Notes: generated by a model not told the origin, from the letters alone. DNA of 32,000 nt from Candidatus Saccharimonadota bacterium (GCA_016700135.1 CP065004.1:390001-422000); one strand, 5' to 3'. Positions 1 through 32,000 are shown, counted from the stretch's first letter. Numbers and translations: made by a program.

Positions 1-1
1 A

Positions 2-220
2 GGTGTCGGACCTTTTTATACACCGACACTGAATCGCGGCATCAAAGAACTAAATGCCGGTCATGTTTTCGGGATGCTCGCTGCATTGGGAATGCAGGAA
101 GGAAAAGGACTTGGTATTCAAAGAGGTCCTACCTTCAACTATCATGTAAGCGGAGTTATGGATCAGTTTGAAGGGAATTTCGAACAACTCAGCCGGGAGT
201 TTGCGGGGTTATTTCCCTGA
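2..220 (+). CDS. 3' end of an unidentified CDS (start lies upstream of the window)
   Basis: The frame is open from position 2 to TGA at 218-220 (...FEGNFEQLSREFAGLFP*). It is absent from the ORF track because there is no in-window Met. No family recognised. Confidence 0.3.
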   Translation, partial: GVGPFYTPTLNRGIKELNAGHVFGMLAALGMQEGKGLGIQRGPTFNYHVSGVMDQFEGNFEQLSREFAGLFP

Positions 221-946
221 TTTCGGGCCGAGGGTGAGAGTTCCCCACAAGCCGTTTTGAGAATCGAAAAAATTATCCTGAAGAACCTGATTATCTCCTT
301 GCGTAAACTGAACCTCGACTCCGGAAGAAATCAGTTTTTGCATAATTCCGGTTAAATGATTATCGGAAGACTGCATGAGCACCTGGACATATCCGCCCTC
401 TGACAGCCCTTTATAGAATTGCTGCAATACGTATAACTGCTTGGCAGGTGAAGAACTCCGATCAGGCATAGCCCCGACACAATACAGGAGATCATAAGAG
501 GGAACTAAATCAGGAACAACATGATAACTATCCTGGTAAAAGTCGATGTGATGATCAGAAAATAATCTACGGCCGGTTGTATTCCATCCCGTACTCTGAT
601 CTGTAATAGTCCAAAGAGAAGCGTTTCGTACATCAATGCCATGCAATTCCGCATCAGGAAGGTAACGCCGGAGATCGGCAAGAGCCAATCCTGCCGCACA
701 ACCGGCATCTACGATTCGGGGAGAAACATTCCTTTGATCAAGGACCTGCAATAACGTATTCGGAGCTCCGTTATGATGAAGAATCCGCTCATACTCAAAC
801 CATCTGCGGCCCCAAAAACTTCCGGGGGTGGCAACCGTTACCGGATCAACACATATCCCGGGCTCTTTCCGCCAGTAATCCCGCTCTGCCTCAAGTTCAG
901 CAATAATCTGAGATGTTTCTTCTGATGTAAAAATTTCACCTGACAT
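209..946 (-). CDS. Class I SAM-dependent methyltransferase-like protein
   Basis: ORF 209..1018 trimmed to the ATG at 946 (MSGEIF...) to remove a 41-nt overlap with the upstream gene. Motif I-like RIVDAGCAAGLALADL is followed by ELHGIDV. Confidence 0.55.
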   Translation of the reverse strand: MSGEIFTSEETSQIIAELEAERDYWRKEPGICVDPVTVATPGSFWGRRWFEYERILHHNGAPNTLLQVLDQRNVSPRIVDAGCAAGLALADLRRYLPDAELHGIDVRNASLWTITDQSTGWNTTGRRLFSDHHIDFYQDSYHVVPDLVPSYDLLYCVGAMPDRSSSPAKQLYVLQQFYKGLSEGGYVQVLMQSSDNHLTGIMQKLISSGVEVQFTQGDNQVLQDNFFDSQNGLWGTLTLGPKSGK

Positions 947-977
947 CCTATTATTATACCATACTATAGGATATGTT

Positions 978-1805
978 TTAGGCAAATCCGTCCTGTTGCC
1001 AAATGTATTGGGCAGCACACCACTTTTGGAGATTTTTCTGATCCTCTCCTACATCATAGTTGTCAAAAACAGATTGCCGGATTTTAATAAAGGCCTCCGT
1101 TATAAGATCTGCATTTTCACTCAGGAAAAAAAACACGGCAGGATACCGCTCTGCCGCCTGCAGAAGTGACGGAATTTGATTCTGTAAAACATTGCTGGCT
1201 GCCCACTGAAGACCGTCTCTAAAATCAGGATTATCAATTTGCTGACTGAGATCGAATGCATTCAGACCGGTGCGAAGATACCCAATCTGTTCAATCACCC
1301 GGAACATCTGCCCCAATCTCGTATCACGGTTTTCTACGACCTCACAAATAACCCGTTCAACACGTTCCGGCAGCTCATCCCCTCCGTTTCCGAACATTTC
1401 ATGAATGATACCCCGTATTGCTGATGATTCATCGTTCTCGACTTCAACCGTCTTGAGATCGAACATCACATCCCCCACAACTGCCTCTCCCCAATCATGA
1501 GAGACTGCTGCAAGAAGAAGATCTTCCTGATCAGGGCGTGAAAGGACGTCTTCACCGTACATATTCTGATACCGAATAAACTGTCGGGCCAGACCGTACG
1601 TTAGCCGCATATGCTCTAGGTTATTTACATCTGCACCGAGTGCATTCCGCCATTCTTCTTCAGAAATACTTGTCGGTCGATACCGTCCGTATCTGACACG
1701 GGGTGCCAATGTCTTTCCGTAGGAAGTTTCTGCAAATAGCCGATGAAGATCGGTAAATTGATATGTCTGATCACTTGTTGCAAATGTTATAGGTATCTCT
1801 GACAT
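978..1805 (-). CDS. HD-domain phosphohydrolase-like protein
   Basis: 275-aa ORF with the HD signature AAVSHDWGEAVVGDV, resembling HD-superfamily nucleotidases/phosphohydrolases. Confidence 0.5.
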   Translation of the reverse strand: MSEIPITFATSDQTYQFTDLHRLFAETSYGKTLAPRVRYGRYRPTSISEEEWRNALGADVNNLEHMRLTYGLARQFIRYQNMYGEDVLSRPDQEDLLLAAVSHDWGEAVVGDVMFDLKTVEVENDESSAIRGIIHEMFGNGGDELPERVERVICEVVENRDTRLGQMFRVIEQIGYLRTGLNAFDLSQQIDNPDFRDGLQWAASNVLQNQIPSLLQAAERYPAVFFFLSENADLITEAFIKIRQSVFDNYDVGEDQKNLQKWCAAQYIWQQDGFA

Positions 1806-1848
1806 GAAGGTATTATAGCAGTTTTACGCTCAAATTAGCTATACCCAT

Positions 1849-1874
1849 AAAAAAACCCTCTCATGAGGGTTTTT
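1849..1874 (-). terminator. Intrinsic terminator hairpin, interpreted as the original ssrA terminator stranded by island insertion
   Basis: A7-CCCTC-TCAT-GAGGG-T5. Read on the minus strand it follows TCCACCA (1883..1877) directly and ends in a T7 run. No minus-strand gene currently reads into it. Confidence 0.6.
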
Positions 1875-1878
1875 GTTG

Positions 1879-1883
1879 GTGGA
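1879..1883. other. attL crossover core GTGGA (island left junction)
   Basis: This 5-bp GTGGA is the only identity shared with the right junction at 12982..12986. Host side: ...GGGTTTTTGTTG. Island side: CACCGTCTCC... Confidence 0.55.
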
Positions 1884-2033
1884 CACCGTCTCCGAGAGTT
1901 GGAACGATGTGTATGATTATGTGAATGAGTGGGGAAATAGGATACAAGCATTTACATAGGAGACTATCACCACAAGAAAGAAGAGCCTTCTATACTCACA
2001 TTAAGATATATAAATCTATTTATCTTTAGGGTA

Positions 2034-2039
2034 TATAAT
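2034..2039 (+). promoter_or_regulatory. Possible -10 box (TATAAT) for the SIR2-like gene, implying a leaderless or near-leaderless mRNA
   Basis: A perfect TATAAT ends 8 nt before the ATG at 2048, with no Shine-Dalgarno in between. I found no convincing -35. Confidence 0.25.
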
Positions 2040-2047
2040 AGTGCCAT

Positions 2048-3079
2048 ATGAGAGTATTAGTTGTCATAGGAGCAGGAGCATCATATGATGCATGGCCAAA
2101 ACATGTATACAATTATAATGGTCAGCGTTTACCTTTAGCAAACGAGTTGTTTGCTCCACTTGCAATTCAGAATCATTATTTACAGCAGTATAATTTAATG
2201 GGATTGGCAGCAAAATTAAGATTATTAGCAGATTCCAAAAAACACGATTTTGATATTGAAAAAGAATTAGCTGAAATTTTCGATACTGCAAAAGAAAGAA
2301 ATGATCCAAACGACCTTCAAAATCTATTTAAAGCTCGATTCTATATACATTCATTAATTCTCGCTCTTACACAAGAAACATTAAAACGCACAAATGGACA
2401 CACAAACTATGTCACTCTTTTATATAAGTTGAAAGACTGGATAAATGAATATCCTTCCGATCGTTTCGTCGATATTGTGGTTTTTAACTATGACTCACTT
2501 ATTGAACATGCTATGACTAATGTTTATGGGTATGATTGGTTCCATAAAACAAGTGATCAGCCACTAACTGCATATTACAGAGGAAATAACCTTAGGATAT
2601 ATAAACCGCATGGTTCTATTAATTGGGGAAACGAAATCCATAAATCTGAAAAGCCCTATATTTATTGGAATCAAGAAGAGGTGTTTCAAAGCTTCATTGA
2701 TATTAAACCACTCTCTTCAATTTGTGTTATTGACCCGGCTAACATTTCAAGACGTATCCAAAAAAGTTATATTCCGGCAATTGCAATTCCTTACAAAAAT
2801 AAACAGCATTTTGATGAATGCCCTAATGAAATGAAAGAAGAAATGATAGAGGCAACATTAAAAGCAAATAAACTGATCACAATTGGATGGAAAGGAAGTG
2901 ATGAGAATTATACCTCAATTCTTAAAAAGAACTCTCACTTGACTGACATCTACGTAGTAAGTCCTAACGCAAATACAAATCTCGATGAAATATTCCCAAG
3001 TATCATCAGACCAATTAAATCATCCTTTAGAGATTTTATAAATAAAACACAACAGCTGGAAGAAATACTTACATCTTGA
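2048..3079 (+). CDS. SIR2-like (SIR2_2 family) NAD-binding protein, stand-alone and short
   Basis: N-terminal VVIGAGASYDAW (Rossmann GAGxS), VVFNYDSLIEHA (TNYDxLxE-like), IYKPHGSINW (catalytic-His motif) and ITIGWKGSDEN. 343 aa with no recognisable sensor domain. Confidence 0.65.
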   Translation: MRVLVVIGAGASYDAWPKHVYNYNGQRLPLANELFAPLAIQNHYLQQYNLMGLAAKLRLLADSKKHDFDIEKELAEIFDTAKERNDPNDLQNLFKARFYIHSLILALTQETLKRTNGHTNYVTLLYKLKDWINEYPSDRFVDIVVFNYDSLIEHAMTNVYGYDWFHKTSDQPLTAYYRGNNLRIYKPHGSINWGNEIHKSEKPYIYWNQEEVFQSFIDIKPLSSICVIDPANISRRIQKSYIPAIAIPYKNKQHFDECPNEMKEEMIEATLKANKLITIGWKGSDENYTSILKKNSHLTDIYVVSPNANTNLDEIFPSIIRPIKSSFRDFINKTQQLEEILTS

Positions 3080-3670
3080 TAAAGATTGCAATATTTGAAA
3101 CCTCATACGGTATCATAATTAAACTTCAATATCTTGCTCAGAAACACTAACTCTGTTATCGATGACTACTTTGAACTGATTTGTTGATAATATCTCATTA
3201 CGTAAAGTGCCTTGTCCGCTTTCATCTATTATTGACAGTAAAAAAGAATATGGTTGCACCTCATTTTGCGAATCTGGATGAAAGCTTGAAAAGTATAATC
3301 TGTTAAGTATCTCAATAATTGGACTATGAAGCTGTTTTGTTTTTATAAAATGCACTACATTGAAATTTCTATGTTTATAGCTATGCCAATCCCCTTTATT
3401 TGGCGAGATATAATCTAATTTTTTTTCACAACTTCATTGTCTTTATTGAATTCTGGGATTATTGATCTTACATTTGAAGTTACTTGTGTAAGATTATATA
3501 CACTGGGGTAGTTTTTATTAACAATAGGATTATATACACTGGTAAAGACAAATTTAAGCGGTTTACCTATTAAAGAAGTAGGTAAAGTAAAAGAAAATCT
3601 GTGAGCTTTATTAGTGTTTGTCAACAGATCTGAATACATAATACGGACTTCATCAGGTGATGAATAAAAT

Positions 3671-3686
3671 AGGCTCTAGACTAGCA
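3671..3686. repeat. IS terminal inverted repeat (left), AGGCTCTAGACTAGCA
   Basis: Exact reverse complement of 4372..4387. Confidence 0.85.
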
Positions 3687-4350
3687 CATTAACAATTTGT
3701 AATAGTTCATTGTAAAGGATCGATGGGGATTTGCTCCATCTCCATTCACACTCTTTCAAGTGTAATGGAAAGTTTTTCTTTACACCATTGAACTTAACGA
3801 GACGTCTTTTACAAAAGGACCAGAATGACTCTATGCCATTGATATGGACCCCTTTTGTATTTGAGAACTCATTTTTCTTGTGATTGATTCTCAAATGTTT
3901 GTCATACCCGACATCAACAAGTCCGTTGTATCCGCTCCACGAATCTGAATATACAGTACTGTTCAAGTCAATCTTTCCCTTCATAACAGCATGTAGCGTT
4001 CTTCTTTTACAGTTTGGAATGATACGAGTAAATACACGTCCTTGACGCTCATATATCCCAAATACTACCTGCTTAAATGACGTCCCACGACCTCTTTTAC
4101 TTGACTTGCCTCTCATCCTTCGAGGTCCAAAGTATGATTCATCAATTTCTATCTCACCACCAACATATCGTTGCATCTGGTGCACTTGGTGATGATATAT
4201 GAGTTGACGAATATTATTGTAATATTTGTTGACTGTATTGCGGTTGAGACCCAAAATACCAGAGGTCTGTGTAGCACTCAGATCGTGTGCAAAACACCAT
4301 AGTATCTTTTTTCTCTTGTATTTTGATATCGGCCTATTGTTACAAACCAT
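3676..4350 (-). CDS. IS1595-family (ISXO2-like DDE) transposase
   Basis: 224 aa. N-terminal HTH (SATQTSGILGLNRNTVNKYYNNI) and DDE-region motifs IEIDESYFG, VYSDSWSGY, HINGIESFWSFCKRRL. Confidence 0.8.
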   Translation of the reverse strand: MVCNNRPISKYKRKKILWCFAHDLSATQTSGILGLNRNTVNKYYNNIRQLIYHHQVHQMQRYVGGEIEIDESYFGPRRMRGKSSKRGRGTSFKQVVFGIYERQGRVFTRIIPNCKRRTLHAVMKGKIDLNSTVYSDSWSGYNGLVDVGYDKHLRINHKKNEFSNTKGVHINGIESFWSFCKRRLVKFNGVKKNFPLHLKECEWRWSKSPSILYNELLQIVNVLV

Positions 4351-4371
4351 ACCTCTAGTTTAGCACTACTC

Positions 4372-4387
4372 TGCTAGTCTAGAGCCT
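4372..4387. repeat. IS terminal inverted repeat (right), TGCTAGTCTAGAGCCT
   Basis: Exact reverse complement of 3671..3686. It supplies 2 nt of the premature TAG (4386..4388) of the truncated protease ORF. Confidence 0.85.
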
Positions 4388-6187
4388 AAAATATTCTCTT
4401 ATAGTCTGGTTGTCCAAAACCATAGGCTTGAGACACCTCTTTTTCTTTTATCTCCACTTGTTCCTTAAGACCTGTGGAGTGAATTAGCATAGCTTTAACT
4501 AAATTAGCTCTATTGCCTTTTAAAACGATATCATCTCCTATATTGGCGTTTTTAATCATATCTACAAGGTAGACGCTCTCTCTTGTGATTAATGGAGCAC
4601 TTGCACTAGTTCCTCTATCTGTAGCTAGACCTTGCATATTGATGCCACCAACACCAACTTTGTTGTTTGAGGCAAGAATAGCATCACGGTCATTAATATC
4701 TTTACCAGGAATATTGAGAACATTTCCTCCATGCGCTACTAGCTCTGGTTTCCTCCATTCAAAGTGCACAGGCCCCTTTCGTGTAAAAGGGGAAGGATAA
4801 CCCTGTTCTGTACATATGCAATCTTTACTTACTTTAAGAGCAATTGATCCAACAGTTATTATATTTAAACCATCCGCCGGAGCTTTTACTTTAGTATCGA
4901 AGCCCTTATTACTAAAAATATCTTCATAATCCTTGTTTATACCTCCAAAAAAGTCATGATTACCAGTACTATTTATAAATATAATATCGTACTTCCGACA
5001 TAAAATATCTAAAAATTCTGTCAATTCAGATATATCTTCATCTTTCTGCCTACTATTAACAGAGAAATTAAACACTGAAATAACTTTCTTATACTTTCTA
5101 AATATTGATTCAATTTCTTTTTTAAATGATTCATAGTCTAGTTCCGGCTCTCCATTCTCATCAAAAAGAAATTGAAAATCCATAAAATAAGCACAAGGCT
5201 GCAGTTGGTTGGTCTTTTCGAATTTTTCAAATATATCGTCACCAAATAAAGCTCTACTTGTGACAAAAGTACCATGATCATAATTCGCCTTCTTTTTGCC
5301 AATATATTTTTCCGTATTACTTTTTTTATAGAAATTTAGCAGATCATGATTTACACCACTATCGAGGATTCCAATAATTTCATTTGTTTCTGGAGGTAAC
5401 AAGCGAACATCATTTAGGTCACCCGAAGGAATACATCTAGATGCTTTAAAAGAAGGATAAATCAAAATCTTTTTTATGAAAGAACAATTTGAGAGTATTT
5501 CTTCAATTTCACTTATCGTTAAGTAAGCAATATAAGAAAGATTATGAAAAAGCATCTCAATATCCCTCTTAACAAGTTTGTTAGGAACGAACTGGGAAAT
5601 TAATCCGAAATAATGCTCGTATTTAGATCGAGGAATATTTGAATATAATTCAACAATGCATTTAATTTCTCCATGGTAATTCTTATGCTTTAGCTCTTCA
5701 ATATCTTTATCTACTCTATCAAGAGTTAGACTGCAATCAGCAATATCTGTTATCGCAAAAACTTCTCTATATATATTTTTTTCTTTTCGCTTAATATTTT
5801 CTCCAAACTTTGCTTTCGTAAATGTAGCTGTAGAAGCATAGTATTCCAAGATTTCAAGATCTTGTTTTTTCCCACTAGCCATTAATTTATTTATCTTGGG
5901 AGCTCCAACTAAATCAATATCTGCCTCTAACCAAACTCTACTTGGAGTAGCTGTTTTTGAACGAGATCTTTCGTCTAGATTTACTTCGATATAATAATTC
6001 TCTTCAAATGGGATTTTTTTTTCTAGTATTTTATTCACTGTCTCCTTTACGTGTGAAACTCTCTTAAAAAACAATTCTTCATCTGAAAATTTTTCCCACA
6101 TACCCTTCCAGAAATCAGCACCTTTTGGTTTGTAGTTTACCCTTTCTGCCCTTTTCGCCGGCACTAGTATATTAATATTCATAGTTA

Positions 6188-7285
6188 TTACAAATTATCT
6201 CTTAATGTAGTATAAGGAATATCCGATATTGATGATATCTCAGATAAAGTCATACCATGTTGCCTAAGTATTTTGCATAGTGAATAGTACTTTTTTTTAG
6301 GTATTTTATTTTGGCTGTTCGCATAGTTCGACATTAATAATATGACTTGAATAGCATCAACAGATCTAATTGTTGACTTGCCAGAAAGAACAACTCTCTT
6401 TTTAATGTCGACGCAAATATCTTTTATTGCGGATCCATTTAAACCCTCTGAAAGCTTACTAATAAGTGATAAATCGATATCGCTTTTAAAACCTTCAAGG
6501 TAGTGTTTAAAAAGCAGTTTTCTAAGTTCTTCTGATGGATTGTCAAATTGAACCTTTATGGTAAAACGCCTCCATATTGCTTTATCTAGAATAGATTCAT
6601 GGTTTGTTGCTCCAATTAATATCGAATTATTAGGAAAATTATCAATATTTTGTAGTAAAACAGTAACAACTCTTTTTAGTTCTCCGAGTTCTCTTTCATC
6701 GTCTCTGTTTTTTGCTATTGTATCGATTTCATCAAGTAAGATAACCACATTTTCTTTCTCTGCTATATGAAATATTTCTCTTATGTTCTTCCCAGTTTTA
6801 CCTAGATATGATGAAATAACTTCATCTAGCCTTACTAAAATTAAGGGCATATTAAGCTTATAAGCAAGTGCATAGGCCAGCATAGTCTTGCCAGTACCTG
6901 GAGGCCCGTATAAAAGTAGCTTGTTAGTGGGATATATGTTGTGCCTAGCTAGCATTTCGTATTTTTCCCATTCAGATAACAACCTACTAATTGTTTCTTG
7001 TGCGAACTTGTTCAGTACTACTGATTCTAAAGGAATATTTGAAATGACTCTTTGATATAAAGGAGATAATTCTGTCTGAAAACTATTAGCAAAACTATTA
7101 GTTTGAGCAATATACTTCTGTTTATTTGGGAGCAGTTTAAGTAATTCCTTTAATCTTTTTACCTTATGATGGTTACCTCGTTTTTTACTTTCTACAATCT
7201 CTTTATCCAGAACATCAATTAATGGTATATTGTTCCCTTCTATATATGATCTTATTGCTGCTTCTACGATTTTAATATTTGCCAT
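6188..7285 (-). CDS. ietA: IetA-like classic AAA+ ATPase with an HTH-like C-terminal tail
   Basis: Walker A LLLYGPPGTGKTML, Walker B VVILLDEIDTIA, sensor-1 LIGATNH, RRF arginine. The stop lies 5 nt upstream of the S8 peptidase start (operon). The tail MTLSEISSISDIPYTTLRDNL looks like an HTH. Confidence 0.75.
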   Translation of the reverse strand: MANIKIVEAAIRSYIEGNNIPLIDVLDKEIVESKKRGNHHKVKRLKELLKLLPNKQKYIAQTNSFANSFQTELSPLYQRVISNIPLESVVLNKFAQETISRLLSEWEKYEMLARHNIYPTNKLLLYGPPGTGKTMLAYALAYKLNMPLILVRLDEVISSYLGKTGKNIREIFHIAEKENVVILLDEIDTIAKNRDDERELGELKRVVTVLLQNIDNFPNNSILIGATNHESILDKAIWRRFTIKVQFDNPSEELRKLLFKHYLEGFKSDIDLSLISKLSEGLNGSAIKDICVDIKKRVVLSGKSTIRSVDAIQVILLMSNYANSQNKIPKKKYYSLCKILRQHGMTLSEISSISDIPYTTLRDNL

Positions 7286-7453
7286 ATTTTCGTAATTTTA
7301 CAAAATGCTTCTACAATAGGTTGTATTAAGGATATATTGCGATTTTTTATATTCACAAACTATCCGTAAAACTATTGTACACTATTAATTATGAAGGTTT
7401 TGTTATAAATATATATGTAGGAATTAACTCATTACATAAAGATATTATAAATT

Positions 7454-8005
7454 ATGACCAACTTAAAGCACAAAAAGATCCTGCAGAAAATGATGGAAAA
7501 TGGTGGAATTTCAGTATCACAAGCTATGCGAGACGTAGGGTATAGCAAAGCGTATGCAAAGAATCCACAAAAAGTAATGAAGACACGATCTTTCCAAGCA
7601 TTGGTAGAAAAAGCTTTTCCGGTAAATATAATACTACGTCTTCATAAGGAGCTCCTAGAAAAGAAAACTATTCAACATATCGATTTCCCTGATTCTCTGA
7701 ATGATTCTAGAATTAAGTCTATACTTAAAAAATGTAACAGCTATGAGCTATGTGAAATCGTCCAAATTAAGAGCCAGAATATAAAAAGGGCATACTACTT
7801 AGAAAGAGATACAAAGACAGCTATTTGGGCAATTCACACCTATCACAAGCTTAAAGGGAATTACTTTCAGCAAAAGATAGAAAAAACATCACCACTAGCC
7901 GATACATCTCTAGAAGAACTAAGAGCTATGACAGAAGAAATAAATAAAATTGAAACAAGGTATCTTCAATACAGAGCTTCCGTAAAGAGTAGGAAAATAA
8001 ACTAA
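7454..8005 (+). CDS. Phage terminase small subunit-like (Terminase_2-like) HTH protein
   Basis: The N-terminus ISVSQAMRDVGYSKAYAKNPQKVMK resembles the TerS HTH (AGYSxxxA...). The later block TAIWAIHTYHKLKGNYF resembles the conserved ALELLGKHLGxF block. Called by eye only. Confidence 0.45.
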   Translation: MTNLKHKKILQKMMENGGISVSQAMRDVGYSKAYAKNPQKVMKTRSFQALVEKAFPVNIILRLHKELLEKKTIQHIDFPDSLNDSRIKSILKKCNSYELCEIVQIKSQNIKRAYYLERDTKTAIWAIHTYHKLKGNYFQQKIEKTSPLADTSLEELRAMTEEINKIETRYLQYRASVKSRKIN

Positions 8006-8006
8006 T

Positions 8007-8489
8007 TTACCGGAACAAAATAATGATGGCGATTATTAAGACCGTAATAAAAGACAAAGCTATAAATAAACCCTGTAGGATTAAAAAAAGATTTCCAGAG
8101 CTATCCTTTGTCTTTCCTAACTTTTTCTCTTCATCTTGAAGCTCTTTAATATCGTCAACACTTTTTGACCATATTCCCGTTCTTTTGCTCTCGTCTTTGA
8201 GAAGATATACGTAATATTTTATATTGATCACAATCTGAATAACGCCAAAAATTATTGAAAGAAGTAAAAAAAACCATGTAAAGAGTAGAATTATTCTGAT
8301 CTCTGTTGTGATTAAATCTTTTCGTAGGATAGCAAATGAGGCGGTAATCGGAAAAATTATGGTCGCAAAATATAGTAACTGTCTTGTTAGTTCAAGCTCT
8401 TGTTCATTCGCGAGAGTATTCCAATGTAAGGCAGCATTATGATGCACATCTTTATTCCTTTGTCTGATTATTTCATCATCTTTATTCAT
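8007..8489 (-). CDS. Multi-pass membrane protein, unknown function
   Basis: ORF 8007..8507 begins with TTG, so it is trimmed to the ATG at 8489 (MNKDDEII...). It has three to four hydrophobic helices (FATIIFPITASFAIL, IILLFTWFFLLLSIIFGVIQIV, LFLILQGLFIALSFITVLIIAIIILF). Confidence 0.5.
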   Translation of the reverse strand: MNKDDEIIRQRNKDVHHNAALHWNTLANEQELELTRQLLYFATIIFPITASFAILRKDLITTEIRIILLFTWFFLLLSIIFGVIQIVINIKYYVYLLKDESKRTGIWSKSVDDIKELQDEEKKLGKTKDSSGNLFLILQGLFIALSFITVLIIAIIILFR

Positions 8490-8601
8490 CTTCTCTACTT
8501 GAATCAACTTCGTCTGAAGGAGCTTCTACGTTATATCCATTTTCAATGTAATCATTACCTTGTTTATCTATACTGGTTTGATTTGAACTTTCATCTGACA
8601 T
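8482..8601 (-). CDS. Possible 39-aa acidic peptide, translationally coupled to the downstream membrane protein
   Basis: Hand-translated as MSDESSNQTSIDKQGNDYIENGYNVEAPSDEVDSSREDE*. Its stop overlaps the ATG at 8489 (ATGAATAA). Below the ORF-track size cut-off. Confidence 0.25.
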   Translation of the reverse strand: MSDESSNQTSIDKQGNDYIENGYNVEAPSDEVDSSREDE

Positions 8602-8634
8602 AATGCACTATTATATCAATAATTAAAACAGATA

Positions 8635-9048
8635 CTATAATATTGAGCGTATTCCACTAATCATCTGATTTACATGTGTTACTACCTTCTCAGAAAACCT
8701 ATCTAAATCAGATAGATCCTTCTGAACGACTCTCGTGACACCTCTCTCTTTTGCTGCTTCGTTATACTCCTCTACCGTAGAGATAGCAATTACTTTCTCT
8801 GATCCAAATCTTTCAATATCTAATATGTGAAAAGAGCCTTCCAATTTGCAGTCTCTATCCAGAATAATAATGTCAAATTCTGCATTTGGATTATTGTTCA
8901 CAAAATTTGAGACCTGTTCATGATTGGTAAGTATCATAAGAGAGAAAGAGTAGGGCTGGTCATGTTCCAAGACGAAAAGCTTATCCAGAAGCCGAGAGAG
9001 CACTTTCAGATTATCTTCTAGAATAAGTATATTCTTGTTTAGAATCAT
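8635..9048 (-). CDS. Stand-alone receiver (REC/CheY-like) domain protein
   Basis: 137 aa. ILILEDN acidic pocket, FDIIILDRD (phospho-acceptor Asp position), AISTV (conserved S/T), VVQKD (conserved Lys). No output domain. Confidence 0.55.
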   Translation of the reverse strand: MILNKNILILEDNLKVLSRLLDKLFVLEHDQPYSFSLMILTNHEQVSNFVNNNPNAEFDIIILDRDCKLEGSFHILDIERFGSEKVIAISTVEEYNEAAKERGVTRVVQKDLSDLDRFSEKVVTHVNQMISGIRSIL

Positions 9049-9063
9049 AGTTTAGTTATTCTA

Positions 9064-9252
9064 TCATGAGTGATGTTCCAGATCACTTTCAAGCATCTGC
9101 ATTGCAGTTACAATATCACTCTCATAAGCTTTATTTGCAAGGCTCTCTAGTTGATCTTCAAGCGTTTTAATATCCGTAGTTGCCCATTTATACAGGATGG
9201 GGAAATTCTTTTTATCTATTTTATGACCGAATACGAAAATTTCTTCATTCAT
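9064..9252 (-). CDS. Hypothetical small protein
   Basis: 62-aa ORF packed between the operon neighbours (gaps of 7 and 15 nt). No family recognised. Confidence 0.35.
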   Translation of the reverse strand: MNEEIFVFGHKIDKKNFPILYKWATTDIKTLEDQLESLANKAYESDIVTAMQMLESDLEHHS

Positions 9253-9259
9253 AAAGAAA

Positions 9260-9580
9260 TTACATTTCTAAAGCCTTCTTTGTTAATCGCTGTTTTAATT
9301 CCCTGTATTGATCAGGAGAAAGATTGTTTTCCTTTGCAAATTCATCAGCAGTCTTTTCTGCTATCTTCAAAGCCTCCTTTATGTAGATAAACGAATCTAA
9401 CAGGAAAAAGAGTGAGAAAAAAAATAGAAAGAGTATTCCTAATCCAAAAAAGCCTTCTTCCTCTATCGATCTCCAGAGCATATTAAAAAGGATATATCCC
9501 GTAGATCCACATATAACAATAGCTATACCTAGAAGTATTTTTCTCTTCATCCTCATAGAAAGCATTATATCAAAATCCAC
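9260..9580 (-). CDS. Small two-helix membrane protein, unknown function
   Basis: 106-aa ORF with two hydrophobic segments (ILLGIAIVICGSTGYILF, FGLGILFLFFFSLFFLL) and a charged helical tail. The start may be one of the internal Mets. First gene of the operon divergent from XRE. Confidence 0.45.
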   Translation of the reverse strand: MDFDIMLSMRMKRKILLGIAIVICGSTGYILFNMLWRSIEEEGFFGLGILFLFFFSLFFLLDSFIYIKEALKIAEKTADEFAKENNLSPDQYRELKQRLTKKALEM

Positions 9581-9627
9581 AATACTAGTGCATGATATTT
9601 CTATTGTGGTAGGAGTGTAATAGTAGC

Positions 9628-9885
9628 ATGAAGTTTAACCGCTCCATCTCTACAGAAGAAAGACGACAAGAGAAGCAAGAATTTGCCATAGCTTTTGGAC
9701 ATCATCTACGCAAAGTTAGAGAAAGTAAAGGGATCAGTCAAGAAAAACTTTCAATAGAAGCTGGATACTATCATACTTACGTAAATAAAATTGAAGCAGG
9801 GAAATACTCTCCTTCTCTTCATACCGTATGGCGACTTGCACATACTATGAAAATGACTGTTTCTGAGTTATTAAAAGGCTTCTAA
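9628..9885 (+). CDS. XRE-family helix-turn-helix transcriptional regulator
   Basis: LRKVRESKGISQEKLSIEAGYYHTYVNKIEAGKYSPSLHTVWRLAHTM is a canonical HTH_3/XRE fold signature. AGGAG lies 13 nt upstream. Confidence 0.8.
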   Translation: MKFNRSISTEERRQEKQEFAIAFGHHLRKVRESKGISQEKLSIEAGYYHTYVNKIEAGKYSPSLHTVWRLAHTMKMTVSELLKGF

Positions 9886-9895
9886 AGCATCAAGA

Positions 9896-10549
9896 ATGGC
9901 TTCTGATTTTGAACAATTACTACCTGAAGAGAAACTCATTGAAGCAAAAAAATATATTGTTTTTCGAATAAAGGAAGAACAAATCAAGCAAAAAACCAAG
10001 AACCCTAATGTAGCATTCAACCGCACAATTGGATCATCTGATCCCATTGACCCTTTTTGGCAAAATAGAGCCCTAGACGAACTTATTAAAGAAAGATATA
10101 TATCACTCAGTGAGACCCCTTGGCCTGTAGAGATACACTTAAAAGAAGATTCAGCAATAGGTTTTTTATATTATCAAATAACCGTTCTTGAGTCCTTTGA
10201 AACACTTTATAGATCTGTTATAAGGGATACTACATCTGGATCGGATAACATCATTTACGTTGATTTTGAGAAAAGAAAAATTGAATACAGCAATCAAACT
10301 CATACGTATTCCAGGGAGTCAAATGAAGTAAAGATTTTATTCCATTTATTAAAAGCTCCATCTCTTTGCGTTCCTTCAAAAGAACTATGCCAACTTCTGA
10401 ATGAGCCTCGGGCAGACGCAGAAGGAGCTTCAGAAAAAGATCGTTTGAGAGATATCATTAAGTCCATCCGCAATAAATTTGGTAAGGGACTAGTCGAAAC
10501 CTGCTCTGGTGGATATTTGATTTCTCTCCCAATAAAGGTTCAAGACTAA
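9896..10549 (+). CDS. Protein with a C-terminal OmpR/PhoB-type winged-helix (Trans_reg_C-like) domain
   Basis: The C-terminus SNEVKILFHLLKAPSLCVPSKELCQLL...RLRDIIKSIRNKFGKGLVETCSGGYLISL matches the LTxxExxLLxxL...LRxKL...GxGY pattern. The N-terminal 140 aa are unrecognised. Confidence 0.5.
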   Translation: MASDFEQLLPEEKLIEAKKYIVFRIKEEQIKQKTKNPNVAFNRTIGSSDPIDPFWQNRALDELIKERYISLSETPWPVEIHLKEDSAIGFLYYQITVLESFETLYRSVIRDTTSGSDNIIYVDFEKRKIEYSNQTHTYSRESNEVKILFHLLKAPSLCVPSKELCQLLNEPRADAEGASEKDRLRDIIKSIRNKFGKGLVETCSGGYLISLPIKVQD

Positions 10550-10562
10550 CTCTTTTCCCTAG

Positions 10563-10644
10563 TTATCCCTACATTATCCCCGAATACTTGCATAATTGCA
10601 TACTCTGATAGGCTTTCCTCTTCTCTACATTTTATTGTTATCCC
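10563..10644. repeat. Three copies of TTATCCC plus tandem TTGCATA repeats (iteron/operator-like)
   Basis: TTATCCC at 10563, 10574 (11-bp spacing) and 10638. TTGCATA-A-TTGCATA lies at about 10588-10602. All sit in the 102-bp spacer before the wHTH gene. Confidence 0.35.
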
Positions 10645-10651
10645 TGCTCCA

Positions 10652-11230
10652 TTGAATCAAAATCAAATCATAGTGATTGTTAAAAATTCACATAACAACA
10701 TGTATAAAAAATACTCGATCAACTACAAGGGGTATATAAGTCTCTTGAGAATTACTCAGATGTATCTGAAAGATCAAACGCTGACAATGACTGAATTTGC
10801 AGCTTACCTTATTCTTGTAATGAATGCTGATTTTGATAATAGGCATTCAACATATGGGCAAATACTGAGAACAGATAAGGAAATTGCTGTGGGCATTGGA
10901 TCAAACCAATCAACAATTTACAGACATAGAACAAGTCTCATTCGAAAGGGCCTACTGTTTCAAATAGAACGATACACCTATGTTAAATTCCTTGATCTAT
11001 ATACCAGCAGTAACATAGGCAAAATTGCAAAATTTGATTCTTCAAAGCTGAAAAACTATCTTGCAATAATACTAAGAACTAATGCAGTTTCGTATGAAGA
11101 GTTTACAAAACAAAACGCTGGAAAAAGCCATACTGATTCTAAATCTAATAATTCTTCTAATGAAGAATCTTCTATATATCAGCAAGTCTCTACGAATAAA
11201 GAAGATGAACTAGAAGATATCCCTTTTTAA
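10652..11230 (+). CDS. Winged-helix DNA-binding protein (replication-initiator or regulator-like)
   Basis: 192-aa ORF starting with TTG; the first ATG is at 10700. The HTH-like block is EIAVGIGSNQSTIYRHRTSLIRKGLL, and the C-tail is acidic and Ser/Asn-rich. Confidence 0.4.
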   Translation: MNQNQIIVIVKNSHNNMYKKYSINYKGYISLLRITQMYLKDQTLTMTEFAAYLILVMNADFDNRHSTYGQILRTDKEIAVGIGSNQSTIYRHRTSLIRKGLLFQIERYTYVKFLDLYTSSNIGKIAKFDSSKLKNYLAIILRTNAVSYEEFTKQNAGKSHTDSKSNNSSNEESSIYQQVSTNKEDELEDIPF

Positions 11231-11315
11231 TTCATATATGCATAAATAATATAAATTTGACGCAACAAATATTTTTTAAAAAAAATATCCAACATTAGTC
11301 ATATTATAAGATACA

Positions 11316-11507
11316 ATGATTTCAATAAGTGAATGTAGAAAAATATTAGGAAAGCTTTCAGATCAATTAAATGATGATGAGATTGAAACTTTGCGTAATC
11401 AACTATATTCGCTTACCAATCAATTAGTTGATAATCATTTTCAAATAACCCATGGCAGAGACTCTAGCAATCATTTATGCACGCGTTTCGACAGCAAGAC
11501 AAGTTAA
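11316..11507 (+). CDS. Small hypothetical protein upstream of and overlapping the integrase (possible directionality factor)
   Basis: 63-aa ORF with a helical-looking N-terminal 45 aa. The last 56 nt overlap the recombinase gene out of frame. Confidence 0.25.
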   Translation: MISISECRKILGKLSDQLNDDEIETLRNQLYSLTNQLVDNHFQITHGRDSSNHLCTRFDSKTS

Positions 11508-13047
11508 CGAAGGACATGGTTTAGATTCACAAGTAGAGAGATGTCTGCAGTATATAAAAAGCAAAGAATATAAAAAGGAAAGAATATTTAGAGAAGAAGG
11601 CATCTCTGGAGGATTATTTGATAGACCTCAGATGAAGGAACTCCTTCGGTATCTTGATCGGTTTCCTAATAAAGAATTCGTGATTGTTGTTGATGATATT
11701 AAACGAATAGCTAGAGAAACTTCTGTACACTTTCTAATTAAACAAGAGATCTATGGTAGAGGAAGCAGGCTAGAAAGCCCGAATTTCCGATTTGAAGAAA
11801 CACCGGAAGGAAGATACGTCGAGACGATTTTAGCTGCTACTGCTGAACTGGAAAGGAACCAGAATACTCGACAAGTAAATCAAAAGATGCGAGCACGGCT
11901 CGGAAGCGGTTACTACTGTTTTAAATCTCCTCCTTCAGGATACATTTATAAGCGAGACGTGATTCATGGAAAGATTATTCACCCTACACGGCCACTATCC
12001 TCAATCTATAAAGATGCTATTGAGGGATTTGCAAATGGATTGCTAAATACTCAACTTGAAGTCAAAAACTTTATAGAACAAGAATATAAAAGGAAAAATC
12101 ACAAAGATACCGTCACTCTAAATAAAGTCAAACGTATACTAACCACAATTTTCTACACTGGCTATATCGAGTATCCAAAATGGGACATCACACTCATTAA
12201 AGCTCATCATAAAGGAATAATTAGCCTTGAAACGTATAATAAAGTCCAAGAAAAACTTAGTAGAGGTATAAAAGCTCCAATTCGTAAAGACTACAACTAT
12301 GACTTCCCCTTAAGAGGATTTGTCTTGTGCAGTCACTGTAAACAGCCTATGACTGCTAGTTGGCATAAAGGGAGAGTAAAGAAATATGCACATTACTTTT
12401 GCAAGAACCCAAAGTGTTGGGTGAATAGAAATCAACTTCCACGAAACCTTACTAAGAATGTAGACAATAGAAAGATGCATAAACAGTTTGAGATGCTTCT
12501 ACAATTCATAAAACCTAGTCCAGAAGTGATGAGACTGGCAAAAGCAGTACTAGAAGACATCTGGAATAACAGAAGCACATTGGAGGCAAATCAGCAGCGG
12601 AAGAATAGCATTAAACTCATAGAGCTCACTGAACAGAAAGATAATTTAATCAAGCAAATGACAAAGACTACCAGCAATATATTAAAGAAAGAATATGAGT
12701 TTCAAATAGAGAATATTCTTACTGAGATCGAAAATCTTAAACAGCAAGCTATCAAAACATACTCAAGTGAAAACTTTGGAACCGCATGTAATATTGTTCT
12801 TTCTCGAATAGAAAATCCGCTACTGATGTGGCGAAGTGAGAATTATAAAGACAAACGACTACTCCTGGAGATGTTTTTCAAAGATAGAATTGCGTATGAT
12901 CTGGAAGAAGGATTTGGAACCGTTATTTTGGCTTGTCTCCCCAGGCTATTATGTGTTAAACCTGAGGAGCATTACCAGCTTGTGGAGATGCCGGGAGTCG
13001 AACCCGGGTCCGTAAAGGCATTTTTAAAAATGTTTTGCAGGAGATAG
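11452..13047 (+). CDS. Large serine recombinase (integrase)
   Basis: Catalytic motif LAIIYARVSTARQVNEGHGLDSQ, a resolvase-like N-domain, a recombinase domain, a zinc ribbon (CSHCKQPMTASW...HYFCKNPKC) and a coiled-coil region. The last 21 codons are antisense to tmRNA. Confidence 0.85.
   Translation: MAETLAIIYARVSTARQVNEGHGLDSQVERCLQYIKSKEYKKERIFREEGISGGLFDRPQMKELLRYLDRFPNKEFVIVVDDIKRIARETSVHFLIKQEIYGRGSRLESPNFRFEETPEGRYVETILAATAELERNQNTRQVNQKMRARLGSGYYCFKSPPSGYIYKRDVIHGKIIHPTRPLSSIYKDAIEGFANGLLNTQLEVKNFIEQEYKRKNHKDTVTLNKVKRILTTIFYTGYIEYPKWDITLIKAHHKGIISLETYNKVQEKLSRGIKAPIRKDYNYDFPLRGFVLCSHCKQPMTASWHKGRVKKYAHYFCKNPKCWVNRNQLPRNLTKNVDNRKMHKQFEMLLQFIKPSPEVMRLAKAVLEDIWNNRSTLEANQQRKNSIKLIELTEQKDNLIKQMTKTTSNILKKEYEFQIENILTEIENLKQQAIKTYSSENFGTACNIVLSRIENPLLMWRSENYKDKRLLLEMFFKDRIAYDLEEGFGTVILACLPRLLCVKPEEHYQLVEMPGVEPGSVKAFLKMFCRR
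12982..12986. other. attR crossover core GTGGA (island right junction)
   Basis: Island side: ...CATTACCAGCTT. Host side: GATGCCGGGAGTCGAACCC (the tmRNA T-arm, antisense). Confidence 0.55.
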
Positions 13048-13397
13048 CATATTTTTTCCTCAAGCCCGGTGCGGGAGATATGCAAACCACCGTCAGGCTG
13101 CCAATTTTTAACTTTTCGAGCCGCATCAAGATTGGTAACTTTCTGCGGCTGTACCCCGAAGGTTGTACCTCAATGAGCTATCGGAGGTCACTCAAAGAGA
13201 AAACTAAGAGTCTTTGTCGTTAGACAGTGGCAAATGCTCTTTGAGGAGCATTAAGTCCAAGCATGTCCATTGCAAGTGCTCGAAGTTCTGCAGTTGCGTC
13301 TTTGACGTTTGCAGTTATTGTTTTCCATTTGACGCATAGGTGCGCCCCTGCCATTTATAAAAGTGCGTATTCTTCACGTCGAGGCCTTGTCATCCCC
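12983..13397 (-). ncRNA. ssrA: tmRNA (transfer-messenger RNA), CCA not encoded in the present state
   Basis: The minus strand starts 5' GGGGATGACAAGGCCTCGACG and ends GGACCCGGGTTCGACTCCCGGCATCTCCA. The acceptor stem GGGGAUG/CAUCUCC includes the G3-U pair. The T-arm is CCGGG-TTCGACT-CCCGG. It abuts smpB. AATAACT-GCA-AAC resembles the E. coli resume-codon context. Confidence 0.85.
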
Positions 13398-13849
13398 TAC
13401 TTTTTTATATACTCTTTCATTTCCCGTTCCTGTTCTCTTTTTATATCTTCACTTCTTTCAAGTTTCTTCTTTGCTATTTCACCTTTCGCTCGTGCTAAAG
13501 CAATAGAAATCTTGATGTGACGTCCTTTAGTATAACATGCTATAGGTATAATAGTCAACCTGCCACCGGACTGTAGTTTCGTCTGAAGTTTAATAATTTC
13601 CTTCTTGTGAAGGAGGAGTTTACGGCGTCTGGTAGGCTCATAACCCTGAGGCACTGCAAACCGGTAAATCGGTATTTCGGCATTTGTAAGATATACTTCT
13701 CCGTTTTCTGAAATCTTTGCAAAAGCGTTTTCCAGCTTAATATTTCCCTGCTTTATGGATTTCACTTCCGCACCCACAAGAGAGATTCCCGCTTCATAGG
13801 TATCGACTGCTTCATACTCACGATGGAAATTCCTGTTGGTGACTTTCAT
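13397..13849 (-). CDS. smpB: SsrA-binding protein SmpB
   Basis: NRNFHREYEAVDTYEAGISLVGAEVKSIKQGNIKLENAFA is a typical SmpB signature. The start is set to the ATG at 13849, which is preceded by GAGGG; the track start at 13867 is GTG. The last base (G) of the TAG stop is G1 of tmRNA. Confidence 0.9.
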   Translation of the reverse strand: MKVTNRNFHREYEAVDTYEAGISLVGAEVKSIKQGNIKLENAFAKISENGEVYLTNAEIPIYRFAVPQGYEPTRRRKLLLHKKEIIKLQTKLQSGGRLTIIPIACYTKGRHIKISIALARAKGEIAKKKLERSEDIKREQEREMKEYIKK

Positions 13850-13888
13850 ATCCCTCGATTGTACCACGTTTGAGGGATAGAGACAGCC

Positions 13889-14764
13889 TTATTTTGCTCT
13901 CGGATGCCTGATCGGTGTGAAATTGTCATCTTTTCCTTCCAGATTGAGGACGTTGACAATCTCACTTCCTGTCGGAAGGACGTATTTTGTATTGTTTTTC
14001 AAAACTTCACCTGAGACCTGCAGTCTTTGCCAGATTTGTGCTTTCTCATCAAAGTGCGTGTTTGCGGCATCAGCCACAAGTTTTATCGCTTCGGCTTCGG
14101 CTTTTGCCCTGAGAAGTTTCGATTGTGCAGCTCCCTCCGCTTCCAGAATGTCAGCAGATTTTTGGCCTTCCGCCTGAAGGATATCACTTTGTCTCACACC
14201 TTCTGCCTGTAAAATAGCAGCCCGTTTTTCACGCTCGGCTTTCATCTGCAGACTCATCGCCTCTGTGATCTCAGGAGGCGGATCAATTTTCTGTACTTCG
14301 ACTCTCGTCACCTTCACTCCCCAGCCGTTTGTCGCTTCATCAAGGACAACACGAAGTGTTGTATTGATATGATCGCGCGCAGTGAGAGACTCATCAAGAG
14401 TCTTGTCACCGACGATGTTTCGGAGATTGGTCTGAGCAAGTGTTGTCGCGGCTGTCCCGAAGTCCTCGACTTCAAACTCAGCCTTCACTGGGTCGACGAT
14501 TTTGTAGTAAATGACAGCATCTACAATTACCGAAACGTTATCTTCCGTAATGACTTTTTGCGGTTCAACGTTGATAACCTTTTCACGCACATCTACTTTG
14601 ATCATCGATTCAATAAACGGCAAAACCAAATTCAAACCCGGGTCCGCCAGTGATTTATATTTCCCAAGGCGAAGAATAATCCCGCGTTCCTGCTGCTGGA
14701 CGATTTTGACCGAGGCAAAGAGGGTAATAACGGCAAAAATAAACAATATGACTAAAAACGGCAT
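13889..14764 (-). CDS. SPFH/Band-7 (stomatin/prohibitin-like) membrane protein
   Basis: An N-terminal TM helix, then VQQQERGIILRLGKYKSLADPGLNLVLPFIE and an Ala/Glu-rich coiled tail. It is paired with an upstream NfeD gene. Confidence 0.85.
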   Translation of the reverse strand: MPFLVILFIFAVITLFASVKIVQQQERGIILRLGKYKSLADPGLNLVLPFIESMIKVDVREKVINVEPQKVITEDNVSVIVDAVIYYKIVDPVKAEFEVEDFGTAATTLAQTNLRNIVGDKTLDESLTARDHINTTLRVVLDEATNGWGVKVTRVEVQKIDPPPEITEAMSLQMKAEREKRAAILQAEGVRQSDILQAEGQKSADILEAEGAAQSKLLRAKAEAEAIKLVADAANTHFDEKAQIWQRLQVSGEVLKNNTKYVLPTGSEIVNVLNLEGKDDNFTPIRHPRAK

Positions 14765-14785
14765 ATGATTATAAGTAATTAATAA

Positions 14786-15229
14786 TTATGTGAGCTTCTC
14801 AACCTTGACAGTAACACCGCTTACAGATCTGATGGTGACCGTATCTCCTTTTGAAAATTCCGAGTCAGCCTCAGCTCTCCAGACTTCTCCGTCAATTTTG
14901 ACTTGTCCCGGTTCATCAGGAGTGATATCTCCGACGACCCGTGCAGTCTTTCCGATGATTGATTCGACATTCGTTTTTTTTGTGGTGATATGAAGAGATT
15001 GCTGGATCAATCGTCGGGCAAAAAAGATGTATGCAAGTGTCAGGAGGACAACGGTTGTGAGTGCAAAAGGCATTGAATCAGTAAGCATTCCGACAATCCC
15101 TCCCAGTATAAAAACAACTCCGAGTACCAGAAGTTCGAAACCTGTTGCGGCACCGATTATGATCTCTATAATAATTGCAGCTATCCCGAGAATGATGAGG
15201 ACTGTAAACGGATCCATAGAAAAAGGCAT
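14786..15229 (-). CDS. NfeD-family membrane protein (partner of the SPFH protein)
   Basis: Hydrophobic N-half plus a C-terminal OB-like block GKTARVVGDITPDEPGQVKIDGEVWRAEADSEFSKGDTVTIRSVSG. The start is uncertain (GTG 15244, ATG 15229 or 15217). Confidence 0.75.
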   Translation of the reverse strand: MPFSMDPFTVLIILGIAAIIIEIIIGAATGFELLVLGVVFILGGIVGMLTDSMPFALTTVVLLTLAYIFFARRLIQQSLHITTKKTNVESIIGKTARVVGDITPDEPGQVKIDGEVWRAEADSEFSKGDTVTIRSVSGVTVKVEKLT

Positions 15230-15305
15230 AATCCTATTATACACCTGTTTACATAATTATTATCCGATATCGCGTCAGAACAGAATATCATGTATACTAC
15301 TCACT

Positions 15306-15911
15306 ATGATTCAACGTATCGTTGCCTTTGTTTTATTTCTTCTTTTTTCTCCTTTTTTTCTTGCCTGTGCGCTGGTGATCAAAGTTAATTCTTCAGGCCC
15401 GTTTCTTTTTACGCAGAAACGAATGGGGAAAAATCGCAAGGAATTTGTGATCTACAAAATGCGAACAATGCGGGAAAACGCTGAACAAATAAAAGAGAAC
15501 TATGCGAAACTGAACGAATCCACAGGACCGGTTTTTAAAATCCGGAATGATCCACGTTATACGGCAATCGGAAAGTTCCTTTCACACACAGGAATTGATG
15601 AACTTCCTCAACTTCTCAACATCATCAAGGGAGAAATGGCATTTGTCGGACCGCGACCACTCCCGGTGAGTGAGGCAAGAGTGATTCCAAAAAAATATCA
15701 TAAACGTTTCGAAGTCCTTCCCGGAATTACATCTCTGTGGGTTGTTAAAGGCACACATACGCTTTCATTTGAAGAATGGATGGAGCTTGATCTCTGGTAC
15801 GCCAATCATAAATCGTGGCTTGTCGACTTGAAGATCGCATTTCTGACCGTATTACTTCTATTGAAGCTTTTGATTCGGAATCTGAAAGCATATATAATGA
15901 GAAAAACATGA
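15306..15911 (+). CDS. Small monotopic phosphoglycosyl (bacterial sugar) transferase, PglC/WbaP-C-like
   Basis: GPFLFTQKRMGKNRKEFVIYKMRTM and DELPQLLNIIKGEMAFVGPRPLP motifs. The ORF-track start at 15027 is rejected because that extension is antisense to nfeD. Confidence 0.85.
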   Translation: MIQRIVAFVLFLLFSPFFLACALVIKVNSSGPFLFTQKRMGKNRKEFVIYKMRTMRENAEQIKENYAKLNESTGPVFKIRNDPRYTAIGKFLSHTGIDELPQLLNIIKGEMAFVGPRPLPVSEARVIPKKYHKRFEVLPGITSLWVVKGTHTLSFEEWMELDLWYANHKSWLVDLKIAFLTVLLLLKLLIRNLKAYIMRKT

Positions 15912-16060
15912 TAGCATCTATCCGACAGCTGCTGATTCTGCTGACAAAATCAAACAAAATCTGGATTATCCCTGTCATCCTTTCCCTTGTGATCATTGCA
16001 TTGATTGTGATTGCCGCTCAGACATCACCTGTCCCGATATTTTTATATCCGCTCATCTAA
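15908..16060 (+). CDS. DUF5989-like small membrane protein (carbamoyltransferase-associated)
   Basis: MIASIRQLLILLTKSNKIWIIPVILSLVIIALIVIAAQTSPVPIFLYPLI matches the remembered DUF5989 pattern (KKWWLxPIIL...APFIYTLF). It has an ATGA overlap with the upstream stop. Confidence 0.55.
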   Translation: MIASIRQLLILLTKSNKIWIIPVILSLVIIALIVIAAQTSPVPIFLYPLI

Positions 16061-16242
16061 TGCTGAAAAAACTAATCATCGCAATAAATATGAGTATTGT
16101 GACAATCATACTTGTGCCGTTCTACTTCCTCATAATCGGCGCTGCCTTCCTCATCCATATTGCCACGAGAAAGAAGAGGATATCAGATCAATCATTCTGG
16201 GAGCCGTTTCAGATTACGAGTGATTTTACCTCTCCGTACTAA
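16060..16242 (+). CDS. Small membrane protein, short SxtJ-like
   Basis: 60 aa. IVTIILVPFYFLIIGAAFLIHIATRKKRISDQSFWEP resembles the C-half of SxtJ-family proteins found beside carbamoyltransferases. TAATG overlap with the upstream gene. Confidence 0.4.
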   Translation: MLKKLIIAINMSIVTIILVPFYFLIIGAAFLIHIATRKKRISDQSFWEPFQITSDFTSPY

Positions 16243-16245
16243 TCT

Positions 16246-17931
16246 ATGTATATTTTTGGGATTTCAGCTTTCTACCATGATAGTGCAGCAGTCCTTTTGA
16301 AAGACGGCCAAATCATTGCTGCCGCCGAAGAAGAACGATTCACCCGGAAAAAACATGACAATTCATTCCCGTTCCGGGCAATTGAAAGGTGCCTCAGAAA
16401 TAACAATTTGACAATTAATACTATCGATGCAGTCGCCTACTATGAAAAGCCTCTTTTAAAATTTGAGCGCATACTGGAAACTTTTATTGAGACGTACCCT
16501 TTTTCGATCAAACCCTTTGTACGATCAATACCCGAATGGCTTGGTGAAAAAATCAGAATAGAAGATATTATCAGAAAAAAACTGAAATACAACGGACCTA
16601 TCTATTTTATACCTCATCATCTGTCTCATGCTGCCTGCGCATTTTATCCTTCCCCTTATAAAAAAGCTGCAATTCTGACCATCGACGGAGTAGGAGAGTA
16701 TCAGACTACGGCTCTTTGGCTTGGTGACGGAACAATGATAAGGCCCCTCAAAGAAATCAATTTCCCGCATTCATTAGGTCTTCTTTACTCGACATTTACT
16801 GCTTTTCTTGGCTTTCAGGTAAATAATGACGAGTGGAAAATGATGGGGCTCTCTGCCTACGGCAAACCGACATATGAAACAGGTGTATGGAAACTGCTTG
16901 ATGTAGGAGATGACGGGAGCTTTAGACTGAATATGGAGTATTTTTCATACAGAGAATCTTTTCAGATGTGGAGCCGGAAATTTGAAGAGTTATTTGGGAA
17001 ACCGAAAATGAAAGATGACCCATTTACCAAAAGACATAAAGATATTGCAGCCAGTATCCAAAAAGTGACTGAAATAATGTATTTCCGGATACTGCAGCAT
17101 TTGGCTGATCTGACAAAACAGACAGATGTATGCATAAGCGGCGGAGTCGGCCTGAATTCACTCGCCAACGGCAAAGCTTATGACAGTACTCCTTTCAAGA
17201 ACATCTATGCAATCGGCGTACCCGGAGATAACGGTGCGGCACTCGGAGCCGCACTTTACACCTATCATTCCGTTTTGAAAAAAGGTAAACGCCGGATCGC
17301 AGACACACTATACTTCGGTTCGGAATATACTGACAAGCAGATTGAAGACGTGTTAAAGAAGAATAAACTCAAGTATACGAAACTGGAAAAGAATGGATTG
17401 ATAACAAAGACTGTGAATCTCCTTACGAAAGATAAGATCATCGGATGGTATCAGGGAAAAATGGAGTTCGGACCACGTTCCCTCGGATCACGATCTATTC
17501 TTGCAAATCCGAAAAACAAAAATATGAAGAACCGTGTGAATGAAGTGAAGATGAGAGAGCAATTCAGACCTTTTGCCGCATCTGTTTTGCAGGATCATGT
17601 ACATGAGCTTTTTGAAGTACCGGAAAATCATGCATCTCCGTTTATGAACTTCGTGTTTCAAGTAAGAAAAGAAAGACGCAACGACATCTCGTCCATCGTC
17701 CACGCTGATAATACCTGCCGGATACAAACAGTGACGAAGAAGTCAAATCCGCTTTATTACGACCTTATCGAGGCCTTTTACAAAAAAACGGGTATCCCCT
17801 GTGTTTTAAATACGAGTTTTAACACGAAAATTGAACCGATTGTGGAAAACCCCGAACAGGCAGTATATGACTTACTACATACGAAATTAGATTATCTTGT
17901 GATCGGTAATTATTTTGTAGAGAAAGGCTAG
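16246..17931 (+). CDS. NodU/CmcH-family carbamoyltransferase
   Basis: MYIFGISAFYHDSAAVLLKDGQIIAAAEEERFTRKKHD at the N-terminus, and a length (561 aa) typical of the family. Confidence 0.85.
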   Translation: MYIFGISAFYHDSAAVLLKDGQIIAAAEEERFTRKKHDNSFPFRAIERCLRNNNLTINTIDAVAYYEKPLLKFERILETFIETYPFSIKPFVRSIPEWLGEKIRIEDIIRKKLKYNGPIYFIPHHLSHAACAFYPSPYKKAAILTIDGVGEYQTTALWLGDGTMIRPLKEINFPHSLGLLYSTFTAFLGFQVNNDEWKMMGLSAYGKPTYETGVWKLLDVGDDGSFRLNMEYFSYRESFQMWSRKFEELFGKPKMKDDPFTKRHKDIAASIQKVTEIMYFRILQHLADLTKQTDVCISGGVGLNSLANGKAYDSTPFKNIYAIGVPGDNGAALGAALYTYHSVLKKGKRRIADTLYFGSEYTDKQIEDVLKKNKLKYTKLEKNGLITKTVNLLTKDKIIGWYQGKMEFGPRSLGSRSILANPKNKNMKNRVNEVKMREQFRPFAASVLQDHVHELFEVPENHASPFMNFVFQVRKERRNDISSIVHADNTCRIQTVTKKSNPLYYDLIEAFYKKTGIPCVLNTSFNTKIEPIVENPEQAVYDLLHTKLDYLVIGNYFVEKG

Positions 17932-18875
17932 TGACAGTAGTTATTCTCCTTAAAAAAGATCAATACATCCTCTGCAATAACCGTATGACCTTGAATAGTA
18001 GGATGATAATCATTCGGATAATAATGGCTTTTATCTGCATAAATATCTTCCAGTTCAATCAGACTGATCTGACGAGAATGAGAAAAGTCCTCGGAGATTA
18101 GATCCACTGAAAATTTATTTATGCGAGGAAATGTCATAATTGCAAGGTTTCCTCCATAACCCGCAACAAACTCCTCAATAACCTTTTTTTGATAGTGAGT
18201 TGTGTAGTCCGGACCGTAATCGCTAATCATTTGTTTATATGCTCGAATCCATGCTTCCTGTTCATTTTTTCTTTGGTTATCTTCATCAAGATTTGAAAGC
18301 ATTATCTCGTTAACTTGAAAAAGGTCATCATCTTTGAGTAACCACAGCACATAATCAGGCTGATATTTCTGCCCCCGCAATCTATACCGCTCCGCAGCAT
18401 ACTCAATGTCATATCCGTGGACTCCCAAATTGATCACTTCATACTTCTTGTACTTACTACAATTGTTATTTAATAAGTCTTCCAGCTGTTCCGGCCAGTT
18501 ATCGGATGTATTCACATAAAGACCGTAAGTATATGAATCTCCCAATGTTATGATACGAAAAGTGGAAGGGTCTTTCTGAATTTCGTAGTTAAATCGTTCA
18601 TTGAATGTATCATGATTAATAAGATAAGTAGCCTGAGAAGGGCCCCATTCATTTACGGTTTCTTTCCGATCCGGTTTGGGTTCATAGTAGTACACAAGAT
18701 CGCTAACGATGTTGGAAGCAATAGATTCCTTCGGAATTCTGTTGACTACCGTCACTCCAAGGACATTGTTCTTATAGATGAGATAGCTGCTTATCAATGC
18801 TATGATGATTAGTTGGAAATAAACCAATCCAATAAACAGCCGTTTATTCTTCACAGGGAATAATGTTGTTTTCAT
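17928..18875 (-). CDS. Membrane-anchored SGNH/GDSL-like hydrolase (paralog 1)
   Basis: RIITLGDSYTYG (block I Ser), EVINLGVHGYD (block II), DYHPTIQGH (block V). Trimmed to the ATG at 18875 (MKTTLF...), just downstream of the stop of paralog 2. Confidence 0.65.
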   Translation of the reverse strand: MKTTLFPVKNKRLFIGLVYFQLIIIALISSYLIYKNNVLGVTVVNRIPKESIASNIVSDLVYYYEPKPDRKETVNEWGPSQATYLINHDTFNERFNYEIQKDPSTFRIITLGDSYTYGLYVNTSDNWPEQLEDLLNNNCSKYKKYEVINLGVHGYDIEYAAERYRLRGQKYQPDYVLWLLKDDDLFQVNEIMLSNLDEDNQRKNEQEAWIRAYKQMISDYGPDYTTHYQKKVIEEFVAGYGGNLAIMTFPRINKFSVDLISEDFSHSRQISLIELEDIYADKSHYYPNDYHPTIQGHTVIAEDVLIFFKENNYCH

Positions 18876-19842
18876 AGAGCTGGTTGAATAATTCCTCCGC
18901 AAGTAACTCGTGCCCCTTGGCCGTAGGATGATAATCATCAGGGATAAATGAAGCGTCAGGAATTTTAGTTACATTGGAGAACTCGGATAAAACGGCCATC
19001 TCTCTTTCTTTTACCTTTCGGGAAAGTATAGACAACATCTTCGGATCCTTGATATAAAGATTCATCACCACCAATTTATTATCGTAATAGTTAAAGATCT
19101 CGTTAAAATATTCTTCTTGCTGCTGAAGAAAGGTATCAGTCCCGACTTCATCTCTAAGCTCCAATGAAAACTTATACATCTTTTCGGCTTGCGGATAGGG
19201 TACGCCTTCTTTTACGAGAGCGTCATACTCTCCTGAAGCCTTCATTTCCTGGATAAGTTCTGCTTCTTTCTCGCTGGTCCTATCTCTCATCTCCAAAAAA
19301 TCATCGTCTTTCAACAGCCATATTACTAAATCCGGATCATATTTCTGTCCCCGGAGTCTGAATCGCTCTACTCCGTATTGGATATCGTACCCGGGGAAAC
19401 CAAGATTGATGACTTCATATTTTTCATAAACATTACACCGCTCGGAATCATTTAGTTTTCGCTCTAGAAATTCTGGCCAGATATTATCGCCGTCTACAAA
19501 CAGACCGTATGTCCAAGAATCTCCTAATGCAATGATTCTGAAAACATCTGCATCTTTGTCTACTGAATATTCCTGATCTTCACGCAGTGAATCACCGTTT
19601 ATTCTGTACTCACCATGATATAGTTTTGACCAGTCAGGATCACGTATAGTCGAGTTTGGGGCCGGCTCATAATAGTGTTTAAGACGACTTTGGACATTTT
19701 CTTTCAACAACTCCTTAGACATCGGAGCAACTGAGATAGCTGTCCCGAAAACATCCGGTTTGGAAAAAATTCGATATAAAAGAAACAGAGCAATGACCCC
19801 CTGTACACCTACTATAGCTATAAATAGTGTTGTTTTACTCAT
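18844..19842 (-). CDS. Membrane-anchored SGNH/GDSL-like hydrolase (paralog 2)
   Basis: RIIALGDSWTYG, EVINLGFPGYD, DDYHPTAKGH. It aligns by eye along its length with the downstream paralog. Confidence 0.65.
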   Translation of the reverse strand: MSKTTLFIAIVGVQGVIALFLLYRIFSKPDVFGTAISVAPMSKELLKENVQSRLKHYYEPAPNSTIRDPDWSKLYHGEYRINGDSLREDQEYSVDKDADVFRIIALGDSWTYGLFVDGDNIWPEFLERKLNDSERCNVYEKYEVINLGFPGYDIQYGVERFRLRGQKYDPDLVIWLLKDDDFLEMRDRTSEKEAELIQEMKASGEYDALVKEGVPYPQAEKMYKFSLELRDEVGTDTFLQQQEEYFNEIFNYYDNKLVVMNLYIKDPKMLSILSRKVKEREMAVLSEFSNVTKIPDASFIPDDYHPTAKGHELLAEELFNQLYENNIIPCEE

Positions 19843-20848
19843 GATGTCTCTGTTTAAAAAAACTATATATAAAATGATCCACCATAAACTTCATTCGCAG
19901 ACTGCTATCGGCAAGCTGCGGAAAAATAATCGAAATAAAAGCAAGTAATTGTATCTTTATATTACCCTGTTTTTGATCCAGAATTTTTTTTGCCAGCACT
20001 CTTATATCCGATTTCTTTGCAAAAATAATAGAGTGTAAAAAATCACTCTCCAGTCTTCTATCTGAGTTTCCTGGCATTATGTTTTTTTGTACTTCTCTAC
20101 TCACCCCTCCCATGTGCCGATGCAGTACATATTGTATTTCATTGCGGAAATTTGTTTTCGTTTTTTTTGCATAGTCATACCATGTTGAACCTGCATGTTT
20201 TCGATAGTACCCTAGTATATACTGCTGGTACTTAAATTCTCCAATTCGAGCCAATGTAAATATAGTGGGTATATCTATAAAAGGATATTCAGACATGCTT
20301 TGAAATCCTCCTATTTCATCAAGGGCTGATTTTCTTATCATAACGGTGACGGGAATAATAGAAAAATCCAATTGGGCGAATAATTTGAAAATTGACTCTC
20401 GGGGGATATTATTTAATTGATGTATCGGTTTATTGTAGCTACCGATATAAAATCCTCTGTTTGTTTTGTCAATAATTACCCAATCACCGTATGCAAGAAC
20501 AACCTTTTGAGAATCAAAAGCTTTTAATTGAGTTTCCAGCTTGTCTTTCGGCCACATATCATCACCTTCTAATATTGCGACATATTCCCCTTGTGCTTTC
20601 TGCAAAGCCTCATTATATGTGTCTCTCAGTTTAGAAACACCCCAGTTACGAGTATGCCGAATATACCTTACTCTCTTTTCGTCTTTCATATATTGAGGGA
20701 CAATCTTACTCGTGTCATCGGTAGAGTGATCATCAATAATAATCATCTCCCAGTTGGGATATGTCTGTGCAAGAACACTTTCGATGCAGTCAGCAATAAA
20801 TGGACCCTGATTATATGTCGGAGTAATAATTGTAATGTTCGGTTTCAT
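19835..20848 (-). CDS. Family 2 glycosyltransferase
   Basis: ITIITPTYNQGPFIADCIESVLAQTYPNWEMIIIDDHSTDDT is a classic GT2 N-terminus. Confidence 0.85.
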   Translation of the reverse strand: MKPNITIITPTYNQGPFIADCIESVLAQTYPNWEMIIIDDHSTDDTSKIVPQYMKDEKRVRYIRHTRNWGVSKLRDTYNEALQKAQGEYVAILEGDDMWPKDKLETQLKAFDSQKVVLAYGDWVIIDKTNRGFYIGSYNKPIHQLNNIPRESIFKLFAQLDFSIIPVTVMIRKSALDEIGGFQSMSEYPFIDIPTIFTLARIGEFKYQQYILGYYRKHAGSTWYDYAKKTKTNFRNEIQYVLHRHMGGVSREVQKNIMPGNSDRRLESDFLHSIIFAKKSDIRVLAKKILDQKQGNIKIQLLAFISIIFPQLADSSLRMKFMVDHFIYSFFKQRHHE

Positions 20849-21987
20849 TTAGAGGTTTCCTGCAGTAAATGACAATATGCTTGTACCATTGCATCCTCTG
20901 AGTAGAATGAAGCTCTCTGCAGAGATTTATTACTATAGTATGAATACTTTTCAGCGTCAGTACATAATGCAATAATTGCATCGCTCATAGCTTTCGGATT
21001 CTTCATGGGGACCAATATCCCGAATTCACCCTTATTCAGAATTTCTGCAGGTCCATGAGGCGTATCCGTTGATATGACAGGTAGACCTTGCGACATCGCC
21101 TCTACTATTACATATCCAAAGCCTTCACGATGTGAAGAAAAGATAAATACGTCAGCGTTATCAAACTCCCTCAGAACATTTTGCGTCCATCCTTTCATAA
21201 CAACACTGTCATTTGCAGTATTTTCTTCTATCATTCTTTCCGTCTTGGTTCGCTCTGGTCCGTCTCCATAGATGAAAAGCTGTATCTCCGGTATTGTCAT
21301 CGCAGCTAGCTTGACAGCGGAAATGAGTGTGGAGAAATCCTTCTGTGACACGAGACGAGCGGCAGTAACCAAGCGATATGTATGATTCCTAACCCGACTA
21401 ACCCCAACGGTCCGTACTCCGTTCGGGATAGTAATACATTTTGTTTTATCTATACCAAAGTATGTTATATGCTGCTTTGTAATATCAGAAGAAACAGCTA
21501 CAACTTTGTCGGCTACATTGTATAAATTCGAAACCAAAGTTTTTAATATACTCTGAAGAAGTCTGCTGGATCGGTGCCTAATATTTTCTTTCAGGTTTAT
21601 ATGAGTTGTCAGAATGAGTTTCGGCCTGTTATTGAAAGGAAAAAGGTATAATAATGCTACCAAAATATTGCAATAAATATCGACACTGATGATATATTCT
21701 GGAGAATGCGATTTCAGCTGACGTTGTAGCCACATTGCCACCCGAAAATATTTCTGTATAGTTACAATGCGTAGGGAAAATTTTTCCTGCTGCATGCTGT
21801 CATTTTGAAAAAAAGAAATATTGGGTAAATCATTACTTCTATACTGTGGTGCGTGTATACAGAGCGTCCTTATTTTATATCCCGGCATTAACTCCTGTAA
21901 TCTATAGAGCTGTTTCAGATAAGTGCCCGTCCCGCCATCAATGTTATTTATGACAATTACCAATTGTTTCTTTTGCAGATTGTTCAT
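20845..21987 (-). CDS. Family 4 (GT-B, group 1) glycosyltransferase
   Basis: VFIFSSHREGFGYVIVEAMSQGLPVISTD (EX7E region). 4-nt overlap with the downstream GT2 gene. Confidence 0.85.
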   Translation of the reverse strand: MNNLQKKQLVIVINNIDGGTGTYLKQLYRLQELMPGYKIRTLCIHAPQYRSNDLPNISFFQNDSMQQEKFSLRIVTIQKYFRVAMWLQRQLKSHSPEYIISVDIYCNILVALLYLFPFNNRPKLILTTHINLKENIRHRSSRLLQSILKTLVSNLYNVADKVVAVSSDITKQHITYFGIDKTKCITIPNGVRTVGVSRVRNHTYRLVTAARLVSQKDFSTLISAVKLAAMTIPEIQLFIYGDGPERTKTERMIEENTANDSVVMKGWTQNVLREFDNADVFIFSSHREGFGYVIVEAMSQGLPVISTDTPHGPAEILNKGEFGILVPMKNPKAMSDAIIALCTDAEKYSYYSNKSLQRASFYSEDAMVQAYCHLLQETSK

Positions 21988-22000
21988 ATATAATTTATGC

Positions 22001-23257
22001 GTGAATATCCTTAAAAAACAAAAGCTCGAGTTACTGTTTTACCTACTCAGTATATTCCTTCTTCGCGTACCTATTATAAGCATACAGGGAATACCGCTAT
22101 TCTCTACCCATGTCCTGGCTGTAGCCGTAATTCTTTTCCTGTTTTCTAAGGCTATTTTCAATACATTTCGAGAGAAGAAACCGTTGGTTTCTCTCAGTAC
22201 AGAAACGGTTGTAATTCTTACGTTCTTTCTTACACAAGGTCTCTCCGCTCTATACACCGTAAGTATCAGCAGCTTTCTTAATCGTTTTGTCAAACTGAGC
22301 ATCGCGCTTCTTCTCTTTATGGTTACCAAACGATTTCTTCATAAATATTCTCTTTATCCTTATATCCTGAATACACTCCTTATCAGTTCGGCAATAACTG
22401 TTGTTTTTCAAATCATACTGTACATTGCTCCTGACCAATACCTCACAGTGATGAATTTCTTTCAGCAGGTCAATTTGACTTCTGTGACGGAAGCAAATAT
22501 CACGTATCATAAACTGTTTGATGATACTTATATAGAATCAGTCCTTCCGATTGCCTTTTATCAGATGCAGGCCGGACAAACAGTTCTTCTTCGAGGCCTT
22601 TCTACAACCCTGCTTTATGTGACATTTATCGTTTCGTTTATTTCTAACTTCCGGTATCGCCTGGTATCAGCATTATTCTCACTGGCAGCATCTTTTATCA
22701 CACTTACTCAGCATCGATTAAAGATTTTTCTACCAATTCTAATGATCTCTACCTTTATTTCGTTACTTATTCTACTGGATTTTATTTTTTTACAAACCTC
22801 TGCATTCACAATCATCGATCGCTTTCTGCTCAGAAGTTCTGTTACGGATTCGTCAAGCCTTGTCTGGAGATTAGAGATGGCAAAGGAATCAATTGAGATG
22901 GCAAAGACTTTTCCCACCGGAGTGGGTCTTGGAAATTTTCAGGACTATCTTCCTTTCAGGAACACCAATTACACATTATTTTCATCAAGAGAAGTCATAG
23001 CCGAAGGAGCTATCACAGCAGGTCCTCACAATATCTTTTTCCAGACACTGGGAGAGACGGGATTCCCTGGTCTTATGGCACTAGTTGCGATGTTACTTGT
23101 CTTTCTACGCAAAGACATACAGACTCTGCATTCTCAGCGGTCTGACAAAAAGGCTATCATCATTTCCTTCTGGACACTTGTCGTTATGCTCCAGTTCTTT
23201 CCCGGCACAAACCTCTCCTATTACACGCTCTTTTTTCTGTTACGCGCTTTGGTTTGA
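22001..23257 (+). CDS. O-antigen ligase/polymerase-like (Wzy_C) polytopic membrane protein
   Basis: About 10 hydrophobic helices and the loop motif GPHNIFFQTLGETGFPGL. The start is moved to the in-frame GTG at 22001 because the track start at 21923 overlaps the divergent GT4 gene. Start uncertain. Confidence 0.6.
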   Translation: MNILKKQKLELLFYLLSIFLLRVPIISIQGIPLFSTHVLAVAVILFLFSKAIFNTFREKKPLVSLSTETVVILTFFLTQGLSALYTVSISSFLNRFVKLSIALLLFMVTKRFLHKYSLYPYILNTLLISSAITVVFQIILYIAPDQYLTVMNFFQQVNLTSVTEANITYHKLFDDTYIESVLPIAFYQMQAGQTVLLRGLSTTLLYVTFIVSFISNFRYRLVSALFSLAASFITLTQHRLKIFLPILMISTFISLLILLDFIFLQTSAFTIIDRFLLRSSVTDSSSLVWRLEMAKESIEMAKTFPTGVGLGNFQDYLPFRNTNYTLFSSREVIAEGAITAGPHNIFFQTLGETGFPGLMALVAMLLVFLRKDIQTLHSQRSDKKAIIISFWTLVVMLQFFPGTNLSYYTLFFLLRALV

Positions 23258-25618
23258 TGATGTGATAGCTTTTGCATACTGTGCTCTAAAGACATCCATG
23301 ACAGCTGTATATGCCGGTTTCTGTTTAAATTCATCATCCAGCAATGTCGCATTAGCATCAGGCTTCCCGGTAAACTCGAACCAGGAGACTTTGTCCGATA
23401 CTCCGAAAAAAGATATATCTGCACTCTCAATACTTCCTCTGTTCTCCCATAGTGCATCAAAGTATGCATTCAGAACGTCTGCATAGACGCGTGCCTGCTG
23501 CTGAAGCTTATCTGCTCCGTAGTATGCTGACATGTCTACATCAAGTTCGGTAATTTTCACGTCCAGACCCAATCCTAAGAATTTGCTGAAGCGGTCTTTC
23601 ATAGCTTGATAAGAAGGTGCATTGGCGCCATCTATGTGACCCTGCTCTCCAACCGCATCAATAAGGGGATATGATTGTCCGTTAATCTCAACCGTTTGTC
23701 CCCTCAGTGCACGGGCTATATTGAACGTCAGATCTCCGGCATCCGGACCGATAGTTCCTCCCTTGTTTATGAACAAGGTAGCGGTAGGATTAGCAATTCT
23801 TGCTGCTTCTAAGGCCGGCCTGATGTAAGCCGGAATCGTAAATGTTTCTCCGTTAACAGTGACATTTTCGGTGCCGCCGTGTTTTGTAAATATATCAATA
23901 TTGTCAAGCCGCGGTTCGTTCACTACTGACCAGGAAGATACTTCTGGATAAAAAGCTATTGTCTGTTCAATGTGACCAGATATAATCGCATTGATCTGCT
24001 CCCGAGTAAATGACCCATTGGCAAGCCAATCCGGAACTTTAGAAAGGAAGCCGGGTGAGTGTAGCCCCCATACAAGATGATGTCCTTGAATCGCCATTTT
24101 ATTCATATCGGCAAACTCAATCACTTTGTCTGCACGATCAGAGCGTACAAGCTCTTGACCGTTTGGATATACTTTATTCCATTCAATATCTCCATCTATC
24201 ACTACCTGATTCATGTGACGTAATGAACTCATATACTCTTTGGAAATTCTTCCGTCCACAAGACCTTCCCACAACGTTTGATTTCCGACAGAAATGTCAA
24301 GCATATCAACAAGCTCTCTCATTTTTTCCGGTTCTCCGAGGACTACCCATTCCTTTTGGTTCGGGACGTATATCTTTTCTTTACCGGTCGTATGATCTAC
24401 TGCGAAATAATAGTCACCTCTCCTTTCGTATCGGAAGTCCCCATTCCCGGTTACTTTCGGAGCAAACTGACTGTCAATATCTTTTCCTGCTAAAAATACA
24501 CGTGTTTTCTTGGTCTTTTTTGGATCATTCAGTTCAGTCATAAGTTCTTCCGTTCCGGTTCCGGAAAGGGCTGTCACACTGTCTGCAATAGTCCCAGCTT
24601 CATCTCCGTAGGCAGCTGCTAAACCTTCAGGAGTTGTGAATCCTACTCCTTGTACACGTGTGCCTACTACCGGACTATTCTCATATCGAGTAATAATGAA
24701 AATATCATTATTGTCATCTGCATCAGCATTTATTGCACGTCCTATGACGTCAACGGTGTTATCTTTGTTTATATGTCTATAAAAAGCGAGCGGAGATGTT
24801 TCGCCTGCAAGAAAGCCTACATCCACAACTTCATTTTGTGCTTCAGGAGACGTTCCAGAAGCAGCGATTGCCGTGGCATACTGCCATGCATGTAAAGGTG
24901 AATCAACGGTCATCTCCGAAAAGGTCGTTCCATCCGGAATTTCTACTCCCCAGGCTTTTGCTGTCTGTTCAGAAAACTCTTCAGTACCACCGAACTTATC
25001 AAAAACCGCAGTTATTCCCGATACGGCAAACTCTGATGTTGCCGGAACTGCCTCCGCTGGTACTCTATATAGATCCTGCAGAACACCTGGAAGCTGATTG
25101 GCTTCTGTAAGAAGTGTTGTATTTCCCTGATTATTTGCGACATAGATATGTTCGCGGGCCGCGGGATCTTCTATGACACCAACTGTCGGATCCAGGACTA
25201 TATCTCCTCCCGTCCATGTATATCTCGGGTCATTTTCAGCATCAAGCATATTCTCTTCTCCTGGTTTTACTTCAAAAAAGGTACCGGCTTGTCGGGCTGT
25301 TTTCGTTGTACCCACCGTTGTATTTTTGTCACGTGAGTTCATCCCGTTATCAAATCTCATGACACCTGCCTCAGGCATTACAACCTGTCCTTCTCGAGCA
25401 GGCTCGCCTGATACGATAGGAAGTTCTCCCCAACCGTTTCCATCCTGTTCAGCTCCTATATCTTGAGCTTCTGGTGCCGCGATAGCAGGTGCAAACTTCA
25501 TAGCAGCAAGAGCCGCTGCTGTTGTTCCCATTCCCTGTAAAAATCTTCTTCGGGAAAAGGATCTGTTAAAAATTGATTTTTCATTATTTCCGTTATTTGC
25601 TTCGAGATTATGTGACAT
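23240..25618 (-). CDS. Tat-signal secreted protein with a C-terminal GH10 (endo-beta-1,4-xylanase-like) domain
   Basis: Start set at the ATG at 25618 (MSHNLE...). Twin-arginine signal FSRRRFLQGMGTTAAALAA. GH10 motifs QGHHLVWGLHSP, WSVVNEP (acid/base Glu) and KITELDV (nucleophile Glu). The N-terminal region of about 480 aa is unassigned. Confidence 0.7.
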   Translation of the reverse strand: MSHNLEANNGNNEKSIFNRSFSRRRFLQGMGTTAAALAAMKFAPAIAAPEAQDIGAEQDGNGWGELPIVSGEPAREGQVVMPEAGVMRFDNGMNSRDKNTTVGTTKTARQAGTFFEVKPGEENMLDAENDPRYTWTGGDIVLDPTVGVIEDPAAREHIYVANNQGNTTLLTEANQLPGVLQDLYRVPAEAVPATSEFAVSGITAVFDKFGGTEEFSEQTAKAWGVEIPDGTTFSEMTVDSPLHAWQYATAIAASGTSPEAQNEVVDVGFLAGETSPLAFYRHINKDNTVDVIGRAINADADDNNDIFIITRYENSPVVGTRVQGVGFTTPEGLAAAYGDEAGTIADSVTALSGTGTEELMTELNDPKKTKKTRVFLAGKDIDSQFAPKVTGNGDFRYERRGDYYFAVDHTTGKEKIYVPNQKEWVVLGEPEKMRELVDMLDISVGNQTLWEGLVDGRISKEYMSSLRHMNQVVIDGDIEWNKVYPNGQELVRSDRADKVIEFADMNKMAIQGHHLVWGLHSPGFLSKVPDWLANGSFTREQINAIISGHIEQTIAFYPEVSSWSVVNEPRLDNIDIFTKHGGTENVTVNGETFTIPAYIRPALEAARIANPTATLFINKGGTIGPDAGDLTFNIARALRGQTVEINGQSYPLIDAVGEQGHIDGANAPSYQAMKDRFSKFLGLGLDVKITELDVDMSAYYGADKLQQQARVYADVLNAYFDALWENRGSIESADISFFGVSDKVSWFEFTGKPDANATLLDDEFKQKPAYTAVMDVFRAQYAKAITSSNQSA

Positions 25619-25730
25619 AAGTATATAATAAACTTTATATACCCTATAGTATATTAGGCTTCGAATCATAACGCAAGGGTTTATCCCATAATAATACACA
25701 CTGCATGCGTATATCGATTGCGTGGTTCTT

Positions 25731-26552
25731 TTATTGAATTGCGGAGATTATATAGTCTTGGAAAACAAGCCGGGAAGTTTGTAGATTAAGGTTTCGCCCT
25801 AGTTGTACCGGCTGCTCTTCACGAAAAATCAGTTCTTTATTCGGCTGTTCAATGACATGTAATTTTACTGTAACAATCACTGTATTTGTCGATTCAGAAT
25901 CATAAGGGAAATTATTACCGACTCGAATAAAAACTTCTGATGAAGGAATAATTTGCTTATCTATCACCTCGACAACTTTTTCTTCACCGTCAAAATACAT
26001 ATCGCCTACTTGAATGGCATCTACTTCCCATTTATCCGCATATTTTTTTTCCAATGTCACCAATTTCTCAACTCTTTTTTCTTCTAAAGGACTATCTGAA
26101 AGAGACATTATGGTACCGCTTAACTGTACATTAGCAAATTCAAAATCTATAGGCGTACCGACAGCTAAGGGAGCACGTTTATAGGTATATTTTTTCGTCC
26201 TCTCATTCTTCCCTGCCTTAATTTTTACATTCAGATACACGTCATACTGTTCAGTGTTCCACCAAGGATAGTACCGCACAGATTCAATCTCCAAGATCGG
26301 TTCTCCGGATATACTCGTTTCAACCATTCCTTTTTTTACTGATTGAGCAAGCCAAGCCGATGGTTTTGCCGTGCTGGCCCACCAAAGGCCTTGAGAGACT
26401 TTTACTTTTGCATATACCGTCTCATCCTTGGCAGCAAATAATTTAATAAAAACGACAAGTCCTACAAAAAAAATAATTCCGATAAAGATAACAATGGGAA
26501 TGTTCTGACGGATAACTTTTTGCAGTGCTTTCAGGAATTTGAAGGATTTCAT
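25731..26552 (-). CDS. N-terminally anchored or secreted hypothetical protein
   Basis: 273 aa. Signal/anchor IPIVIFIGIIFFVGLVVFIKLFAAKDE with an A-x-A-like site. No confident family (faintly DUF4330-like). Confidence 0.45.
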   Translation of the reverse strand: MKSFKFLKALQKVIRQNIPIVIFIGIIFFVGLVVFIKLFAAKDETVYAKVKVSQGLWWASTAKPSAWLAQSVKKGMVETSISGEPILEIESVRYYPWWNTEQYDVYLNVKIKAGKNERTKKYTYKRAPLAVGTPIDFEFANVQLSGTIMSLSDSPLEEKRVEKLVTLEKKYADKWEVDAIQVGDMYFDGEEKVVEVIDKQIIPSSEVFIRVGNNFPYDSESTNTVIVTVKLHVIEQPNKELIFREEQPVQLGRNLNLQTSRLVFQDYIISAIQ

Positions 26553-26589
26553 TACGTATCATTATACCCTACGATAAGTTGAGCGGAAA

Positions 26590-27855
26590 TTAAGATTTTA
26601 CTTTCATTCGCCGAAGTGTATTCGCAAGTTTTCCCGATATTACATCAAGGGCAAGAGATAGTACTCGGATATCAAAGATTGTGAGCAATTTTCTCATAAG
26701 CGACTCCGGAGTCAAGAATAATACACTTTTATATCGTTCAATACCTGACTCTATAGCCGTCTGATCGGTAAAAGGATCAATAGTCAAAATCTTGTTTTGA
26801 ATGTACCATGCAGCATAACCTTTCGGTTTGATCTTCTGAAAGATGTTCTCAGGAATAGCCGTCTGATAATACTCTCTGAGGAAGATGAAACACGGATAGA
26901 CAATATTCTGTATTCGATAATCTGTGATGTGATCGATAATATCATCCCATAATGCAGCTATTTCCTTCTGGTTCTTGCCTTTAAGCTCTTCATGGATGAC
27001 AAGATTCAAAAGAGCCATCCGATAGGCTCCGCGATAATTATGATGGAAGAAGTGGAGAGCCAAATATACAATCAGGTGCACCGGTGAAAGAAGCGGGTAT
27101 TTCTGACCGTCCAGAGTGATCATTCGGCATCCGTTGAGATACTCCGTTGTCATCGCATCGATATACCTTTCCGGATACAGATTTTCGGTCGGTACTTTCG
27201 CCATAAGAAAGACCGGTTCGGTGTGTACATCAAAGAGGACCGGGAAACCGTGTATCTTTTTGTAAAATGCATACTCCGGCCGGATCCCTCCGCGGGAAAA
27301 CCTGATCGGGGTCGTTTCTATGTGGAAATATCCGGCTTTCTCCAGAATTTCTTTCGTTTTCGGAAAATCACTCGGTTTCACTAATATGTCGCAATCAGAA
27401 TACAACCTTTGAGGGTTATTGTTCGTGTAATAAAGATACAACGGAAGCCCTTTCAGAAATAGAAAGGGTACGTTCTGACGCCGCAATACCCGGGTGATTG
27501 CATTTACCTCATTGAAATAGAACAATGACTGAGTACTGTAGAGATCCTGAGGGGCAAAGTAATTATTTTTACGCTTAATTCGATACACTCTGCCGATAAT
27601 GTCATCAGGGTATATTTTCCCATCCGTATGTAGATTATTATCTCCTTTTGTGACGAGATATGAGTCTCCGATATAAATAACCCTATGAGTGACATATTTC
27701 CGGTCTTTTTTTACGATAATAATGTCATTTGTTTTGATACGTCTAAATGCGACTTTCTTGTAATAAAGAATGTCATTGTTAACAAAAATCGGAGCCATGC
27801 TATTGCCGAAGGTTTTAATCGTATTTCCTTTGGATAAGTCGGGAGTGAAAGACAT
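26590..27855 (-). CDS. Fusion of an ER/archaeal-type (S26B, SipW-like) signal peptidase I with an NTP_transf_5-like nucleotidyltransferase domain
   Basis: N-terminus: FGNSMAPIFVNNDILYYKKV (Ser), YVTHRVIYIG (His), VTKGDNNLHTDG. C-part: FLFLKGLPLYLYY...RLYSDCDILVKPSDF...FDVHTEP, matching the pattern of the uncharacterised nucleotidyltransferase family. Confidence 0.6.
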   Translation of the reverse strand: MSFTPDLSKGNTIKTFGNSMAPIFVNNDILYYKKVAFRRIKTNDIIIVKKDRKYVTHRVIYIGDSYLVTKGDNNLHTDGKIYPDDIIGRVYRIKRKNNYFAPQDLYSTQSLFYFNEVNAITRVLRRQNVPFLFLKGLPLYLYYTNNNPQRLYSDCDILVKPSDFPKTKEILEKAGYFHIETTPIRFSRGGIRPEYAFYKKIHGFPVLFDVHTEPVFLMAKVPTENLYPERYIDAMTTEYLNGCRMITLDGQKYPLLSPVHLIVYLALHFFHHNYRGAYRMALLNLVIHEELKGKNQKEIAALWDDIIDHITDYRIQNIVYPCFIFLREYYQTAIPENIFQKIKPKGYAAWYIQNKILTIDPFTDQTAIESGIERYKSVLFLTPESLMRKLLTIFDIRVLSLALDVISGKLANTLRRMKVKS

Positions 27856-27856
27856 A

Positions 27857-29155
27857 TTATTTCGTAAAAAGATCCATTCCTAGGATATTGGGCGTATCAA
27901 TAATCTGTGAGGAAAGTGTACCATTATTATTTGTGTGATAAACGAGAAAGCCCGTATCCGACGCTTCCCAACCGATCTTTTTTTCCGGAAATGTACTCAT
28001 CCCTGCAGTGATAATGTTTTTACTTTGAGGAAGCACCACTGCTGCCATTGCGTTGTGTTGTCCTCCGTTTTGGACTACCGATGAGATCTTAGCAAGCTCT
28101 TTTACAGAAAAGCCCGCACCGTCCCAGGCAAGCTGATACAGTATTGACTCAGGAAATCCTGTAGCCAGAATGATACTATCACGCCCGTCCTGTTCGTAGT
28201 CGGATATGGCCAGACCTTTCATATTTTTGACTTTAGGATCGGTATAGACCTCCTTTTTCTGCCATACTCCATCGGTATACTCATAAGCGATAATTGATGA
28301 CGGAACCTCCCGAGGGCTTCCTGTCCCGACAATAATATCCTGTACTCCATTTTGATCAATATCTCCCAGTTCGATACTCCGGAATTCAAGATTGTTCGCC
28401 TGATCAATGACCTCTTTTTCCCAAACGCCTTCCTTTCTGCGGTACATCATAATAAAACTAACTTCATCCACCTCTTGAAGTTCAAGCGGCGAAGAAATTG
28501 TTGCCAGAAGCTCTAAATCTCCCCTTCCGTCAATATCTGCTGCCTTTACAATATGCACTGCTGACTGCACTATGCAGGATTCACACGGTAGATCTTCATT
28601 CGGGACTCGATGATTCTGACCGTTTTGCTCATCAAACATTGCGATATAGTTGTGTTCAATTTGTTCTTTTTGCCACTCACCTGCAACATGTTTATACATC
28701 AGGATATTCCCTTGTCCGTGAGTCGCAAGGATCACTTCATTTTCTCCATCCCGATCCATATCTGCGATCGTCAAATCTTTACAACGAAGATCGGATAAGG
28801 TATCAATCGTCTCCGTTATTTTAAGCTCAAGATCATATGATACGACATGACAACCGTACGGATCTTTGTAAAAACTGTCTCCCACACCGGCGATAATGGT
28901 ATTTTCCCCAGTATGGTAAATGTCTCCGATACGGACCGTAAATACAAATTTATATCCTGTGTCTACTCTTTTCTGCTCGATTAGGGTGTCATTCTCAGCT
29001 TTATATAGAACGATCTCTCCCGGATTGGCGGAGCCCGTTACGACATAGGTTGATTCCCTGACCTCCGTTTCAGGAATCGGATTTGTGATATTCCACCAAT
29101 AAAACCCGGCTCCGAATAGGATTATGGGAATGATTACGGAATGCCAGTATTTCAT
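27857..29155 (-). CDS. Membrane-anchored FG-GAP/VCBS-repeat beta-propeller protein
   Basis: An N-terminal TM helix and repeated Ca-binding-like loops DMDRDGENEV, DIDGRGDLEL, GDIDQNGVQDII, SDYEQDGRDSI. Confidence 0.65.
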   Translation of the reverse strand: MKYWHSVIIPIILFGAGFYWWNITNPIPETEVRESTYVVTGSANPGEIVLYKAENDTLIEQKRVDTGYKFVFTVRIGDIYHTGENTIIAGVGDSFYKDPYGCHVVSYDLELKITETIDTLSDLRCKDLTIADMDRDGENEVILATHGQGNILMYKHVAGEWQKEQIEHNYIAMFDEQNGQNHRVPNEDLPCESCIVQSAVHIVKAADIDGRGDLELLATISSPLELQEVDEVSFIMMYRRKEGVWEKEVIDQANNLEFRSIELGDIDQNGVQDIIVGTGSPREVPSSIIAYEYTDGVWQKKEVYTDPKVKNMKGLAISDYEQDGRDSIILATGFPESILYQLAWDGAGFSVKELAKISSVVQNGGQHNAMAAVVLPQSKNIITAGMSTFPEKKIGWEASDTGFLVYHTNNNGTLSSQIIDTPNILGMDLFTK

Positions 29156-29156
29156 A

Positions 29157-30599
29157 TTAATATCCTAAACTTTTCAATTCATCAATCAGAGTGCTGTTAT
29201 TTTTCGTCTCTTCCTGATATGTTTCAATATTGAGTTCTGAAATGTATTTTTGCATAGCTGTCTGTAAATCTGACACTATTTCATTTTCTATTGTAACAAG
29301 ATTGCGCTGTTCTTCCGGATCAGAAACGATATCATACAGTTCTTCCCGTTGTCCTCCGTACAGACATGCATTGGGTAATGAAAGTATATATTTGTACGAG
29401 CCTTTCATTACGGCAAACTTGGTGAGATTGTAGTTGGAAAAGAAAATGTATTCGTCGGATGCTGGTTGCGGTTGAACCTGGGTCATTTCCGGCCATAAAC
29501 TTTTTCCCGTAAACTGTTCTTTTGTATAAGGAATCTGAACAAGATCAAGAATCGTTGGGAGGATGTCAACGTTTGTTATCCGCTTCGTAAGAAACTGCTG
29601 CGCTTTTTGCACGGGATTATAGATAACAAAAGGGATGCGGACCGTTGAGTCATACAGGCTTTCACCATGGGCAAAATAATACTGATGATCAAAGCTCTCA
29701 CCGTGGTCGCCATAGTAGATAACAAGTGTATTCTCCATGAGATTGTTTTTCTCGAGTGCATCAATAATTTTACCTACCTGACGATCTGAAGATGAGATTT
29801 CAGCATCATACAAAGCTTCATATCGCTTGATTAGTTCAGCGGGAGCCTCTTCTTGTGAACAAGCATAGTATGGATTTTCAAAACTGTTTACCTCTTTAAA
29901 TTGCTGAGATTGCAATAACCCGCAATCCAAATCGCTTTGAAACATGCATCTGTTTTCCTTCGGAGGATAGTACGGACTGTGCGGGTCCATGAGGTGGATC
30001 CAGTAAAAAAATGTATCTTCTTTGTTGTCAGCAAACCAAGAGACACTTTTGTCAACGAACTCTTCATACTGTTCTCTATTCTGCTTCCATGCATTGATAT
30101 CATACTGCTCAAAAATATTAAACGAATCGAACCCTCGGCTCAAACCCGTGAAATCGTCATGAAGTATCCCCGATGTTACAAAACTAACGGTTTTATACCC
30201 GTTCTTTTGTAGAATGGCAGCAAGTGTCTCCGTGTCATTTAGACGTTCCGTGTTCGTAAATAATCCGCCCTCATCGGCGTGCTGCGGACTGGCATTAGAA
30301 AAAATACCTGTCTGTGATGGAGATTTTCCGGTAAACAGCATAGCAAATGACGGATATGTCTGAGGTATCAGTGTATACGCGTTTTGAAATACCGTCGCCT
30401 GTTTTGACAATTTTTTCAGGTGCGGATCTGTCTCTCTGTCATATCCGTAGGTTGAGAGATGATCAGGTCGGACAGTATCCACGGAAATCAGCACAATATT
30501 TAAATCGGGATGTCGCAGATCTCTGGTTTTGTACGAAAGAAACCATACGCCCGCTATAATGACGGTACTGAGTAGAAGAGCTTGAAATATAGGTCTCAT
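29157..30599 (-). CDS. Sulfatase-like (alkaline-phosphatase superfamily) hydrolase/transferase, membrane-anchored
   Basis: NIVLISVDTVRPDHLSTYGY and YYGDHGESF metal-site motifs. The nucleophile-region sequence QTYPSFAMLFTG lacks the Cys/Ser-x-Pro-x-Arg formylglycine motif, which suggests a Thr-type enzyme (LtaS/EptA-like). Confidence 0.65.
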   Translation of the reverse strand: MRPIFQALLLSTVIIAGVWFLSYKTRDLRHPDLNIVLISVDTVRPDHLSTYGYDRETDPHLKKLSKQATVFQNAYTLIPQTYPSFAMLFTGKSPSQTGIFSNASPQHADEGGLFTNTERLNDTETLAAILQKNGYKTVSFVTSGILHDDFTGLSRGFDSFNIFEQYDINAWKQNREQYEEFVDKSVSWFADNKEDTFFYWIHLMDPHSPYYPPKENRCMFQSDLDCGLLQSQQFKEVNSFENPYYACSQEEAPAELIKRYEALYDAEISSSDRQVGKIIDALEKNNLMENTLVIYYGDHGESFDHQYYFAHGESLYDSTVRIPFVIYNPVQKAQQFLTKRITNVDILPTILDLVQIPYTKEQFTGKSLWPEMTQVQPQPASDEYIFFSNYNLTKFAVMKGSYKYILSLPNACLYGGQREELYDIVSDPEEQRNLVTIENEIVSDLQTAMQKYISELNIETYQEETKNNSTLIDELKSLGY

Positions 30600-30657
30600 A
30601 AGTGATCGTTATATATAATATACTAGCTCCAAAGCATGTGTCACATTTTTCATACCT

Positions 30658-31938
30658 ATGCGGGATCTTAAAACGACTACAATCGAAACACTTACTAGGC
30701 TGCAAGACATAGACATCATTGAGAGAATAGATAATTATTCCGAGCGTTTCTATGATGAGCCAAGGCACTTTTACTTTGGGACTGTGTTATCTTCTGATTA
30801 TGAAAAAATTCTGAGGAAGGATTACTTTTATCATTCCGAACAGTCAATCGGAGTGGGAATATCTTTTGAATCACCCTATCATGCACTTTTAAAATCAATA
30901 ATGGAAGCGGTTGAGCGTTTTTCTCAAAGATCCGTCCCTACTGATCGGATACGGTACCGAACTCTATCTGTCTCCGAACAAAAGGCTTCAATTTTTTTCC
31001 AATCTGAAGACTTAAACTTTAAACTCAAGCCGTTACAATTCGGCTTTGTGGAAGGAATGGATATGATTACAGGACAACCTGCGGAGGTCCCTGCACAATA
31101 CGTATACCTGGAGTCGTACCATAAACTGACAAATCATACTGAAACACTTTTTACCCCGGATATTTCCACCGGTACTGCGGCCGGTTTTGATGAAGAAAAG
31201 GTCCTCATGACCGGTATTTGTGAGATTGTAGAACGGGATGCTCTCATGTCACTTTACCTCAACTCGGTACCTTTGCATCCGATAGATACGCGAAGTTTAC
31301 CGTTTCAAAAGATAAAAAGGATAATAAATCTCTGCAGAAGATATCTCCTGACGCCGTATATTTTCATCATACAGACCGATTTACAGATTCCTGTCGCTAT
31401 GACAATACTGGTAGACAAGACGGGGTACGGAGCCGCTGTTTCAGTGGGTGGGGGATGCTCACCCGAGATTGAAAGTGCTATTATTCACAGTATTGAAGAG
31501 TCGCTGGCATTCCGATTTCTCATAAAACGGAAAATGAATGAGCTACGTACGACCGAATTCAATATAAAGCAAAGCGAAATTATCGACAATACATATATGC
31601 AAATGTACTGGAGCGCTTTGGATAAGATTAATGAATTATCGTTCTGGATTGATCAAGATCCTCTTCCCTATCAACATCCCGATAATCCGATACAAAAGCT
31701 CTCCGATTTTGTCTCTTTGTGTAAGAAAAGAAAGATTCCTCTGTATAATGTAAATATCACTCCAAAGCCTTTGCAAGATGCAGGAATAGTGGTGCGAAGA
31801 GCTGTTATGCCTACGCTTCAGCCATTTTATGATGATCGGACTAAACCATTTATTTATAAAAAGAGGATAGAGACGGTATCAAAAAAATTTAATAAACACA
31901 CCTATACCTTAAATCCCATTCCCCATCCGATACCATGA
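30658..31938 (+). CDS. YcaO-family cyclodehydratase-type protein with a PxPxP C-terminus
   Basis: SIGVGISFESPYHALLKSIMEAVERFS and STGTAAGFDEEKVLMTGICEIVERDALM motifs. The C-terminus is ...LNPIPHPIP*. Confidence 0.8.
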   Translation: MRDLKTTTIETLTRLQDIDIIERIDNYSERFYDEPRHFYFGTVLSSDYEKILRKDYFYHSEQSIGVGISFESPYHALLKSIMEAVERFSQRSVPTDRIRYRTLSVSEQKASIFFQSEDLNFKLKPLQFGFVEGMDMITGQPAEVPAQYVYLESYHKLTNHTETLFTPDISTGTAAGFDEEKVLMTGICEIVERDALMSLYLNSVPLHPIDTRSLPFQKIKRIINLCRRYLLTPYIFIIQTDLQIPVAMTILVDKTGYGAAVSVGGGCSPEIESAIIHSIEESLAFRFLIKRKMNELRTTEFNIKQSEIIDNTYMQMYWSALDKINELSFWIDQDPLPYQHPDNPIQKLSDFVSLCKKRKIPLYNVNITPKPLQDAGIVVRRAVMPTLQPFYDDRTKPFIYKKRIETVSKKFNKHTYTLNPIPHPIP

Positions 31939-32000
31939 AAAAAATTGATATAAAAGAGCTCACTCAGACAAGAAGTCATGCGTACCAAAGATTTCATAAG
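31935..32000 (+). CDS. 5' end of a CDS translationally coupled to ycaO (product unknown, runs off the window)
   Basis: The ATG at 31935 overlaps the YcaO TGA (ATGA). The open reading MKKIDIKELTQTRSHAYQRFHK continues to the window end. Confidence 0.4.
   Translation, partial: MKKIDIKELTQTRSHAYQRFHK

Follow-up and report, generated by a model that had tools for sequence, protein, structure and literature searches.

A putative mobile element at the 3′ end of ssrA and its large serine integrase, whose C-terminal codons appear to be exchanged on integration

Results

The 32,000-nucleotide stretch of DNA analysed here (the window) carries, directly at the 3′ end of the tmRNA gene ssrA, a segment that we interpret with a probability of about 0.9 as a small circular mobile element integrated there by its own large serine recombinase (LSR). 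The element would be either integrative and mobilisable or plasmid-like. Its integrase (int) ORF runs across the junction into ssrA, and the native end of the gene lies stranded at the other end of the island. The coordinates of all features are collected in Table 1.

Table 1. Features of the island and its flanks in the window, in order of position.
Feature	Coordinates	Strand	Remarks and evidence
Displaced end of ssrA transcription unit	1849-1878	(-)	CA of CCA (1878-1877), spacer, intrinsic-terminator hairpin
attL core GTGGA	1879-1883	(+)	
Stranded native C-terminal integrase tail (VDTVSESWNDVYDYVNEWGNRIQAFT, then stop)	1879-1959	(+)	26 codons; rejoined to int only in the excised circle
Integrated element (proposed)	1884-12981		11,098 bp between cores; GC, junctions, absence from L002
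TGGAAC, outer attP-arm motif	1900-1905	(+)	Positions 22-27; also encodes W-N of the native tail
SIR2-like protein	2048-3079	(+)	Pfam SIR2_2; PADLOC SIR2 E 3.5e-8
Nested IS1595-family IS	3662-4396	(-)	Transposase 3676-4350; Pfam DDE_Tnp_IS1595 E 1.7e-27
IetS (S8 subtilase), IetAS anti-phage system	4386-6182	(-)	PADLOC IetS E 4e-49; Pfam Peptidase_S8
IetA (AAA ATPase), IetAS anti-phage system	6188-7285	(-)	PADLOC IetA E 1e-94; Pfam AAA
HTH_3 (Cro/CI-type) regulator	9628-9885	(+)	Pfam E 3.6e-11; PHROGs
217-aa conserved element protein, no assigned function	9896-10549	(+)	ORF; kept in L081
192-aa winged-helix-like protein	10652-11230	(+)	PHROG 270 E 1e-4, weak match to phage replication initiators
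63-aa ORF overlapping int start	11316-11507	(+)	Position conserved in L081; no family match
Large serine recombinase (integrase), integrated-state ORF, 531 aa	11452-13047	(+)	Pfam, alignment, AF2
attR core GTGGA	12982-12986	(+)	int codon V511 and start of E512; antisense of tmRNA ...UCCAC
ssrA (tmRNA)	12983-13397	(-)	Complete through discriminator A12983; ARAGORN, Rfam, sequence
TCGAAC, outer attB-arm motif, antisense of tmRNA T-loop	12998-13003	(+)	Positions 17-22 from core
smpB	13397-13867	(-)	ORF; sequence; homologues in L001 and L002

Boundaries of the island and an empty site

An earlier note on this DNA had described an island of about 11.1 kb with a large serine recombinase adjoining ssrA, a crossover in GTGGA and a displaced CA and terminator, and this description is upheld. 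In a windowed GC analysis, the GC content drops from about 0.45 in the flanks to about 0.32 inside and returns to about 0.45, stepping exactly at both of the junctions that had been proposed. Synteny of the flanks runs on across the island, and the flanking methyltransferase-like gene is conserved in a relative, Roizmanbacteria UBA1450 (L002). In L002, ssrA is directly followed by a terminator homologous to the one on the far side of the island, with no island between them, and a relative thus has an empty site of the kind predicted in the note. While a 5-bp match alone would be trivial, the boundaries are non-random on four independent lines, namely the GC steps, the homology to the L002 terminator, the flank synteny and the match of the stranded tail to a family profile. 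The same junction of int and ssrA was present in two independent assemblies, L001 and L081. Exact-sequence searches of the assembly index for SmpB (with two alternative starts), the HD-domain flank protein and the integrase returned no match, the circular junction of the window's element had no match in viral contigs, and no read-level or contig support was found for an empty site or circular junction of this particular element.

The two ends of the ssrA transcription unit

ARAGORN called the tmRNA at 12982-13397 on the minus strand, and the Rfam model RF00023 matched it at full length (model positions 1-374, 98.3 bits), which bears out the ends 13397 to 12983 given in the earlier note. The tag peptide is ANVKDATAELRALAMDMLGLNAPQRAFATV (30 aa). 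On the upstream side, the last G of the smpB stop codon TAG (13399-13397) is tmRNA position +1, and the SmpB homologues of L001 and L002, each with ssrA next to its gene, are 84-89% identical. At the 3′ end, the DNA reads ...GGCATCTCCA-CAAGCTGG, so that CAAG rather than CCA follows the discriminator, as had been claimed; the terminal ACCA columns of RF00023 are likewise aligned to ACAA. The element DNA does not regenerate the complete encoded 3′ end, given that CAA follows the discriminator and the terminator is lost, and in some relatives (L082, L085, L087, L097 and the tRNA cases) the element supplies CA. That no terminator follows ssrA is correct for its vicinity, but the terminator scan gave a weak minus-strand terminator-like site, the first beyond the gene, at 11902-11890. 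The tmRNA probably does not suffer from the lack of an encoded CCA, because related CPR ssrA genes are natively without CCA (CAC in L002 and CAT in L005) and because the tmRNA and its 30-aa tag are kept across island-bearing lineages about 25% apart in DNA. We infer that the tmRNA is transcribed with a long 3′ trailer, which an endonuclease trims before CCA is added.

On the far side, minus strand 1883-1849 reads TCCACCA ACAAAAACCCTCATGAGAGGGTTTTTTT, with a hairpin of AAAAACCCUC-AUGA-GAGGGUUUUUUU and then a U tract. The predicted RNA fold has a dG of -15.8 kcal/mol (z = -2.9), and none of 200 shuffles folded as well. A simple pattern-based terminator scan made no call at this hairpin, probably because an A:U stem extension takes part of the T run; its support comes from RNA folding and from the homology to the terminator directly 3′ of ssrA in L002. 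As such, sequence, fold and homology agree on the stranded CCA end and intrinsic terminator that had been placed 11 kb from the gene. GTGGA is present at both junctions, and the statement that they share nothing else stands for exact identity. It does not stand for looser resemblance, as the far-side element arm GTTCCAACTCTCGGAGACGGTGTCCAC is a gapped imitation, over about 27 nt, of the ssrA arm, in which GTTCGACTCCCGG and CATCTCCAC are separated by a gap of four positions.

The integrase and its exchanged tail

The integrase matched the Pfam families Resolvase (PF00239, E 1.4e-23) and Recombinase (PF07508, E 1.2e-8), and the match to Zn_ribbon_recom (PF13408) reached 24.3 bits, slightly below the 25.3 cut-off. 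In a 27-sequence alignment, R11, the catalytic S13, Q17, R85 and R88 were invariant, as were the zinc-ribbon residues C293, C296, C317 and C322. The N-terminal domain is similar to that of TP901-1 integrase (E 2e-9) and is the sole domain detectably similar to a solved structure. The AF2 model has the LSR layout with a coiled coil, where long antiparallel helices span residues 357-405 and 409-431. The LSR domains, the catalytic serine, the four cysteines and the family-wide junction signatures confirm the earlier assignment to serine rather than tyrosine recombinases.

Codons 1-510 are element DNA, and codons 511-531 (VEMPGVEPGSVKAFLKMFCRR) are the antisense strand of ssrA, with which int is convergent over a 66-nt overlap. 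The last 21 residues (VEMPGVEPGS...) are thereby translated from the strand antisense to the acceptor stem and T-arm of the tmRNA. Residues 502-531 had a pLDDT below 50 in the AF2 model and the host-encoded tail is predicted to be disordered, whereas for the native tail a helix is predicted with confidence. When the island ends are joined, an integrase ORF of 536 aa is rebuilt, and its tail matches a C-terminal helix that is conserved among homologues whose circular contigs have no t(m)RNA gene. A native-tail profile, built from the integrase family without the window sequence, had a single match in the six-frame translation of the window, at nt 1879 on the plus strand (score 18.9, E 1e-7; the best of 100 shuffles scored 5.3). 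Since the rebuilt tail matches the conserved native tail of the family, attP is placed inside the int gene.

That the integrase ORF crosses the junction, with attP consequently inside int, is a point absent from the earlier note.

Attachment sites and the outer motif

The reconstructed attP is ...CATTACCAGCTTGTGGACACCGTCTCCGAG... and the reconstructed attB is ...GGCATCTCCACCAACAAAAACCC.... The bases beside the 5-bp core mismatch on both sides and segregate as expected for attP x attB, and, as read from these sequences, the crossover must lie inside the 5 bp of GTGGA, at the discriminator/C74 position. T(N)GAAC was found at positions 17-22 in 33 attB arms, taken from junctions of int with t(m)RNA genes, and TGGAAC at positions 22-27 in 12 attP arms. 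The outer motif is 5 bp further out in attP than in attB, which fits the published rule that the outer (ZD) motif of LSR sites is 5 bp nearer the centre in attB (PMC3783163). We infer that the zinc-ribbon domain (ZD) binds this T(N)GAAC motif. By eye, no convincing symmetric outer motif was seen in the left (non-tRNA) attB arm.

The integrase family

Among the 120 closest integrase homologues, 98 carry a tmRNA-antisense tail, 7 a tRNA-antisense tail and 12 the native tail. Of the metagenome loci that were checked, 27 have a tmRNA or tRNA gene that runs opposite to int and overlaps its 3′ end, and stranded GTGGAC tail fragments were found in 13 other loci, 4-10 kb upstream of int and followed by the host's post-ssrA terminator. 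The native-tail homologues are on contigs that have terminal overlaps and no t(m)RNA, and these contigs are therefore taken as circular forms. The integrase apparently belongs to a large clade, mostly of CPR bacteria, that targets the ends of tmRNA and tRNA genes and is undescribed as far as our literature search reached. Judged from the tail types, the last ~25 integrase codons are exchanged on integration across this clade.

Cargo and other element genes

The SIR2-like protein is probably defence cargo, to go by its Pfam and PADLOC matches, and the genes for IetA and IetS are adjacent and co-oriented over 4386-7285, as the IetAS system calls for. The nested IS has 30-nt terminal inverted repeats (3662-3691 and 4367-4396). 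Nearer to int, the 192-aa winged-helix-like protein is part of a conserved module common to L081, and the position of the 63-aa ORF makes it a candidate for an accessory or directionality factor. PHROGs and Pfam gave no match for this ORF or for five other island ORFs of small or medium size, and no RDF was recognised among them. The int module is common to the window and L081, and the cargo differs between the two.

Discussion

We propose that the integrase recombines attP, which lies in its own gene ~25 codons short of the end, with an attB at the ssrA 3′ end that would be made up of the T-arm, the 3′ acceptor strand, the discriminator and C74, with the crossover within GTGGA. After integration, the mature tmRNA would be kept through the discriminator and C, and CA and the terminator would be moved 11.1 kb away. 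The int ORF would then end in 21 host-encoded residues, and its native, predicted-helical tail would be orphaned at the far end. Recognition appears to be canonical, as T(N)GAAC would be the T-loop in attB and lie 5 bp further from the core in attP. A T-loop serving as the outer attB motif would explain how relatives have changed between tmRNA genes and various tRNA genes as targets.

It is possible, and we offer it tentatively, that the clade is specialised on the 3′ ends of tRNA-like genes through the T-loop as outer attB motif, with attP in the int 3′ end acting as a sensor of the integration state. In that case, the excised circle would make an integration-competent integrase with a C-terminal helix, and the product of the integrated copy would end in a host-encoded peptide that is disordered, while transcription of this copy would run head-on towards that of ssrA. 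The tail swap could alter activity or directionality, either without or alongside a separate RDF.

Between the window and L081, the int module (74% nucleotide identity over 9563-13397) and the host flank (73%) are about equally diverged, so the element may be long resident and perhaps immobile now. An integration by the same mechanism could be old and excision since lost, owing to an inactive host-tailed integrase or a missing directionality factor, leaving a fixed defence island with cargo turnover. We regard this as a doubtful but serious reading. The equal divergence, the different cargo beside a common int module, the lack of a recognised RDF and the predicted disorder of the integrated-state tail are all consistent with it, but the integrase has kept an intact ORF and its catalytic residues, the orphan tail of 26 codons is likewise intact, and relatives are present as circles. 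Furthermore, L002 is nearer to the window than L081 is (79% versus 73% flank nucleotide identity) and yet has a clean empty site, which would require either that an element excised precisely or that the integrations were independent.

It is highly improbable that this is a classical tDNA island of a tyrosine integrase, where ssrA is restored by a long copy of its 3′ end carried in attP. Such islands are the usual mechanism at ssrA (PMC4383910), and the far-side arm, which resembles the ssrA 3′ end with gaps over ~27 nt, could recall one. We rejected this explanation, as Pfam found no tyrosine recombinase among the island ORFs, the two junctions have no more than 5 bp of exact identity, the gene does not regain its CCA, and a serine recombinase ORF spans the junction in an arrangement that is systematic in its family. 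With an evidently metagenome-assembled CPR genome and an IS inside the island, a chimera from assembly or binning could be thought of, or an insertion made by the transposase of the nested IS1595 element in place of site-specific integration. Both were likewise rejected as scarcely credible, because the same junction recurs in independent assemblies (L001, L081) and in dozens of other loci, the inverted repeats of the IS lie far from the island ends, and those ends reconstitute a conserved ORF tail.

If integration by the serine recombinase is correct, it runs counter to a working assumption of island finders, by which integrases at tRNA and tmRNA genes are always of the tyrosine type (PMC4383910). 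Such elements could be mapped to the base in fragmentary metagenomes by the integrase tail VEMPGxEPxS and, as a second signature, by the orphan GTGGAC tail fragment encoding ...SWNQI..Y at the far end. Hundreds of such serine integrases are present in CPR bacteria, whose genomes are small and whose mobile elements are poorly known. The T-loop is universally conserved, and with the near-universal T-arm as an attB arm, natural landing sites could exist in almost any genome. The swap of the integrase C-terminus on integration is a possible route to directionality control in serine integrases. In these bacteria, ssrA seems able to persist over evolutionary time after losing its encoded CCA and its terminator.

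Comparison with known systems

Islands and prophages with tyrosine integrases are known at ssrA and at tRNA genes (Williams 2002, 2003; Islander, PMC4383910). With such islands, the present element shares the target gene class, an int gene adjoining the tDNA, a displaced 3′ fragment and often defence cargo (PMC4383910). An intact t(m)RNA gene lies at one end with int adjoining it, and the displaced 3′ fragment is TCCAC(CA) plus the terminator only. The tyrosine integrases are an unrelated recombinase family, and in their case the whole gene is regenerated by a long stretch of identical tDNA within attP. The earlier note regarded ssrA islands as classically tyrosine-integrase elements, and this is right for the usual mechanism (PMC4383910) but overlooks a serine-recombinase precedent in Dehalococcoides, DsiB (PMC3146451).

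The Dehalococcoides ssrA-GIs carry a serine recombinase of ~540 aa, DsiB, whose ORF in every case extends through attL into ssrA and whose stop codon is outside the island; the authors suggested that the gene is perhaps complete only on the circular form (McMurdie et al. 2011, PMC3146451). Compared by description, both systems are small integrative mobilisable islands at a single-copy ssrA with an adjoining large serine recombinase whose ORF runs into ssrA (here 531 aa, of which 66 nt overlap). In Dehalococcoides, however, a 20-bp direct repeat is reported, insertion was inferred in the T-loop (positions 333/334) and ssrA is fully restored (PMC3146451), whereas the junctions here have only 5 bp in common, with the crossover at the discriminator/C74 position and with CCA and the terminator displaced. 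The Dehalococcoides module also includes a second, small serine recombinase (DsiA), ParB, Mom and a tRNA-like locus (PMC3146451); Pfam found no second resolvase, ParB or Mom among the island ORFs of the window, and ARAGORN no tRNA-like gene in the island. The host phyla differ as well, being Chloroflexota for Dehalococcoides and Patescibacteria here.

Like the canonical LSRs A118/LI, Bxb1 and phiC31, the integrase has a resolvase N-terminal domain, a recombinase domain and a zinc ribbon with an inserted coiled coil, and its sites are short, with minimal identity at the crossover and the 5-bp shift of the outer motif (Rutherford et al. 2013, PMC3783163). The canonical enzymes target protein-coding or intergenic sites and have attP outside the int ORF, so the same protein is made in both states; the targets here are t(m)RNA genes, and attP is inside int. 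Prochlorococcus tycheposons are, by description in the accessible part of their report, similarly small cargo-carrying integrative elements adjoining tRNA and tmRNA genes; they are mostly tyrosine-recombinase elements, with 27 of 937 carrying a large serine recombinase (bioRxiv 10.1101/2020.12.28.424599).

In archaeal integrases of the SSV1 type, attP reportedly lies inside int (PMC8371274). Both these integrases and those of the mycobacteriophages are tyrosine recombinases. Broussard et al. are said to have described, in 2013, an integration-dependent immunity of mycobacteriophages in which the repressor is truncated on integration. As in these two cases, attP in the present element is located in a coding sequence and the product differs between the integrated and excised states. 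In SSV1, int is split in two, and in the mycobacteriophages the repressor is shortened, whereas here a serine integrase would have only its last ~25 residues exchanged for a host-encoded peptide.

An island inserted at the 3' end of ssrA

The earlier note had described 1884-12981 as an island inserted at the CCA end of a minus-strand tmRNA gene, with the original CCA and terminator stranded at its far side. ARAGORN detected a single tmRNA in the window, and the Rfam model RF00023, matched end to end at 98.3 bits (gathering score 47), agreed with the ends that the note had proposed. The terminal ACCA columns of RF00023 are aligned with ACAA in the window tmRNA, and the DNA at the ssrA 3' end reads ...GGTTCGACTCCCGGCATCTCCA-CAAGCTGGTAATG, so the acceptor stem and the discriminator A12983 are intact and CCA is unencoded, as had been claimed. 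No terminator directly follows the gene either, the first minus-strand terminator-like site downstream of ssrA being a weak one. On the far side, the minus strand reads TCCACCA-ACAAAAACCCTCATGAGAGGGTTTTTTT, whose RNA folds into a hairpin with a U tract (dG -15.8 kcal/mol, z = -2.9); this hairpin is absent from the list of a simple terminator scanner. GTGGA was located at both junctions, and windowed GC was 0.45-0.46 in the flanks compared with 0.30-0.37 between ~2000 and 12500.

Features of the window and of related loci
Feature	Locus	Position	Remark
Methyltransferase-like gene	window	209-1018	
Stranded CCA end and terminator	window	1883..1849 (-)	
attL core	window	1879-1883	GTGGA
Nested IS1595-family IS	window	3662-4396	~735 bp, 30-nt terminal inverted repeats
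Transposase of the IS	window	3676-4350	
IetA and IetS	window, island cargo		PADLOC E 1e-94 and 4e-49
SIR2-like protein	window, island cargo		
int	window	11452-13047 (+)	531 aa
Weak terminator-like site	window	11902-11890 (-)	
attR core	window	12982-12986	GTGGA
ssrA (tmRNA)	window	12982..13397 (-)	
tmRNA tag	window	13209-13301 (-)	inside ssrA
smpB	window	13397-13867	directly upstream of ssrA
Tubulin/FtsZ-family gene	L081	114-1139	
Circular relative, 12,376 bp	L162		55-bp overlap; Prim-Pol/helicase, ParB, kinase
Ser/Thr kinase, Prim-Pol/AAA_25 primase-helicase	L162	1063-3123, 6410-8287	
Circular relative, 7,539 bp	L164		26-bp overlap; trypsin-like and TIR proteins, LexA-like repressor
Trypsin-like protease adjoining TIR protein, plus LexA-like repressor	L164	2924-4672	

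The host belongs to the Patescibacteria (CPR), near Roizmanbacteria, and the search of relatives for an empty site was successful in L002, a locus of Ca. Roizmanbacteria UBA1450 with smpB 84% identical to that of the window. The ssrA of L002 ends in ...GGCATCTCCACACTCTAAAAACCCTCGACACGAGGGTTTTTTTATG, where a homologue of the terminator found 11 kb off in the window lies directly 3' of the gene, and this region aligns with the attB rebuilt from the outer flanks of the window, GGCATCTCCACCAACAAAAACCCTCATGAGAGGG. Joining the island ends gives the corresponding attP, GAGCATTACCAGCTTGTGGACACCGTCTCCGAGAGTTGGAAC. In DNA, the window ceases to resemble L002 exactly at 12981, and a 50%-identical homologue of the methyltransferase-like gene lies 2.3 kb downstream of the L002 ssrA in conserved orientation. 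Since the int|ssrA junction is also present in two independent assemblies, L001 and L081, it is not an assembly artefact. L002 is nearer to the window than L081 (79% and 73% flank nucleotide identity, respectively) yet island-free, so the island must have been either lost precisely or gained independently. The island is therefore a real insertion, and the observation in the earlier note is confirmed and its interpretation supported.

Maturation and selection of the tmRNA

The last G of the smpB stop codon TAG (13397-13399) is tmRNA nucleotide +1, so that smpB and ssrA abut, presumably sharing one transcript that is processed at the stop codon to give the tmRNA 5' end. At 30 aa the tag (ANVKDATAELRALAMDMLGLNAPQRAFATV) is unusually long, and its last residues are ATV in place of the usual LAA; tags of 19-32 aa occur in other CPR relatives, L003 and L004 among the loci compared. 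The tag of L001 is identical to that of the window, and that of L081 differs by one residue despite ~25% difference in DNA, so the tmRNA is evidently still under selection with the island present.

Among the CPR relatives, ssrA of L002 and L005 natively lacks an encoded CCA, while L004 ssrA encodes it. After integration, CCA is retained in some relatives, in which the element supplies CA, and is missing in the window and others. CCA-less tRNAs are generally processed by 3' trimming and CCA addition. Considering the natively absent CCA in relatives and the selection on the tmRNA, maturation by endonucleolytic 3' trimming and CCA addition is plausible. It is likewise plausible that transcripts of ssrA would read through antisense into int, as predicted.

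The attachment site lies inside the integrase gene

The serine rather than tyrosine nature of the integrase, which the earlier note had proposed, is borne out by its Resolvase, Recombinase and zinc-ribbon domains; the catalytic serine and four cysteines are invariant in the alignment, and no tyrosine recombinase was found among the island genes. The AlphaFold model shows the layout of a large serine recombinase with a long coiled coil. The ORF spans the junction, which the first reading had missed: the GTGGA core begins with codon 511 (GTG), and residues 511-531 (VEMPGVEPGSVKAFLKMFCRR) correspond to the acceptor strand and T-arm of the tmRNA translated in antisense.

When the island ends were joined, the ORF became 536 aa long with the C-terminus LVDTVSESWNDVYDYVNEWGNRIQAFT*, and a similar native tail, VD....SWNQI..YI..W, is present in 12 of the 120 closest database homologues. 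These 12 sequences, with the window left out, yielded a profile that gave a single match when all six reading frames of the 32-kb window were searched, at nt 1879 (+), with a score of 18.9 and E of 1e-7, whereas the top score among 100 shuffles was 5.3. The rebuilt ORF and the profile match place attP inside the int gene, and the proposed island boundaries are exactly those restoring the conserved C-terminus. In the AlphaFold model of P0002, a homologue with a native tail, a low-confidence linker (496-505) containing the core V-D is followed by a confident helix (506-527, pLDDT ~84), whereas residues 502-531 of the integrated-state window integrase are all below pLDDT 50. Based on these models, integration swaps a probable helix for a Pro/Gly-rich, host-encoded peptide.

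A family of integrases at tmRNA and tRNA genes

The 120 best homologues (38-77% identity) come almost all from CPR-type metagenomes. Their tails are the tmRNA-antisense peptide VE[MVTL]xGxEPxS in 98, tRNA-antisense in seven, native in 12 and unclear in three. In 27 of the loci fetched from metagenomes, the integrase ORF overlaps at its end with a t(m)RNA gene of the opposite strand; 13 are tmRNA genes, and the others encode tRNAs for Ala, Arg, Met, Phe, Val, Leu and Glu. Most remaining contigs break off a few dozen bases from the junction, with ORF tails still antisense-t(m)RNA-like. Many contigs with these integrases stop ~30-100 bp past the int|t(m)RNA junction (L084, L092, L093, L096, L100, L103, L107, L112, L120 and L122), as would be expected where a sample contains both occupied and empty sites, which split the assembly graph.

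Thirteen of the metagenome loci carry an orphan native-tail fragment that has the orientation of int and lies 4-10 kb upstream of it, beginning with GTGGAC in every locus whose flank was read. On its host side, in RNA sense, TCCAC is followed by a terminator hairpin in L084, L088/L090, L141 and the window, so the stranded-terminator anatomy is a family trait. The locus L087 has two orphan tails (1839 and 2501, 660 bp apart), both starting with GTGGAC and both upstream of one integrase at ssrA, an arrangement suggestive of a scar left by a previous element and reminiscent of the ssrA islands that occur in tandem in Dehalococcoides.

More distant relatives (25-38% identity) converge on and overlap tRNA 3' ends with CCA retained, at Ala, Arg, Met, Phe, Val, Leu, Glu and Ser genes (L089, L091, L094, L098, L109, L111, L113, L119, L122, L124, L128, L129, L133, L136, L138, L165, L168 and L177), some of them on 40-50-kb viral contigs. 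Relatives at 31-36% identity are found on 13-68-kb IMG/VR viral contigs, some at tRNA-Ala or tRNA-Ser.

Probable recognition of the attachment sites

The host-arm consensus of 33 junctions is GTGGAG aTg..gGGA.T.GAAC, in which T.GAAC at positions 17-22 corresponds to the conserved T-loop read in antisense. The consensus of 12 element arms is GTGGAC At...........tTGGAAC, with the motif at positions 22-27; MAFFT likewise aligned the far-side arm of the window to ssrA with a 4-nt gap. A zinc-ribbon domain (ZD) motif lying 5 bp further out in attP than in attB is a hallmark of serine-integrase sites (PMC3783163), and this 5-bp outward shift is present in the integrase family. From its placement, T.GAAC/TGGAAC is inferred to be the motif bound by the ZD. 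A T-loop anchor for one arm would account for the past movement of the family among tmRNA and many tRNA genes.

Cargo and circular relatives

The right inverted repeat of the nested IS overlaps the ietS stop. A conserved module common to the island and the L081 element comprises an HTH regulator, a 217-aa protein, a weak replication-initiator-like protein, the 63-aa ORF (11316-11507 in the window) and int; in L081, at the same ssrA site, the tubulin/FtsZ-family gene replaces the IetAS and SIR2 cargo. Neither capsid nor conjugation genes were recognised among the island genes, and the island therefore resembles a small element of an integrative mobilisable or plasmid-like kind.

Terminal direct overlaps are the usual sign of circular assembly, and native-tail homologues lie on contigs with such overlaps and without a t(m)RNA gene. 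The cargo of two of them, L162 and L164, is defence-like or replication-related, and on a third contig, L163, ParB is followed by a second large serine recombinase.

Comparison with known systems

The family-level picture, in which attP lies inside int, the tail is swapped on integration and attB is anchored on the T-loop, is of more interest than the single island, and the family has hundreds of members in CPR bacteria. In the searchable literature, which did not cover TIGER 2020, no description was found of a clade spanning CPR bacteria, of the conserved native tail or of the T-loop motif shift. According to the Islander paper, no serine recombinase was known to target tRNA or tmRNA genes (PMC4383910). 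Tycheposons at such genes include a minority that encode a large serine recombinase. A serine-recombinase ssrA island is already known from Dehalococcoides, for which McMurdie et al. speculated that the recombinase gene might be complete only on the circle (PMC3146451). While this logic is common to both systems, the identity is 5 bp here and 20 bp there, the junction lies at the discriminator/CCA here and in the T-loop there, and the accessory genes differ.
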